A stretch of 64,000 nucleotides of DNA. Origin: Candidatus Binatia bacterium. Lineage in GTDB: Bacteria; Desulfobacterota; Binatia; Bin18. Of this stretch, positions 1-64,000 are shown in pieces. Every line of letters starts with the position of its first letter. The stretch's first letter is position 1. The notes beneath the pieces are model-generated. The model was not told where the DNA came from. It searched no databases and saw only the letters and a list, made by a program, of their open reading frames with translations. The position numbers and the translations under genes are program-made. The DNA lies in assembly GCA_963666315.2 (NCBI GenBank), contig CAXXHG010000040.1, forward strand, positions 55,149 through 119,148, given 5' to 3'.

Positions 1-2
1 TG

Positions 3-593
3 CATGTGAGTCTAGTCCCCGCTGATGCAGATTCCGGATCTTTTCTGTTTGCGTACGATATCGCACTTGGGGTCCGACCGGACGATGAGGAGCGGAGAAA
101 CACGCTGAATACACTCTTAGATCAGCACTCAGAGGAAATCCACGCTATTCTGATCCACTACGGCGTCCCTATGACTGCTGCCCAGCGGACTCAAAGTCCG
201 TCTGACGAGCAGACTCAAAGTCCGACTAACGAAACGGCTATTCAGCCCCAAGTTCACAATGTTGAATCATCCCCAGAGGCTGGCGCAGAACCAGTCAAAC
301 TCAACCCCTATACCGGCAACCCTGAGGCTATTGCAGAGGGCGAAGAACTGTATAAGCTACTGAATTGTTATAGCTGCCATGGACTGCGCGGTGGCGGGGG
401 GATGGGACCCAACTTGACCGATGAACAATGGAAAGAAGGTACGGGCAGCGACATACGGGTGATGGCGCAGGTCATGACCGGGCGGAACAAAATGCCTGGA
501 TACGAAAGGGCGATTACAGAAGATGAAGCGTGGAAGGTCATCGCCTACGTGCGGACCCTGTATAAGGGAGATCCCTCGACCGTTGAGTGGTAG
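3..593 (+). CDS. 5'-truncated fusion: XoxJ/MxaJ-like periplasmic binding domain C-terminus + XoxG/cytochrome cL-like monoheme cytochrome c
   Basis: FAYDIALGVR..D...R..L...L.....EI.AIL..YGVP resembles the MxaJ/XoxJ C-terminus. After a Q/S/P/T-rich linker come NPYTGNPEAIAEG, CYSCH and GGGMGPNLTD. The frame is open to the window edge. Confidence 0.7.
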   Translation, partial: HVSLVPADADSGSFLFAYDIALGVRPDDEERRNTLNTLLDQHSEEIHAILIHYGVPMTAAQRTQSPSDEQTQSPTNETAIQPQVHNVESSPEAGAEPVKLNPYTGNPEAIAEGEELYKLLNCYSCHGLRGGGGMGPNLTDEQWKEGTGSDIRVMAQVMTGRNKMPGYERAITEDEAWKVIAYVRTLYKGDPSTVEW

Positions 594-741
594 GAGAGGA
601 AGGGCTGTAATGCTCGCGGAAAGGGTGTGAGGAGGGGTACGGGTGACCGTGCCCCTTTTGTTTTTGCTAGACGGAGTCAGTCTCTCGTACGAGCAATTAG
701 GCCATGGAGCACATACAAGCCGGGGACAGGAGATAAAGGGT

Positions 742-1690
742 ATGCAGTGCCCGAATTGTGGGCAAGACAACCGTGGGGGAGCAAAGTTCTGCGATGAGTG
801 CGGGACTCCGCTGTCGGCCCAGCCTGTTCAGACTGATCCGGTGCAGACACACGACGGGCGACGGCAGTTGACGGTCATGTTCTGCGATGTAGTTGGCTCG
901 ATCGCACTGGCAGGTCGGCTCGATCCTGAGGAGTGGCGCGACATCATTCAGGTCTATCAAGAGACCTGCGCCACTGTCGTGCGACGTTTCAGTGGCTATA
1001 TCGCCCAATATCTGGGAGACGGATTGTTAGTCTATTTCGGATATCCCATTACACACGAGGATGACGCCGTCCGTGCCATCAAAACAGGTCTCGGCATCCT
1101 GGCTGAACTCCAAGCGATGAACGCGCGTCTCAAAGAGCCTGGACGCGCACGCCTTTTTCCAACAGACGGCAAAGAGTCACAAGGGATACGGCTCCGTATC
1201 GGTATTCATACTGGTCAAGTTGTTGTCGGGAATATGGGCGCAGGCGAGCGACACGAACAACTTGCTCTTGGCGAGACGCGCAATATTGCGGCCCGTCTCC
1301 AATCAATTGCCAAAGCAGACACGATGGTAATAAGTGCGGCAACCTTCCGTCTGGTCGAAGGCTTCTTTGAATGTCATACCTTGGGACCACACGCGCTCAA
1401 AGGCATAACAACGCCCCTCTCGGTTTACCATGTCATTGCTGAAGGGAGTGCCCAGAGTCGGTTTGGAGGTTGTGCTCGAAGCGGGTCTGACTCCGCTCGT
1501 CGGACGGGTAAAAGACCTCCAATTTCTCCAAGAACGGTGAGACGAGGCCAGAGCCCGACACGGCCAGGTCGTTCTCTTAGACGGGGACCCGGGCATTGAA
1601 AAATCTCGATTAGTGCAAGAGCTCAAAGATCAAGTGGCAAAAGCTGGTGAAGCCAGACGGGAATTTCGCTGCTCGTCGTTTGCGCAAAAC
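742..1690 (+). pseudogene. Zinc-ribbon + class III adenylate/guanylate cyclase + truncated AAA/STAND ATPase, disrupted
   Basis: CPNC..N....KFCDECG ribbon; RRQLTVMFCDVVGS, YLGDG, RIGIHTG cyclase motifs. After a frameshift near 1465 it reads LTPLVGR...ER*...VVLLDGDPGIEKSRL (decayed Walker A), then is truncated at the next gene. Confidence 0.85.
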
Positions 1691-1703
1691 ATGGAGGGAC
1701 GTA

Positions 1704-2798
1704 ATGCAGAAGATTTTCATGGTGTTATTCATCGTTACTGGAGTGCTGCCGCATATGGTGTGGGCAGCAGAGATACTAGAGACAAACGTGCCACAGGCAG
1801 ACCTGCTAGAAGCGGACGTGCCCCCAATCGCAGGGGAAGAACAGGGTACAGCCTTCAAGGCTTGGGTGTACACCCAGTTGCCCGATACCCCTGAGGGGCT
1901 CGGCGTGGATTCTCAGGGCAATCTGTATGCGTCTCTGTTTCATACCGGAGAGATCGTGCAACTGAAGGAGGATGGACAGTATGTCCATATCGCTTGGATT
2001 CCATCTGAAGAAGACAGCGGCAAGGGGCACGTCCTGGGTATTGAGTCCGACAAAGATGACAATTTGTATGTGGCCTATAAAGCCCGCTCCAAATATGACC
2101 GCGTCGGAGATCCGCGTCATCCCGCGTGTCGGGATGCGACTGATGTCACCAGTGGTGTGTATCGGATAGATGCTGAGACTCGTGAGGTGACACCCGTGGC
2201 AACGCGCGGAGACGGCTGGCCGTTTTGTTTTCCTGACGATGTGGACATAGACGATGTGGGCAATATTTATCTGGCCGATTTGACATATGCCGGCATCTGG
2301 AAGATCACGCTAGATGGTCAAGTCACCTTGTGGTCGGAGCATCCACTCCTGCACTGGACTGCGACGCCCTATTCCGGGTTCCCGCTTGGGGTGAACGCGC
2401 TTGTCCTCGACCCGGGCCAACGGAATATATACGCAGCCACGAGCGGCGATCCACTCATACTGCGCATTCCCATTCAGGCCGATGGCAGTGCCGGGGAACC
2501 CGTCGTCATTTCCCGTGGGCATACCCTGCTCGATGGGATGGCTTTGGATGAAGCCGGCAATATCTACGTCTCGGAGATTTTCCGCAGCGAGATCATTGGT
2601 GTATCTCCAGACGGCAGCCGCCGAGTGGTGGTTGCTAACACAGACTCTACGCCGCTGGATGGTAATGCCAGTCTTGTGATTCGAGATGGCATCCTATATG
2701 TGGCAAACTTGGGCTTTGCCCATGCGCGTTGGCAGGATGCGAACAAAACCGTTGTGGCGATACAAGGGTTTACAAAACCCATTCAGAAGCAAGAGTAA
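1704..2798 (+). CDS. Secreted SMP-30/gluconolactonase (beta-propeller) family protein
   Basis: Signal peptide; PEGLGVDSQGNLY, FPDDVDID..GNIY, LDGMALDEAGNIYVSE blades; RBS GGAGGG before ATG 1704. Confidence 0.8.
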   Translation: MQKIFMVLFIVTGVLPHMVWAAEILETNVPQADLLEADVPPIAGEEQGTAFKAWVYTQLPDTPEGLGVDSQGNLYASLFHTGEIVQLKEDGQYVHIAWIPSEEDSGKGHVLGIESDKDDNLYVAYKARSKYDRVGDPRHPACRDATDVTSGVYRIDAETREVTPVATRGDGWPFCFPDDVDIDDVGNIYLADLTYAGIWKITLDGQVTLWSEHPLLHWTATPYSGFPLGVNALVLDPGQRNIYAATSGDPLILRIPIQADGSAGEPVVISRGHTLLDGMALDEAGNIYVSEIFRSEIIGVSPDGSRRVVVANTDSTPLDGNASLVIRDGILYVANLGFAHARWQDANKTVVAIQGFTKPIQKQE

Positions 2799-2862
2799 AA
2801 AATCTGACCGGAGAGGCTCGGCAGGAGAGACTCAGAGAGAAGAATCATACGCGGAGGAAGAC

Positions 2863-3723
2863 ATGTCCGAACACGTCACAGGAATAGAAGGCCAGGAAAA
2901 TGGGCACCAGCTCATGAGTGCCTCTGAAGAAGACGTTGAACGCGGCTCCAGAGAATATGAGCGGGAACGCGACGTCCAAACGGCTAAAGATGTTATGCTT
3001 CGGTTGCAGGAACGCAACGGACGGCTGCGCGGCAAAATTTCGGCTGTAGAAGATCGCGTCCAACGCGGCTTGTTGATCACGGGAGGGATCGGAGTAGGAG
3101 GCGTCGCGCTGCTCATGCTGATCCTCTTTACCGTTGTGCTGCCGCTCAAAGGGCAGGTTGCCGAACTCCAAGCCTCTCTGGCTTTGCTGCAAACAGGAGA
3201 AGGGCAGGCGGCAGAGCAAGCAGCAGTCGCTGCGAAGCGATCCATGCAGCGGGTAGAGGCCGACCTCAGGCAATCAGTCCAGGCATTGGCTGCGGATGCC
3301 ATTGCTGCAGCTCTGCACGGCGCGATTCGTGTTGATACCGCCGGCAACGTTGATATTGGCACTGCGGGCTCGGCAACACAGGTCAAGATCCTGGGTGATC
3401 TGATTGGTGCCGTGCGTGGTCCCGAGGGGCAGCCGCTACGCATGGTGATGGGTAAAACTAATCCACACCGGACGAACTGGGTCTTATACACACCAGGCGG
3501 GGTGTATACCGATATTGATACCTCTGCTGCCGGCTTTTCAACGACGCCGCAGTATTTCACCAGTCTGACCGGCGAGCTGCGACACAATCTGGCGCGTGGT
3601 GCGACCAGTATTTACGAATCCACGGCCCAGGGCTTTCGAGTCTATGTCAGGCGCAGGGGACTCACTCCAGAGAAGGCCCAAGAGTGGGGCTGGTCGATTA
3701 GTTGGATTGCGGTTGGGGAGTAG
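2863..3723 (+). CDS. Membrane-anchored coiled-coil protein with C-terminal beta domain (lectin/fibre-tip-like, function unknown)
   Basis: RBS GGAGG; one TM segment; heptad region; C-terminus GVYTDIDTSAAGF..TP.YFTSL.G...GATSIY..T..GFRVYV...W.ISW.A.G. Confidence 0.6.
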   Translation: MSEHVTGIEGQENGHQLMSASEEDVERGSREYERERDVQTAKDVMLRLQERNGRLRGKISAVEDRVQRGLLITGGIGVGGVALLMLILFTVVLPLKGQVAELQASLALLQTGEGQAAEQAAVAAKRSMQRVEADLRQSVQALAADAIAAALHGAIRVDTAGNVDIGTAGSATQVKILGDLIGAVRGPEGQPLRMVMGKTNPHRTNWVLYTPGGVYTDIDTSAAGFSTTPQYFTSLTGELRHNLARGATSIYESTAQGFRVYVRRRGLTPEKAQEWGWSISWIAVGE

Positions 3724-3861
3724 GGAACGGTCCCCTCCGGTCCCGTCATTGCCTTGGAATTCTTGTAGGGTGCAGCCTCACCGCCCGGACTCGACGAACT
3801 GACTTAACCCAAAAGTCCCTTGCACCTTTCTTCATTTTCCCTTTTGCCCTCCTTCGTGCGA

Positions 3862-4033
3862 ATGGAACAATTCAAACCTGGCCAACCTGCAACACAGCCT
3901 GGATTTTGGGGCTCTATCCGAGAAGCGCTCCGGGGCAGCCGTCTTCTGGGCAATTGCGATTTCTTATTCCATATCAGCAGTGGTGGGAACGGTCTTGTTT
4001 CGTCGTGGCGGTCGGAAGACTCGTCAGATTTAA
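3862..4033 (+). pseudogene. MATE efflux transporter remnant (N- and C-termini joined, middle deleted)
   Basis: MEQ...FWGSIREALRGS joined out of frame near 3940 to VFWAIAISYSISAVVGTVLFRRGGRKTRQI*; both resemble MATE termini. Confidence 0.6.
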
Positions 4034-4084
4034 CCATCTGGTGTCGGATTACGCTACGCTAATCCGACCTACGGGATAGACAAT

Positions 4085-4116
4085 AAAAAAGGGGCAGGAA
4101 AAATCCTGCCCCTTTT
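4085..4116. terminator. Rho-independent terminator, probably bidirectional
   Basis: AAAAGGGGCAGGA-aaaa-TCCTGCCCCTTTT, 30 nt downstream of the 4147 stop. Confidence 0.85.
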
Positions 4117-4146
4117 CGGTTCGTGCGTTATGAACGGGTATGCGGC

Positions 4147-5871
4147 TTAGTCTCTGCCGTGGCGCAGCAGGTGGCCTGGGGTTGCGCCCGTGCATTTGCC
4201 GTCTTCAAAAGTGACGTCGCCGTTCACCATGATCCAGCGATAGCCTTCAGCGTATTGTACGCGCCGCCATTCGCCACCTGGGAAGTCGTGGACGACTTTC
4301 GGCTTCTCTGGGGTGAGCTTCAAGTTCTCAAGGTCGTAGACGACCACATCTGCCGGTGTACCTTCACGCAGGATGCCACGACCTTCGAAGCCGGCGCACT
4401 CGGCAGGCATACCGCTCAGCCGATAGTGGGCTTCTTCCAGGCTCATAAAGCCGGCATCGCGAACCATCCAGGTCAACATATCAGTCGGGTAGGCACCCAG
4501 GGTGATGAACTTGGTATGGGCGCCACCGTCTGACACGCCGGCCATACTGTACGGGGAGGCCATCAGCTCGGACACATAGTCTGCGCGTACGTTGCGAGCT
4601 GGAGTGAGGAATTCGGTTCCCAGCTTATCCTCAACAGCAATATCGAACATCGCGTCCATGGGATGCTTATTCTCCATTTTGGCGACTTCTTCGATCGTCT
4701 TGCCAATAAATTTTTCGAACTTCTTATTCACCACGGATTCAATCGTGAAATTTTTGAACGATCCGGTCACGACCGGCGTATGTCCGGTATCATATTCTGC
4801 GACCAGAGCCTGGCGAATAGCAGGATTTTTGAGCTTTTCGAGACGTTCGGCTGGGGTGCCCAAGGTCACTTCACGTACGACATCATTTCCGTCGAAGAGT
4901 CCCGTTATTTCACCAAAATTGAAGTACAACCCTTGGCGCATGACTGCGGTCTGGTTGTAGATTTTGCGGCCGGCTTTGTTCGTCTTTTCCATCCAGCGCA
5001 AGATGCGGCGGTGTATGCTCGGCCGGTCGTCACGCGTAGCCGTGGCATTAAACAAGATGGGACGGCCACAGTCATCGGCCAGGCGATCGTAGAATTTCAT
5101 ATCGGCTTCAAAGTCCGGGCTGGCTTGGGTGAGCTGGATGAAGCCTTCTCCACGCTCCTTCAACACCCGGCCAAAGGCCAGTACGTCTTCGTCCGCCATA
5201 GTGTCCGTCACCATCGGGGTGCCATCGTAGTCGCGCTGGACAGAGATAAAGCCATCACCCAAACGCTGAGCCGAGAATCCACAGCCACCGGCATCCAGGG
5301 ATTCACTCAGAATCTGAGCCATAGCTTTCTTTTCTTTGTCTGTAGCCGGACGACTCTTGGCCGCTTCGAGCCCCATGGTCCAGATCATAATCGGCGCAAT
5401 AGGCACAAAGCTGAGGACGTTCACTCCTTTGGGCAGCTTATCAAGGGAGTCCATCCACTCTGGGAAAGTGACCCAGTCCCACTTCATGCCAGCCTTCATA
5501 GACTCGTACGGAATGGCTTCGACGCGTGACATGGACAACATAGCCCGTTCGCGCATCTCGGGTTTCACCGGAGCGAAACCAAATCCACAGTTGCCGATTA
5601 CAATCGAAGTTACCCCGTGCCAGCCAGACAGGGTGACGTAGGGGTCCCAGTTAATCTGGGCATCGTAGTGGGTGTGTAGATCAATAAAGCCCGGTGCAAC
5701 GACTAACCCATGCGCATCAAGCGTTTTTTTGGCATCGCTCGGGCTGAGTTTGCCATTCGGCTCGATCTTGGCAATCTTGCCGTCTTTAATACCGACGTCA
5801 CCCAGGTAACGCGGGGTGCGGGAACCATCAACGATGGTGCCGCCTTGGATAAGAACATCATATTCAGCCAT
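4147..5871 (-). CDS. N-acyl-D-amino-acid deacylase family amidohydrolase
   Basis: GGTIVDG, APGFIDLHTHYDAQ, GNCGFGFAP, SDGGAH, ADVVVYD motifs. Confidence 0.9.
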   Translation of the reverse strand: MAEYDVLIQGGTIVDGSRTPRYLGDVGIKDGKIAKIEPNGKLSPSDAKKTLDAHGLVVAPGFIDLHTHYDAQINWDPYVTLSGWHGVTSIVIGNCGFGFAPVKPEMRERAMLSMSRVEAIPYESMKAGMKWDWVTFPEWMDSLDKLPKGVNVLSFVPIAPIMIWTMGLEAAKSRPATDKEKKAMAQILSESLDAGGCGFSAQRLGDGFISVQRDYDGTPMVTDTMADEDVLAFGRVLKERGEGFIQLTQASPDFEADMKFYDRLADDCGRPILFNATATRDDRPSIHRRILRWMEKTNKAGRKIYNQTAVMRQGLYFNFGEITGLFDGNDVVREVTLGTPAERLEKLKNPAIRQALVAEYDTGHTPVVTGSFKNFTIESVVNKKFEKFIGKTIEEVAKMENKHPMDAMFDIAVEDKLGTEFLTPARNVRADYVSELMASPYSMAGVSDGGAHTKFITLGAYPTDMLTWMVRDAGFMSLEEAHYRLSGMPAECAGFEGRGILREGTPADVVVYDLENLKLTPEKPKVVHDFPGGEWRRVQYAEGYRWIMVNGDVTFEDGKCTGATPGHLLRHGRD

Positions 5872-6106
5872 ATTTTCCCTCCCTTTTGGGTAACAAAATG
5901 AACCAGAAAAATTGAACGCTCACTCAGGATCTGTATCGAACCATGCCACAGGCCAACTAGCGGTGTCAACACAGCAGTATTTGTTTTTCTGATTGTTTCA
6001 TACAAAGTACGAGCAAAGCATGAGAAAGCAAAGAGGTCTGCTAAGAATGGGCCGAAGGAGCGGCAGCGAATGCGGTTTCCCTCCCGCCGTAGTATCGTCC
6101 GTCCTC

Positions 6107-7207
6107 CTACTGAATGCCGTATAGTTCGGCGGCATTCCCGCCAACAACCTTTGCTAGGATGTCTGCCGGCGCTAGGAAGAAGTGTTCAGCGATATACTCC
6201 TTGGAGCGCGGCCAGGGCGAGTCGGTATGCGGATAGTCTGACGACCACATGATCTTGTTCATGTCGAAGCGTTTCTGGGTGTCGATCCACACATCCTCAA
6301 ATTGGAACGTCGCCCAGACTTGGCGTTTAATATACTCGCTGGGCATCATCGACAGTTGGACATTTTCGAAGTGGCGCAGCCGATCATAGCCGTGGTCGAG
6401 TCGGTACATAAAATGCGGCAGCCAGGAGACGTCGTTCTCAGCCGAGACGATTTTCAGTTTGGGATGGCGCTCAAACACACCACCGTAGACCATGTCCGCC
6501 AAGGTGATCTGAATTTCCTGCGGCAGGCTCATATAGGAGCGCAGGATCTTACTGAAGTCGATGCCATGGCCACGTCGGGAGGTCAGGATATGGAGCGAGA
6601 GCGGCATATTGAGGTCAGCCGCCGCAGCCCAGAAGGGGTCGTATTCTTTGCTGCTATACGGACGATCGTCAGGCGGTGCACCCCAAATGAGAGCGCCTCG
6701 CATGCCCATTTTGGCGATCCGTTCAAGTTCTCGAATACCGGCGGGAATGTCTTCAAGCGTCACTGCGCCAAGGCCGATAAGCCGATTCGGAGCGTGCGTG
6801 CAATATTCAGCCCCCCAGTTGTTGAAAGCGCTGAAGGCGGACGCCCGCAGCTCAGCGTCTTCCAAGCCAAACAGCAACATGCCCATCGAAGTATACATCG
6901 CTTCGGCAGTCACCCCATCGCGTTCTTGGTCTTTGAGGCGTTCCGCAGGGTCCCAGACACTCTTGGGCGCGACCTCGAAGCCTTTTTGCATATGCCCAGG
7001 CAGCTCTTCCGCGCTTTTGCCCGAGCCAAAGAAGCCGGCCACAGGAACTGGAGTGATGTTTTCACACACAAAGAATTCACCGTCTTTTCCATCGTGTCCG
7101 TGTATAGTGTGCGGGGCACGGTCACGGAACTTCTTGTCCATGCGTTCCGCCCACATATCAGGGGGTTCGACAAAATGTGAATCGCCGGAAATGATACGAT
7201 ATGCCAT
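6107..7207 (-). CDS. Amidohydrolase_2 family protein
   Basis: ISGDSHFVEP, LSLHI, GVFERHPKLK, MWSSDYPHTD. Confidence 0.9.
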   Translation of the reverse strand: MAYRIISGDSHFVEPPDMWAERMDKKFRDRAPHTIHGHDGKDGEFFVCENITPVPVAGFFGSGKSAEELPGHMQKGFEVAPKSVWDPAERLKDQERDGVTAEAMYTSMGMLLFGLEDAELRASAFSAFNNWGAEYCTHAPNRLIGLGAVTLEDIPAGIRELERIAKMGMRGALIWGAPPDDRPYSSKEYDPFWAAAADLNMPLSLHILTSRRGHGIDFSKILRSYMSLPQEIQITLADMVYGGVFERHPKLKIVSAENDVSWLPHFMYRLDHGYDRLRHFENVQLSMMPSEYIKRQVWATFQFEDVWIDTQKRFDMNKIMWSSDYPHTDSPWPRSKEYIAEHFFLAPADILAKVVGGNAAELYGIQ

Positions 7208-7507
7208 GCGCTGACCCTCCTTTAGTCAAAGCTAACCGACTGCCTAGTGAACTGTTTGGATGCGTCGCATTTCTACTTGGTCCTCATGAGGCTGCCCTGT
7301 CGGGTCGGTGATGTATGACTCGTAGGGTGGGCTCTTATTGCTGATGCGGGCGGGCATCGCGTGTTTCCCCGTTGCAGCGCTACTTGTCTCATCCCAATTG
7401 AGGAGACTGCCGGAGTTGGATACTGGCCGCTTCGCTATGTAATGTTGAGAATGTAGGACCGTTGCATAAAGAAAGTCAAACGGCCAACGGCCCGCGGCCA
7501 ACGGCCG

Positions 7508-7918
7508 CTAGGCCCCGTCCATATGTACTTTCCTGCTGGTAAACAGCCACCGGCCGTTGTGTTTGACCAGATGGTCCTCATATTCCCCTGTAATCATCAT
7601 CTTGGTGTCTGTTTCTTTGGTCGTTGACGTCATCATGAGGAAGCGGCGAGAGTGCGCGCTCTCTCCGTCAACCTCAGTCATGATGTTCGTCACGTAATGA
7701 CGCAGATTTGGGGTATCGGCGGTCAGCCGTTTGACCTCTGCGGTAAAACGGTCGAGTTCGCTGTGGGCGGCAAGCCGACCGATCATACCGTCAAAAACGC
7801 CATCCGGGGTAAAGCAGTCAGCCCAGCCCTGAAAATCGTTATGGTCAATCGCAAAATTGTAACGTGCAATCAGCTCAGCAATAGCGGCCTTTTCGCTCGC
7901 AAGCATATCTGGTGTCAT
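7508..7918 (-). CDS. SnoaL-like/NTF2 domain protein
   Basis: AIAELIARY..AID, FT.DG, RHYVTN, GEYED.LVK..GRW.F..R. Confidence 0.85.
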   Translation of the reverse strand: MTPDMLASEKAAIAELIARYNFAIDHNDFQGWADCFTPDGVFDGMIGRLAAHSELDRFTAEVKRLTADTPNLRHYVTNIMTEVDGESAHSRRFLMMTSTTKETDTKMMITGEYEDHLVKHNGRWLFTSRKVHMDGA

Positions 7919-8203
7919 AGGGCATTCCTCCTAGAAGTTTTCTTAAGCATTCCGCATAGCAAGCTTCACGCTCGGCGACAAGGAACGATCCTTGGACACT
8001 GCTGTTTACCGACTCTGTTTGGCAATATTTGACAGCATGGGCCTCCCCAGAGTAATCAAATGCGTACAGAATAGAGCGCATGTGTAGCGCTGCAGTCAGG
8101 ACAGGGACGCCGGACTACACCGCTGCTGATCAAGAGCGCCACAGTGGTCGATAGCTCGGTGCCCCGCATTCGCTGACCACGATACTACGTTAAGGGGAGA
8201 AAG

Positions 8204-8962
8204 ATGGATAAAGAGATGAGTAAAGAAATGGGTGTACGAGAGGTGGGGCTGGTCTTGTGTCTGGTCTTGGGCATGACTCTCAAGCCCGTCTGGGTTCAGG
8301 CTCAAGAGCAAGCGCAAGAAGCGGTGCAAGAAATGACACAAGCAGTAGCCCTAGCGGCTGCTGAAGATGCCAATCCGGAGCCGGGTCCAGAGCAGTCGTC
8401 CGCCCAAGAGTCTGCAGAATCAGCGCAGCAAGCAGAATTAGCAGAACTTGCAGAACCCGCAGAACCCGCAGAGCTAGCAGAACTGGCAGAGCCATCTGGG
8501 CAAGCAGAAGCAGCAGGACCTGCAGAACCTACGCAATCAGTGCCGCCAGCGAAAACCATGACTCTCGCATTGGCTGAGCATATTCTGGATGCCGCTCGGG
8601 CCCAAGCACAGGCTGAGGGATGGCGGATGAGCTTGGCCGTTATGGACGCCGCGGGCAATCTAGTGGCAATGATTCGGATGGACGGGGCACGCTGGATGAC
8701 TGCGCAAGTGGCACAGGCCAAAGCCTTTACTGCGGTAACTTTCCGCCGGCCTTCGGCAGCAGTAGAAGAGCTGGCAGAGCAGCGACCGGATTTGTTTAAG
8801 AGTCTGGTGACGTTGATCGATCGGCCGCTTTTGCTCGCTGGAGGGGGCTTGCCGGTGATTATCAATGGCGAGTTGCTTGGTAGCGTTGGTGCCAGCGGAG
8901 GGACCGAGGATCAGGACATTGACTGCGCTGAGGCAGGCCTGAATGCCATTGGGGAGGAATAA
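8204..8962 (+). CDS. GlcG/HbpS heme-binding family protein with signal peptide and acidic repeat linker
   Basis: AVMDAAGNLV...RMDGA, AQAKAFTA, GGGLPV...G...G.VGASGGTEDQD; N-terminal AE(L/P) repeats. Confidence 0.85.
   Translation: MDKEMSKEMGVREVGLVLCLVLGMTLKPVWVQAQEQAQEAVQEMTQAVALAAAEDANPEPGPEQSSAQESAESAQQAELAELAEPAEPAELAELAEPSGQAEAAGPAEPTQSVPPAKTMTLALAEHILDAARAQAQAEGWRMSLAVMDAAGNLVAMIRMDGARWMTAQVAQAKAFTAVTFRRPSAAVEELAEQRPDLFKSLVTLIDRPLLLAGGGLPVIINGELLGSVGASGGTEDQDIDCAEAGLNAIGEE
8431..8530 (+). repeat. Intragenic 9-bp tandem repeat (GCAGAAnnn) encoding AEL/AEP
   Basis: gcagaatta gcagaactt gcagaaccc gcagaaccc gcagagcta gcagaactg... Confidence 0.8.
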
Positions 8963-8965
8963 CAA

Positions 8966-10252
8966 TCACTCAAAAATCCTCTCACCGCTGGCAAATAACT
9001 GCCAGACGATGAGGCCCACACCTGAGATGCCAGCTGCCAGGTAAAAGGCGAGATCCCAACTGCCAGTCGCCTGGATGATGAATCCGGTCACAATAGGAGC
9101 CAGGATGCCCGGAATGGTTCCGACGGTGTTGGCAATGCCCATCAGCACCCCGGCATAGCGCGGCCCGATATCCAAATGATTGACGAGAAAGCCGGCTGCC
9201 GACAGCGCCACAGCTCCCAACCCGAGGGTGATATACAGTAGCGCCAGCCACTGCGAGGTGGTGGCTGACAGCAAGAGCAGACACAGCGCCGAACCCGCAA
9301 AACTCAGACCCTGAAAACTCTTGCGTACTACTGTCGGACTCACCCCACGGTGTATCAGCCCATCGGCTATCCAGCCGGCCGTATTGGCAATGATCAGCAT
9401 GACCAAATAGGGCAGCATCAAGTACAGACCCATCTCTTGGAGCGAAAACCCCCAGACATTGACCAGGTAAATGGGCATCCAGGTCAGAAACATATACCAA
9501 GTCCACAAGGCACAAAATTGGCCGACTAACAAAGCCCAAAATGCGCTGGACGAGAAAAATAGCCGCCAGGGCACGGTTTCGACCGGATCCGCCTGCGGCC
9601 GGTCTTGCTGGATATAGACCAGTTCGGCAGGAGAGATGGTCGGGTGGCCCTCAGGCCGGCTGGTGACCAGGAAATACCAGAGGACGGCCCACACGATGCC
9701 CAAGAGTCCAAAGGTATAGAACACCCACGGCCAGCCCCAGGTGGTCATCAACCATACGGCGACAGGAAAAGCGATCATCAAGCCGAGGTAGACGCCAGTC
9801 AGGTTAAAGGCGATAACGCGTGAACGTTCACGCGCCGGAATCCAGCGAGCGGTCATGCTGTATAACGCCGGTGGAGTCACGCCTTCGCCAATACCGAGTC
9901 CGATCCGGGCGGCGATCATAAGCGGAACTGTACGCGCAAACGGAGTGATAAAGGTGAACGCTGACCACCACAGGACGGCAAAACCTAAGATGCCCTTGCC
10001 GCCAAAACGATCGGCGATCAAGCCGCCGGGGAGTTGGGTGAACAGATAGCCGACAAAAAAGGCAGACAGGATAGTGCCCATCATGGCCTCGTCCCAGCCG
10101 AACTCTTTCATCAGCACAGGCGCGACCACGGAAATACTGACGCGGTCGATATATAGGATCAGCGTGCAGGTGAAGAAGAAAAGAATGATCGTAAACCGGC
10201 GCGGCCAGCCGACCGGTTGTTCCACACCAGCGCTGTCAGCATTGAGGGTCAT
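8966..10252 (-). CDS. MFS transporter, ACS (SLC17-like) family
   Basis: YIDRVSISV, QLPGG.IADRFGGK, ARWIP..ERSR, GIANTVGTIPG. Confidence 0.9.
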   Translation of the reverse strand: MTLNADSAGVEQPVGWPRRFTIILFFFTCTLILYIDRVSISVVAPVLMKEFGWDEAMMGTILSAFFVGYLFTQLPGGLIADRFGGKGILGFAVLWWSAFTFITPFARTVPLMIAARIGLGIGEGVTPPALYSMTARWIPARERSRVIAFNLTGVYLGLMIAFPVAVWLMTTWGWPWVFYTFGLLGIVWAVLWYFLVTSRPEGHPTISPAELVYIQQDRPQADPVETVPWRLFFSSSAFWALLVGQFCALWTWYMFLTWMPIYLVNVWGFSLQEMGLYLMLPYLVMLIIANTAGWIADGLIHRGVSPTVVRKSFQGLSFAGSALCLLLLSATTSQWLALLYITLGLGAVALSAAGFLVNHLDIGPRYAGVLMGIANTVGTIPGILAPIVTGFIIQATGSWDLAFYLAAGISGVGLIVWQLFASGERIFE

Positions 10253-10384
10253 AGACTTACTTCAATCCCGCTTTACGCAGGACGGCAAGCTCACGCTTGA
10301 CAGGGTGGGATTCTTCCATCGCCAGATTGTCTGTCGCCGCTTTGGTTTTGTCAAATGCGTAATGCTTTGGCTGGAGTGTGAGTT

Positions 10385-10846
10385 TTATTTCCTCCGTAAA
10401 AACTCCTGAGGAGTCATAACCGGGACGCGTATCTTGCCGCGGAAGTGATCCGCATCCCAAGAGACAAACTGGCCAGCTTCTGGGTGGACATCGAGGACGG
10501 CCATGAGGAGGGCATCTCCGAAGCCGGCTTTCCGTTCGAGAAAGCGGAAGACATCTTCTACAGTGAGGCGAGGAAGGTGTTGCTTGGGAGTGGCAGCGGG
10601 AAGAACCGCGCAGTTATATTTCTGAGGAAAGTATTGAAAGAATTCTCTGAGTTGCTGGGTGTTCAGATTGAAAGAAAGAATCCCGCAGACCTCAAGCACG
10701 TTAAAAATAGTCGTCGCTCCTTGCCCTTCACGTGCAAGCTTTTCCAAGAACTTGCGGTTCGTAGAAAAATGCCGGTCACGGCGGTAGCGAAGGTCAATGA
10801 CAAAGACGGTGGTATCGACAAATATCAGCTCCGCCTCCGTGTCCAT
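10385..10846 (-). CDS. PIN-domain toxin
   Basis: IFVDTTVF, EVCG, FGDAL, FVSWDADHF; overlaps the upstream antitoxin. Confidence 0.8.
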   Translation of the reverse strand: MDTEAELIFVDTTVFVIDLRYRRDRHFSTNRKFLEKLAREGQGATTIFNVLEVCGILSFNLNTQQLREFFQYFPQKYNCAVLPAATPKQHLPRLTVEDVFRFLERKAGFGDALLMAVLDVHPEAGQFVSWDADHFRGKIRVPVMTPQEFLRRK

Positions 10847-11085
10847 TGCATGGCCTCCTGCCATGTCTTCAATTGAGGCTGCGTCGTGCGTAGCGACTGC
10901 TCGATATCAGCCCAGGCTTCTTCAAAAGACCGAATATCTGAGTCGTCTAACTGTTCTTGATAGACGGGCGAGAGCACGGCATGGGGCTTACCGTGCTTGG
11001 TGATCAGAACCCTTTGACCACTCCCAACTTGACGCAGAATTTCCCCAGTATGATTTTTGAGCTCTTTCGCACTATAGGATTTCAT
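10825..11085 (-). CDS. Phd/YefM family antitoxin
   Basis: SAKELKNHTGEIL..V..G..V.ITKHGKP.AVL.P. Confidence 0.9.
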   Translation of the reverse strand: MKSYSAKELKNHTGEILRQVGSGQRVLITKHGKPHAVLSPVYQEQLDDSDIRSFEEAWADIEQSLRTTQPQLKTWQEAMQWTRRRS

Positions 11086-11094
11086 AAGACTTCT

Positions 11095-11135
11095 ATAAAA
11101 TAACTACTTTTATATTATAAGTAACTATTTTTGAA
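11095..11135 (-). promoter_or_regulatory. AT-rich TA promoter/operator with TAACTA direct repeat
   Basis: taactactttt...taactattttt immediately upstream of the antitoxin. Confidence 0.45.
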
Positions 11136-11204
11136 AGGTTAGACAAGAGCCAGATAATCGAGGAATCCGCTTTTAGTCTGTGCACTCCACCTCCCTCATC
11201 GCAG

Positions 11205-11627
11205 CTACGGCTGTTTCATCCCTACGAGACGAAATTTCGGCAATGTGATTGCTGGAGTAATATCATCGAATGTGACTTCGACTGGCAGGTCACAATCGAG
11301 GTCTTCATTTGCACAGCCTATAATCTGGCTGATGATCTGGGGTCCTTCCTCTAGATGAATGAGCGCAACATTATAGGGAATCTCGTTGGCAAAGCCTGGG
11401 TGCCACTGTTGGTAATAAATGCCGTACGAATAAATTCTGCCCCTGCCGCTGAGTTGAACCCAGTCTTGGTCCGGGCTCAGACAGTTTGTACACGCAGGCC
11501 CAGGCGGCAGGTGGATATAGCCACAGGCTTTGCACTGCTGAGCCACAAACTCGTAGCGCTGGGCGGCTTGCCAATACGGTTCGTTCCATTTTTCGATAAC
11601 TGGCAGGGGTTTGTTGTAGTCGGTCAT
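11205..11627 (-). CDS. DUF35 Zn-ribbon/OB-fold protein (ChsH2-like)
   Basis: QQCKACG...PP...C..C, SGRG.IYSY, PYNVALI.LEEGP. Confidence 0.9.
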   Translation of the reverse strand: MTDYNKPLPVIEKWNEPYWQAAQRYEFVAQQCKACGYIHLPPGPACTNCLSPDQDWVQLSGRGRIYSYGIYYQQWHPGFANEIPYNVALIHLEEGPQIISQIIGCANEDLDCDLPVEVTFDDITPAITLPKFRLVGMKQP

Positions 11628-11643
11628 GCGTTCTTCCTCCGCT

Positions 11644-12789
11644 TTACCTACGCAAAATCAACGCGCCAGCGTGCTCGCGCAGACCGCCGGTGTACGTACA
11701 CATAATGCGTTCTACCGCCTCGATCTGGCGTTCTCCACACTCAGCGCGCAGCTGACGGACGGCATCATAAGTGTTTTGCCAGCCGACCATATAGGTTTCA
11801 GACAGCTGCCCGCCGTTGACGTTGAGTGGCAGTTCACCCCCAAGCGCAATCCGTCCGTCTTGAATCCAGTGACCCGATTCGCCACGTGGACAAAAACCAT
11901 AATTTTCTAACGCGGCGATCACCGCAGGACTGTAGGCATCTTGGACGTATAAGGCTTGTATGTCCCGTGTGGTGCACCCAGCCATAGCAAAGACCATCTT
12001 GGCCACGGCCTCTTGCTGAAAGCTTTGCATCACCAGGTCGGGAGTTTCATAAGCACGAAAGGCTTCTTGGCGTCCCATGCCACGGATATAAACCGGGGGC
12101 TTGTTGAGGTCTTTTGCGCGCTCCGGGGTGGTCAGGATAAAGGCGTGTCCGCCGTCGGTGATGTAGCAATAGTCGAACAAACGCAGCGGCCATACGATGT
12201 AGCGCGCACTCATATAGTCGTCGAGCGTGATCGGCGTCTGCTGGGCAGCTTTGGGATTTAGCATAGCGTTCTTGCGCTGGGTCATCGCAATCGTGGCAAG
12301 CTGCTCCTCGGTCGTACCGTATAGATGCATGTGGCGGCGAAAGGCAAACGCAAACGGGCCGGATGGATTAAAGGCGCCGTACGGTGCGTGTTCTTCGAGC
12401 AGTGCGCCACCAAATCTATTTCTATTGGTCTTTTGATTGGTGGCGTAGACGAGCAGAATGTAGTTGGCCATGCCCGCGTTGAGGAGCAGGGCGGCATGCT
12501 GGATCATGTAACAGCCTGTTGCGCCGGATGCTTCAACTGCGCCGCCGACTTTTGGATTCAGGCCGAGCATCAGCCCGACTTTGAGATAATCGCCCTGACG
12601 GCCATAGCTGGGCTGGACGAACAAGCCGTCGATATCGTCTTTTTTTAGACCGCAATCTGCCAGCGCTGCCCTGGCCGCATCAATGGCTAACTCATCGCCA
12701 GTCTTGTCTGGTATAGCGCCTTGTTTGGTGTCACCCACGCCGACAATGCAGACTTGGTCGCGAAGATTGTGAAGATCCTGAAGCCGCAT
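11644..12789 (-). CDS. Thiolase-like protein (Ltp2/SCP-x type)
   Basis: IVGVG.T, RRHMHLYG.T.EQLA, PL.LFDYC..TDGG, NGGQLSETY. Confidence 0.85.
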   Translation of the reverse strand: MRLQDLHNLRDQVCIVGVGDTKQGAIPDKTGDELAIDAARAALADCGLKKDDIDGLFVQPSYGRQGDYLKVGLMLGLNPKVGGAVEASGATGCYMIQHAALLLNAGMANYILLVYATNQKTNRNRFGGALLEEHAPYGAFNPSGPFAFAFRRHMHLYGTTEEQLATIAMTQRKNAMLNPKAAQQTPITLDDYMSARYIVWPLRLFDYCYITDGGHAFILTTPERAKDLNKPPVYIRGMGRQEAFRAYETPDLVMQSFQQEAVAKMVFAMAGCTTRDIQALYVQDAYSPAVIAALENYGFCPRGESGHWIQDGRIALGGELPLNVNGGQLSETYMVGWQNTYDAVRQLRAECGERQIEAVERIMCTYTGGLREHAGALILRR

Positions 12790-12957
12790 ACATCTCCCTC
12801 CCGGCCCGGAGCTTAATCGAAGCCGAGGGTAAGGTGCAAGTCAGTTGGGAGAGTATTTACTGAGCTGCTTGACGAAGAAGGCGGTGAAGCGCTAAGGCAC
12901 AATGTCAAAGGGACCTGTGTCGGGAGTTGAGAATCTTAAAACAAGGAGGGTCACAGC

Positions 12958-13269
12958 ATGGTGTATGAGATGCGCGTGTATACGCTGCAGCCGGGTAAGG
13001 TGCCGGAGTTTCAGGCACTCATAGAAAAAGAAGGACTGCCAGTAATCAGCAAATACTCCAAACTGGTGGGCTGGTGGTCGACCGAGGTCGGTCCGTTAAA
13101 CGAGGTCGTCCATATTTGGGCATATGAAGATATGAATCATCGGGCCCAAGCCCGTGCAGCCCAGGCAGAAGATCCTCAGCTGCAGGCGTTTCGTCCCAAG
13201 GCCCCAGGCATGATTGTGAGCCAGTACAACAAAATCCTTACTCCAGCGAGCTTCTCGCCCCTGCAGTAG
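12958..13269 (+). CDS. NIPSNAP family protein
   Basis: YEMRVYTLQPGK, EVGPLNEVVHIWAY, L.PASFSPLQ. Confidence 0.9.
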   Translation: MVYEMRVYTLQPGKVPEFQALIEKEGLPVISKYSKLVGWWSTEVGPLNEVVHIWAYEDMNHRAQARAAQAEDPQLQAFRPKAPGMIVSQYNKILTPASFSPLQ

Positions 13270-13308
13270 GGTCCAGTACAAAAACAGTCAACCTGTTTGG
13301 GAATCCGA

Positions 13309-13430
13309 TTTGCCTCCTCGCCCGCTGGCGGGAGAGGACTGAGGTGAGGGTGGATGAAATCTCATTCCATGCCCCTCACCCGTATCCGCTTACGCGTCTG
13401 CTGCCCTCTCCCCGTAGGGGCGAGGGAATT
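13309..13430. repeat. Inverted pair of REP-like palindromes (CCCTCACCC..CCCTCTCCCnnnnGGGnGAGGG family)
   Basis: cctcgcccgctggcgggagaggactgaggtgaggg ... ccctcaccc...ccctctccccgtaggggcgaggg between convergent genes. Confidence 0.7.
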
Positions 13431-13497
13431 ACCATTCCCAAGGAGGTGCCCTGAAGCTGCACTAGGCCTCGTCTGGATCGCAAGTGGAGCATAGCGT

Positions 13498-14301
13498 TCA
13501 GGCCGCGAGACCCGCAATAAACCTGAGTGTGGCCTCGGCGCATTCTTCCGGCATAGCCGCAGCCAGATGGTAGGCTGGGCTGGGTAACACCAAAAGCTGA
13601 GAGTTGGGAATACGCGTCTGCCAGTCTCGGACCGTCTCCACTGAGGCAAGGGCGCTCCTGTCACTAGTGATAACCAGAGTAGGGGCTTGGATCTGGGGCA
13701 GAAGCGCGGTGATATCCATGCGCTCGACATACCGAAAAATCCCAGCCATGACTTGGGGTGAGGATTTGCCCATTTCGGTGATCCACCACTCCTTCATTGC
13801 TGGGCTGACAGTGCCCAAACGACGGTCCATAGTGCTGCGTGCCCAGGCTTCGACTCCGTCCTTTTGGACCTGCGCAAGCCAGGCATCCGGGTTGAGAGAA
13901 CTTTTGGCGAGCGTTGCTGGTCCGCCAATTACGGTTAGGCTTTTGACGCGGTCGGGATAGTCATGGGAAAATTGCATGGCCACGCTTCCACCCACGCGTT
14001 GTCCGACAACATGAACGGCCGCAATCTCAAGCTGATCGAGGAGGATTTGTAGGTCTTGGGCAAAGCCACTCAGAGACCAGTCATAGTCCGGTGGCGGAAC
14101 AGAAGAGTGCCCAAAACCTCTCAGATCCGGCCGCAGCAGCCGGAACCGTCGGGCCAGACGAGGTAGCCAGGCGAACCACGCCTTACTCGTGTCGGCTACG
14201 CCGTGAATGAGGAGGATGGTCTCCGGGGTTGTCCACGGATCTGTATAATCGTCGAGTTCGTAGTGCAGGTCGAGAGTCTCATCAATGCGCACGGTTGGCA
14301 T
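13498..14301 (-). CDS. Alpha/beta-fold hydrolase
   Basis: LLIHG, PDLRGFGHS; the nucleophile elbow reads GQRVGG, with no canonical Ser. Confidence 0.85.
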   Translation of the reverse strand: MPTVRIDETLDLHYELDDYTDPWTTPETILLIHGVADTSKAWFAWLPRLARRFRLLRPDLRGFGHSSVPPPDYDWSLSGFAQDLQILLDQLEIAAVHVVGQRVGGSVAMQFSHDYPDRVKSLTVIGGPATLAKSSLNPDAWLAQVQKDGVEAWARSTMDRRLGTVSPAMKEWWITEMGKSSPQVMAGIFRYVERMDITALLPQIQAPTLVITSDRSALASVETVRDWQTRIPNSQLLVLPSPAYHLAAAMPEECAEATLRFIAGLAA

Positions 14302-14314
14302 GCTTGCCTCTTGG

Positions 14315-14935
14315 CTACAAATGCTTGACCGACTCTTCGATCATGCCGTCGAGTTCTTTGGCTTTTTCCTGCTCCAGCTTCGTCCGTTGAGCCAGGATAG
14401 TGCCCCACGAGTCGCCGTCATATTTATGGAATTTGTCAATATTCCACAGCTCGGCCCGTTTGAACGACTTGGGGCAATGAAAATAACATTCTTCGACTTT
14501 TACCTCGATGGCAAGTTGGGCCGGCCGGTTACGTGCGCTGAGTCGCCTTAAGAGTTGGGGTTCATCCACAATGCGTGCGTGGCCGTTGATGCGCATCGTC
14601 CATTCCTCACCCGGAATAAGAAAGAGCAGGCCGACGTGTGGATTCTCCGCAATATTGCTGATGCTCTGGAACATTTTATTGCCCACACGATCAGGCAGGT
14701 ACAGGGTGTGTTTATCTCCAATCTGGATGAAGCCCGGAGGGTCGCCTTTGGGTGAGGCATCACACCGGCCTTGCGCATCGGCAGTGGAAACAATCACAAA
14801 CGGACACTGTTTGAGAAAACGCGCGGCTGCTTCATCAATGTAGGCCAGCTTATGTTTTTCTGCGAGTTGGTCCGGAGCCCCGAATCGATCGGCAAGATCC
14901 TGTGCATTGCTTGGTACTACTTGGGCTGTACTCAT
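14315..14935 (-). CDS. MSMEG_1061-type pyridoxamine 5'-phosphate oxidase family FMN-binding protein
   Basis: DASPKGDPPGF, PDRVGN, NPHVGLLFLIPG, YFHCPKSF.RAELW. Confidence 0.88.
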   Translation of the reverse strand: MSTAQVVPSNAQDLADRFGAPDQLAEKHKLAYIDEAAARFLKQCPFVIVSTADAQGRCDASPKGDPPGFIQIGDKHTLYLPDRVGNKMFQSISNIAENPHVGLLFLIPGEEWTMRINGHARIVDEPQLLRRLSARNRPAQLAIEVKVEECYFHCPKSFKRAELWNIDKFHKYDGDSWGTILAQRTKLEQEKAKELDGMIEESVKHL

Positions 14936-15040
14936 AACACCCTCCTTTTTGCCTATGCAGAGTAGGCCAATTTGCAAGCTGATACAAAGGATTGTACAAC
15001 AGCGGCACGCGCGCGACTATACAGATGCACAAGGGGGGAG

Positions 15041-16147
15041 ATGATCGTGAGTCAGGGACAGTACCGAGAACACGTTCAATATGCACAAGAAAAGCTGCTG
15101 CTCTTCTTCCGAACATTTGAGGACATTCAGGAGAATATGCATTTTGGGCGTATTCCTGAGGCCCAGGATCGACTCCGGACAACTATTGGTGATTTTTTCA
15201 CAGTCTTTCGGTCCACACTGGCTGCCCTCGAACCGCCCGAAGACCTCAAAGAGTTTCACTCTGCGTTCTGTGCGGCGCTGACCCACCTCGATAACGCCAG
15301 TCGAACCTTTCTCGAAGGAGTGCCGGGACCAAACTTTGGCGCGGCGTTTGTCAGCAGTCGTTTTTCCCAGTGTCGAGGACTAGACCTGTTATATAACCAG
15401 CGCGCGCATCTGCCGACGTTGCGATCATACTGGCTGTTGCCGGAAGCAGAATCTAATCTTGATGTATTGGAGACCAGGGCTGACGGTGTGGGCGTTCCCG
15501 TTGGTATGATTCATCACCCGCAAACGCAGGAACACGCGGATTACTCTCTATACGTGCCGGAATATTACACCCCCGACAAAACCTGGCCATTGATTGTCTG
15601 CCTCCACGGTGGATACGGACGGGGCGATGACTATATTTGGACGTGGCTGCGTCCAGCGAAAAGTAAGGGTTATCTCCTGCTGTCACCGAAATCGATCGGG
15701 CCGACCTGGTCCGTCCTCCAACCGCCGGTTGATAGTCGATCGATCCGGGCTATGTTTGACGAGGTGTGTGAGACCTATGCTGTGGACCGCGCGCGAGTAT
15801 ATCTGTCCGGCTTGTCGGACGGCGGGACCTATACGTATTTGCTCGGACTGGACCAAGCCGAACTCTTTGCCGGCATTGCACCCATTGCTGGTGAACTCAG
15901 CCCTGCGACCGATGGCATGCTGCGACAAAAACTAGGCATAGACGTTCCGATTCATGTGATTCACGGCGTGCATGATTTCATCTTTCCGGTCGAGGACGTC
16001 CGATCATCGAATGCACTGCTGGAGCATATTGGCTACCAGGTGAAGTACACCGAGCTACCCGACTGGAGCCACGCTTTGACCTACAACATTAATGAAACCT
16101 ACGTCCTGCCGTGGTTTGAAAGTTTGGAGCCGAAAGGACAAGAGTAA
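15041..16147 (+). CDS. Phospholipase/carboxylesterase family protein
   Basis: LYVPE.Y, PLIVCLHGGYG, GLSDGG, HG.HD.IFPV. Confidence 0.85.
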   Translation: MIVSQGQYREHVQYAQEKLLLFFRTFEDIQENMHFGRIPEAQDRLRTTIGDFFTVFRSTLAALEPPEDLKEFHSAFCAALTHLDNASRTFLEGVPGPNFGAAFVSSRFSQCRGLDLLYNQRAHLPTLRSYWLLPEAESNLDVLETRADGVGVPVGMIHHPQTQEHADYSLYVPEYYTPDKTWPLIVCLHGGYGRGDDYIWTWLRPAKSKGYLLLSPKSIGPTWSVLQPPVDSRSIRAMFDEVCETYAVDRARVYLSGLSDGGTYTYLLGLDQAELFAGIAPIAGELSPATDGMLRQKLGIDVPIHVIHGVHDFIFPVEDVRSSNALLEHIGYQVKYTELPDWSHALTYNINETYVLPWFESLEPKGQE

Positions 16148-16170
16148 ATAGCGTAAACAAGGAGGAGACC

Positions 16171-16656
16171 ATGTCCCAAGATATTGAAGCCCGTCTACAA
16201 GCCCTGGAAGCCAAGATCCAAGATCTCAGCGACCGCGAAGCCATACGCTCGCTCCGCTTTCGTTATCACGAGTGCATCAATGGGGAGGAATTAGGCGCCA
16301 TCCCCGGTCTGTTCACCGAAGATGCGGAGCTGGACTTCGACTACCTGGGAAAAGCCACAGGTCGGGCAGAGATAGCGAAATTCTTTCAAGGGGTTGAGAG
16401 CTTGCTGTCCTTTGTGAAGCAGTTCATTCATAACCATACGGTAGATGTCCAAGGTGATCACGGCAAAGGCTATGCCTACCTCGAAGCCAAAACGATCGCC
16501 AAAGGTGAGGCGTATGTTGTGGCCGCTCGCTATGACGATGAATACGTCAAACAGAATGGGCAGTGGAAGTTTAGGAAAATGTCACTCACTCCGTATTTTA
16601 CCGTCCCTCTCAAAGAGGGTTGGGCCCAGGAAGATCGGCTCAAGATGGGCCGCTAA
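16171..16656 (+). CDS. SnoaL-like/NTF2 domain protein
   Basis: L.DREAI..L...Y, LFTEDA, HNH.V, RY.DEY....G.WKF; RBS AAGGAGG. Confidence 0.85.
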   Translation: MSQDIEARLQALEAKIQDLSDREAIRSLRFRYHECINGEELGAIPGLFTEDAELDFDYLGKATGRAEIAKFFQGVESLLSFVKQFIHNHTVDVQGDHGKGYAYLEAKTIAKGEAYVVAARYDDEYVKQNGQWKFRKMSLTPYFTVPLKEGWAQEDRLKMGR

Positions 16657-16696
16657 CAGCAGACGGCAAAATAGCAGGTGGAGAAAGAGGTATAGG

Positions 16697-17584
16697 ATGG
16701 CCTATCAACAGCTCAGTCTTGATCAGGTGGAAACAGCAGCGACGGGCTTCAGAGGCCCAGAAGGCGTGGTCGTTGACCGTGAAGGCAATGTGTACGGCGG
16801 CGGAACGGACGGAGTGATCCGCAAGCTTGCTCCAGATGGAACGGTCTCCGAATTTGCTCGTACCGGAGGCCGACCTGCTGGCATGGCGCTCGACCAACAG
16901 GGGAATCTGTTTGTGTGTGACCCTGGCAAGGCGGCAGTTCTCAAGGTTACTCCAGACGGGCAGGTAAGTCTGTTTGCCGATCAAGTTGGTGATATCAAAC
17001 TGACGCTACCGAATTTCCCCGTCTTTGACGCCGAGGGCAATCTATACGTATCCAACTCGTCGGACTTTATTATGGCCGACCTTGAACAAGTCATGACAGA
17101 GATCCGCAATCCCGTGCCCAAGGGCAGCCTGGTCCGCCTTCGGCCCGACGGAAGCGGAGACGTTGCCGCCACGGGCATCTATTTCGCCAATGGCACGGCC
17201 ATCGATCCCCAAGAACAAGCCGTGTACGTTTTACAGTCAAGCAAAGACAACTGCATCCGAGTGGCGATGCAGACGGATGGCAGCCATGGCAAGCCCGAGG
17301 TCTTTGGTGAAGATCTTGGCGGTCTACCGGACGGAATGGCCTTCGATACCGAAGGCTATATGATTGTCACCCTGCCCATGATCAACCGACTGGTCGTGCT
17401 CGACCCCAGCGGTACACTGTCCATCCTGATTGACGACCCAGATGGAACCAAGACTCAAGGGCCGACCAACTGCGCCTTTGGTGGACCGAATTTTGACGAC
17501 TTGTATATTGCCCATCTTGAAGCCGATCATATTGCTAAAGTGCATCTCGGCAGAAAAGGACACCCCCTGTACGACCGGCGTTAA
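16697..17584 (+). CDS. SMP-30/gluconolactonase family protein
   Basis: [38 protein letters not shown]. Confidence 0.9.
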
Positions 17585-17690
17585 GGGCAACGTTTTCGAC
17601 TCCCGATCGTATTGAATCGCTGACTCCATTACTTCCCCGTACTTGCCCGCTGTCGCCCACGGAGTGCTCCTACACGCCTAAATCCCCGGT

Positions 17691-17844
17691 TCATTTGCGG
17701 TACATCTGTCTGTTAGAAGCCGGGTATGATATCCGGACTATTCAGGAATTACTCAGCCATTGTGACGTGAGCACGACGATGATCTATACTCATGTGCTGA
17801 ATCGTGGAGGACGAGGGGTAGACAGCCCAGCGGATCGCCTGTGA
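17691..17844 (+). pseudogene. intI: Integron integrase 3' fragment
   Basis: SFAVHL[4-nt duplication TCTG][43 protein letters not shown], the characteristic IntI C-terminus with catalytic Tyr. The N-terminal part is absent. Confidence 0.9.
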
Positions 17845-17856
17845 GCGGGATAGGCC

Positions 17857-18036
17857 ATGCACTCTCAGACCACCAACAAGATCGGCATCGGACAGGCGAA
17901 AACGCGTTTGACGCTCCAGCCTGGACAGCGCGGCGCCAGAACCCTGTCTGTGCGCTATGGAGATTAATTGGTTTGTGTGCGCTATCGATACGATGAACAG
18001 CAAAAGAGGCGATTCAAAACAGTGGAGTTGATTGTG
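17857..18036 (+). pseudogene. Small hypothetical of the type seen downstream of intI, with internal TAA and truncation
   Basis: KTRLTLQPGQRGARTL..RYGD*LVCVRYRYDEQQKRRFKTVELIV; TAA at 17965-17967. Confidence 0.65.
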
Positions 18037-18223
18037 GTTGGCCTCTGACCATATACATTTATACGTGGAGTCGGATGGGGAAGTATCTCCGGACCATATA
18101 GCTCAAAAACTGAAACGGTTATCAGAAGTACAAATACTTGAGTGGTTTCCTGATCTTATGACATCTCCAGAGGTGGAAACCGGGCTGTGGGGCGAAGCTT
18201 ATTTCGTAGAAACACTGGGCTGA
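18032..18223 (+). pseudogene. C-terminal IS200/Y1 (HUH) transposase-like fragment at the end of a gene cassette
   Basis: DHIHL (HUH motif) and LWGEAYFVETLG*; the stop lies directly before an attC R'' box. Confidence 0.65.
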
Positions 18224-18224
18224 A

Positions 18225-18311
18225 GCAGAACATATGCATGCAGAGTGATTGCGAGAAACGGAATCCTTTTCGGAGCGCCGTTTCTCGCAACACCTGATGT
18301 TTCCGTTGTGC
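18225..18311 (+). mobile_element. attC integron cassette recombination site
   Basis: R'' GCAGAAC; L'' ATGCAG; perfect 13-bp inner stem TTGCGAGAAACGG/CCGTTTCTCGCAA; L' CTGATG; R' GTTGTGC; 87 bp total. Confidence 0.75.
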
Positions 18312-18336
18312 CTTAAAGAATTTGGAGACTAAGAAT

Positions 18337-18543
18337 ATGGCGAGTGTATCCGCACGACGGAAGCTCAAAGGTGTCGACTTCGTGGTCGACGAAGATGGGG
18401 AGAAGAAGGCTGTCCTGATTGACCTGAGGCGAAACCGCGCTCTGTGGGAGGATTTCTACGACACGGGACTCGCGAAGGAGCGTGAGGACGAGCCCCGGGA
18501 AACGCGGGAGGAAGTGGCGAGGAGGATACGCGGGAGGGGTTAG
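18337..18543 (+). CDS. Putative antitoxin of a RelE-type TA pair
   Basis: FVVDEDG.KKAVLIDL....LWEDFYD...A.ER.DEPR; its stop overlaps the relE start. Confidence 0.7.
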   Translation: MASVSARRKLKGVDFVVDEDGEKKAVLIDLRRNRALWEDFYDTGLAKEREDEPRETREEVARRIRGRG

Positions 18544-18803
18544 TGCCGAGGTGCCGGATTACTTTTGCTCGCTCGGCCCGCCGAGAACTTGAGCGATTAC
18601 CTCATGTCCTTGCGAGGCGCATCCTGGCGAAAATTGAGACGTTGGAGGAGGATCCGAGACCCAGAGGGTGCAGGAAGAATCAAGGTCCCACACGTTTGTA
18701 GAGGATTCGAGTCGGCGAATATCGAATCGTGTACGACATCGACGACGATCAGCGTCTCGTGGATATCGTGGTCATTCGACATCGGAGTGAGGCGTACCGT
18801 TGA
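18543..18803 (+). pseudogene. relE: RelE/ParE toxin with internal amber stop
   Basis: ITFARSARRELERLP...I..LEEDPRPRGCRK.....L*RIRVGEYRIVYDIDD...V..IRHRSEAYR; TAG at 18699-18701. Confidence 0.85.
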
Positions 18804-18952
18804 GGCATAGGATTTAGGGACCTCCCCTAAATGCGAAGAGGTGGGGACGGGATCTGCCGCGTCGACGCCGTAGGAGGGAGAACTGAGACAGGTGTGGACG
18901 ACGTGTGTCCAATTGCCGTTCGCCCTGCCGGCTGCTAGTAATATCTGTGCCT

Positions 18953-19786
18953 ATGCCAAGTCCAGAAAACTCAATCGACTACGAAGTCGTTCGGTGTTAT
19001 TTCGACGACGCGGCCGATGGAGCCTCGGTTGCCGCCAGCTATATGGCCCACGGGCAGGACTTGCCGCACGGCGCCATGCGCTACCGATTCGAGGTCGAAC
19101 GGCAAACGATCGCCGATTGGCTGGACGCAGTTCCCAAGTCCGCCACCGTCCTCGACGTGGGCTGTGGGGCGGGTGCCTGGACAAGAATCTTTGCTGATCG
19201 CTACGCTCGTGTCATCGGTATCGAGGGTAGTAGCTCGATGGTGGAGGCTGCGCGGCAACAGACCCGGAACGCACCCAACGTCGAAATCCTGGCGGGCGAC
19301 GTGCGAGTCGACCTGCCTGACCGAAAATTCCAGCTCGCCTTTCTCGGCGGCCTTTGCATGTATTTGAATGACGACGATGTTGTCGCCTTATTGAGTGATC
19401 TCAAGCATCGTGTGGGAGGCACTGGGGCGATCGTCCTTCGGGAAAGCACCGTCCCCAGGAAGCGGCGCATGGCGACCGGAGACTATCAGGCGGTGTACCG
19501 CACCGTCGCGGACTACCACGAACTGTTCGCGCGGGTGGGTTTTTCGCGCCTCGAGACGCGGCGTAACTATGGCTACACGAGTATGGAGATTGCCATCGAG
19601 CTGGTCGGTGCCCGTCGAAGGTGGCTTTCGTTCCTCCCACGCCAATCCAGACTGCTCGGGGCGATGACGTGGTGGTGTCTTCGCCTGACGTCTCCCGTGA
19701 GCTTTTGGGCCGTGCCACGCGCACTTGAGCGAATCGACGTAGCCTGGCCGAGCTTGCAGAACCATTTTTTCCGCCTCACCCCGTGA
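18953..19786 (+). CDS. Class I SAM-dependent methyltransferase, phosphoethanolamine N-methyltransferase-like
   Basis: VLDVGCGAG motif I; LCMYLNDDDV..LL......G.IVLRES resembles the LLMYLSD.EV...GG.IFFRES segment of plant PEAMT. Confidence 0.7.
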   Translation: MPSPENSIDYEVVRCYFDDAADGASVAASYMAHGQDLPHGAMRYRFEVERQTIADWLDAVPKSATVLDVGCGAGAWTRIFADRYARVIGIEGSSSMVEAARQQTRNAPNVEILAGDVRVDLPDRKFQLAFLGGLCMYLNDDDVVALLSDLKHRVGGTGAIVLRESTVPRKRRMATGDYQAVYRTVADYHELFARVGFSRLETRRNYGYTSMEIAIELVGARRRWLSFLPRQSRLLGAMTWWCLRLTSPVSFWAVPRALERIDVAWPSLQNHFFRLTP

Positions 19787-20420
19787 ACGCGCCAGCCAGC
19801 TGGCGAACATTGAACACGGTCATCGCCACGACGTACGCCGCGACGACGTAGTACCACGTCCGAGTCGGTTTGGACATACGAAACGGGGCGACGTTCAACA
19901 TGGCGAGGACGACGACCACTGCGTAGAGCAGCCAGGGAAACGCGACATGGCCGACAGTCTCGCGGACGGCGAACAGCGCGGTGACCACAATGATGTTCGT
20001 ATCGATGGGCAGGCCGCTGTACGTATCGTCATCGTCGAAGACGTTGAAATAAGCAAGTCGAATCGCTCCCGCCACCGTGAGCACGAAGGCTCCCGGCAAG
20101 AACCAAGGGGCGAAGCCACTGCTGGAGAGCAGCAGCATTGCGGGTGCGATGCCACCGCACACCAGATCGGCAAGGGAATCAAGTTGCCCGCCGAAAGCGC
20201 GGTCGACATCGGTCCGATTGGTCATTCCACGAGCGATCGGACCATCGAACCAATCGCAGAACAACGCCCAGAGGAGCGCGATGGTCGCGGCTGTGAGAGC
20301 TTGGAGCGAGCTGAAATAAATGGACGAGACACCGCAGAGCAGCCCGGCCAGCGTCAACAGGTTCGCGCGGTCGCACAGGAACGAAATGGTGCTCCGCTTG
20401 CCAGTCACGTTTCGAGACAT
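19776..20420 (-). CDS. CDP-alcohol phosphatidyltransferase (PssA-like)
   Basis: ANLLT; DWFDGPIAR...FGGQLDSLADL signature; RLAYFN; multiple TM segments. Confidence 0.9.
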   Translation of the reverse strand: MSRNVTGKRSTISFLCDRANLLTLAGLLCGVSSIYFSSLQALTAATIALLWALFCDWFDGPIARGMTNRTDVDRAFGGQLDSLADLVCGGIAPAMLLLSSSGFAPWFLPGAFVLTVAGAIRLAYFNVFDDDDTYSGLPIDTNIIVVTALFAVRETVGHVAFPWLLYAVVVVLAMLNVAPFRMSKPTRTWYYVVAAYVVAMTVFNVRQLAGAFTG

Positions 20421-22276
20421 TGCCACAAGGCTTGTACGAGCGTGTCGTTCTCCGGTTCTGTTCGGCTAGCGATGCGTAGATACCTCGCCGCCGCGGGCAT
20501 ATTCTTGCCGGCACAGTGCTTCACGTAGAGGTTGAAATCCATAAAGAGACGCTTGGCGACCTCCGGAGCGGTCGGGCCCGGAGTCGGGAGGCGACACATC
20601 ACGAAGTTGGCGTCTGGCTTGTAGGCGGTGATGCCCGGAATCCGCGACAACCCTTCGTAGAGTCGATCGCAGTCCGCGCGAACCCGGACGCAACTTTCTC
20701 TGAAGGCGCGACGATAGCGCGGCGCGAGGCGAAGGAACGACTCGGCGAATCCATTGACGTTCCAGATGTGGAGCTCGGAGCGAACGGCGTCCGCAAAACT
20801 CGGGTTGCGGGTCAGGAGGTAGCCGAGGCGCAGGCCTCCGATTCCGAACGACTTGCTAAGGCTTTTGATGACCGCAAGATTAGGGGTTCTCTCAACCCAC
20901 CCTTCGACGCTGAGGTTCGTGCTGTCATTCGCGAAGTCCATGAAAGACTCGTCCACCACCACCATGCAGTCCCGCTCGCATAGTCGCTCCGCGAGCCGCA
21001 AGAGATCCCCTCTTGGGACGCTCAACGACGTGGGGTTGTTCGGCGAGACCACGATCGCTACCCGAGCGTTACAAGCGCTCGCGCGCTCGGCGAAAGCGTC
21101 CACGTCGAGCTCGAAGGAGGGGGATGGGAGCTCGAAGGGAACGAAGGATCGGTCTCGCGCGGCGTTTTCGTACTCGTTGAACGACGGAACCGGACAGATT
21201 ATTTGCCCAGCCAGGCGCCCGGAGATGATCTTGATCAATTCCGAAGCACCGTTCCCCACCACGAGCCACGCGGGCGGCTGATCGATCAAGGTACCAACCA
21301 GTCGCGCGACGACGTCTTGCCCGGCGGGATAGTTGAGTACCAAGTCCCGGAGGTGGTTTTGGAAATGCGTGAATACCGTCTTCGGAGGGTAGTAGGGATT
21401 GTACAAGTATGCGTGGTCGACGAATCCGAACCGCCAGTACCCGCCATGCTGCTTGTCCACGTGTGCGTAACGCTGCTCTGGTGAGGAGAAGAGGTACTCG
21501 GCGGCTAGGCGGTCGCTTTCGTCGTCGATCTCGTACCAGTTGAGGTCGTCGCAGATGACGGCACGCAGGTCGTTCTTGCCGCGGTGCGCCAGCGCGATCA
21601 GAATCGATTCGTAGTGTTCGTTGGCGTCGTCGGCAGCGATGTACGCTTCCAGCTGCGGCACGAAATAGCGACGCAGGTAATCCTGGCGGAAGAGATAGAG
21701 ATTTGCGGTCTTGTAGACCTTCGAGTAATCGAATCCGTCATCCTGATGGTGCGCGTCAAACAATGCCGCGATGTGGCCCTGGCTGTCGACACTGACCACC
21801 GTGCCCGACATCCAACTCTGATGCTGCGAGACGACGGCCGAGTTGCCACCAACTTCGGATAGGAGCCGCTCGAGTACCGCACGCTCGAAAAAAACATCCG
21901 CCTCGAGGAGCAACACATCTTCCGTGAGATGAGAGCGCGCGAGCCACAGTGAATAGATGTTGTTGGTGGTTTCGTACGATTCGGCCACCACGTATACGAT
22001 CGACATTTCCAGGAACTTCGCGCCAAACTTCACGATAATCAGTTCCTTGTGATGACCGATGACGATGACAACTTCCTCGCAGCCGAGCGCCGCCAAGTGA
22101 GTCAGCGTGTTTTCGAGAATCGGAACGCCGGCCACTTCAACGAAGCACTTCGGATACTCCCGCGTGTAGGGCCGTAAGCGGGTGCCCACGCCGGCAGCGA
22201 GAATGACGGCCTTGCGCACGGGTTCAGGCTTTGCCTGATTCACGTGCAGCGACGCGCTAGCGTCTTCACCCCACAT
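20405..22276 (-). CDS. Fusion: LicC-like nucleotidyltransferase + class I/II PLP enzyme (CobD/HisC-like); start uncertain (22243-22276)
   Basis: KAVILAAGVGTRL.P.T...PKC, TNNIYSLWLA, WYEIDD; then GNGASELI, SPNNPT, VDESF.DF, KSLSKSFGIGGLRLGY. Confidence 0.88.
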   Translation of the reverse strand: MWGEDASASLHVNQAKPEPVRKAVILAAGVGTRLRPYTREYPKCFVEVAGVPILENTLTHLAALGCEEVVIVIGHHKELIIVKFGAKFLEMSIVYVVAESYETTNNIYSLWLARSHLTEDVLLLEADVFFERAVLERLLSEVGGNSAVVSQHQSWMSGTVVSVDSQGHIAALFDAHHQDDGFDYSKVYKTANLYLFRQDYLRRYFVPQLEAYIAADDANEHYESILIALAHRGKNDLRAVICDDLNWYEIDDESDRLAAEYLFSSPEQRYAHVDKQHGGYWRFGFVDHAYLYNPYYPPKTVFTHFQNHLRDLVLNYPAGQDVVARLVGTLIDQPPAWLVVGNGASELIKIISGRLAGQIICPVPSFNEYENAARDRSFVPFELPSPSFELDVDAFAERASACNARVAIVVSPNNPTSLSVPRGDLLRLAERLCERDCMVVVDESFMDFANDSTNLSVEGWVERTPNLAVIKSLSKSFGIGGLRLGYLLTRNPSFADAVRSELHIWNVNGFAESFLRLAPRYRRAFRESCVRVRADCDRLYEGLSRIPGITAYKPDANFVMCRLPTPGPTAPEVAKRLFMDFNLYVKHCAGKNMPAAARYLRIASRTEPENDTLVQALWQCLET

Positions 22277-22639
22277 CCTGCCGCGTCGGGTTTTCTCGGA
22301 ATCGAAATTTATAGCGTCTGGCAATGGTAGCATCCGTGTATGACGAAATAACACAAGGCAGAGCGAAAGGAAATCGTAGCTGTCGTGTAGCGCGTCAGAG
22401 GAAGTTGGACCAAAGAGCGGTGTAGAATAGGAGACACTTTCAGGGCCACGAAGGCAGTAGGGACCACCCACTGGCAGCAGGTGCTGGAAACAGTATAAAA
22501 GATCAAACAGATTACTCCCCAGGGCAATCGCTTCAAAGAGCGGCGCCAGTGAGGACTTGCGCTAGTTTGACTTTTCAGCCGGATTTTGAGGGCTGACCCT
22601 CCTCCGCTTCCTTGCGCTTCTTTGCTATGATGTCCGACC

Positions 22640-24790
22640 ATGCAGGCACAAGGGACTTTCAAGCTCGTTTCAGACTTCCAGCCGCAGGGCGATCAACCCC
22701 AGGCCATCGACCAGCTCGTCGAAGGGTTGGAGAAGGGGCTGCAACAGCAAGTTTTGCTTGGCGTTACCGGTTCGGGCAAGACGTTCTCCATGGCCCACGT
22801 CATTGCCCGCGTGAACCGGCCGGCCTTGATCATGGCACCCAATAAAACGCTGGCAGCCCAGCTCTACAGCGAATTCAAGGATCTCTTTCCTGAAAACGCG
22901 GTCCGCTATTTTGTCAGCTATTACGACTACTACCAACCCGAAGCGTACGTCCCGCAGAGCGATACCTTTGTAGAAAAAGACGCTTCGATTAACGAAGAAA
23001 TCGACAAAATGCGTCACTCCGCGACTAAGGCTCTACTGGAGCGACGTGACACCATCATTGTGGCTAGTGTCTCGTGCATCTATGGGCTCGGCTCACCCGA
23101 ATCGTATTTTGACCTGATACTTTTTATAGAAGAGAACAGCCAGGTTGATCGAGACGCGCTGTTGCGCAAACTGGTCGATATCCAATATCAACGTAACGAC
23201 TTCGATTTTCATCGCGGGACATTTCGGGTGCGGGGCGATGTGGTCGAGATCTTTCCTGCCTATGAGGAGAGCAAGGCCGTTCGGATTGAATTCTTTGGCG
23301 ATACAGTCGATGCCATCACCGAGATCGATCCACTCCGGGGCAAGGTTGTGCGCCGACTCGAGAAGATCACCATCTATCCGGCGAGTCACTATGTCACCAC
23401 ATCAGACCGCGTAAAGCGGGCCATTGTCGCCATACAGGAAGAGCTGGAAGAGCAGCTCAAGGAACTCCAACAGTCAGACAGGCTATTGGAAAGCCAGCGC
23501 TTAGAGCAACGCACCCGGTACGATCTGGCGCTGCTGAAAGAAATGGGCTTCTGCCCGGGCATTGAGAACTACTCGCGTCATTTAGACGGCAGGAATCCCG
23601 GAGAACCGCCACATACCCTGATCAATTATTTTCCGAAAGACTATCTCCTCTTTATCGATGAAAGCCATGTCACCGTCCCCCAGATTGGCGGTATGTACCG
23701 CGGCGACCGCTCTCGCAAGACAACGCTGGTTGAGTATGGCTTTCGGCTGCCGTCCGCTCTGGATAACCGTCCACTCAGCTTTCAAGAATTTGAACAACGC
23801 GCCGGCCAGACCGTGTATGTGTCAGCCACACCCGGCGATTATGAACGCGAACACAGTCAAGGCCCCGTCGTTGAACAGATTATTCGTCCGACCGGACTGC
23901 TTGATCCTGAGCTCGCTGTGCGGCCAGCCGGAGCGCAGGTGGATGACCTGCTGGAAGAAATTCGCCTTCGGGTTGAAAAAGGCGAGCGCGTGCTCGTCAC
24001 CACGTTGACCAAACGGTTGGCCGAAGACTTAACCGACTACTACCAAGACATTGGCATTCGGGTTCGATATCTGCACTCAGATATCGACACCCTAGAGAGA
24101 GTGGAGATCATACGCGCCTTGCGGCAAGGCAAATTCGATGTCTTGGTTGGGATTAACCTACTCCGGGAGGGACTCGACATTCCCGAGGTTTCTCTTGTCG
24201 CCATTCTAGATGCCGATAAAGAAGGCTATTTACGCTCCGAGCGTTCACTTATCCAAACCATAGGCCGAGCGTCTCGGAATGTGAACGGCACAGTCCTGCT
24301 GTATGGGGATAAGATTACTCACTCTATGCAGCGTGCCATCGACGAAACTCTGCGGCGGCGACGTATCCAAGCCAAGTACAATAAGAAGCACGGCATCACG
24401 CCCGAAAGCATCCGTAAAGGCCTGTCTTCACCCCTGGTGAAAGTGTATGCAGCCGACTATACGACTGTCCCCCTCGTTTCCGAAGACAGCGAAGATTATA
24501 TTGCAACTCGAGACCTGCCTCAGCTGATTGAACAGACACGGAGAGAAATGAAAGCCGCGGCTGCTACGCTGGAATTTGAGCAAGCCGCCGAGCTGCGCGA
24601 TCGTGTACAAGATTTGGAACGGCGCGCACTCGGACTCCTGGGCGCAGCAGCCGTTCAGCCTCCGGCAGCGGCAGACGCTTCGGCGTCAGCCGGCCGGAAA
24701 CCAACGACACAAGGCCGCAAGAAAAAATCGTCCTCGCGAAACTCAGGCAAAGCCCTGGCCCGAGGCCGCCGTGCCCGTTGGCAACGCTAA
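22640..24790 (+). CDS. uvrB: Excinuclease ABC subunit B
   Basis: [44 protein letters not shown]-terminal UVR domain. Confidence 0.99.
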
Positions 24791-24825
24791 GAGCCACTCA
24801 CACAATTCCGTCTTGTTCCAGCGGC

Positions 24826-24891
24826 CTGGATATCTGCTTGCACAGGTATGACACAACAAGAGTTGTCATTCTCGTGGAAACGGGAATCCAG
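24826..24891. repeat. Inverted pair of REP-like elements (TGTCATTCCCGCGnAnGCGGGAATCCAG family)
   Basis: ctggatatctgcttgcacaggtatgaca ... tgtcattctcgtggaaacgggaatccag. Confidence 0.65.
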
Positions 24892-24971
24892 GGTGGAATG
24901 GGTAGGGCACTTCCCCTCTGCCGGCGAACTGCTAAAAGCGAACAGCCAAAAGCACTTGCCAAGGAATACAC

Positions 24972-25619
24972 ATGTCAAAAGACCGCACAGACCACCCCCA
25001 ACACACGGATGAGCTTGCCCAAGCGCATGCTGTTCTCGAAGCGGAAGCGGAAGCCATCCGCACCATCCGCCTGAATAACGATTTTCTCCGAGCGGTAGAC
25101 ATTCTTGAGAGCTGTACGGGGAAAGTCATCCTCACCGGAATGGGCAAAGTCGGCCTTATTGCCATGAAAATCGCTACGACCCTCTCCTCTACCGGCACCC
25201 CGGCCTTCTTTCTCCACCCAGGAGAGGCCGCCCACGGCGATCTCGGGCTGGTCGGTAAAAACGATGTGATGATTACGTTTTCCAATAGTGGCAAAACGCG
25301 CGAGGTAGTAGAAACCGTCAATCGCGCAAAACAGCTGTATGATATACCGCTCATTGCCATCACCGGCCACCCACGCTCTCCCCTTGCACGCAAAAGTGAC
25401 ATCGTCCTCAGCGTCGGGGCGATTAAAGAACCCTGCCCGATTGGTCTCACCCCGTCGGCCAGTACCACTGCTATCCTGGCCCTGGGCGATGCGCTCACGC
25501 TGGTACTCATGACGCGCAAGCGGTTTACTAAGGCCGATTACGCCAAGTTTCACCATGGCGGATATCTCGGCAAACGTGCGCGTAAAGAGGCGAAAGAAGA
25601 ACTGACAGTCAGAGATTAA
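24972..25619 (+). CDS. SIS-domain arabinose-5-phosphate isomerase (KdsD/GutQ-like, no CBS domains)
   Basis: TGMGKVGLIA.KIA.TLSSTGTPAFFLHP.EA.HGDLG, SNSG.T.E, FHHGG.LG. Confidence 0.85.
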   Translation: MSKDRTDHPQHTDELAQAHAVLEAEAEAIRTIRLNNDFLRAVDILESCTGKVILTGMGKVGLIAMKIATTLSSTGTPAFFLHPGEAAHGDLGLVGKNDVMITFSNSGKTREVVETVNRAKQLYDIPLIAITGHPRSPLARKSDIVLSVGAIKEPCPIGLTPSASTTAILALGDALTLVLMTRKRFTKADYAKFHHGGYLGKRARKEAKEELTVRD

Positions 25620-25682
25620 CGCAGCAGAGTACTGACTCACACTCCACGACCCAACCCGCCACAGTCTCTATTGCAAATCAGC

Positions 25683-26382
25683 CTACACCACCAGTAGCAC
25701 CCCGAAGCCAACTAAAACCCTATACAACAGCAGCGCGAAGCGCTCTGCCGGGATACGTTGATTCAGTCTGCTGCCAAGGAAAACGGCAACGGGAATCAGG
25801 GGTAAGGCGCAGGCATACAAGGTCAAAACCTGCTGCGTCCATAAACCGTTCACGCCGTGCAACAGCAAGACGAAAAGACCATATCACCGCGAAATACCCC
25901 TGGATGGTTGCGCGAAAACGATCCGGCGACCAGCGCATAAGCGCTCCCAATAACCCCACCGGTGGTCCGTTGGTATTATACGCAGCACCAAGCAGTCCGG
26001 CGCAAAAGCCCAGCACATACGTCCAGCCCGACCAGGTCACTGTAGGCAGTTCCGGGCGCATGAGACTGTACAGACCGTAGGCGGTCAGCAACATACCAAG
26101 TATGCCAGGAACAAGGGCTTGTGGCGCGTCGGTGAGGATATACAGACCGAATGGGATGCCCACGGCTGAGGCAAAAATGGCGCGCAGGTCGATACTCCGC
26201 CAGGTATTCCGCAGCACCATCAACGTCGTCGTGAGTGCCATAAAGGCGACGAGCGGCGTTGCCGTTTGCACTCTAACGAGAGGGATAAGCAGCGGCATGG
26301 ACACCAGGGCAGAGCCGAATCCCAGCGTGGCATGCGTCATCGTCCCCACGAAGAGGACGGCAATAAAAAGAGGTTCAGGAAT
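25683..26382 (-). pseudogene. TauE/SafE (sulfite exporter) family membrane protein, frameshifted
   Basis: GFGSALVSMPLL, GAAYNTNGPP, FRAT.Q.YF; the C-terminus is in another frame from about 25870; no clear ATG. Confidence 0.75.
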
Positions 26383-26420
26383 GCTGAAGAGCCTTTTCTA
26401 TCAACAAAATCTGCGCGCGC

Positions 26421-27362
26421 TTACGGCCGAAAACGCGGAAACAGTTCAGTAGCAATGCGCCGGAGTTGATCCATGATTGCCGCAGACGGGACTGCGGGAA
26501 TCAGGGTGACATGTTGAACACCGGCCTCGACATAACGCTCAATGGTCGCAATGCACTCGGCAACCGGCCCGAGCGCACAATATTTATCCACAAGGTGCTC
26601 AAAGGGCTGGTTGTATTCAGTCGAAATAGTACGCAGGGCCTGCTGTCTGGCCTCTTCGTAGGTTGGCGCAACACAAAAATATAAGACAACGCCGCCCGTA
26701 AATATTGTACGCGAAGCTTCGTCGCGTTGCTGCCAATACTCCAAGGCTTTGTCCATACTTGTGCGAAAGCGCTCAGGAGTCACAAAATACGCGAACCAGC
26801 CATCCCCATATTGCCCCGCGCGTTTGAGTGCGGCGTCGACCCGTCCGCCAACCCAAATCGGCGGATGAGGTTGCTGAAGCGGGCGTGGGGCCATGGACGC
26901 ATCCTCAAACTCAGAGAACGTGCCGGCTATCGTTGCTGCTGAGTTGGTCCACAGCGCCTTAATGACCTGTAACCCTTCGTTGGCACGCCGGCCCCGTTCC
27001 CGCAAGGAAATTCCACACGCTTCGTATTCTTTCTGGAACTCGCCCCCTACCCCGACACCCAGAATTGCACGACCGTTGGACAGCCAATCCAGGGTAGCGA
27101 TCATTTTGGCAACCAAGGTCGGGTTACGTAAAGGCAGCAGCAGGACACCAGTGCCGAGTTTAATTATCGTCGTCCTCGCGGCAAAAGCGCCCAACATGGT
27201 AAAGGGATCGAGGACCGGGCTGTGCCACAACACATGGTCCCGGTAGAAGAGGATGTCAAACCCAAGCTGTTCGATTTCCTCGGCCCAGTGACACAACGTC
27301 GGTCCAGAAACGAGTCCTGCCCCAAAACCTCCCAAAGTTGTTCCAAATGTGACCTGACTCAT
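26421..27362 (-). CDS. LLM-class flavin-dependent oxidoreductase
   Basis: DH, LGTGVLLLPLRNP, LDWLSNGR, PPIWVGG...ALKRA..YGDGW. Confidence 0.9.
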   Translation of the reverse strand: MSQVTFGTTLGGFGAGLVSGPTLCHWAEEIEQLGFDILFYRDHVLWHSPVLDPFTMLGAFAARTTIIKLGTGVLLLPLRNPTLVAKMIATLDWLSNGRAILGVGVGGEFQKEYEACGISLRERGRRANEGLQVIKALWTNSAATIAGTFSEFEDASMAPRPLQQPHPPIWVGGRVDAALKRAGQYGDGWFAYFVTPERFRTSMDKALEYWQQRDEASRTIFTGGVVLYFCVAPTYEEARQQALRTISTEYNQPFEHLVDKYCALGPVAECIATIERYVEAGVQHVTLIPAVPSAAIMDQLRRIATELFPRFRP

Positions 27363-27371
27363 GCTGTGTTG

Positions 27372-28244
27372 CTATCCGTGCTTGGCAATCACTTGCTCGG
27401 CAAACCGTTCCATTGCCACCGTCACATCGCCCGCGCGGAGTGCATGCATATTGACTAAGAGGCGATGAACGCCGAGTTCTTCGTAGACGCCAAGACTCTC
27501 CAGCCCCTCAGTGTAATAGTTCCAGTAGGCCGTTATTTCGAGTTCGCCGATATCTCGGCCCTGGCGATCACACTCCGCAGCGAGTGCCTGCATATGCGTC
27601 CGGTAGTCGTCCAGGTCTTTGCCTATCACGTACCAGCCATCGCCATATTTCACCGCGCGCCGAATGGCGGGTTGGGAGACGCCCCCAATCACGAGCGGCA
27701 CCCCGCCGGGCTGCGCGGGTTTAGGCCGCATGGTGAAGCCTTGCCAGTTTATAAACTCACCCTGATAATTGACTTCTTCACCCGTCCACACGGCTTTGAG
27801 TGCTTCCAGATATTCGTTCGACCGTTTGCCGCGGCGTTCAAACGGTACGCCGATAGCGGCAAACTCTTCACGTAACCAACCGATACCTAACCCCAGCATC
27901 AGCCGTCCTTGTGACAGATGGTCGATCGAAGATGCCCATTTGGCTAAATATAACGGACTCAGCTGCGGCAGGATATTCACCCCCGTTCCGAGTCGAATCT
28001 TTTTCGTGGCTGCAGCAATAAAGGTCAGGGCAACCAGAGGATCGATAATCGGCGCATCTGGTTTGAATGGCAGTTTTCCGCCCGGGTTATACGGGTATAA
28101 GGAGTCGTACTGCCTGGGGATAATGACATGCTCGGCTGTCCAGACGGATTCATAACCAAGGGCTTCCGCTCTTTGGACAAACGGAATTACCATTTCCGGG
28201 TCAGTACACTCACGCAGATTGATGGGCACGATGCCGAATTTCAT
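27372..28244 (-). CDS. LLM-class (probable F420-dependent) oxidoreductase
   Basis: SVWTAEHVIIP, YPY, LG.GIGWLREEF, P.P.Q.GG.P. Confidence 0.9.
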   Translation of the reverse strand: MKFGIVPINLRECTDPEMVIPFVQRAEALGYESVWTAEHVIIPRQYDSLYPYNPGGKLPFKPDAPIIDPLVALTFIAAATKKIRLGTGVNILPQLSPLYLAKWASSIDHLSQGRLMLGLGIGWLREEFAAIGVPFERRGKRSNEYLEALKAVWTGEEVNYQGEFINWQGFTMRPKPAQPGGVPLVIGGVSQPAIRRAVKYGDGWYVIGKDLDDYRTHMQALAAECDRQGRDIGELEITAYWNYYTEGLESLGVYEELGVHRLLVNMHALRAGDVTVAMERFAEQVIAKHG

Positions 28245-28287
28245 ACTTGGGCTCCTCGTAGGCTAGCGGCCACAGCGTCCTGTGCTC

Positions 28288-28920
28288 TTATGTTTCCTCA
28301 AGCTTAAAACGGCCACGGAATTCATCTGTTGAGTTTACACGAGGAAACGGTTCGTCAGGAATGGGGCGATCAAGAAAACGACACAACGGCTCCCAGCCCT
28401 CGGCAACTTCATACACAAGTAAGCGGTCGGCCGACACAGTCCGCCGGACTTCCTCGTTATGGTCTTCGTACACGCCAATAGTGTGCTCTCGATCCTCAAA
28501 GCGTCCGTTAAACGTCCGGTCAAAAATGAGCTTGAGCGCCATCTCCCGCTGCGCCACGGCCCTAGGATCATCCGTCGTCAACGGACGCATTAACACAGGA
28601 TAAATCGTACTGACGACACTGTCATACCAACGTTCAGGATCACGGGCAGTCAATATCACTTTTGCCTCAGGATAGAAGTCGGTTAATTGTTTCCAAAACG
28701 AACACGGCGGCCAATCCACTGCCGCACTATAGCCGGCGAATAAAGCAACCCAGTCAGGCAGCTTCCCCTCGGCAGCTGCGTGCCATAACTCCGCATGGCC
28801 TGCGTTTTCGAGGACTTCGATTATGTGATAGCAGCGTCCGATTCCCAATTGTTCAAGAGCAATCTTGAGCGACATCGTACCGGTCCGACCGAAACTCGCC
28901 CCAATGACCGAAAGTGTCAT
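28288..28920 (-). CDS. Sulfotransferase family protein (Sulfotransfer_4)
   Basis: VIGASFGRTGTMSLK.ALE.LG, DWP, GWEPLC.FL..P.P.EPFPRVN. Confidence 0.88.
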   Translation of the reverse strand: MTLSVIGASFGRTGTMSLKIALEQLGIGRCYHIIEVLENAGHAELWHAAAEGKLPDWVALFAGYSAAVDWPPCSFWKQLTDFYPEAKVILTARDPERWYDSVVSTIYPVLMRPLTTDDPRAVAQREMALKLIFDRTFNGRFEDREHTIGVYEDHNEEVRRTVSADRLLVYEVAEGWEPLCRFLDRPIPDEPFPRVNSTDEFRGRFKLEET

Positions 28921-29092
28921 CCAGCCTCCTTCGTCTGCGTGTAAGAGAATTCCGAAAGCGACTGTCCTAGCATGGGGCGCGCATAGACACTAGGCAGCCG
29001 CTAGGCGTTGACTTTGAGCAAGCGAAGAGCCTCACGTATTGCGCCATGCGGTCCTTCCTATAGCATGGTCTCCGTTCAAAGGAGACCGAACT

Positions 29093-29497
29093 ATGCAGAC
29101 CGAAGAAACACGCGCGTTGATCAAAACCTATTACGAAACCCTGCCGACCGGGAACCGGGAAAAGCTGGCGTCCTTGTTTACTGAGGACATTGAGTGGCAC
29201 CCGCCAGAGAGTGCACCGCTTGAGGTTATCAAAGGCCCGCGAGCGGTGGCTGCCGAGCTAGGCGGCGACACGCCCAAGCGGATCTTCGATATGAAAACCT
29301 TCCGGCTGAAGATTCACCGCATGCTGGCAGACGGAGACACCGCAGTCGTCCAGCATTCCATTTCAGCCAAGACACGTGCAGGCGAGCAGTACGACAACGA
29401 GTACTGCTGGGTCTACCAGTGTCGGGACGGCAAAATTGCCAAGATCGAGGAATACGCGGATACGCTCAAGGCGGCACGCGTTATGAAATGGGAATGA
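29093..29497 (+). CDS. SnoaL-like/NTF2 domain protein
   Basis: LFTEDIEW, ADGD.AVV, G.QYDNEYCWV...RDGKI..I.EY.DT. Confidence 0.85.
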   Translation: MQTEETRALIKTYYETLPTGNREKLASLFTEDIEWHPPESAPLEVIKGPRAVAAELGGDTPKRIFDMKTFRLKIHRMLADGDTAVVQHSISAKTRAGEQYDNEYCWVYQCRDGKIAKIEEYADTLKAARVMKWE

Positions 29498-29589
29498 TCG
29501 GGTATTGACATGCCACTCTCTAGACCCCGTCCCTCTTTGCTTATTTTCTAGACAAGTCAGCAACGCTCCGGTAGTTTGCCAGCATGGAT

Positions 29590-29855
29590 ATGGTGGCAGG
29601 GGAATCTTCTTTGCCGAGTGCCTACGTAGCATGTTCGAACATAACTGGACTCGCCTGGAGATCCGCGGGAAAGCGGGCCAGACCTTCCTCGAAGAGGTCA
29701 AGGCGGAGCTTGAGCACTATGTCTGGAGCCTGCCCGGCATCAGCAACCGGTTCCGCGGCCCCCGCGACCGCGTCACTGCGCTCATCCCCAAACGGCGCGT
29801 CGATCTGTGGGCAGAGTGCAAGGCGCCCAAACTCGACGACTACATCGGCGGGTGA
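29590..29855 (+). pseudogene. 3' fragment of a flavin monooxygenase (BVMO-like)
   Basis: GIFFAEC....M......LE.R......F...V..EL...VWS...SN.FRG...RVTA..P.R..DLW..C..P.LDDY; no N-terminal part. Confidence 0.5.
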
Positions 29856-29920
29856 TGCAATCGGTCACGAGTAAGGTGCCAGGCAAAGCCCGGCTTGGTC
29901 AGCATCTCACTCGACCCCCA

Positions 29921-30121
29921 TCACTCTTCTGTCAGCAGCCAAGGCGCGGCAGCCAAGATCAGGCCGACGATGACCGCTGCATAGGGATTAGGTAAGAAAT
30001 AGGGAAGAGCACAAAGACCTATGCCCGCGATCAAAGGAATCAGCCTTTGCTGCTTCTTGCCATAGATGATTTATCCCACACCTATCGATCCAAAGAGGAC
30101 CGAAGACATCAACGTGGTCAT
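29921..30121 (-). pseudogene. Small membrane protein with internal ochre stop
   Basis: MTTLMSSVLFGSIGVG*IIYGKKQQRLIPLIAGIGLCALPYF...; TAA at 30071-30073 where Tyr is expected. Confidence 0.65.
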
Positions 30122-30179
30122 AATGCCCAACCACCATTAATCGAGCTGGATTTGGCAAAAGGTTGCCCTCCGCTCCACC

Positions 30180-30706
30180 TCACTCTGGACTTTCCTGGAG
30201 TCCATCGACATATACATATTTTCCGCTTGTCGGACTCATGACATAGCTAAGAATCTTACGACGATTCGTGCCCTTTCCTGGAGGTTTGAGAGAGACATGC
30301 ACCCAGCCAGAGTTTGGTCCTTCCGCAGCACTGAAACACTCTAGGATGACCTGGTCGAATTCAAGATTTTCAGTCACCCACTGGGCCAGCTCGATATTTG
30401 ACATATCAGGGATTTCGATATCGCGCGCTTGCCCTTCTTCTTAAGCGTCCGTTCCAGTGCTTGGGAACGATAAACGCTATTGGGCGAGTATGATCCAAAA
30501 GCGTCGCGTACGGCTTGGAGCACATTCCGACATAAATAGACTGCGGCCTGGGCCGTTGTCGCTCCTGAAAACGCATTATCGATTGCGTGTCGCTCAGCTG
30601 TTTCCGATTTTGTCAATTCGAAGAAGACAAAATTCTTGGACACTTGGTCTCGTGGATCCGCACGAGCAGGAAATTCATCCCATTTGACATTTGTTAAATT
30701 GGCCAT
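30180..30706 (-). pseudogene. Peptidase M15A (D-Ala-D-Ala carboxypeptidase/endolysin-like) with internal deletion and frameshift
   Basis: SKNF...ELTKSETA.R..IDN, VLQ.VRD.FG..S.YRS..L; then GQA.DIEI, FDQVILE, NSGWVHVS. The SxH zinc motif is missing at the junction near 30430. Confidence 0.75.
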
Positions 30707-30904
30707 GTTCTGTCCTCCTTAGGGGATTTATCAACAAAGCTTACCCTAAAAGAGATAAAAATAAAGCAATTTCAATATGTTGCATAACTTTACAGATTGT
30801 TCGGGAACAGGAAGAGCAAGACGGGAAGGATGTACAGTAGACTCGTACCACGACAACCAAATGGTGGAGATCGAAGAATACGCTGCTACACGCAAAGCAG
30901 CATA

Positions 30905-31294
30905 CTAGATCATTTCCAGTCCGATATGCCTCGCCATCAGATCGAAATCGGAATCATTATGAACGAGTTTGAATCCATGTTCTACACAGAATGTACCGAT
31001 CAGCACATCGATCGTCTTGAGCACGGTCACGCCTTTCGATCTGAGAAGTCGATAGTTGGCGGCTGACTTCTCTGCAATGGCAAACGCAACCATTTCAAAC
31101 CGGGGAAGTGAGGGAAGGAGAGAAGAGACTCGGCCTCGCTCACGCGAAGAACGGATGCCTTGCATTATCTCGCAGTACACGAGATCACCAATCCCGACGG
31201 GCTCTTGCTCAAGGCACCGATCAACCTTTTCGACAATATCTGGAATCCCGATCCGGAAATACTCGATCCAGGCTGACGTATCAACGATAACCAC
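30905..31294 (-). CDS. vapC: VapC PIN-domain toxin
   Basis: IVDTSAWIEYF, EIMQG, LRSKG.TV.KTID.LI, HNDSDFD. Confidence 0.9.
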   Translation of the reverse strand: MVIVDTSAWIEYFRIGIPDIVEKVDRCLEQEPVGIGDLVYCEIMQGIRSSRERGRVSSLLPSLPRFEMVAFAIAEKSAANYRLLRSKGVTVLKTIDVLIGTFCVEHGFKLVHNDSDFDLMARHIGLEMI

Positions 31295-31295
31295 G

Positions 31296-31487
31296 TCAGT
31301 CCTTTCTCATCTCGTCAAGATCGCCTTCCCAAGTGATGTTTCCTTTGAGCGTACGGAGCTTCTTCTGGCTATGGAACTGAACCAATAGCTGTAAGCCAGA
31401 CTCAATCGCTGCCCGCTTCGTGCGACAGCCGCTGGCACGAAGAGCGCATGACATCAGCTTATCATCGATAACTACATTCGTCCTCAT
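31296..31487 (-). CDS. vapB: VapB antitoxin
   Basis: MRTNVVIDDKLM..AL..SG..TKR.AI..GL, W.GDLDEMR. Confidence 0.9.
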   Translation of the reverse strand: MRTNVVIDDKLMSCALRASGCRTKRAAIESGLQLLVQFHSQKKLRTLKGNITWEGDLDEMRKD

Positions 31488-31493
31488 AATACA

Positions 31494-31528
31494 CCTCTGA
31501 ATGTGTATTGAACGTACACATTCAGAGG
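31494..31528. promoter_or_regulatory. Perfect 14-bp inverted repeat upstream of vapB (operator, overlaps the RBS)
   Basis: CCTCTGAATGTGTA-ttgaacg-TACACATTCAGAGG. Confidence 0.75.
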
Positions 31529-31556
31529 AAGATGTTTAAGGCTACACATTAGGAAA

Positions 31557-31655
31557 GGGAGCAGTACGATAATGGATACTGCGAGATCAACTCATACCAG
31601 GACGACAAAATGGCGCGGGTTGAAGAATACGCGGGGACGCTCACAGCAGCAGGCT
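31557..31655 (+). repeat. Degenerate copy of the 3' end of the SnoaL gene (29381-29479)
   Basis: EQYDNGYCEINSYQDDKMARVEEYAGTLTAA aligns without gaps to EQYDNEYCWVYQCRDGKIAKIEEYADTLKAA. Confidence 0.75.
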
Positions 31656-31756
31656 CTTTGAGCAGGCGTGATTAGGTAGCAGGCGCTGTGTCTATGGGAA
31701 AGCAAGGTGGGTCGGAGGACAGACCTCCTCTATCTACAGCGTTATACCGCAGCAAA

Positions 31757-31983
31757 TCATATTCCCCGAAAGATAAAGTAGGCAGCACCCACCACGCGAA
31801 ACGAAGCCCAAATATAATCCGTTTTCACCGGACTCCCCATGACGAACACCGTAAACGGGATGAAAATCAGGAGCGACATCCCAATCTGAAGGATTTGGAG
31901 CTGAGTGAGCGTGAGTTCGGTGTGGCCAATGCGGTTTGCCGGAATGTGAACCGAATATTCAAAAAAAGCGATCCCCCAACTAG
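31757..31983 (-). pseudogene. DMT family (DUF486) membrane protein, 3' half only
   Basis: SWGIAFFEY...PANRIG...L.L.QL.ILQ...SL.IF.PF...M.....DY.WA....GAAYFIFRG*. Confidence 0.75.
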
Positions 31984-32136
31984 CGAGGGCCTTTTAGTCG
32001 GAATGACCCCTTTTAGTCAGAACTACGGGTTAGGGCAGCAGCGTCTGTGGGTGGCAATTAGGTTGACAATGTCCCCGATAAGATTGATAGTCAATTTATA
32101 TAAGGTTGACAGTAATTCTTTGGAGATTCTGCAATT

Positions 32137-33174
32137 ATGGTAGGCGTAAGACGGAGAGGTGAAACGATACGCCAGTTCATCTTGGATAACGTCGAAAGCA
32201 ATCCACGCGACATCTCAAGACTGACTGTGGACGCCTTCGGAATTTCCCGCCAGGCAGTCAATAAGCACCTCCAATACCTCGTCAGACAAGGCGCATTATC
32301 GGCAAAGGGATCAACGCGCAACCGCGATTACGTAGTTCAGCCATTAGTCGAGTGGGAGAAGGTATACCCTATAGATTCCTCATTGATTGAGGATCGAGTC
32401 TGGCGTGAAGATATTGGACCACTTCTAGGTGGGTTGCCTGATAACGTGATGCAAATCTGGCAATACGGCTTTACGGAGATGTTCAACAACGTGTTGGATC
32501 ACTCGGCAGGCAAGAGTACATTTGTATGCGTTGAGAAAACGGCTCGTGTGACTGAAATCGGAATCTCTGACGATGGAGTTGGGATATTCAAGAAGATCCA
32601 GGACGAGTTAGGTCTGATCGATGAACGACATGCAGTTCTGGAATTGTCTAAGGGCAAAATAACGACGGATCCAGAACGTCATACTGGCGAGGGAGTATTC
32701 TTTTCATCCCGTATGTTTGATGACTTTGTAATCCTCTCTGGGACAGTCTATTTCTCGCATACACACGCGGAAATCAAGGACTGGATACTGGAAAGGCAGA
32801 AGTTTGAGTCAGGAACGAGCGTCTTCATGAAGCTACGGAACAATAGTTCGCGAACCACGCAGAAAGTGTTTGCAAAATTTACGGCGGCAGACGATTTTGG
32901 CTTCACGAAGACGGCTGTGCCCGTGCGACTTGCCAGGTATGGGGACGAGCTGCTTATCTCCCGATCGCAGGCCAAACGGCTACTCGCAAGGCTAGAACGA
33001 TTTAAGATTGTCATTCTAGACTTCGAGGGAGTTGAGACAATCGGTCAGGCGTTTGCGGATGAGGTGTTTCGAGTGTTTACAGCGCATCACTCAGCATTGG
33101 AACTGGTCCATATCAAGGCCAATAGTGCCGTCAAACGAATGATTGCACGGGCGCAGTCACTTGCACTTCCCTAA
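32137..33174 (+). CDS. HTH + HATPase-like + STAS-like (DUF4325) protein
   Basis: FGISRQAVNKHL, YGFTEMFNNVLDHS, DDGVGIF, HTGEGVFFSSR.FD, SRSQAKRLL, LDF.GV..IGQAFADE.FRVF. Confidence 0.88.
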   Translation: MVGVRRRGETIRQFILDNVESNPRDISRLTVDAFGISRQAVNKHLQYLVRQGALSAKGSTRNRDYVVQPLVEWEKVYPIDSSLIEDRVWREDIGPLLGGLPDNVMQIWQYGFTEMFNNVLDHSAGKSTFVCVEKTARVTEIGISDDGVGIFKKIQDELGLIDERHAVLELSKGKITTDPERHTGEGVFFSSRMFDDFVILSGTVYFSHTHAEIKDWILERQKFESGTSVFMKLRNNSSRTTQKVFAKFTAADDFGFTKTAVPVRLARYGDELLISRSQAKRLLARLERFKIVILDFEGVETIGQAFADEVFRVFTAHHSALELVHIKANSAVKRMIARAQSLALP

Positions 33175-33296
33175 CTCTCATTCTACTGAGAACCGATATC
33201 TAATAATTCTTGAATGATCCGGATATCCTCCCCAATTGTCCCTCCCCGCCAGAACCGGTAAAACGACTGCCTAGACTTTCGACACACGAGGGAACT

Positions 33297-33761
33297 ATGA
33301 GCGAGCGACCGTTTAAAGTGCTTGGTATTCAACAGATCGCCGTGGGTGGGCTGGATAAGAATCCGTTGCGCAAATTCTGGGTGGATACGCTGGGGCTGAC
33401 GCTGAGCGGGAATTACCGGAGCGAGAACGAGAACGTGGACGAGGACATTGCCATAATCGGCTCAGGACCACTCAAACTGGAAGTGGATTTGATGCAGCCC
33501 ATCGATCCGGAGAAACGCCCCAAGGTCCAAGACCCAGCGCTGAATCACATTGGGCTGTGGATCGACGACTTGCACGCAGCAGGGAAGTGGCTGGGCGAGC
33601 AAGGCGTGCGGTTTACGCCAGGCGGCATTCGCAAGGGCGCGGCGGGCTATGATGTGTGTTTCATTCACCCTAAGGGCAATGAAGAATTCCCGCTGTGTGC
33701 CGAAGGGGTGCTGATTGAGTTGGTGCAGGCCCCACCTGAGGTGATTGAGGCGTTATCGTAA
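33297..33761 (+). CDS. VOC family protein (methylmalonyl-CoA epimerase-like)
   Basis: [49 protein letters not shown]. Confidence 0.85.
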
Positions 33762-33768
33762 ACAGGAG

Positions 33769-33828
33769 ACCCACCCCGGCCGCCGACCTATGGTCGGACG
33801 CGCCACCCCTCCCAAGAGGGGATTTTTT
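33769..33828. repeat. REP-like element (CCCACCCC...CCCCTCCnnnGAGGGGA)
   Basis: cccaccccggccgccgacctatggtcggacgcgccacccctcccaagaggggattttt between convergent genes. Confidence 0.6.
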
Positions 33829-33838
33829 AGGAGAGATT

Positions 33839-34672
33839 TTATCGTCCCGGTACGCGGTACATCCGAATTGGATGTGGAGTGCGGTGAAATTCGGGCAGGT
33901 CTCGCCATGGACGACCAGCAGTGATGCCACCGTCCACGGCTAACGCCTGACCGGTCACAAAGCTTGAATCATCACTGGCTAACCATAGGGCTGCTTTGGC
34001 GATCTCTTCGGGTTCACCCACGCGACCGAGAGGGTGCATATGTGCTGCGCCTTTGCGTAGACCGGCAACCTGTCTGTCCGTTGGTGTCGGACGGCCTACG
34101 GCGAGGGGGGTCACAATGGCACCTGGACAGATGCAGTTCACCCGGATATTGAACTCACTAAGCTCCAAGGCAACCGACTTGGTCAGATGAATCACCCCAG
34201 CTTTTGCAACACTATAGAGGTGCGTAGCCATGCCTGCTTCAATACCGGCGGCGCTGGAGGTGCTGATAATACTACCGGATTGTTGTTTCTTCATGATCGG
34301 CGCGGCGTGTTTGATACCGAGAAACACGCCTTTGAGCAACACATCAAAGGTCATATCATAGTCTTCAACGCTAATGCTCTCGATCGGCCCCAGGGCTCCG
34401 CCAAAACCCGCGTTGTTGAAAATACAATCCAGCCGTCCCCAACGCTCAACCGCAGCATCAATGGCTGCTTTGACCTCGACTTCTTGCGTGACATTCACCT
34501 GCTGAAATGCCGCTTGCTCACCCAGTTCTTCGGCAATGTCCTGTCCTTTATCTTCCTGCATATCCGCGATCAAGACGCGCGCGCCTTCTGCCGCGAACAT
34601 GCGGACGGTTGCCGCGCCTATGCCGCTGGCCCCGCCGGTGATCATGGCGACTTTTCCGTCAAGCTTGCCCAT
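33839..34672 (-). CDS. Short-chain dehydrogenase/reductase
   Basis: TGGASGIG, NNAG, YSVAK, RVNCICPG. Confidence 0.93.
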   Translation of the reverse strand: MGKLDGKVAMITGGASGIGAATVRMFAAEGARVLIADMQEDKGQDIAEELGEQAAFQQVNVTQEVEVKAAIDAAVERWGRLDCIFNNAGFGGALGPIESISVEDYDMTFDVLLKGVFLGIKHAAPIMKKQQSGSIISTSSAAGIEAGMATHLYSVAKAGVIHLTKSVALELSEFNIRVNCICPGAIVTPLAVGRPTPTDRQVAGLRKGAAHMHPLGRVGEPEEIAKAALWLASDDSSFVTGQALAVDGGITAGRPWRDLPEFHRTPHPIRMYRVPGR

Positions 34673-34698
34673 GTTTTCCTCCTTTTCTCCGCTGCTGA

Positions 34699-36084
34699 TT
34701 AATGGCTCGCTGCAGCGCGTGGTCGTTGGTCTGGTGACAACGACAGGACGTAGAACACAACATCCCAGATCTGGTCCAGCTCTAACACCTCTCCATATGC
34801 GGCCATGGACGACCCGTCCATACCGTTAGCAATACGTTTGTAAATATCTGGGGGCGTGTGCCCGCCCCGGAAGCTCCATTTATGTGTCAGATCGCGCGGG
34901 ACAATGGGATCACCCTCAGACGTCTTCAAATCCTGGCCTGAGCGGCCATCGCCCCGGCCTTCCGCGCCGTGACAACTGGGACAGCCGGAATCAGCATACA
35001 GGGAAACCCCGCGGGCAATGCGTTGCGGCGTGACTTCGGGCAGATCTGGAACGACAGTGGGTTTAGCCGTTGAGCCTTTGGCAAAACGAGGCGAGAATTG
35101 TTTGATGTAGGCCACACTATCGCGTCTGTCTTGCTCACTTAAAATCGCCTCAAACGCCGGCATGCCGCCACCGGGCAGTCCTTTGGTCACAGTCTGGAAA
35201 AGATCCTCATCAGTTGGCAAACTTCCCGTTGGCGCAGATCGGTAACGGAACGAGCCATACGTAAAATCGCGCGGCCGAGGCAGCCAGTTAAGCGCCAGAG
35301 TCCCACGCCCGTCTCCGTTTATGCCATGGCAGCCGCTACATTGGCTGGTATAAATCTTTTTGCCGCGCTCAAGCGTTTGCGCTGCGAGAGCGGCATCTCC
35401 AGAGTCGGCTTGTCTTTTCTCATCGTAATCCTGAAAGAACTTGGCAATAGTACAATCGCTCAGAAACGAGGCGAAATCGTTTTGTAAGCGGGCTGCTGTA
35501 TATGTCGCCGTCCGATCTTTTCCGAGCAAAACCGATGCAGACTGTCCTTCCGGCGCGATGCTCAACAGCCGAGAGTTGAGGAAGGGAAGCGCCGGGTTCT
35601 TCGGCGCAGCGACTGCTTCAAAAAACTCGCGCCACGGAGTGAGGGTCTGACTCTCTATTTCTGCAAGACGCTCAGCTATGTTTACATCGTATACACCACC
35701 GCGAGAATCAAAAAATTCCGGAAAGTCAGTGTCCCGCCACTGCCGTTCGGCAATGATATGCGCCAGCGCTTGTCCAAAAGGCACCACAACATCTTTTTGC
35801 CAGGCAGTGTCTTGCGCCCAGCGGAAGATTATCCCTTGAAGCCCCTCCCCGCTCAGTCCTACAATCGTAAAGGTATAAATCTTCTTGGCCTTGACCCATT
35901 CAAGAAACGACCGCCAGCGCGGATCTTCGGGTCTCAGCGTAAAAGCGTCGGCACGGAGGTCGGTGGCCGAGTTATAGCTCGTTCGTATATCTCTACACGA
36001 CCTTGTTCCCCCAGCCCCTGCAGGTTGCAGGGCCGGATGCAAGAGAACGAGAAAAAGCAGAACAATCGTGACCTTAGAGTACAT
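34699..36084 (-). CDS. Exported diheme cytochrome c with unknown N-terminal domain
   Basis: Signal peptide; CSGCH and CPSCH; PRPRDFT.G.F.YRS...G.LPTDEDL. Confidence 0.85.
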   Translation of the reverse strand: MYSKVTIVLLFLVLLHPALQPAGAGGTRSCRDIRTSYNSATDLRADAFTLRPEDPRWRSFLEWVKAKKIYTFTIVGLSGEGLQGIIFRWAQDTAWQKDVVVPFGQALAHIIAERQWRDTDFPEFFDSRGGVYDVNIAERLAEIESQTLTPWREFFEAVAAPKNPALPFLNSRLLSIAPEGQSASVLLGKDRTATYTAARLQNDFASFLSDCTIAKFFQDYDEKRQADSGDAALAAQTLERGKKIYTSQCSGCHGINGDGRGTLALNWLPRPRDFTYGSFRYRSAPTGSLPTDEDLFQTVTKGLPGGGMPAFEAILSEQDRRDSVAYIKQFSPRFAKGSTAKPTVVPDLPEVTPQRIARGVSLYADSGCPSCHGAEGRGDGRSGQDLKTSEGDPIVPRDLTHKWSFRGGHTPPDIYKRIANGMDGSSMAAYGEVLELDQIWDVVFYVLSLSPDQRPRAAASH

Positions 36085-36259
36085 AACCCTTCCCTATGTT
36101 CGACATAGGCGACACAGAACAGATAAAGCGCGCGCGTCGGCCGCCATTTCCAGCATCTCGATTACGGCATTGTATGCCGAACCTTTTCAGGCTGTGTAGG
36201 GGGGACGGGAGAGATGTACGAGCAACCGGCCGGTCGCCCGTATGAGATCTACCAGCCGA

Positions 36260-38032
36260 CTACAAGTCAACCTTAATACTCAGCTCACGCAGCTGTTTGG
36301 CGTCAACCGTTCCCGGCGCCCGAGTCATCAGGCATTGCCCCCGAGCCGTTTTAGGAAATGCGATCACTTCGCGCAACGAGTCTACTCCAGCGAACAGCAT
36401 GGCGAGGCGGTCAAAGCCTAAGGCAATACCACCGTGCGGCGGAGCACCGTAGGACAGTGCTTCCAGTAGAAAGCCGAACTTCTCTTGTGCTTCGGCCTCG
36501 TTGATCCCGAGCAGGGAGAAGACTTTCTGCTGAACGTCAAGACGATGGATCCTGATACTGCCCCCACCGAGCTCCACCCCGTTGAGCACCACATCGTAGG
36601 CAAGCGCCCGTACTTTACCGGCATCAGTATCAAGCAGGGCCAAATCCTCATCGTCAGGTGCAGTAAACGGGTGATGCTTCGCCACATAGCGCTGCTCTTC
36701 GGCGTTGTATTCTACTAAGGGAAAATCTGTCACCCACAGAAAATGCATCTCATCCTTGGGAATGATTCCAAGCTTATTACCAAGGTAGAGGCGTAAGCGA
36801 GACAAGACTTCACACGCAACGTCCTCCTGGTCGGCGATCATTAACAGCAGATCGTTTTGTTTCAAACCGAGTGCTGCCTCAATTTCCTTTTTATGCTCGT
36901 CACTCACAAACTTGGCGAGCGGCGACTGCCAGCCGGCCTCGGTGAGACGAATCCAGGCCAAGCCTTTTGCCCCAAAGCCCTGAGCCAACGGAATCAGATC
37001 ATCCAGCTCCTTGCGCGAAAAAGTGGCGTCCGGCACGACAATGCTGCGGACCACTCCCCCACTGGCGACAACCTCACGAAAGACCTTGATGTTCGTCTTG
37101 CCAAACAGGTCAGACGTCTCTCGGATTTCTAACCCAAATCGAATATCGGGTTTGTCATTCCCAAAGCGGGCCATGGCTTCAGCATACGGCATACGCGGAA
37201 AGGGAGTCGGCACGTCAATGCCTTTTATTTCTTTACACAGCCGGACCAGCATGCCTTCGGTGAGCTGAAAGACGTCGCTGGGCCGGACAAAAGACATCTC
37301 AATATCAATCTGGGTAAACTCAGGCTGGCGGTCAGCACGCAGGTCTTCATCCCGAAAGCAGCGTACAATCTGAAAATATTTTTCTAGGCCGCTGACCATG
37401 AGCAGCTGTTTGAAGAGCTGCGGAGACTGCGGCAGGGCATAGAACCCACCAGGATTGACCCGGCTGGGGACGAGATAGTCACGTGCGCCTTCAGGCGTGC
37501 TACGCGTCAAGACCGGGGTTTCTACTTCCAGAAAGCCTTCACCGTCCAGATAATCGCGCACAATCCTGGCCAGGCGATGACGCAGGCGCAGGTTCTCAAA
37601 CATTTTAGGCCGACGCAGATCAAGATAGCGATAACGCAACCGCGTATTCTCCGCTGCTTCTGTCTCATCTTCGATTGGAAACGGCGGCGTGCGGGATGGA
37701 TTGAGCACCCGCAACTCTTCTACCACCAGCTCTACTTCGCCAGTTGGTAGATTCGGATTAATCGTCTCCGCCGAACGTGGCTTGAGCCGCCCGCGCGCCG
37801 CGATCACATATTCCAAACGCAGATCCTTGGCCCGCGCGTGCGCCGTTTGATTCACTTGGGGATTGCACACAATCTGGACCAAGCCCGAACGGTCACGCAC
37901 ATCGATAAAGGTCACTCCGCCATGATCGCGCCGAGACTGGACCCAGCCCATCACTGTCGTTTGTTGCCCGACTTGAGTGATGCGGGGCTCTCCACAATAG
38001 CAGCTCCGCTGCCAGTCACCTAAAGACTCCAC
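36260..38032 (-). CDS. aspS: Aspartate--tRNA ligase
   Basis: RRDHGG, RYRYLDLRR, PEGARDYLVPSR, LPQSPQ.FKQ, FRDEDLRADRQPEF, PPHGG.A.G.DR. Confidence 0.99.
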   Translation of the reverse strand: MESLGDWQRSCYCGEPRITQVGQQTTVMGWVQSRRDHGGVTFIDVRDRSGLVQIVCNPQVNQTAHARAKDLRLEYVIAARGRLKPRSAETINPNLPTGEVELVVEELRVLNPSRTPPFPIEDETEAAENTRLRYRYLDLRRPKMFENLRLRHRLARIVRDYLDGEGFLEVETPVLTRSTPEGARDYLVPSRVNPGGFYALPQSPQLFKQLLMVSGLEKYFQIVRCFRDEDLRADRQPEFTQIDIEMSFVRPSDVFQLTEGMLVRLCKEIKGIDVPTPFPRMPYAEAMARFGNDKPDIRFGLEIRETSDLFGKTNIKVFREVVASGGVVRSIVVPDATFSRKELDDLIPLAQGFGAKGLAWIRLTEAGWQSPLAKFVSDEHKKEIEAALGLKQNDLLLMIADQEDVACEVLSRLRLYLGNKLGIIPKDEMHFLWVTDFPLVEYNAEEQRYVAKHHPFTAPDDEDLALLDTDAGKVRALAYDVVLNGVELGGGSIRIHRLDVQQKVFSLLGINEAEAQEKFGFLLEALSYGAPPHGGIALGFDRLAMLFAGVDSLREVIAFPKTARGQCLMTRAPGTVDAKQLRELSIKVDL

Positions 38033-38337
38033 AAGATCTCCCTTATTGTATGCTCCCAGCCAGAGGACACCTCAGCTAGGGTTCTAGATTGCGTATGGAT
38101 TCAATCATCGTGTGAGCCAAGAAGGATGAGGAAGTAGGGGCTGTTCCATTTTTTCAGAACATTCTCTACTTGTTCTCCCTTCTCTCCCTGACTTTCTGTC
38201 TGCAGAAAGTTGCGCAATCCTCCGCCAGCCATTATCTTCATTGATTCCTCATGAAGGGCTGCATTGTGCCAGAGGGCGCTTAGGTGATCAATGAGGAGAG
38301 GAGACCGCCTGCATCCATAGCATGCACAGGACGATTT

Positions 38338-38523
38338 TTAGGGTGTCTTAATCGTTGCCGAGGTCTGGTCGATTTCTCGCGCCCACTCGCGAGTGGAAAT
38401 CTGGGTCTTAATACGGGCCAGCAAATCTTTATGATTGACCGGCTTCACAACGAACTCACTCACGCCCAGAGCCATACCGGCCCCTCTGGTGGCCATATCA
38501 TCCTTCGCAGTCAGAAGGATGCA
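38338..38523 (-). pseudogene. Response-regulator receiver domain, C-terminal fragment
   Basis: ILLTAKDD....AGM.LGVSEFVVKPV...DLLARIK. Confidence 0.65.
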
Positions 38524-38975
38524 CCGACAAAAGCTATTGCCCGCGCAAGTGAAACTCTACCGCAACGCCGATCAGGCGCCTGGGAAATACGAGGAGATTG
38601 CACTCCTACACTCAAGCGGCGACTATGCCTGGACAGATGAGCCAAAGATGTTTGCCTCTATGATGAAAAAGGCGGGAGAGCTTGGTGCAAATGCCCCATC
38701 GGGTCGGGAGGCTATAATCCCTTTTCGCCCATTTTCTCTTTCATCTTTTCGTGATGGGTCTGCATGGCTTCGTGCCTCTTCACCCGCTGTTCAACCAGTG
38801 TGGCCAGTAACGCATCGGTCATTTGCTGGTGTCGGCCCCGGTGAAGTTCGCCTCCATGAAAGGGTCAAGGATCAGCCCGTCGGGTAGAACGCATTGCATT
38901 AGTTTGCGCATGAGGTCAGTCGGTTTATCCGTGAGATGGTGCTGACTGTCGGATCGCTACACGGTAACAGATGAA

Positions 38976-39794
38976 CTAACCCACGTCGGGAATTTCTCCC
39001 TGGCGTTGAAGGAATGCCACTGCCGCGTGGTTAAATGCCTCGGGAGCTTCGAGATTCACAGCATGCCCGGCTTCCGCTTCAACGACTTCTAAATACGGCA
39101 GGGTTTGTTCGGCAAATCGACGCAGCGGTTTGAAACGTTCCTCTTGCGTGCCGCACACGAGTAGCGTCGGAACACGATTGGTTCGTAGCGACGCTGCTTC
39201 AATCGGATCGGCAAGTGAGGTATAGCGGGCCGTATAGGCCGCGCCGAGCGGGTCATGCAGTTTTGAATCCGTACACAGCGCGTCTTTGAATTTCGGAGCA
39301 AGCCGCCGAGATTTCTTGGGATGCACGGCCACTCTTTCGAGCGCGGCGGCCCCATCTCGCTTCACCACAGCAATGAGCTTTTCCGTCCCAGGGCGAACCT
39401 CTTGCACCCAAGCCTTATTACTGAACGCAGTCGATGAATTCGTCAGTAGATGGGCAATGACTCGGCTCGGATGCGCTAACACATAGCGCAGCGTCAACCC
39501 TGCCCCTAACGACTGACCAATAACAAACCATCGGTCCACTCCGAGCTGCTCGCGAATGCGCTCAAACGCCTCAACGTATCGTTCCGGAGCATAATCTGCC
39601 GGGTCTTCAGGCGCTGGCGAACGACCATGCCCGAATAATTCAAGGATAACAGGCCGGCAGACAGTCGAGAGCGCGTCCAGATTAGGCAGCCACTGGGCAC
39701 GGCTCGACAAAAAACCATGGACCATAAGCGCATACGGCCCTCTACCCTCTCGGACCTCGTAATACGGAAGCAACATGGCCGATTTTCTTATCAT
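38976..39794 (-). CDS. Alpha/beta-fold hydrolase
   Basis: LMVHGFLSS, ELFGHGRS, GQSLG, AGHAVNLEAP..FN. Confidence 0.88.
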   Translation of the reverse strand: MIRKSAMLLPYYEVREGRGPYALMVHGFLSSRAQWLPNLDALSTVCRPVILELFGHGRSPAPEDPADYAPERYVEAFERIREQLGVDRWFVIGQSLGAGLTLRYVLAHPSRVIAHLLTNSSTAFSNKAWVQEVRPGTEKLIAVVKRDGAAALERVAVHPKKSRRLAPKFKDALCTDSKLHDPLGAAYTARYTSLADPIEAASLRTNRVPTLLVCGTQEERFKPLRRFAEQTLPYLEVVEAEAGHAVNLEAPEAFNHAAVAFLQRQGEIPDVG

Positions 39795-40419
39795 GAACGT
39801 AGGCAGGCGGGATAGCGGTCACGAAGTAAGCCAAAAAAAGAGTAAAAAGGAGAAAAATATTGATTTTATCACCTTTGTTTATGTCTTTGTTTATAACGCT
39901 CAACCTGCTGGATGAATAATAGGGCGAGTAAAATCAAATACTTATAGGTTCATTTGACTATTGCCGCATAAATTTGCTACACTGACCAGAACACGTCGCG
40001 ATTCACGCGGCGTTTTTTATGCCTATTCCCAAGCCCGAGCAATGTTATCCCTGTCTATTTTTTTGCGCTCTCACCAGAAACGCCACCAGAGACTGCTCAT
40101 TTTGCCTTCTGGCTGCATTCGGGCGAGAGGTCTGAGGTGACGAGGACGTATGAGGGCCGTTGATCACCTACGAACAGTGGCGAAAGAGTGACGCAGCCTT
40201 CTTCAATTCGAATGAATCAGGCTGTTTACGACGAGGACGAGGAGCAGAGGCGTAGCCGGGCCAGCGGCATTGGAGAGTAAGATAATAGCGGTGTAGGGCT
40301 GAAAATGGGGCTGTTCCGACTGTGTTCATACCGTGAGACGAATTTTTCTGCCCCTGACCGTTTCTGTTCTGCATATGCAAGGCAGTCGGTCAGAGGCAAA
40401 AAGCTTTAGTATGTGTCGG

Positions 40420-41883
40420 CTAATACCCCGGCGGCGGCTCAAACCCACCCCTGGCCTCAGCCAGACGGCGAGCGACGTCGATCGTCGTCCGATCCTCTAA
40501 ATACAGTCCAACAATCTGCACCCCAACCGGCAGCCCGTTTGACAGCCGTCCGATGGGTGCGACTGTAGCGGGTAAGAGCGCTATGCCAATCGCGCCGGCC
40601 CACATAAACTGATCCGTATACAGACGCGGTTTCCCAGCAACCATCACGCTACGTTCATGTTGCGGCTCAGTGTGGTCGTGTAGGGTTGCGGCAAACGGAG
40701 ACACCGGACACAGCAGTACGTCGTAGTCGTGGAAGAATGCCGCCCAGCAAACGCGCATCTGTTCACGCATCTCATTCGCAACGATCCAGTCTCTATGCTG
40801 CTGGGTACCAAACCGAACCATACGGCTGAGAACCCCGTCGTCGTCGGACGGCAACTGATCAGCTTGGCTTTGCAATGCCTCGATCTCCTCCGGCGGCATA
40901 CCAACCATCATAATAGGCCATAACAACTGCATATAGGTTCGCACGGCGTCCGACAGGTTGATGGCAGGTCGGGCGGTTTCATCTACCTGAGCGCCGGCCT
41001 GGCGTAATGCAGCAACGGTTGCCTCAAGCTGTAGCCGCATTTCGGGCTCAACCGGACAGAGCGGGTCATCGATCCAAGCTGCGATACGATACGCCCCCAG
41101 AGCACTCCGGCGTGGAGGCGGGAGTGCTAAGCGCCACGCCACAGCACGGTCATCGCGTGGCCCGGCAAGAATACTCAGACTGAGATCCAGATCGTCCGCG
41201 CTACGCGCTAATGGACTCAATGCGGCGATATCAGGCTCCCCCAGCGTCCCTGGCGGACCGGGGATATGGCCTCTTGTCGGGACGATGCCGTGGGTAGGTT
41301 TGTGACCGTACACACCGCAAAAGCGGGCGGGAATCCGGATGGAGCCTCCTATATCACTCCCGATCTCAAGTCCGGTCAGCCCCGCAGCAAGAGCCGCCGC
41401 CGCTCCACCGGATGATCCACCAGGAGTACGCGTCACACCCCACGGGTTATTGGTTGTTCCGAATATGGGATTCGTACTCTACCAATCACTCGCCAGCACA
41501 GGAACATTGGTTTTCCCGAAGACAATCGCACCGGCTTGAGTCAGGTGTTCGACCGTTGTGGCATGCGTACTCGGCACATGATCGGAAAAGGGCTGAAAGC
41601 CCGCCGTCGTACGCATACGCGCCACCTCGATCGTATCCTTGACCGTGATGGGTACGCCGTGCAGCGCTCCCAAGGACTCGCCTCGGGCCAATGCCGTATC
41701 TGCATCATCTGCGCGTTTGCGCGCGCCTTCAACATCAAGCGTTACGACGGCATTGAGTTTCGGATTATGCTGATCAACACGTCCGAGATACACATCGAGT
41801 AATTCACGACTGCTGATGTCTTTGCTTTGTATCATTTTGGCCAATTCGCTGGCAGATCGAAAGGCAACGTCTGTTATACACAT
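40420..41883 (-). pseudogene. Amidase-signature enzyme with one in-frame amber stop
   Basis: LHGVPITVKD, GKTNVP...DW*STNPIFGTTNNPW...RTPGGSSGG, GSDIGGSIRIP; TAG at 41479-41481, otherwise contiguous. Confidence 0.88.
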
Positions 41884-41909
41884 TCTCCTCATGAAGAGTC
41901 TGGCACTCT

Positions 41910-42389
41910 TTACCACTGCTGGACGGGCGGGTCCGGGCACACGCCGATACACTCTTTTTGTGGGGCTGGGTGTGTAGATGTTTCTACTTGGACCGGTCTC
42001 ACCGCGCTCAACATAAAGACACGTTTCCTGAAATACAGACGTCCTTCGAAATGCAACGGCAGTCCCTCTGCCTCATCGCCTTGGAGATAGTCTATCACCG
42101 TTGGCGACCCTTTTAAGATCAGGAAACGTCCTAGGTGACGCAGGATAGGCGGATCGCTGTTTCCCGCACTGCGTACTTCCACGCCTCGGACCCGCAACTT
42201 CCACAGCTCTCCGTCCAGGCTGACTTCGATATAGGGGTAAAACTCACCAGGATCGTCTTCCGGGTCGAGCAACACTCCCGTGATGCGCATCGGCACACTC
42301 TGGGCAAGTGCACTAGCCGGCAACACGAGCAAGACCAAAAAGACCAGAGAGATCCGAATGAGTTGTAGGGAAAGAACACGGTATTGCAT
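41910..42389 (-). CDS. Exported hypothetical protein (RITGxLL...EGRL family)
   Basis: Signal peptide ending ALA-Q; paralogous to 42938-43393. Confidence 0.6.
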   Translation of the reverse strand: MQYRVLSLQLIRISLVFLVLLVLPASALAQSVPMRITGVLLDPEDDPGEFYPYIEVSLDGELWKLRVRGVEVRSAGNSDPPILRHLGRFLILKGSPTVIDYLQGDEAEGLPLHFEGRLYFRKRVFMLSAVRPVQVETSTHPAPQKECIGVCPDPPVQQW

Positions 42390-42432
42390 ACAGCACAACC
42401 TTATACGGTCTCTCTTTGATCGTTGTACATTC

Positions 42433-42460
42433 CCGTTCACCCTGAGCTTGTCGAAGGGCG
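42433..42460. repeat. REP-like element CCGTTCACCCTGAGCTTGTCGAAGGG
   Basis: Matches a widespread intergenic palindrome type; single copy in this window. Confidence 0.55.
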
Positions 42461-42631
42461 AGCAGCAAGGACACGCTATGGATAGGCATCAAACGGAAAT
42501 GATATTACCAGTTCCTTCTGCCTTCGTAGCGTATTTCATGCAGAGAGAAAAGCGAATACAACGGTCACAACAGTCACAACGCGGGCGGGATTCTATTACA
42601 AGACACAGGAATATCTGGGGAGGGAGTCACC

Positions 42632-42895
42632 ATGTCCATGACCACAGACCAAGCCAAAAGTTACCTAAATACAGAAGGCGCCGCCGTCCTGTATTGGGTC
42701 TGCCTGATGATAGGCGTCTTGATGTGGACAATAGGGGAACTCACCACAACCTCTCACTTGCGAGAGATCTCACGTGATGTTGAGGAACTCAAACATATGC
42801 TGAAACAAATGCAACAAGAACAAGCCCAGTGTTTTGAATCGGCGAGCGACACCGGCCAAAAACAGCGTAGGCCTGATTCTATGCCAACAATCTGA
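42632..42895 (+). CDS. Small single-TM coiled-coil hypothetical protein
   Basis: RBS GGGAGG; TM segment followed by a heptad region. Confidence 0.55.
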   Translation: MSMTTDQAKSYLNTEGAAVLYWVCLMIGVLMWTIGELTTTSHLREISRDVEELKHMLKQMQQEQAQCFESASDTGQKQRRPDSMPTI

Positions 42896-42937
42896 CCCCT
42901 CACAAACACAACCAAGCAGGAGAAACAAGGAGCAACT

Positions 42938-43393
42938 ATGTCTATCATTCGTACTCTGGCTATTGTTTTATTTTTCCCGGCTGTCTGGACCGCGGGTCTG
43001 CAAGCCCAATATCTCTATCCCGATCGCCCGCTGCACGTACGCGTCACAGGTGCGCTTTTACCACTAGACCAATAGAAGCGCGAAGACATCATTACTGTCA
43101 GCGTTTTTATTAAGGACCAGCCTCGACTACTCCGGATCGGTAAAATTGAACAGATCACTCAGCAGCAGAAAGATCATGCGGTTGAGCAAGACGTGCTCCT
43201 CAAGCAAATGCGCTTGTACAGATCCGACGAACTCATGGATACACTCGGTAGTCAAGAAATCATGGGCAAACCCATTACGATCGAAGGCCGCTTGGATACC
43301 CAGGAAGGACGTTTCCTGGTCTCCTCTGTGGAAGAGGTGTCAGAGAGAGACTCTCCTGCCCAAGCAGATCCGAGTCCAACTGTAAATCCCTAA
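42938..43393 (+). pseudogene. Exported hypothetical protein with in-frame amber stop
   Basis: RBS AAGGAG; MSIIRTLAIVLFFPAVWTAGLQAQ...RVTGALLPLDQ*KRED...ITIEGRL; TAG at 43073-43075. Confidence 0.7.
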
Positions 43394-43415
43394 ATCTTTG
43401 AGAAAGGGAATATTG

Positions 43416-44021
43416 ATGCAACTATACGACTTTCCCCAGTCACCAAACTGCCGCCGAGTCCGCATATATCTTGCTGAAAAAGGGTTGAAAATCCCGCTCA
43501 AAGCGATCGATCTTTTTAGCAGTGAGCAACGCAAACCAGACTTTCTCCAGCGCAATCCGTTTGGGGCGGTTCCCATGCTCGAACTCAACAATGGCTCGGT
43601 GATTCCCGAATCACTCGCCATCATCGAGTATTTGGAAGAACTGCACCCCGAGCCGCCTCTGTATGGAACAACGCCTTTTGAGCGCGCACTGGTCCGGGTC
43701 TGGGAACGCAGGGCTGAGCTTGGCATTCTGCTGCAAGGGACTCGTCGTTTTCTACACTCGAATCCGTATTTTTCCTCACGGATCGAGCAAAGTCCCAAGG
43801 TCGTAGAGGAAGCCGGCAAGGTGCTGACTGAACGGCTCTCCCTCTTCAATGATCATTTAGAAGCCAACGAATGGCTGGCCGGACCGTTTTCTGTTGCAGA
43901 TATCATGCTGTTCGTCGCAGTTGAATTCGCTGCGCGGTCAGATTTCCAGCTTGATTCGGCATGGAAGCATCTACAGCGCTGGTATGGGGCTGTAAAGAAG
44001 CGCCCGAGTGCAGACGTATAA
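43416..44021 (+). CDS. Glutathione S-transferase family protein
   Basis: SPNCRRVRIYLAEKG, NPFGAVP.LEL..G, ES.AI.EYLEE, FSVADI. Confidence 0.92.
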   Translation: MQLYDFPQSPNCRRVRIYLAEKGLKIPLKAIDLFSSEQRKPDFLQRNPFGAVPMLELNNGSVIPESLAIIEYLEELHPEPPLYGTTPFERALVRVWERRAELGILLQGTRRFLHSNPYFSSRIEQSPKVVEEAGKVLTERLSLFNDHLEANEWLAGPFSVADIMLFVAVEFAARSDFQLDSAWKHLQRWYGAVKKRPSADV

Positions 44022-44064
44022 AACAAAGCGCAGCATGCCGTATTCCTTCTCGATTAGGATAACC

Positions 44065-45060
44065 ATGACTAAAGTCAGTATTTCATTTGCCGGGGCAGCC
44101 GGGCTGACCGGCTTCCCGGAATTTCCGTTAGCCCTTGCTGAGCAGCTGCAGGCGGAATTCTCGCAGGCCAAGATCAAGCTGATCCAAGATCCGGAGCAAC
44201 GCCTGGCCGAACTCGCGGACACTGACGTGTTATATGCAGTGCGTTTTGGCACAGCAGATTTCACTGCCGCCAAGCAACTCAAATGGCTGCATCTCACGTC
44301 AGCCGGAGCCACGCATGTCTTGTTTCCGGAAATAATCGAAAGCGACATCATTGTCACCAACTCACGCGGGTTATACGGCATTCCGATTGCCGAGCATGTA
44401 CTCGGCGTGATGATCATGTTTGCGCGGCGTTTCCACGAGGCGTATCCCTTCCAACGCGAAGGCAAGTGGGCACGTCAGGAAATGCTCAGCCGCTTTCCAC
44501 TCATTTCGGAACTCCACAGCCGAACGGTCGGCATCATCGGTCTCGGTAGTATTGGCCTGGCTGTGGCCGAACGCTGCAAAGCGCTCGGGATGCGGGTGGT
44601 GGCAAATAAGCGCCGAGTTGGAGACAAACCGAGCTGTGTTGATGAATTATTCGGCCCAAACGACCTGCCTCAGCTCTTACTCCAGTCGGACTATGTGGTG
44701 ATAGCCGCGCCGCTCACGCCGGAAACAAAAGGCCTGATCGGTGAACCCGAACTCCGGCTGATGAAGCCAACGGCTTTTATTATTAATGTCGGACGCGGAG
44801 CGATTATTCAGGAAACCGCCTTAATCCAAACCCTCAAAGAAGACCGTATTGGCGGCGCGGGGCTGGATGTCACCGACCCTGAGCCGCCGGAGTCAGACAG
44901 CGAATTGTTTCACCTGCCGAATGTAGTTTTGACTCCACATTATTCCGGCATACGCTCCAATTATTGGGAACATTCGGTTGCGTTGTTTCGCCCAATACTC
45001 GGCCAATACTTACGCGCGGAGCCCATGGACAATGTCGTAGATAAGCGCGGTGGGTATTAG
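44065..45060 (+). CDS. D-2-hydroxyacid dehydrogenase
   Basis: GIIGLGSIG, PLTPET, INVGRG, LDVTDPEP, LTPH. Confidence 0.92.
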   Translation: MTKVSISFAGAAGLTGFPEFPLALAEQLQAEFSQAKIKLIQDPEQRLAELADTDVLYAVRFGTADFTAAKQLKWLHLTSAGATHVLFPEIIESDIIVTNSRGLYGIPIAEHVLGVMIMFARRFHEAYPFQREGKWARQEMLSRFPLISELHSRTVGIIGLGSIGLAVAERCKALGMRVVANKRRVGDKPSCVDELFGPNDLPQLLLQSDYVVIAAPLTPETKGLIGEPELRLMKPTAFIINVGRGAIIQETALIQTLKEDRIGGAGLDVTDPEPPESDSELFHLPNVVLTPHYSGIRSNYWEHSVALFRPILGQYLRAEPMDNVVDKRGGY

Positions 45061-45072
45061 CGGTGAGGAGAG

Positions 45073-45939
45073 TTAGGCTGCAAACGCATCTTGGCCTTTG
45101 CTATACGCAAAGATGCTCTGGTCAGCATTACGGTTGACCAGCTCTCGCTCATACATAGGGTGGAACAGGCTGCGCACTTCATGCTCAAGCTCGCATAACA
45201 CTTGCCCGGTTTTGGGATGCACGATGGCCTGAAAGCGGTACTGATGATCGTCGCTTTCTTGAGTGATCAATTTATGACGTTTCAGGAATTTATGTGGGGC
45301 TGAAAAGTTGGTAATGTATACGGCAATATGGTGCCCGTCATAGGCGGGAATGGCCCGAGCGGTTTCTCGAAAACGTAAGGTCTGAGAACGACCGACTTGG
45401 ACTTGGGCGACCGCCGTGCCTCTCTCGTGGATGACGGTGGCGGGCGTCTGCATCACTTCCTGATAGAACTGACAAATTCCGCGTGCAGTCCGTGGCCCAA
45501 CGGGCATCTCGATATACGGCAGCCCAAGGGTCATGTTACCGAACTGTGGACTCGGCGCGTAACAGCGCAACTGATTCCCCCAGGGACACGTCACTGCGAC
45601 ATGGCCCCTTTTGGCCGACCAACGAAAGGCCGTATTGGCGAGCCGCTTTTGCACCCGCCCAAGCCGGGTCTGCAACGTATCCAAGTCTGGAACCACAACC
45701 CCGATATGACCTCTGAAAACTTGGGGATCACTCGCCGGGAGATGAAACTGCTGCTGGCCGACATTCACCCACATGTTGCCCGGCCCGACCATCATGTACG
45801 GATCGCGGGTAAACCCGAGGCCAGAGATATAGAATGTCGAAGCAATCGCTTGGTCCGGAACCGTGACATTGACGTGTTCCATGCCGATAATGTTTCCAAC
45901 ATCCTGCGTAGCGCGATCATATTTTTTCTTATTTTGCAT
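45073..45939 (-). CDS. Glyoxalase-like conserved hypothetical protein
   Basis: EHVNVTVPDQ, GLGFTRDPY, QQFHLP, YDGHHIAVY, ELEHEVRS..HP. Confidence 0.75.
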   Translation of the reverse strand: MQNKKKYDRATQDVGNIIGMEHVNVTVPDQAIASTFYISGLGFTRDPYMMVGPGNMWVNVGQQQFHLPASDPQVFRGHIGVVVPDLDTLQTRLGRVQKRLANTAFRWSAKRGHVAVTCPWGNQLRCYAPSPQFGNMTLGLPYIEMPVGPRTARGICQFYQEVMQTPATVIHERGTAVAQVQVGRSQTLRFRETARAIPAYDGHHIAVYITNFSAPHKFLKRHKLITQESDDHQYRFQAIVHPKTGQVLCELEHEVRSLFHPMYERELVNRNADQSIFAYSKGQDAFAA

Positions 45940-46078
45940 GACCTCTTATCCCTCCTTCATACAAAGTCCAAGATTTGATGAGCATTAATTATCTCTCGCA
46001 CCCCTGTGTTTGACAAGGATGGCAGAGGCTTTGCGCAGATGGTAGGGTACCAGGCTCTGGCAACAAAGGAGAAGATCT

Positions 46079-47275
46079 ATGCTCGCCCTCGATCACATAC
46101 GTATCCTTGATCTATCACACTTCGAGGCTGGTCCGTCCTGCACGGAATCATTGGCCTTCCTGGGTGCGGACGTCATAAAAATTGAGCCCCCAAAGAGCGG
46201 AGAGGCGGCACGCAATTTTCTGACAAACGAACCTGGACTCGATTCTCATTTGTTTATTCTGCTGAATGCCAATAAGCGCAGTGTTACGCTCAATCTCAAA
46301 ACCGAACGCGGTCGTGACCTCTTCCGCTCATTCGTCCCGCACGTTGATGTGGTGCTCGAAAACTTCTCTCCCCATACCATGGAAGGTCTGGGACTAGGCT
46401 ATGATACCCTCCGGCAGCTCAACGTGCGGCTCATCTATGCCACGATTAAAGGCTTTGGCACTTTCGGGCCGTGGAGCGGCTATAAAAGTTTCAACTCCAT
46501 TGCACAGTCGACCGGCGGAGCGCTGAGCATCACCGGTTTAGCGGATTCACCGCCGCTTAAACCCGGTCCAACGATTGGGGATACGGGCACGGGCATACAC
46601 TGTGCAGTAGGCATCCTCGCGGCGCTGCTACAGCGCGGGAAAACCGGCCAGGGCCAACACGTTGAAGTTTCCATGCAAGACGCCGTGGTCAATTATATGC
46701 GCGTGCCCCTGCGGCATCATATCCAGACCGACACGGTCGTCCAGCGCAGCGGCAACCGCCTCAGCCATGCGGCGCCAACAGATACCTACCCCTGTGCTCC
46801 AGGCGGTCCGAATGACCACGTCTATTTGATGGCAACCACACCGCGCATGTGGGAAAATATCTTACGTATCATTGGACGCGAGGATCTGATTGGCGACCCG
46901 CGCTATACGAGCATGTCCGAGCGGAACCAACATTTTGACGAGGTGTATGACTTCATTAAGGCCTGGACCTTGCAGCATCCCAAGTTTGACGTCATGGAAC
47001 GGTTTGGGAAGGCAGGGGTCCCGTGCGGGGCGGTCTTTGATTCACAAGATATCCTGACTCACCCGCAGCTTCGCGAACGCGGTATGGTCGTGACCATCGA
47101 ACACCCCACGCGGGGATCCATTACAATACCCGGCTGCCCGGTGCAGCTTGACGATTCGCCGGTCACAGTGACCCCAGCTCCCTTACTGGGCCAACACAAT
47201 AGCGAGGTATACCAAGACCTTCTTGGTCTCTCTGCAGAAAATCTGCAAGAGATGGAAAAAGAGGGCGTTATTTAA
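46079..47275 (+). CDS. Family III CoA-transferase (CaiB/BaiF, formyl-CoA transferase-like)
   Basis: AGPSCT..LA.LGADVIKIE.P, NANKRS.TLNLK, ENF.P, GDTGTG, APLLGQHN. Confidence 0.93.
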   Translation: MLALDHIRILDLSHFEAGPSCTESLAFLGADVIKIEPPKSGEAARNFLTNEPGLDSHLFILLNANKRSVTLNLKTERGRDLFRSFVPHVDVVLENFSPHTMEGLGLGYDTLRQLNVRLIYATIKGFGTFGPWSGYKSFNSIAQSTGGALSITGLADSPPLKPGPTIGDTGTGIHCAVGILAALLQRGKTGQGQHVEVSMQDAVVNYMRVPLRHHIQTDTVVQRSGNRLSHAAPTDTYPCAPGGPNDHVYLMATTPRMWENILRIIGREDLIGDPRYTSMSERNQHFDEVYDFIKAWTLQHPKFDVMERFGKAGVPCGAVFDSQDILTHPQLRERGMVVTIEHPTRGSITIPGCPVQLDDSPVTVTPAPLLGQHNSEVYQDLLGLSAENLQEMEKEGVI

Positions 47276-47329
47276 CGAAGGAACGCAAGGCGATCGGCCC
47301 TCTGCAAGTTCAGGGTTTGTTCGCTTCGG

Positions 47330-47722
47330 CTATCCAGCTAAAAACAGCGCCACACACAGGGCAATGCCGCCAACATAGGTCCCCAGTGCGCCGATAAAGC
47401 GTAACGGATAGGGTTTTGCGAGAGTTGGTGAGGCGATCATGCCTGCGGCGTGCAGATAGCGAAAGGCTGTCACTGCTATCATCACCCAGATGACCCATGT
47501 CGCAGGCTCACCCCCCATTGCAACCACTATCATGAGGATGGCGAGTATAGGCGCGTATTCGGTTGCATTGCCATGCGCACGAACTATTTTATACAGACGG
47601 TCAGTAGGATCAGCATTTGTCCCAATAATCGTTTCCGTTTTTCCTCGTGTCATGGAGACTGCGAAGCCTAGCCCAAATATCAAAAGACCAAGTAGTCCCG
47701 TACACAGCATTGCCGTTGCCAT
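47330..47722 (-). CDS. MAPEG family membrane protein
   Basis: RAHGNATEY.P, R.LHA.G. Confidence 0.88.
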   Translation of the reverse strand: MATAMLCTGLLGLLIFGLGFAVSMTRGKTETIIGTNADPTDRLYKIVRAHGNATEYAPILAILMIVVAMGGEPATWVIWVMIAVTAFRYLHAAGMIASPTLAKPYPLRFIGALGTYVGGIALCVALFLAG

Positions 47723-47824
47723 ACTCTCCTCCTTTGCGTCTCTGGGTTTGCGATCCTTTCCAATATCCCTCTCTTGTTCTGTAACATCTTGTGTGGAGGA
47801 CCTGCGTGAGTCAAGGGGAGTTTT

Positions 47825-48124
47825 TCAACTACCTGCCGTCGCCAGCTCTTCCATCTTCCCAGCCAGAGTGAAGTCGAGTTCGGTGATTCCTCCGACGTCG
47901 TGCGTTGCCAGGTAAACGTTGACCGTACCGTAGACGTTGAACCATTCAGGATGATGGTTCATGGATTCTGCTACTAAGGCGGCACTTGTCATAAAACCGA
48001 AGGCCTGCACAAAGTCTTTGAACTTATACTCCCGGTGGAGTTTCCCAGCGGCTACCGCCCAGCCAGGAATGTCACTTAATTTGGTTTGAATATCCGCATC
48101 AGACAGCTTCTGTCGATTTGCCAT
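47825..48124 (-). CDS. phhB: Pterin-4a-carbinolamine dehydratase
   Basis: F.DFVQAFGFM, AESMNHHPEWFNVY, THDVGGITELD. Confidence 0.92.
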   Translation of the reverse strand: MANRQKLSDADIQTKLSDIPGWAVAAGKLHREYKFKDFVQAFGFMTSAALVAESMNHHPEWFNVYGTVNVYLATHDVGGITELDFTLAGKMEELATAGS

Positions 48125-48181
48125 ATCGTCCTCCGGTATGCGTGCGTTCTATCCTAGTTTGCCCATTTGCTCACTTGATGT

Positions 48182-49474
48182 TTACGAGCCTGTAGCGCTT
48201 TCCGCAGAAACTGCTTGGATAACGTTCTCTAGTTCTACTTTCTTAATTTTGACCAAGAATAGAATAATAGCGCTCACTGCGCCAACCCCGGCGGCCACAA
48301 AGAGCGGCAGGGTCCAGTCTCCGCCACTCTTCTCAATCATCTGGCCGGCCGACCACGGACCAAGAATCCCGGCGAACGTGCCGAGCGTGTTCATCATGCC
48401 AAAGATCGCACCGGCTTGATGCGGGTTAAACTCTAGCGCTATGGTCGTAAAGACACCTATGCCTATACTGAAGAGCCCATAAAAGAGCACCAGGAAAACC
48501 GCACAGGCTGTGGCTGAAGGCGTCAGAGCTGCCATGACCAAGCATGGCAACGCCAAAGCCAGTCCAAAACCGCCAAAGCGGACGCGCGCAAATTGGGGAC
48601 TCCAGCCGTTGCGCAAGAGCCAGTCTGATAATGCACCGGACCCTACGATACCCAGAAATGCCCCAGCATGCATAAAGATGCCGACTGTGGACATCATCCC
48701 AAGAGACATGCCCCGCGCCTCGACCAAATAGGTCGGAAACCAAAACAGAAACATCCACAGGACATAGGCAAAACACATATAGGCAAAGGTCACGATGAGG
48801 AGAGACCTATTGGCGAAGACGGTCCGGAGCGGGAGTGAAACAGCAGGCTTGGGTGTCAGGTTCGATTCAATATAGGTGCGCTCCTCTTCGCTGATCTGAG
48901 GATGTTCAGCGGGTGTGTCCGTGGCAAACCGCAGCCAAATCACCGCCCAGATGAGGCCGAGCAGGGCATTAAAATAGAAAACGATTTGCCATGAAAAGTT
49001 GAGAATAATCCACGTGGTCAGTGGGTAGGCAACCATTTGACCGACAGTCACCCCGGACACACTCAGGGTCTGGGCCCGGCCAAACTCAGCGCGCGGAATC
49101 CAGTGCGCGTTCAGCGCTGTGAGAGCTGGGAATGTCACCGACTCAAACATACCGACCAAAAAGCGGGTGCTGAGGAGCAGCCAAAAGACCGAGACGGCTT
49201 GAGGAGTGAGCGCCGTGAAGAGCGAAAAGCCGAAAAAAGCAAAGGCCAGCACCTTACGCGCGCTCCACCGGTCGGCAACCAAGCCGCCCGGCAACTGGAG
49301 GACAGCGTAGCCAACCAAGAAGGCGGAAAAGATCGTGCCCAACTCACTCTTACTCCAGCCGTAGGTGGCCATGATAACCGGTGCAGCGACAGCGATATTG
49401 ACGCGATCAATATAGTTAATAACTGTTCCGGAGAACAGCAATCCTACAATCTTGTAACGGACTGGTCTCGCCAT
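48182..49474 (-). CDS. MFS transporter, ACS family
   Basis: NYIDRVNI, QLPGG..ADRW, P.EHP.IS.EE..YI. Confidence 0.9.
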   Translation of the reverse strand: MARPVRYKIVGLLFSGTVINYIDRVNIAVAAPVIMATYGWSKSELGTIFSAFLVGYAVLQLPGGLVADRWSARKVLAFAFFGFSLFTALTPQAVSVFWLLLSTRFLVGMFESVTFPALTALNAHWIPRAEFGRAQTLSVSGVTVGQMVAYPLTTWIILNFSWQIVFYFNALLGLIWAVIWLRFATDTPAEHPQISEEERTYIESNLTPKPAVSLPLRTVFANRSLLIVTFAYMCFAYVLWMFLFWFPTYLVEARGMSLGMMSTVGIFMHAGAFLGIVGSGALSDWLLRNGWSPQFARVRFGGFGLALALPCLVMAALTPSATACAVFLVLFYGLFSIGIGVFTTIALEFNPHQAGAIFGMMNTLGTFAGILGPWSAGQMIEKSGGDWTLPLFVAAGVGAVSAIILFLVKIKKVELENVIQAVSAESATGS

Positions 49475-49570
49475 TACCCCCCCCCTTAGTGCTGGCTAGT
49501 AGACGTACTCTTTACGTCGAGACCCAAGCGACTCACGTATTGCTGAACAGGTGTTCCCAACAGTGAACGA

Positions 49571-49622
49571 CTGCCATGTCTGCCATGTCTGCCATGTCTG
49601 CCATGTCTGCCATGTCTGCCAT
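49571..49622. repeat. Perfect 9-bp tandem repeat (CTGCCATGT) x5.8 in a divergent intergenic region
   Basis: Read directly from the sequence. Confidence 0.95.
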
Positions 49623-49693
49623 ATATGCATGTATGATAGATGCGCTCGTGCGGTCAAGCGTAGGTAAAAGAGAGCAGGTGAGGAGTACATGCG

Positions 49694-50254
49694 ATGAGAC
49701 AGACCGGCGTTGTCATTAATAGAGAGAGTTGGCTGCTCTTGATGGACGAGCCACTCTATTCCATCCGCTTTATTGATCGTGAGGGTACGGCGGAATTGGC
49801 CGTTGTCACCCGGGTGGAAGATCTGGAATTGTTTCTCGAAGCGTCTTTGCCGCTCACCCTGGCACTCACAACGTGGCAAAGCCCAGAGAAGACCGGCGTC
49901 GTCGCGATTGGCTATCAACTCCACCCAACTTGGGGCGCTAGCAGGGGCGGCGTTTTCTATCTCAATCCATGTCAGGCAAGCGAGAGCACCATCCTGCACA
50001 AACTCGTGCAGCAGGACAATCTCGCGCTGATCTTCCTGAACAAAGATTGCAGTCTGCATTACACCACGGCTCTCCCTCTTGCCCCCCGACAGCTTGAGAA
50101 ATGGCGGAAATCCCTGGCCGTATTGAACCAAGAATCAGAAGGCAGTCTGCTTGATAGCCAAGAAGACGCAGACGCTGAGTTCGCGACCGCCCTGCATATG
50201 TTTCAGGAGCAGCACAGCCTGGAAGATATTCTCACCGGCAGGTCTCGGACGTAA
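49694..50254 (+). CDS. Hypothetical protein
   Basis: 186-aa ORF with RBS GAGGAG; no family recognised. Confidence 0.65.
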   Translation: MRQTGVVINRESWLLLMDEPLYSIRFIDREGTAELAVVTRVEDLELFLEASLPLTLALTTWQSPEKTGVVAIGYQLHPTWGASRGGVFYLNPCQASESTILHKLVQQDNLALIFLNKDCSLHYTTALPLAPRQLEKWRKSLAVLNQESEGSLLDSQEDADAEFATALHMFQEQHSLEDILTGRSRT

Positions 50255-50379
50255 GTGTTCGCAGCCAAACGCTTGACAGCTAAATCCCAAGAGTGCAAGG
50301 GTTCAGGAACAGTAGAGAAGTCAGGCCTGAGTCAACCGCGCTGCACTAGCAACGTATCAATATTCAAGAGGACGATCCG

Positions 50380-51027
50380 TTTGAGACCCTTATTTACAAG
50401 CGGGCTCACGGACGGCCTGCCGGTTGTTCCCCCAACCGAGGAACGGGTCCCACGTATGCTCGCAAGTGTGGATCGTGACCCACAGCAGGTCTTAGGAACG
50501 GTCGGACCGAACTATGGGCCAGCCAGTGTTGAAAAGGTCGCCATCAATGCCGTTATGGCCGGCTGCCAATCGTCGTATTTTCCGGTTGTGGTTGCCGAAG
50601 TGGAAGCACTGTGTGAGGACCAGTTTGCCGCCCATGCCATCAATGTCACAACATTCTCGGCAACCTCGTTGACGATTATCAATGGTCCGATCCGTCATAC
50701 GATTGGGGTGAATTGCGGGCATAATGCCCTCGGACATGGGTTTCGGGCGAATGCCACAATAGGCAGGTCACTGCGCCTGATTATTCTCAATATTGGCGGT
50801 GGCCCGGAGTCAACGGTGGAGAAGGCGCTGGCATCAGTATGCTGGCGGGTATCAACGTACAGACTCCGCCTGCAACTGATGATACGCTTTATGCAAAGTT
50901 TCCTGCTCCAGAAAGCATCCTTATTTTTGTAGCGAGCGGAACTGCAGGGCGTTTTTTTGCCGTTGTTCCAGGCCTGGTCCGGGGGAGCTCCGGCAGTACG
51001 ATTACTACCAAGGAGATTCGTCAATAA
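50380..51027 (+). pseudogene. UGSC-associated conserved protein, internally deleted and frameshifted
   Basis: GLTDGLPVVPPTEERV..ML, VEKVAINAVMAGC, RANATIGR.LRL...NIGG; abrupt junction near 50800 to a C-terminal ASGTAGRF segment in another frame. Confidence 0.7.
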
Positions 51028-51041
51028 GAAAGGAGAAACGT

Positions 51042-51577
51042 ATGGGAACCTTATTACTTGACCCTACCTCGCAACCGGAACAACACCACAAAGCCTTTGC
51101 CGTCCGACTGGACACGCTGTCGGATAAGACCATAGGCTTATTGGATATTAACAAAGCAAAGGGCGTATTCTTCCTCGACCGCCTTGAGGAAATCTTGCGC
51201 GAACAGTACAGCTTCAAAGAGGTTTTACGACGCACGAAATTGACACCGGGTCGGCCTGCGGCTGAGGCCATTCAGCACGAACTCCAAGAAAAATGTGACG
51301 CCGTCGTCGAAGCGCTCAGCGATTGAGGAGCGTGACGACATCGTGCGAACTGCACGATGTCGTCACGCTGGAAGAAAAGGGGATCCCGACGGTCAATATT
51401 GCAACAACTGAATTCCTGAGTGCTGCCCACGCTCAATGCGCGGCACTAGGCATGCCCCAGTACGAGCCTATTCTCGTCCCGCATCCGATTCAGCCCAAGC
51501 TGCAGGATGAGGTCTGCGTGCTGGCCGACCAGATTGTTGGCAAGTTGCTCAAACAAAAAGTGCAGCAGGCGGCATAA
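51042..51577 (+). pseudogene. UGSC-family thioredoxin-like selenoprotein (in-frame UGA at 51324), frameshifted just after
   Basis: CDAVVEALSD-TGA-GA..., then T.SCELHD...LE.KGIPTV...PHP in a shifted frame; strong hairpin directly after the UGA. Confidence 0.8.
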
Positions 51578-51615
51578 AGGTTGTCTCCTCTCTCTTGAGA
51601 GGGGAGAGTCCACGC

Positions 51616-52515
51616 GTGGATACAACTGTTATCGCTAGTGGTTTAGAGTTTCCCGAAGGACCCGTTTGCGATCCGGACGGGAGTATCTATTTTGTCGAAA
51701 TCAGAGGCGGACGAGTCTGCGAGATTGCTCCAGATGGCACCCTGTCAGTATTCGCCAAGCCGGGTGGCGGTCCGAACGGGGCCGCACGAGGACCGGATGC
51801 GGCATTATACATTACCAACAACGGCGGCTTTACCTGGCGTAAAGGCTTACCCACCGGCCCGGCTTCGGATTACGAGACCGGACGCATCGAACGCATCAAT
51901 ACGAATGCTCAGGGCAATGTCGAACGGATCTATACCTCGTGTGAAGGCGCGCGACTCAGTGCTCCGAACGATTTAGTCTTCGATGCTGAGGGCAATTTTT
52001 ACTTCACCGATCCCATCCATCGTGACCCGGCTGTCCGTGAACTACCCCATCAACCAACCAAGCGCAAAGGCAGTGTTTACTACGCCAGCCCGGATGGTAA
52101 AAACATTCAGCGTGCGGCAACCAATCTTCAGCACCCCAACGGCATCGGTCTCACTCCAAACGGCAAAACTCTGCTTGTGGCGGAAACTTTTGCGTCTGCA
52201 CTGTGCGCTTTTCCCATTCTCGCTCCAGGCGAACTCGGCGAACGCCAGCCATTCTGCAGCCTGCCAAACGGCTATCATCCCGACGGCTTTTGTTTGGATG
52301 AGGAAGGTTATGTCCTCGTTTGTTGTGTTCTAGGAGGTGGGATTATTGTTTTTGATCCCACCGGCAAACAAGTTGATTTGATTCCCAGCGAAGACAAAGT
52401 GGTCACCAACATCGCCTTCGGCGGTTTGGAGTCGAAGACCTTATATATTACTGAGTCCGGGCTGGGCCGGGTTGTGACAATGGAGTGGGGGAGGAAGGGG
52501 TTGGAGTTGCTTTAA
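51616..52515 (+). CDS. SMP-30/gluconolactonase family protein
   Basis: GLEFPEGP, GGGPNGAA.GPD, PNDLVFD, PNGIGL.P, PDGFC.D, TNIAFGG. Confidence 0.92.
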   Translation: MDTTVIASGLEFPEGPVCDPDGSIYFVEIRGGRVCEIAPDGTLSVFAKPGGGPNGAARGPDAALYITNNGGFTWRKGLPTGPASDYETGRIERINTNAQGNVERIYTSCEGARLSAPNDLVFDAEGNFYFTDPIHRDPAVRELPHQPTKRKGSVYYASPDGKNIQRAATNLQHPNGIGLTPNGKTLLVAETFASALCAFPILAPGELGERQPFCSLPNGYHPDGFCLDEEGYVLVCCVLGGGIIVFDPTGKQVDLIPSEDKVVTNIAFGGLESKTLYITESGLGRVVTMEWGRKGLELL

Positions 52516-52537
52516 GAAATACGACTTCGCCCTACAA

Positions 52538-52570
52538 GATGAGGAAGTAGGGTGGGTCCGAGGACCCACC
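52538..52570. repeat. GTAG-type REP-like element
   Basis: gatgaggaaGTAGGGTGGGTCCgaGGACCCACC; the 15-mer gatgaggaagtaggg recurs at 38125-38139. Confidence 0.6.
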
Positions 52571-52576
52571 AAATGG

Positions 52577-53206
52577 CTACAAATTCGTCCGATAATCCTG
52601 CTCCACAAACTCATCTATCTGCTCGGCCATTTTACTGTCGCCACCCATCTTGGCCGCCAGGATCTTGCCAAACGATATCTTCAGCCGCTCGGACCAGGTG
52701 TCGGGCTGCCATAGTTGGGCACGAATAAACGCCTTGGCGCAGTGGTAGAACACCTCTTTGATGTTCACCCGAATAGCAACCACTGCGGGTTTTCCGCGTG
52801 CGGATAGACGTTCTAGAAGTTCCGGGTCAGCGGTGAGTTCGGCCGTGCCGTTTATACGGAGCGTCTCAGAGGTACCCGGTAGGAGAAAGATCAACCCTAT
52901 ATGTGGATTGGCCAGAATATTGGTCAAACCAAAAATAAGCTTATTGCCCGAACGATCAGGGATGAGCAGAGTCGTGTCGTCCTCGATGGCCACAAATCCA
53001 GGACCGTCGCCTTTTGGGGAGACATCTTGATTGCCCTCTACGTCTGCGGTGGCCAGCAGCAAAAACGGCGAGCGTTTGATAAAGTCCATACAGGCCTCAT
53101 CCAGCTCTGTCCATAACTTGTGAGGGACGAGTTCGCCTGGGGACCCAACTAATTCACGCAGTTGCTCTGCGCTGGTGATACGATGGGGATCTGCCGTTAC
53201 GGTCAT
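52577..53206 (-). CDS. MSMEG_1061-type pyridoxamine 5'-phosphate oxidase family protein
   Basis: DVSPKGDGPGFV, PDRSGN, YHCAKAF.RA.LW. Confidence 0.88.
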   Translation of the reverse strand: MTVTADPHRITSAEQLRELVGSPGELVPHKLWTELDEACMDFIKRSPFLLLATADVEGNQDVSPKGDGPGFVAIEDDTTLLIPDRSGNKLIFGLTNILANPHIGLIFLLPGTSETLRINGTAELTADPELLERLSARGKPAVVAIRVNIKEVFYHCAKAFIRAQLWQPDTWSERLKISFGKILAAKMGGDSKMAEQIDEFVEQDYRTNL

Positions 53207-53302
53207 ACGCATGTCTCCTTGGGCACCGGAATGTCCCTTCCTTTCTACGCAAAACGCGATAAAGTGCAAGCTTCACATGCACCCAAAAAGGGAGGATTCA
53301 TC

Positions 53303-54100
53303 ATGGCAGAGCTCACTGTTGAAGTGAAGAACCGAGTCGGTATCCTGACTCTAAATCGCCCCGATAAACTGAATGCCCTGACACGGGACATGGGCCGCAC
53401 GGCAGTCGCTACGCTCCGGGAAATGGCGGAGGACCCCGATATTGGCGCTATTGTCCTCACCGGGGCAGGCCGAGGCTTTTGTGCGGGTGGTGATGTGTCA
53501 GCCATGCAAAAGGGGGAAGAAATCGGCAGCAAGGATACCACCCTAGAGCAACAGATCGATCAGCTGCGCGAAGGCCACACCTGGCCGTGGCTGCTGCACA
53601 ACATGCCCAAGGTTACAATTGCGGTGATTAACGGCCCAGCCGCCGGGGCCGGGTTGGGACTGTCCTTGTCGTGCGACCTGCGTTTTGCGTCAGATCAAGC
53701 TCGACTAGGAACAGCCTATGCACGCGTGGGATATGGTGGCGATTATGGCACCACTTGGCAGCTCGCCCGCCTGGTCGGACAGGCCAAGGCCAAAGAGCTG
53801 TTCTTTTTGCCGGACATGATTACTGCGGACGAAGCGCTTCGGATCGGCCTGGTCAATCGTGTTTTCCCGCATGATCAGCTCATGAGTGCATCCCTGGAAC
53901 TGGCCGAACGCATCGCGTCCGGGCCACTGGTGAGTTATCGCTATATGAAGGCCAACGTGAATGCGGCGGGCGGCGTTGATTTTAGAACTATGCTCGACCG
54001 TGAGTCGGAAACGCATCTGCGTTGTGGTCAGACCGAAGATCATAAAGAAGGCGTGAATGCGTTTATGGATAAGCGCCAGCCGGTTTTCCGAGGCCGATAG
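53303..54100 (+). CDS. Enoyl-CoA hydratase/isomerase family protein
   Basis: LNRPDKLNAL, GAGRGFCAGGDV, NGPAAGAG..L.L.CDLR. Confidence 0.92.
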   Translation: MAELTVEVKNRVGILTLNRPDKLNALTRDMGRTAVATLREMAEDPDIGAIVLTGAGRGFCAGGDVSAMQKGEEIGSKDTTLEQQIDQLREGHTWPWLLHNMPKVTIAVINGPAAGAGLGLSLSCDLRFASDQARLGTAYARVGYGGDYGTTWQLARLVGQAKAKELFFLPDMITADEALRIGLVNRVFPHDQLMSASLELAERIASGPLVSYRYMKANVNAAGGVDFRTMLDRESETHLRCGQTEDHKEGVNAFMDKRQPVFRGR

Positions 54101-54192
54101 AGGGGAGAATACTAAGAGATTTTTCGCTCGTGCTGAGCGCGCGCGTAGCGCTCTTGCTCAGAAAGACACACGCTTAGAAAAAGGAGAAAACA

Positions 54193-55044
54193 ATGCCAGA
54201 TCTCACACCTCAGGTTCTTGCAGACGGCTTTATCTTTCTGGAAGGTCCGCGTTGGCACGACGGCAAACTGTGGGTTTCCGATATGTTTGCCGAAAAGATA
54301 GTGACCGTGGACATGCAGGGTCATACCGAGCAGGTGGCAACGGTTCCCGAGCGCCCGTCGGGACTGGGCTTCCTTCCAGATGGACGCCTGCTCATCGTGT
54401 CCATGCGCAACAAAAAGCTGCTGCGCAAAGACCCGGATGGCCTCAAAGAAGTGGCCGATGTGTCTTCCCTGGTCCGGGGCGATATTAATGACATGGTCGT
54501 GGATGCTCAGGGCCGAGCGTATATCGGTAGCTTCGGCTACGACCTGATGGGCGGTGAAGAAGCCAAACCCGCAAACATTGTGCTGGTCACGCCCGAAGGA
54601 CAAGTCAGTGTGGCTGCCGATGATTTGGGATTCCCAAACGGAACGGTCATTAGCCCGGACGGCAAGACTATGATCGTGGCCGAGACGTTTGCCAACTGCT
54701 TATCCGCGTTTAGTATTGCCGACGACGGCACGCTGTCTGACCGACGCACGTTTGCCCAGCTGGGCGAAGCCACACCGGACGGCATTTGTCTCGACGCCGA
54801 GGGAGCGGTGTGGGTGAGTTCGTTCGTGACGGGTGAGTTTATTCGGGTGAAAGACAGCGGAGAAGTCACACAACGGATTCCCGTCCCCAACAAACGAGCG
54901 GTGGCCTGCATGCTAGGCGGAGAAGGCCGACGCACACTCTTCATGCTCACCGCCGCAACAACAGTTGAGGAACTGGCCAAGGGGAATTCAAAAGCCTTTA
55001 TTGAGACCGTTCAGGTTGAGGTCCCAGGCGCAGGGCTGCCATAG
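54193..55044 (+). CDS. SMP-30/gluconolactonase family protein
   Basis: EGPRWHDG.LW.SD, PSGLGFLPDG, NDMVVD, FPNG, PDGICLDAEG. Confidence 0.92.
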   Translation: MPDLTPQVLADGFIFLEGPRWHDGKLWVSDMFAEKIVTVDMQGHTEQVATVPERPSGLGFLPDGRLLIVSMRNKKLLRKDPDGLKEVADVSSLVRGDINDMVVDAQGRAYIGSFGYDLMGGEEAKPANIVLVTPEGQVSVAADDLGFPNGTVISPDGKTMIVAETFANCLSAFSIADDGTLSDRRTFAQLGEATPDGICLDAEGAVWVSSFVTGEFIRVKDSGEVTQRIPVPNKRAVACMLGGEGRRTLFMLTAATTVEELAKGNSKAFIETVQVEVPGAGLP

Positions 55045-55094
55045 CCGACGGGGAAACCCTAGCCGCGCGCCCTCTCCTGCGTTAATCTCAAGAC

Positions 55095-55526
55095 ATGCCA
55101 GAGACAATCTTCTCAAAAATCATTGCTGGCGAGATTCCGTGCCACAAAGTCTACGAAGATGATAAGGTCTTTGCCTTTCTTGATATTGGTCCTTTGAGCA
55201 AAGGGCATACCTTAGTCATTCCAAAGGAGACAGCCGAAACTATTGACCAGCTGTCCGATGACTCGGCGGCTGCCCTTGGGCGCGTCCTGCCGCGCCTTGG
55301 TCGTGCGGTGCTCAAAGCGACTGGTGCAACCGCGTTTAACATCTTGCAAAATAATGGCTCCGCAGCCCATCAGGTCGTCATGCACGTCCACTTCCATATT
55401 ATTCCCAAATTTGCAGAGTCAGCTGACGATTCAGGTCTCGGTATTGCATGGCCTGCGGGAACGCTTGAGAATGAGGCAGGCGAGCGGCTGGCAGCAGATA
55501 TCGCAGCAGCACTAGATGCAGGGTAA
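55095..55526 (+). CDS. HIT family nucleotide hydrolase
   Basis: IFSKIIAGEIP, GHTLVIPK, HVHFHIIP. Confidence 0.93.
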   Translation: MPETIFSKIIAGEIPCHKVYEDDKVFAFLDIGPLSKGHTLVIPKETAETIDQLSDDSAAALGRVLPRLGRAVLKATGATAFNILQNNGSAAHQVVMHVHFHIIPKFAESADDSGLGIAWPAGTLENEAGERLAADIAAALDAG

Positions 55527-55690
55527 GTTGACGCGCTGGAGAGCCGGTCCTACACTCTCGATATTCTCAGCGGCATTCATCGACGTGACGGCGTCTTTCG
55601 AAAACTTGTAAAAACTTGTGAAAACGTGGAGCATCCCAACAATGCGCAGACATTGGGGCCAAGACATTGGAATAATGAGGAGGAGAAAGC

Positions 55691-56080
55691 GTGCCAGCCT
55701 CTGAAACAGTTACACGAGGGATACGTATCAGCGTCGAAACCACATACGACCCGACCCGCTCCTCTCCTCAGCAGAGCCAGTGGTTCTTCCTGTATACCAT
55801 TCGCATTACAAACGAGGGTCCTGTCACTGCCCAGCTCATCAGTCGGCACTGGATTATTACCGATGCCACCGGCCATGTGGAGGAAGTCAAAGGACCGGGC
55901 GTGGTTGGCGAACAGCCCAGACTCACGCAGGGACAGTCGTTCGAATACACCTCCGGCTGTCCCCTCGCCACACCCTTTGGCTCCATGCGCGGCACGTATC
56001 AAATGATGACGGCAGACGGGCAACAGTTTGATGCTGAAATCGCCGAATTCATTTTGCGCGAACCGCACGCCATGCATTAG
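55691..56080 (+). CDS. apaG: ApaG protein
   Basis: YTIRITN, QLISRHWIITD, V.GPGVVGEQP, FEYTSGCPL.TP.G.M.G.Y. Confidence 0.95.
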   Translation: MPASETVTRGIRISVETTYDPTRSSPQQSQWFFLYTIRITNEGPVTAQLISRHWIITDATGHVEEVKGPGVVGEQPRLTQGQSFEYTSGCPLATPFGSMRGTYQMMTADGQQFDAEIAEFILREPHAMH

Positions 56081-56190
56081 TATTGGGCATGTCATTTCTC
56101 AATTGTCTTACTTGTCTCACTGGTAGACGCACGCGGCCAGACGGCCCCTTCTAGATCGCCGCATGAGGTTATCTGCAAGAGGTCAGCTGT

Positions 56191-57096
56191 ATGAATACTG
56201 CCGTCGGCTTTATTGGACTAGGAAGAATGGGCCTCCCCATGGCCCAACATCTTCTTGATGCCGATTTCTCACTCAGCGTCTTTAACCGCACCGCTGCTCG
56301 TGCTGACGCGTTGCTTCAGCGCGGGGCCCAGTGGGCGGCGTCTCCACAGGCGCTTGCCGAACAATGCGACATTGTGGTCAGCATGATTGCCGATGACGCA
56401 GCCCTGCGCACCATCGCCCTCGGCGAGCAGGGCATCTTGGCCGGTCTCAAACAGGACGGTATTCACGTTGATATGAGCACGGTCTCGCCGGATGTCACAC
56501 AGGAATTGGTTCCGCTATACCGAGAACGGGGGACTCATTTTGTTGCCTCCCCGGTCTTTGGCCGTCCCGAGGCTGCGGCCGCCGCAAAATTGTGGATCTG
56601 CCCGGCTGGTCCGACCGCGGTTGTTGATCGTTGTCGCCCACTGTTTGACGCCATGGGGCAGGGTGTCATCCTCGTTGGGGAAGAGGCGCACTTAGCCAAT
56701 GTCTTAAAATTGGTTGGAAATTTTTTTGTCATCGCAGCCATCGAAACCTTAGGTGAGGCGTTTACATTGGCAGAAAAAGGGGGACTCAAAAACGAAACGG
56801 TCTTGGATCTGATTCAGGCCCTCTTGCCTGTCCCCTTATTTCAGGGATATGGCAGTCGTATTGCCAAGCACGAGTACACTCCAGCCGGCTTTGCCTTAGC
56901 GCTCGGACTCAAGGATGTCGGTCTGATGCAAAAATTGGCCAAAGACGTCGTCGCCCCCTTGCCTCTGGCCGACTTGGCCGGCAATCATCTGCGGGCTGCC
57001 TTTGCCAGAGGACGGGGCGATCTCGACTGGGGAGCACTGGCTACCGTCATCCGCGAGATGGCCGGCCTCCCGTCCGGCGCGGAAGAGGCACAATAG
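56191..57096 (+). CDS. NAD(P)-dependent 3-hydroxyisobutyrate/6-phosphogluconate dehydrogenase family protein
   Basis: GFIGLGRMG, DMSTVSP, PVFGRPEAA, KLVGN, LGLKD. Confidence 0.9.
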   Translation: MNTAVGFIGLGRMGLPMAQHLLDADFSLSVFNRTAARADALLQRGAQWAASPQALAEQCDIVVSMIADDAALRTIALGEQGILAGLKQDGIHVDMSTVSPDVTQELVPLYRERGTHFVASPVFGRPEAAAAAKLWICPAGPTAVVDRCRPLFDAMGQGVILVGEEAHLANVLKLVGNFFVIAAIETLGEAFTLAEKGGLKNETVLDLIQALLPVPLFQGYGSRIAKHEYTPAGFALALGLKDVGLMQKLAKDVVAPLPLADLAGNHLRAAFARGRGDLDWGALATVIREMAGLPSGAEEAQ

Positions 57097-57181
57097 GCAT
57101 CTCAGGCATCTCGAGAAAGACGAACTCCTTGCCCTGTGTGTTTCTCTTCAGCTGGCCCGTGTCATGTGGAGGACGGCTCTG

Positions 57182-58198
57182 ATGACAGCGGCTCAGAAAA
57201 AGCGTGGTTTACGGATTGGTGCCGCCCTCCTCGGCCTCAGCCTGCTTGGGTTTATATTCTGGAAGATAGGTCTCACTGAGGTGTCGCAGCATCTCTACTC
57301 TATTGGCTGGTTGGCTCCGCTTCTCCTCATTCCACAGAGCTGTGTCGCCCTGTTCGATGCCAAGGGCTGGGGCTGTACCATGGCCAACCGGACAAATGCT
57401 GGCCAGCTCTCGCTCCTGCGGCTCTCTTTGACTCGGTTGGCTGGTGAGGCGATTAATAACCTGACACCAACGGCCAATATGGGCGGTGAAGCCGTAAAGG
57501 TCTATCTACTGCGAAAATATGGCGTGACAGCCGATGTTGGTGCTGCTTCCGTTGTTGCAGCGAAAACTGCGCTGACCGTGTCACAAGTTGCCTTTATTGT
57601 GCTTGGCTTGCCGTTTTTCCTGTACCGGATGGATATTGGCTATCATGCGTGGTGGATCTTTGGCAGCGTCTTCGCGCTTGCGTATGGATTCATTATGGCT
57701 TTAGTCCGCTGGCAAAGACGGGGGATCGTTGAAAAATGTGTCGACTGGCTGAGACGTCGATTTCCACACCGGAACCGCTTGGAACGCTTGCAAGAACGGG
57801 CCAAGCAGATCGATGAGCACCTCTTTCATTTATATGCTGGTGATGCCAAAGATTTCGTTGCCGCAAGCCTGTATCACTTTCTCGGTTGGGTGTTTGGCGC
57901 GGTGGAAATATATGTCTTCTTTGCCCTTATCGGAACAGAGGCCAGCTGGATGGACGCCCTCATCATCGAAAGCATGATTCAACCCATCACCGCTGCATCC
58001 CTCGTCATTCCTGGCGCATTGGGTGTGCGTGAAGTCGGAGGCGTGTTTCTGTGCGGCCTGCTTGGCATTGGGGAAGGGGCCGGCCTGACCCTCATGGTTC
58101 TCAAGCGGGCGCGCGAGGCAGTGTACAACATGGTGGGCCTGTTCGTCTTAGCCCGGGCTGGGTACTCATTTTTTCCGCAAAAAGTGTCGGCATCGTAG
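57182..58198 (+). CDS. HpnL-like / lysylphosphatidylglycerol-synthase TM (flippase-like) membrane protein
   Basis: RLAGEAINNLTPTANMGGEAVKV, PGALGVRE.G, KRARE; adjacent to hpnJ. Confidence 0.8.
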   Translation: MTAAQKKRGLRIGAALLGLSLLGFIFWKIGLTEVSQHLYSIGWLAPLLLIPQSCVALFDAKGWGCTMANRTNAGQLSLLRLSLTRLAGEAINNLTPTANMGGEAVKVYLLRKYGVTADVGAASVVAAKTALTVSQVAFIVLGLPFFLYRMDIGYHAWWIFGSVFALAYGFIMALVRWQRRGIVEKCVDWLRRRFPHRNRLERLQERAKQIDEHLFHLYAGDAKDFVAASLYHFLGWVFGAVEIYVFFALIGTEASWMDALIIESMIQPITAASLVIPGALGVREVGGVFLCGLLGIGEGAGLTLMVLKRAREAVYNMVGLFVLARAGYSFFPQKVSAS

Positions 58199-58346
58199 CC
58201 GTCGCATAACTCCTCGTGCTTGCTATTTTTATTCGCTTCCATGTGTATAATGATTCGTTCGGAGGGATGGTCTGTTCTGAGACAGAACAGAGAAGGTAGG
58301 TCTGCTGCTATGCGGACTTGGCAGACCGAGAAGGAGAGATGTACGA

Positions 58347-59816
58347 ATGCGCACATTGTTTTTAAATCCGCCTGCGTATGAGAACTTTGACGGCGGAGCA
58401 GGCTCACGTTACCAGGCAACACGCGAGGTTTGGTCATTTTGGTACCCCACCTGGCTGTGTTACCCAGCGGGGATGATCAAAGGCAGTCGTGTTCTGGATG
58501 CCCCACCCGAGGGGATAAACCAAGCCCAGACCGTTGATATTGCCAAAGAGTATGACTTTATTGTTCTGCATACCAGCACGCCGTCTGTAACATTGGATGC
58601 TCGTACGGCAGAAATGATCAAAGAAATGAACCCCAATTGTACTATTGCTTTTGTGGGTGGTCATGCCACGGCGGAGCCGGAACAAACCCTGCAAATTTCG
58701 GAAGCGATCGATATCGCCGCTCGCAAAGAATTCGACCATTCGATGAAAGAGGTCGCTGAGGGCTGGGATTGGAAGGACATTCGAGGCATTAGCTACCGCA
58801 AAAACGGACAGATCTCCCACAACATGGAACGTCTGCCACTGACGAATGAAGAGCTCGATCAACTCCCCTTTGTCACCCAGATTTATGACCGCGACCTCAA
58901 CTTTCGTAAATACAACAGCCCATATTGCCAGTACCCATACGTATCCCTCTACACCGGGCGCGGCTGTCCGGCCCGCTGCACCTTTTGTCTGTGGCCGCAA
59001 GTGACAACAGGGCATTCCTATCGCACCCGTTCCGTTGGGAATGTGATTGAAGAAGTCCAGGAGATGAAACGACTCTTTCCCGGCATGAAAGAGGTCTTTT
59101 TTGACGACGATACCTTTACTGCCGACGCCAAGCGGGCGCGTGAGATTGCCACTAGACTCAAATCCCTCGGACTGTGCTGGTCCACCAACGCGCGTGGCAA
59201 TGTCGATTACGAAACGCTCAAAGTACTCAAAGATGGCGGGCTGCGGTTGTTTGTGGTCGGCTACGAGTCCGGCAATGCCCAAATCCTCAAGAATATTAAG
59301 AAAGGCGTTGCCTTAGAAACTTCACGCCGCTTTACCAAAGACTGTCACAAGGTCGGTATTTTAATACACGGAACTTTTATTTTGGGTTTGCCTGGTGAAA
59401 CTCGCGAAACTATGCAGGAAACCATGCGCTTTGCGCGAGAAATGAGTCCGGAAACCATTCAGGTTTCTCTGGCGTCACCCTACCCTGGTACCGCATTTTA
59501 CGATTTTGCACTCGAGAACGGCTATATTAAAGCGGACGATCTGGTCGGTGAGTCCGGCTATCAGAAGTGTGTGATTAACTATCCAAACCTGTCTGGGGAG
59601 GAGATCTTTGAAACGCTCGAGAAATTTTACCGCTCCTATTACCTGCGTCCGAGTTACATCTTTAAGGCTGTAAAAAAGATGGCGCGCGATCCGGAAGAAC
59701 GCAAACGCATGTGGCAGGAAGGCAAGGACTTCTTTCGCTCGATGCGCAAGCGCCGAGAGATGAACACTGCGGCGGACACGTCTTCTGCGGACACAGCCTC
59801 CTCGCCCGCCGCTTAG
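58347..59816 (+). CDS. hpnJ: Hopanoid biosynthesis radical SAM protein HpnJ
   Basis: FDGGAGSRYQA.RE..SFWYPTWL; GRGCPARCTFCLWPQ (CxxxCxxC); FFDDDTFT. Confidence 0.93.
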   Translation: MRTLFLNPPAYENFDGGAGSRYQATREVWSFWYPTWLCYPAGMIKGSRVLDAPPEGINQAQTVDIAKEYDFIVLHTSTPSVTLDARTAEMIKEMNPNCTIAFVGGHATAEPEQTLQISEAIDIAARKEFDHSMKEVAEGWDWKDIRGISYRKNGQISHNMERLPLTNEELDQLPFVTQIYDRDLNFRKYNSPYCQYPYVSLYTGRGCPARCTFCLWPQVTTGHSYRTRSVGNVIEEVQEMKRLFPGMKEVFFDDDTFTADAKRAREIATRLKSLGLCWSTNARGNVDYETLKVLKDGGLRLFVVGYESGNAQILKNIKKGVALETSRRFTKDCHKVGILIHGTFILGLPGETRETMQETMRFAREMSPETIQVSLASPYPGTAFYDFALENGYIKADDLVGESGYQKCVINYPNLSGEEIFETLEKFYRSYYLRPSYIFKAVKKMARDPEERKRMWQEGKDFFRSMRKRREMNTAADTSSADTASSPAA

Positions 59817-59876
59817 CGCCTTTACTCTATTGCATACTCCCCCCTCCTTCCGAGGAGGGGAGCCTCTCTGTACCCT

Positions 59877-61019
59877 ATGTCCGTCGTTGTGTTCTGGTCC
59901 TTGGTTGGTCTTCTTGTCGGTGCACTCGTGTATTATCTTTTTGCGCTGTATGCAGCCTGGCGATTTTTCCAGAACGGTGCTTCTGACGGAGACTCCTTAC
60001 CCCCGGTTTCCATTTTGAAGCCACTCAAGGGGGCCGCTCCCGACCTCTATTTTAATCTCGCAAGCTTTTGTCAGCTTGATTGTTCAGTTTTTCAAATCGT
60101 GTGTGGGGTACGCGATCCTGACGATCCAGCCATCTCCGTAGTCAAAAAACTTCAGCACGACTTCCCCCAGTGCGATATCACCCTAGTGATTGAGCCCGAC
60201 GTTATTGGGACGAACTACAAGGTCAGCACCTTGCACCATCTTATGCAACGGGTCAAACACGACTATGTTGTGATTACTGACAGTGATGTTTCCGTCGAGC
60301 CGAATTATCTTTCCACCATTATCCCGCCGCTCACGAATCCAGAGGTGGGCCTGGTGACCTGTGTTTACCGGGCAGGCGTCATCCAGCCGTTCCCGGCTCT
60401 GCTCGAATCGCTCATGATCAACACCTCATTTACAACTCAAGTCATCGTCGCAAGCCAGGTTGAGCAGACCGCGTACGCCTTTGGCGCAACGATTGCGTTA
60501 AAACGGCACAGCCTTGAGGCCATCGGTGGGTTTGCTGCTCTGCGCGACTATCTTGCTGACGATTATTATCTGGGCTTTCTCATTGCGCAGGCCGGTTACA
60601 CAGTCCGCATTCTCCCCGCTGTTGTTGAAACCCACCCGGATGCAGCCTCGCTCAAGGATTTGTTTCAGCATCAGCTGCGCTGGGCTCGTACACAACGGAA
60701 CTGCAGACCAAGCGGGCATCTTGGTACCGTAGTGACCTACGGGACGGTATGGGCTTGCGTTGGGCTGATATGCTTTTGGACGTCCTCAGCACTGGCCCTT
60801 CTTTCCAGCATCGTCATTGGGATACGACTCCTGACAGCGGCAATTATGAGCGTAATTTTTCTCCGCGCTCGCCTTCCCCTGGCCACACTCATGCTGATTC
60901 CCCTGACAGACATCATTTCCTTTATCGTCTGGTGTGCCAGCCTGCATGGTAATACGGTTCAATGGCAAGAGTATACGTTTCGTATCCAAAAAGACGGCAG
61001 GATGGTCCGCGTCGGCTAA
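59877..61019 (+). CDS. hpnI: Bacteriohopanetetrol glucosamine glycosyltransferase HpnI
   Basis: PPVSILKPLKG, G.N.KV, DSD, LADDYYLG, HQLRWART. Confidence 0.9.
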   Translation: MSVVVFWSLVGLLVGALVYYLFALYAAWRFFQNGASDGDSLPPVSILKPLKGAAPDLYFNLASFCQLDCSVFQIVCGVRDPDDPAISVVKKLQHDFPQCDITLVIEPDVIGTNYKVSTLHHLMQRVKHDYVVITDSDVSVEPNYLSTIIPPLTNPEVGLVTCVYRAGVIQPFPALLESLMINTSFTTQVIVASQVEQTAYAFGATIALKRHSLEAIGGFAALRDYLADDYYLGFLIAQAGYTVRILPAVVETHPDAASLKDLFQHQLRWARTQRNCRPSGHLGTVVTYGTVWACVGLICFWTSSALALLSSIVIGIRLLTAAIMSVIFLRARLPLATLMLIPLTDIISFIVWCASLHGNTVQWQEYTFRIQKDGRMVRVG

Positions 61020-61903
61020 GTCTCCAGTGCCGAAAGGTCGCGGTAGTTCACTAGCTGGATGGCCTGCGTAGCAATAGCATTGCGTACGGCAGCACTCGTC
61101 AGCGCATCCAGCTCAGCATCCCTGCGATATGTTGGTGTCCAACGCTGCACTTCAGGGCACGGCAAAAAAGACGGATGACAGTATAACTCCGTCACTCCGT
61201 CTCGAAGCTGTGGCAGGAGTCCGAGTAGATAGCGCTCATCCAGGCCTCCACTTTGATGCAGTCCAAACAGGTAATCGGGATACCGAATCCCGGCTTGATG
61301 CAGTTTCTTTTCAGCCTCCTGGGCTAAGTGTGAAAAAACGAACGCTTCCCAGCGTTTTCGTAACGCCTGGCTCGAATCAAGCCTAAGACTACAGCCTACA
61401 TCTTCTCGCGTTAAACGGATGGCGGGAATCCGGTATTCTTCACTCAACTCTAGCAGGGCATCCAGCACCACCGGATGCATGTGAATATTCACATGTCCAT
61501 CCACATGAGAGAGCGGCAGCCCAGTTTCCAGAAAACGCTCGATCTGAGCACGGCACTCGGCCCGGACCTCATTCCGGGCGCGCCTTGAGAAAAAATAGCG
61601 CAGCCCAGCAAGCGTCGGATTGTGAGAAAAATTCCCTGCACTATCAATCAGAGAGGGAAGCAACCGGGGCGGGAGTACCGCTCTCCCTTGGACGAGAGTC
61701 AAGTGCAGCCCAACGCCTAGACTTGCCGTTGACCGGGCAATCTCAACCGCCTCCTCCCAGGCCAAGGCAGCCACCATCAGACTGGTATTAGTCAGAATGC
61801 CGTTGCGATGGGCGTGCAAAATGCCGGCATTGACCTGAGCCGACAGACCAAAATCATCACCATTTACGATAAGATAACGCGGGGCTGGAGAGACGGTGGG
61901 CAT
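61016..61903 (-). CDS. hpnK: Hopanoid-associated deacetylase HpnK (YdjC family)
   Basis: LIVNGDDFG, GIL..TSLMV, GLHLTLV, H.DGH...H.HP, ELYCHP. Confidence 0.9.
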   Translation of the reverse strand: MPTVSPAPRYLIVNGDDFGLSAQVNAGILHAHRNGILTNTSLMVAALAWEEAVEIARSTASLGVGLHLTLVQGRAVLPPRLLPSLIDSAGNFSHNPTLAGLRYFFSRRARNEVRAECRAQIERFLETGLPLSHVDGHVNIHMHPVVLDALLELSEEYRIPAIRLTREDVGCSLRLDSSQALRKRWEAFVFSHLAQEAEKKLHQAGIRYPDYLFGLHQSGGLDERYLLGLLPQLRDGVTELYCHPSFLPCPEVQRWTPTYRRDAELDALTSAAVRNAIATQAIQLVNYRDLSALET

Positions 61904-61906
61904 GGC

Positions 61907-62656
61907 TCATGCTGCTCGATCCAGCCGGTCTAGTGCCTCAATCTGTGGCAGGATGTCGCGCTCGGCTTTGTCCAAATCTTCCGGAAAATCTATCTCCGTC
62001 CAGGGCAGATCATCAACCCGTTCAAAGCCAACGTATCGTTGAGATAGGAATACTGGGAAGGCTTCCTCATGCTCGATGGTGTCTCGTCCCTGCGCAACAA
62101 AATCATCAAGAATAGAGCGCAAGAGCGGAGCATCATCTCGCCCGACTTTGAGAAAACCGACGGACTCGCCAATCAAATCGTAGTCGCCAGAGCCCCCACG
62201 GATAATAGTGAACACGCGTCCTTCACGCGTAAGTAACATTTGCTCTTCTCCCGTATTCTCAGCGCTCGCGTCAAGCAAAAAGCAGTTGAGCTGGTCAGAC
62301 TGGACAAGCCGCTTGAGCAAGCGCACCGGAAAAAGAACGTCGGCATCCATAATCAGGACGTCGTCGTTGAACTCCTCACGCGCGCTCCAGAGGGATAAAA
62401 TAGCGCCCTTCTCATATTGCGCGTTCTGAATGTAGCGAACGCGGACACCACCACACTGATCCCCAATTTCCTGGGAGATCATCTCACCCAGGTAGCCAAT
62501 CACCACAACCGCCTCATGCACTCCGACCGCACCCAAGGCAGTCAGGATCCGTTCCAGCAGCATGATGCCCTTCACTTCAATCAAACACTTGGGCCGCTGA
62601 TCGGTGATTTCTCTGAATCGCTTTCCAACTCCGGCGGCTAGGATAATGGCCTTCAT
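61907..62656 (-). CDS. LicC/PntC-type (phosphocholine/phosphonate) cytidylyltransferase
   Basis: KAIILAAGVGKR, PKCL, MDADVLF, GEE, GESVGF, W.EIDFPEDL. Confidence 0.85.
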   Translation of the reverse strand: MKAIILAAGVGKRFREITDQRPKCLIEVKGIMLLERILTALGAVGVHEAVVVIGYLGEMISQEIGDQCGGVRVRYIQNAQYEKGAILSLWSAREEFNDDVLIMDADVLFPVRLLKRLVQSDQLNCFLLDASAENTGEEQMLLTREGRVFTIIRGGSGDYDLIGESVGFLKVGRDDAPLLRSILDDFVAQGRDTIEHEEAFPVFLSQRYVGFERVDDLPWTEIDFPEDLDKAERDILPQIEALDRLDRAA

Positions 62657-63741
62657 GCTCTTGCACCCGACAATGTGTCTTTGAGCGCACCAAGAAAACG
62701 CTGAAAATCTTCGGAAGTTAGGTGACCCATATTCGCAACCCGAAACACCTCGGTCCGGAGCTTGCCCTGCCCCTCGTAAATCACGAATCCACGCTGTTTG
62801 AGCCCATCGTGTAAGCCTCGGTAGGAGGCTGCGTGAGGAAGAAGGAGAGAGGTCAAGGAGTTGGAGCGCACTTCGGGGGGCAGCAGGAATTCGAGCTCAA
62901 GATCAGCAAAGCCGTCTCGGAGGAGTTGGGCCGCTGCGCGGTAACGCGCCACCCGGCCAGCAGGTGTTTCCTCTAACAGCTCATCCAGGGCGGCGTCGAG
63001 CGCATACCAAGCTGGAATGGCCGGCGTAAACGGAACGCTACGGCGTTCCTGCGCTTCCCAATGGAGTGGCAGATGAAGATACAGTGAGTGGCGAGGATAG
63101 TCTCCCATCGCGGCCATGGCTTCATTGCGAACCAAGAGAAATGATACTCCCGGTTGCCCTTGGACGCATTTGTTTGCCGTACACGCGCACAGGTCTACCA
63201 TATCGCGCGCGACATCAAGATCGTCTCCGCCAAGGGCGCTGACGGCATCAAGGAGAAAGAGGCGGCTAGCCTGGCGAACCACGGCTCCGATCTCAGCGGC
63301 AGGATTCAGTAGTCCGGTTGTAGTCTCATGATGGACCAAGGCTACTGCGGCGATACTGGGATCGTGGCTGAGTGTCGATGCAATCTGGTCCACGTTCGGC
63401 GGTTCGGTCCAGCCATAGGTAAGTTCCACTACAGGAATGCGATGCGCCTCCGCCATTTGACGCATCCGGTCACCATACACACCATTGTTAATCACTAAGA
63501 GCTTTTTGCCATCCGGCAAGGCTGACGAGACCATAGCCTCAACGGCAAGCGTACCCGACCCGCTGACCACCACGGTGGTATAGCCATCCGGAGCAAACGC
63601 TCTGAGCAGTTTGCTCCGGATGGCAACAAGAAGATCCGAGAATTCTTCTTCCCGATGACACAAGTCGCCGCGCATGAGGGCTTGTTGAACGCGGGCAGAG
63701 ACATTGACCGGACCAGGGTTGAGGAGAATATATTGCTGCAT
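62653..63741 (-). CDS. 2-aminoethylphosphonate aminotransferase (AepZ/PhnW, class V PLP)
   Basis: LLNPGP, GSGT.AVEA, NNGVYG.R, VHHETTTG.LNP, DAVS..G, ANKC.QG.PG.SF, GFVIY.GQG. Confidence 0.85.
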   Translation of the reverse strand: MQQYILLNPGPVNVSARVQQALMRGDLCHREEEFSDLLVAIRSKLLRAFAPDGYTTVVVSGSGTLAVEAMVSSALPDGKKLLVINNGVYGDRMRQMAEAHRIPVVELTYGWTEPPNVDQIASTLSHDPSIAAVALVHHETTTGLLNPAAEIGAVVRQASRLFLLDAVSALGGDDLDVARDMVDLCACTANKCVQGQPGVSFLLVRNEAMAAMGDYPRHSLYLHLPLHWEAQERRSVPFTPAIPAWYALDAALDELLEETPAGRVARYRAAAQLLRDGFADLELEFLLPPEVRSNSLTSLLLPHAASYRGLHDGLKQRGFVIYEGQGKLRTEVFRVANMGHLTSEDFQRFLGALKDTLSGARA

Positions 63742-63754
63742 ATCTGTGGAGCTT

Positions 63755-64000
63755 TCAGCTGTCTTGCTGACGGCCAAGGGCCGACTGCTCACCGCGTATC
63801 GCTTCCATAAACCGAGCGACGATTTGAGGTGGTTCGTGTGTAATCCGACCGATTTTCCGCTCTTCCCGATCCGGCTCGATTTTAATCAACAGAAAAGAGG
63901 GGACCGGGCTGGGCCAACAGGTCCTGCGCGGCCCGTTTGTAGTTGATCCGGAGTCTCGGCTCGTCTCACATCGGTATAGCCACTCGCGCGGGCCACTGCG
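63755..64000 (-). CDS. C-terminus of a phosphonopyruvate/sulfopyruvate decarboxylase (TPP) subunit; runs off the window; two apparent +1 homopolymer indels
   Basis: Reconstructed AVARASGY...LLAQPGPSFLLIKI.P......GRI...P.QIVARFM resembles Ppd/ComE C-termini; it lies directly upstream of the AEP transaminase. Confidence 0.6.
   Translation of the reverse strand, partial: RSGPREWLYRCETSRDSGSTTNGPRRTCWPSPVPSFLLIKIEPDREERKIGRITHEPPQIVARFMEAIRGEQSALGRQQDS

Follow-up and report, generated by a model that had tools for sequence, protein, structure and literature searches.

Aminoethylphosphonate-type head-group genes within a hopanoid tailoring and export operon of Binatia

The 64,000-nt stretch of DNA analysed here (the window) ends in a locus in which hopanoid tailoring genes interlock with genes predicted to make and activate 2-aminoethylphosphonate (AEP). 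The presence of head-group genes in a hopanoid tailoring and export operon hints at an undescribed phosphonate-bearing lipid, the acceptor of which is predicted only from context. Tentatively, and at somewhat less than an even chance, we read the locus as one arm of a Binatia envelope-lipid system, in which an AEP head-group pathway of the “Group 1 phosphonolipid” type lies in a hopanoid tailoring and export operon and would move AEP to an extended hopanoid. A covalent AEP-hopanoid appears plausible, if not yet probable.

According to the sequence-only reading of this DNA, three hopanoid genes on the plus strand run into hpnK on the minus strand, and hpnK closes a tight operon after a decarboxylase C-terminus, an AEP transaminase and a cytidylyltransferase. 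Open reading frames, overlaps and gaps were all recovered as claimed, and curated models back HpnI, HpnJ and HpnK:

57164/57182-58198, plus strand: HpnL-like membrane protein, flippase-like (PF03706, 125.9 bits; TIGR03476, 183.2 bits, cut-off 195.65)
58347-59816, plus strand: HpnJ, B12/radical SAM enzyme of the BHT cyclitol ether step (TIGR03471, 721.2 bits, cut-off 577.6)
59877-61019, plus strand: HpnI, GT21-type glycosyltransferase of the BHT-GlcNAc step (TIGR03472, 379.8 bits, cut-off 310; PF13506)
61016-61903, minus strand: HpnK, YdjC-family deacetylase (TIGR03473, 318.9 bits, cut-off 232.6)
61907-62656, minus strand: PntC-like nucleotidyltransferase (NT), putative AEP cytidylyltransferase (PF12804/PF00483 domains; match to 6PD1)
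62653-63741, minus strand: AepZ-type 2-aminoethylphosphonate aminotransferase (AT; borderline on the PhnW-AepZ model TIGR03301, 360.1 bits, cut-off 360.8)
63755-64000, minus strand: beta subunit (last 81 codons) of a Ppd-like, split TPP decarboxylase (open-ended frame, assigned by similarity to a protein of a relative’s locus, L025)

Because its TIGR03476 score is below the cut-off, the first gene is called only HpnL-like; it starts at ATG 57164 or 57182, within a longest frame that opens at TTG 57002. The convergent hpnI and hpnK overlap by 4 bp, and hpnK, the final gene of the minus-strand operon, is separated by 3 bp from NT, which AT in turn overlaps by 4 bp; the likely ATG of AT at 63741 lies 13 bp past the ppdB stop. 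Among Pfam and curated models, NT matched PF12804/PF00483 only and the 81-aa decarboxylase fragment itself matched none. In the relative, a 195-aa protein (L025:10363-10950) has a C-terminus (residues 149-195) that shares 87% identity with this fragment, and the protein scores 186.1 bits on the phosphonopyruvate decarboxylase model TIGR03297 and 181.3 bits on sulfopyruvate decarboxylase beta. Since the end of the window is also the end of its contig (C40), the operon is cut in the assembly.

In the relative, the uninterrupted operon reads mlaA-like, hpnM-like, hpnN-like, ppdA, ppdB, AT, NT, hpnK and converges with hpnL-like, hpnJ and hpnI; in the genome of the window, another contig (C12) stops within the hpnN ortholog, past the hpnM-like and mlaA-like genes. 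The proposed interlocking of hopanoid and AEP genes extends to a single operon that is conserved in this and other Binatia relatives. Its export genes score below curated cut-offs (hpnN-like 591.8 bits on TIGR03480, cut-off 751.85; HpnM-like 48.3 against 160.1; MlaA-like 83 against 375). Both shc and hpnH, which had been suggested as a check, are found in the window’s own genome. The remaining pathway genes are unlinked in this genus, where the module is spread over at least four loci: a PEP-mutase-like::NT fusion, translationally coupled to an SHC-like alpha/alpha-toroid protein in 20/20 genus loci, and two paralogous CDP-alcohol phosphotransferases of the AF2299/DIPPS type, neither of which lies within the operon.

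All steps of the pathway that we propose are inferred. The unlinked fusion would form phosphonopyruvate, which the split decarboxylase PpdA/PpdB would convert to phosphonoacetaldehyde as the driving reaction; the aminotransferase would then yield AEP and NT would activate it to CMP-AEP. An AF2299/DIPPS-type phosphotransferase could transfer the phosphonyl-ethylamine group to a hydroxyl in the head group of a membrane lipid. As the most likely acceptor we see an extended hopanoid, the product of HpnH/G and HpnI/K/J, with its polyol, glucosamine or cyclitol head group. Flipping of the decorated lipid may fall to the HpnL-like protein, and its transport to the outer membrane to the HpnN-like RND pump and its HpnM-like and MlaA-like partners.

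The module matches the “Group 1 phosphonolipid” cluster type, which reportedly goes back to Yu et al. 2013. That type combines a fusion of Ppm with a PntC-type NT, Ppd, AEPT, another PntC that stands alone, a CDP-alcohol phosphatidyltransferase and a membrane protein of the hpnL-like kind; it corresponds to the “Burkholderiales_CDP-OH” ppm neighbourhood family, listed with an uncharacterised product (Li & Horsman 2022, PMC8942020), and a Nostoc/Burkholderia cluster of the type is shown in a figure legend of PMC5987646. The module described here differs in its Ppm-like domain (EDN..CS, not EDK..NS), in its Ppd split into two subunits, in the alpha-ketoglutarate/Fe(II) oxygenase, none of which was found in the examined loci, and in its dispersal, with the AT-NT pair fused into the hpnN...hpnK operon.

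The first enzyme of the pathway would be an atypical one. A pepM with the motif EDKxxxxxNS had been named as something to look for, but neither the window’s own genome nor the 21 genus genomes searched contained a canonical copy, only the fusion with EDNIFPKRCS (EDNxxPKRCS). This Cys variant, present in 20/20 module-linked fusions, scores 288-291 bits against the curated pepM cut-off of 319.55, shares K-R-C with lyase paralogs (EDQ..KRCGH), is without the Lys and Asn of EDKxxxxxNS, and branches outside the group of all 79 canonical representatives on a lyase-rooted tree. Together with decarboxylase halves that score almost alike on sulfopyruvate decarboxylase (ComD/ComE) models, and with AT and NT at or under curated thresholds, these features could point to an enzyme other than a PEP mutase and to a head group other than AEP, for example a sulfonate from sulfopyruvate-type chemistry or a 2-oxoacid-derived amine formed via a lyase-like Cys loop. 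We regard this as unlikely, given that the nearest solved relatives of the fusion are PEP mutases (5UNC, 280 bits; 1M1B, 231; lyases ≤140), that EDN..NS intermediates exist, that the Ppm::PF12804 architecture typical of true Ppm is retained, that NT and the CDP-alcohol phosphotransferase require a phosphorus-containing substrate, and that the fusion co-occurs near-perfectly with the Ppd-like, AepZ-like and PntC-like genes. Far less probable still is catabolic AEP utilisation of the PhnW type: although AT also matches the catabolic-type PhnW model TIGR02326, its 263.8 bits fall well below the cut-off of 400.8 and below its AepZ score, known AEP catabolism has no place for a decarboxylase, a nucleotidyltransferase or a mutase-like enzyme, and neither in the window nor in relatives did the operon show a phosphonatase gene.

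The best solved match of NT, over its full length (residues 2-245, E 1.9e-12), is the T. denticola PntC::AEPT fusion (Tde1415, PDB 6PD1/6PD2; Rice et al. 2019, PMC6697681). The similarity is only about 50 bits, and AEP is the predicted substrate. The AEP-amine ligand Glu196 of PntC is conserved in NT, while Glu104 is replaced by Asp, as in LicC; NT likewise adjoins an AEP aminotransferase, here as separate genes. The long CDP-alcohol transferase paralogs have an intact catalytic motif and AF2299 and IPCT/DIPPS (PDB 4O6M, 4MND) as best solved relatives, for which inositol phosphate substrates are known or specificity is not established; the donor proposed here is CMP-AEP, not CDP-inositol.

Across a class sample of 151 Binatia genomes, in which related genomes are counted and are not independent, NT was detected in 57. 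Fifty-four of these carry the fusion (NT only 3, fusion only 2, neither 92) and 38 the long CDP-alcohol transferase (NT only 19, transferase only 1, neither 93). These matching phylogenetic profiles place the fusion and the transferase in the same system as NT although they are unlinked, and they answer the earlier call to check for a transferase; in 12 genomes (families f7, f10 and f12) it lies directly 3' of NT, and in two (G131, G160) it sits beside hpnJ/hpnI or hpnK. Linkage to hopanoid genes is conserved as well: by distances collated by hand, 24/57 genomes have hpnK <1 kb from NT (family f1, 14; family f8, 10), and a further 15 NT-positive ones have it at 1-17 kb. NT and HpnK occur together in 48 genomes, NT alone in 9, HpnK alone in 49 and neither in 45. 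A shc match was found in 45/57 NT-positive and 55/94 NT-negative genomes, and none was detected in the other 12 NT-positive ones. Three genomes, G030 (98% complete, 6 contigs), G038 (100%, 3 contigs) and G131, show no shc, hpnH or PF13243 domain and yet retain HpnJ, HpnI, HpnK and the module, which therefore can work without self-made hopanoids.

Outside the class, the suggested synteny survey again found hopanoid linkage, in members of Brocadiia, Omnitrophota and Planctomycetia. An Omnitrophota cluster (L071) reads co-directionally SHC (678 bits), HpnH (535), PpdA, PpdB, AT, HpnL-like, HpnA (480), HpnG-like, SHC-like, an NT::CDP-alcohol transferase fusion with the same architecture as IPCT/DIPPS, and IspH (549); a further locus (L081, by tblastn) and a Planctomycetia one with the same fusion (L066, by tblastn and Pfam) resemble it, and in Brocadiia (L072) HpnJ, HpnK and HpnI adjoin PpdA, PpdB, AT, NT and CDP-alcohol transferase. 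In contrast, hopanoid genes flank the module in 0/39 Nitrospirota and 0/6 Scalindua loci, with shc present in 5/5 module-bearing Nitrospira and Scalindua genomes. HpnL-like homologs follow the module in 35/39 Nitrospirota loci (145-179 bits on TIGR03476), bearing out the expectation that this family serves both contexts. HpnI was found in only 1/7 non-Binatia module genomes, so that GlcN or cyclitol cannot serve as the acceptor throughout.

The merging of gene contexts stands, and the proposed attachment of AEP to a hopanoid is weakened by the atypical pepM and by the module in genomes lacking shc and hpnH. In an alternative that we consider only slightly less likely than the main reading, CMP-AEP serves to make an ordinary phosphonolipid on an acceptor other than a hopanoid (diacylglycerol, ceramide or another polar lipid); the hopanoid genes would then be neighbours because the two lipid classes share regulation and export as outer-membrane components, a coupling that is functional, not covalent. 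Ethanolamine-phosphotransferase-type enzymes do use CMP-AEP to make glycerophosphonolipids, the module has the Group 1 design and stands alone in the 39 Nitrospirota and 6 Scalindua loci, and its association with shc is modest. Against this, AEP genes are embedded independently in hopanoid clusters of four lineages, NT-hpnK adjacency is retained in two Binatia families, an SHC-like protein is coupled to the fusion, and, as Li & Horsman (PMC8942020) state, this cluster type has yielded no characterised phosphonolipid. Decoration of a glycan, lipid A or protein, as in known phosphonoglycans, seems improbable. In its favour, some Binatia loci carry ArnT-like GT-C glycosyltransferases between NT and hpnK, G033 has an Arn-like amino-sugar operon that includes an HpnL-like gene close to the module, and PntC-dependent glycan tailoring is on record. 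Against it, LicD-type or glycan-polymerase genes were not seen in the operon, and the genes conserved alongside encode a CDP-alcohol phosphotransferase, a flippase-like protein and proteins of lipid export.

The earlier statement that no such compound is described is qualified by published speculation on an undiscovered phosphonoterpene, made for the antiSMASH “phosphonate-terpene” hybrids of Nitrosococcus (GCF 731) and for acidophilic Acetobacteraceae that carry “terpene-phosphonate” clusters (PMC7285500, PMC8942020, PMC8776678). Compared by published description, AEP-core genes adjoin squalene or hopanoid genes there as here; those clusters passed canonical Ppm filters and belong to other taxa, and come with no analysis specific to hpnI/J/K, transferase or export. 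The HpnI-HpnK-HpnJ pathway leads from BHT to BHT-GlcNAc, BHT-GlcN and BHT cyclitol ether, as tabulated in the preprint PMC12324291, which reports HpnG/I/J only from SHC+HpnH genomes, unlike the trio in G030, G038 and G131. In the window, all three proteins exceed their equivalog cut-offs, the genome has shc and hpnH, and hpnK is co-operonic with phosphonate genes. The original genetics of this pathway reportedly comes from Burkholderia. The head of the operon, in relatives and on contig C12, recalls the HpnN/HpnM/Mla-like hopanoid trafficking outlined in PMC12324291; its three below-cut-off members, RND HpnN-like, HpnM-like and MlaA-like, are here co-transcribed with phosphonate genes.

Between 57 and 64 kb, the window holds the same genes, at the same spacing, as the open reading frames that a sequence-only reading had placed there, in which hopanoid side-chain genes meet an operon for putative 2-aminoethylphosphonate (AEP) synthesis:

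Genes at the end of the window (window coordinates; scores with model cut-offs in brackets)
57164/57182-58198, plus strand, HpnL-like protein, 183.2 bits (195.65)
58347-59816, plus strand, HpnJ, 721.2 bits (577.6)
59877-61019, plus strand, HpnI, 379.8 bits (310)
61016-61903, minus strand, HpnK, 318.9 bits (232.6)
61907-62656, minus strand, PntC-like nucleotidyltransferase (NT), PF12804 only
62653-63741, minus strand, AepZ-type aminotransferase, 360.1 bits (360.8)
63755-64000, minus strand, decarboxylase fragment of 81 codons, no HMM match

HpnJ, HpnI and HpnK all exceed their NCBIfam equivalog whole-protein cut-offs. The hpnK gene overlaps hpnI by 4 bp and lies 3 bp from the NT gene, which in turn overlaps the aminotransferase gene by 4 bp. 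The HpnL assignment falls under the TIGR03476 cut-off, the protein being flippase-like (PF03706/TIGR00374), and HpnL-like homologs of AEP modules reach 145-179 bits on the same model. The long ORF of the aminotransferase is 0.7 bits short of the TIGR03301 (PhnW-AepZ) cut-off, and its homologs in an Omnitrophota locus (L071) and a Brocadiia locus (L072) score 324.5 and 339.1 bits. No curated PntC model matches the NT of the window; its best solved relative is 6PD1, PntC from Treponema denticola, an AEP cytidylyltransferase that has been characterised (E 1.9e-12, full length), and of the residues that bind the AEP amine in PntC, the alignment shows Glu196 kept and Glu104 replaced by Asp.

The window ends exactly where its contig, C40, ends (the genome is 92% complete in 47 contigs), and by its sequence the 81-aa fragment at this edge is the C-terminus of a predicted split decarboxylase beta subunit. 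In the closest relatives, the operon runs from mlaA-like and hpnM-like genes through an hpnN-like RND pump, the split subunits of a TPP decarboxylase (161 and 195 aa), the aminotransferase and the NT to hpnK, and is convergent with hpnL-like, hpnJ and hpnI; aminotransferase orthologs occur in all 24 same-genus genomes sampled. The pump of one relative scores 591.8 bits on TIGR03480, under its cut-off, and its decarboxylase subunits score 131.2 and 186.1 bits as phosphonopyruvate decarboxylase (Ppd; TIGR03297, cut-off 312.5) versus 129.2 and 181.3 bits as the sulfopyruvate decarboxylase ComD/ComE. A TIGR03297 search for an intact Ppd in our genome returned only unrelated TPP enzymes, and synteny together with the end of contig C12 places the remainder in a gap of the assembly. 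Since C12 stops inside the hpnN ortholog, past the hpnM-like and mlaA-like genes, and C40 stops within the decarboxylase, about 2 kb of the operon are unassembled. Away from the window, the genome also carries the hopanoid genes that the sequence-only reading had proposed to look for, namely SHC (639.2 bits, cut-off 431.1) and HpnH (379.4 bits, cut-off 225.05), with hpnG represented by a sub-threshold hpnG-like gene.

The pepM gene sought on the same proposal is absent in its canonical form: no HMM match in the genome reaches the cut-off, and a six-frame scan found the EDKxxxxxNS motif in none of its long ORFs. The sole PEP-mutase-like gene encodes a 562-aa PF13714::PF12804 fusion (C29:36386-38074), unlinked to the window, which scores 288.4-290.8 bits on TIGR02320, under the cut-off of 319.55. 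Its diagnostic site reads EDNIFPKRCS here, as it does in each of the 20 genus loci, compared with EDK..NS in solved PEP mutases, EDK..TS in phosphonopyruvate hydrolase (PPH) and EDQ..KRCGH in the lyase-type paralogs of the same genome. Among solved structures, the fusion is closest to the PEP mutase 5UNC (280 bits), followed by PPH 2DUA (253), the PEP mutase 1M1B (231) and lyases (at most 140). Exactly one such gene is found in each of 20 of the 21 genus genomes, with none of the 21 above the TIGR02320 cut-off, and the Cys variant is present in 20/20 module-linked fusions from Binatia, Nitrospirota and one Planctomycetia MAG.

Motifs at the diagnostic site in the best 150 representatives out of 1.84 billion proteins
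EDK..NS, 81
EDN..CS, 21
EDN..NS, 10
EDQ..NS, 3
EDS..CS, 2
other single motif variants, 7
fragments without the motif site, 26

In a FastTree phylogeny rooted on the lyase paralogs, our fusion falls inside a 19-member clade, mostly EDN..CS, whose sister group contains all 79 canonical sequences; further EDN lineages branch deeper, with weak supports of 0.6-0.85. The excerpt of Rice et al. (2019; PMC6697681) on which we draw defines Ppm by the catalytic motif EDKxxxxxNS, so that the fusion is not a Ppm by that definition. Elsewhere, both in further families of Binatia and among Nitrospirota, it adjoins the genes for PpdA/PpdB, aminotransferase and NT, and judged by such context it appears to behave like a Ppm.

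Downstream of the fusion, and overlapping it in a translationally coupled arrangement, lies a gene for a soluble protein of about 321-356 aa with squalene-cyclase-type repeats (SHC-like). The pair (C29:36386-39126; L010:8386-11126) is kept in 20/20 genus loci, and one relative, G025, retains a remnant of the fusion N-terminus upstream of its SHC-like gene. The small protein occurs in 24 of 151 Binatia genomes, each time adjoining the fusion; 21 of these have shc and three have no shc match, and it is missing from all five shc-negative genomes tested. A role as hopanoid-specific adaptor was rejected, as these counts give no clean rule and many shc-positive module genomes do without the protein.

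The operon of this genus contains no CDP-alcohol phosphotransferase, the enzyme expected to use an activated AEP. The NT family is wide (at least 523 relatives), and in most cases beyond this genus such a transferase, a set of one to three HpnL-like proteins, or both come next after the NT; in Omnitrophota and one Planctomycetia MAG the two are fused as NT::transferase, the architecture of IPCT/DIPPS. Enzymes of this class share the motif D-x2-D-G-x2-A-R-x8-G-x3-D-x3-D. The transferase that the sequence-only reading had suggested seeking does have candidates among the 12 PF01066 genes of our genome: two long paralogs unlinked to the window (C43:343463-344695 and C38:34291-35556) are homologous over their full length to the module-linked Nitrospira enzyme, their catalytic motif is intact, their nearest solved structures are AF2299 and IPCT/DIPPS, and their distribution matches that of the module. 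The first scores 39.1 bits on PF01066, its motif being visible in the alignment to 4O6M. Module-linked transferases of Nitrospira (L080:10802-12226) and Brocadiia (L072:10738-12054) cover nearly all of the bifunctional IPCT/DIPPS model in alignment, and thus have an N-terminal NT-like domain, possibly degenerate.

Two other transferases were set aside as AEP partners. One, a 216-aa enzyme in the window (19776-20426, minus strand), is paired with a 688-aa fusion of NT and class I/II aminotransferase (20405-22471, minus strand) in a separate head-group locus (18905-22471, Pfam matches only) that also includes a divergent methyltransferase (18905-19786, plus strand). The other sits in a minus-strand run of inositol-1-phosphate synthase, NT and CDP-alcohol phosphotransferase (C37:38863-41299; L129), likely an inositol-phosphate lipid or solute locus separate from the AEP system. 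A family III CoA-transferase adjoins both long paralogs (C43:343463-345937; C38:34291-37011), another follows hpnK in G039 (L029:11520-12716), and a further one lies in the window at 46079-47275; given how many such genes the genome has, this proximity may be coincidental.

The survey of Binatia covered 151 genomes including our own, which as relatives are not independent.

Co-occurrence with the NT in 151 Binatia genomes (G110 counted only in the shc tally)
NT in 57 genomes
fusion in 56: both 54, NT only 3, fusion only 2, neither 92
long CDP-alcohol transferase in 39: both 38, NT only 19, transferase only 1, neither 93
HpnK in 97: both 48, NT only 9, HpnK only 49, neither 45
shc in 100: both 45, NT only 12, shc only 55, neither 39

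When NT-hpnK distances in the 57 NT-positive genomes were collated by hand from coordinates, hpnK lay within 1 kb of the NT in 24 (14 of family f1 and 10 of family f8), at 1-17 kb on the same contig in 15 and elsewhere in the genome in 9, and was not found in 9. The long transferase is directly 3' of the NT in 12 genomes (families f7, f10 and f12), and adjoins hpnJ/hpnI in G131 and hpnK in G160. Given this co-occurrence and adjacency across families, the dispersed genes of our genus form one system, and the tie to hpnK is kept across families.

Across phyla, the linkage was followed in the best 80 NT loci, of which 24 have one or more hopanoid genes (hpnK, hpnI, hpnJ, shc, hpnH or hpnN-like) in their flanks.

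Loci with a hopanoid gene in the flanks, among the best 80 NT loci (grouped by record title)
Binatia-like, NT at least 71% identical, 13/15
other Binatia and "delta proteobacterium" MAGs, 6/10
Omnitrophota, 2/2
Planctomycetia, 1/2
non-Scalindua Brocadiia, 1/2
Methylomirabilota (HpnN-like only), 1/1
Nitrospirota, 0/39
Scalindua, 0/6
three other single MAGs, 0/3

Synteny thus recurs in Binatia, Omnitrophota, Planctomycetia and Brocadiia but not in the Nitrospirota and Scalindua loci; shc is present elsewhere in the genome in all five Nitrospira and Scalindua genomes tested. The Omnitrophota locus L071 is a single co-directional cluster of SHC (678 bits), HpnH (535), PpdA, PpdB, aminotransferase, HpnL-like, HpnA (480), HpnG-like, SHC-like, NT::transferase and IspH (549), and in L072 of Brocadiia the module is adjoined by HpnJ (734 bits), HpnK (301) and HpnI (349).

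From these genes we infer, for every catalytic step, a pathway in which PEP would be converted to CMP-AEP in the cytoplasm, the AEP group transferred to the head-group hydroxyl of a lipid, and the modified lipid flipped and then exported. Its product is very probably a phosphonate. A catabolic role for the genes has a small probability. As for the acceptor, we tentatively favour, by a narrow margin, an extended hopanoid head group. The phosphonate-decorated hopanoid or lipid that the sequence-only reading had proposed is partly supported: it gains from the gene interlock and the conserved linkage, and loses from the lack of a canonical pepM and from carriers in which shc and hpnH are missing.

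A non-hopanoid lipid is nearly as likely to be the acceptor. In twelve of the NT-positive Binatia genomes shc gave no match; in one of these, G003, the gene has probably just escaped assembly, since hpnH is present. G030 (98% complete, 6 contigs), G038 (100%, 3 contigs) and G131 lack SHC, HpnH and any PF13243 domain, and still keep NT, fusion, HpnK, HpnJ (715, 710 and 674 bits) and HpnI (409, 376 and 338 bits), the three Hpn proteins above their curated cut-offs. The module, and even HpnI/J/K, can therefore work without self-made hopanoids. These genomes contradict the generalisation, made in an excerpt of a 2025 preprint (PMC12324291), that HpnG/I/J occur only in genomes with SHC and HpnH, and call into question the assumption that HpnI, HpnJ and HpnK are hopanoid-specific. 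A glucosamine or cyclitol acceptor, as in the side chains of bacteriohopanetetrol, is ruled out as the general case by the presence of HpnI in only 1/7 non-Binatia module genomes. A glycan or lipid A as acceptor takes a small share of the probability.

The seven-gene core of the "Group 1 phosphonolipid" or "Burkholderiales_CDP-OH" clusters, as described by Li & Horsman (PMC8942020), includes Ppm::PntC, Ppd, AEPT, a second PntC, an oxygenase and two phospholipid-type genes. Our genome matches it in the Ppm::PntC-type fusion, a putative Ppd, AEPT and second PntC, and two phospholipid-type genes, but has them dispersed. An alpha-ketoglutarate/Fe(II) oxygenase (AEP 1-hydroxylation) is absent from the annotated genes of the window, L025, L028, L071, L072 and L080. 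According to the same authors, Group 1 is the commonest bacterial phosphonate cluster type, and its product was never characterised; a figure legend in PMC5987646 lists a CDP-alcohol phosphatidyltransferase and hpnL in a homologous cluster. The locus is a variant of this product-less type, and two side results are the clade of Cys-variant Ppm and the presence of HpnI/J/K where SHC is lacking. The hopanoid link is touched on only in passing, for Nitrosococcus and Acetobacteraceae, in excerpts of PMC7285500, PMC8942020 and PMC8776678; our literature search found no phosphonate-hopanoid compound, and nothing useful on Nitrospira/anammox phosphonolipids or Ppm motif variants.

Hopanoids rank among the chief membrane lipids of bacteria and serve as geological biomarkers, and phosphonates make up a large share of organic phosphorus whose sources are poorly known. 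It is tempting to speculate, although the combination is unlikely to hold in full, that AEP-capped bacteriohopanepolyols are made and exported to the outer membrane by Binatia and, through the cassette they share, by Omnitrophota, some Planctomycetota and possibly Nitrospira and anammox bacteria, the C-P bond of these lipids stemming from an early-branching Cys-variant (EDN..CS) PEP mutase clade. A covalent AEP-hopanoid would then be a new lipid class, a candidate product for Group 1 clusters and a phosphorus-bearing biomarker still to be found. Since motif-based pepM surveys discard the Cys-variant clade, phosphonate producers in soils, sediments and nitrifying/anammox communities would also be undercounted. 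Even if AEP goes to a glycerolipid, two results stand: the coherent PEP-mutase-like clade that falls outside the EDKxxxxxNS definition and is nevertheless part of complete AEP-type modules (in Binatia, Nitrospirota and Planctomycetia), and the occurrence of HpnI/J/K without SHC and HpnH in some Binatia.

Some module neighborhoods hold further genes. NT and hpnK are separated by an ArnT-like GT-C glycosyltransferase both in a sister genus and in G025 (L028:5914-7701; at about 10.8 kb in L039, L041, L044 and L045), and in G025 a small CDP-alcohol transferase follows hpnK. In G033 (L030:13920-19825), an HpnL-like gene is part of an Arn-like amino-sugar operon (GFO/IDH/MocA oxidoreductase, GT2, DegT aminotransferase), next to a divergent PMT_2 GT-C enzyme.
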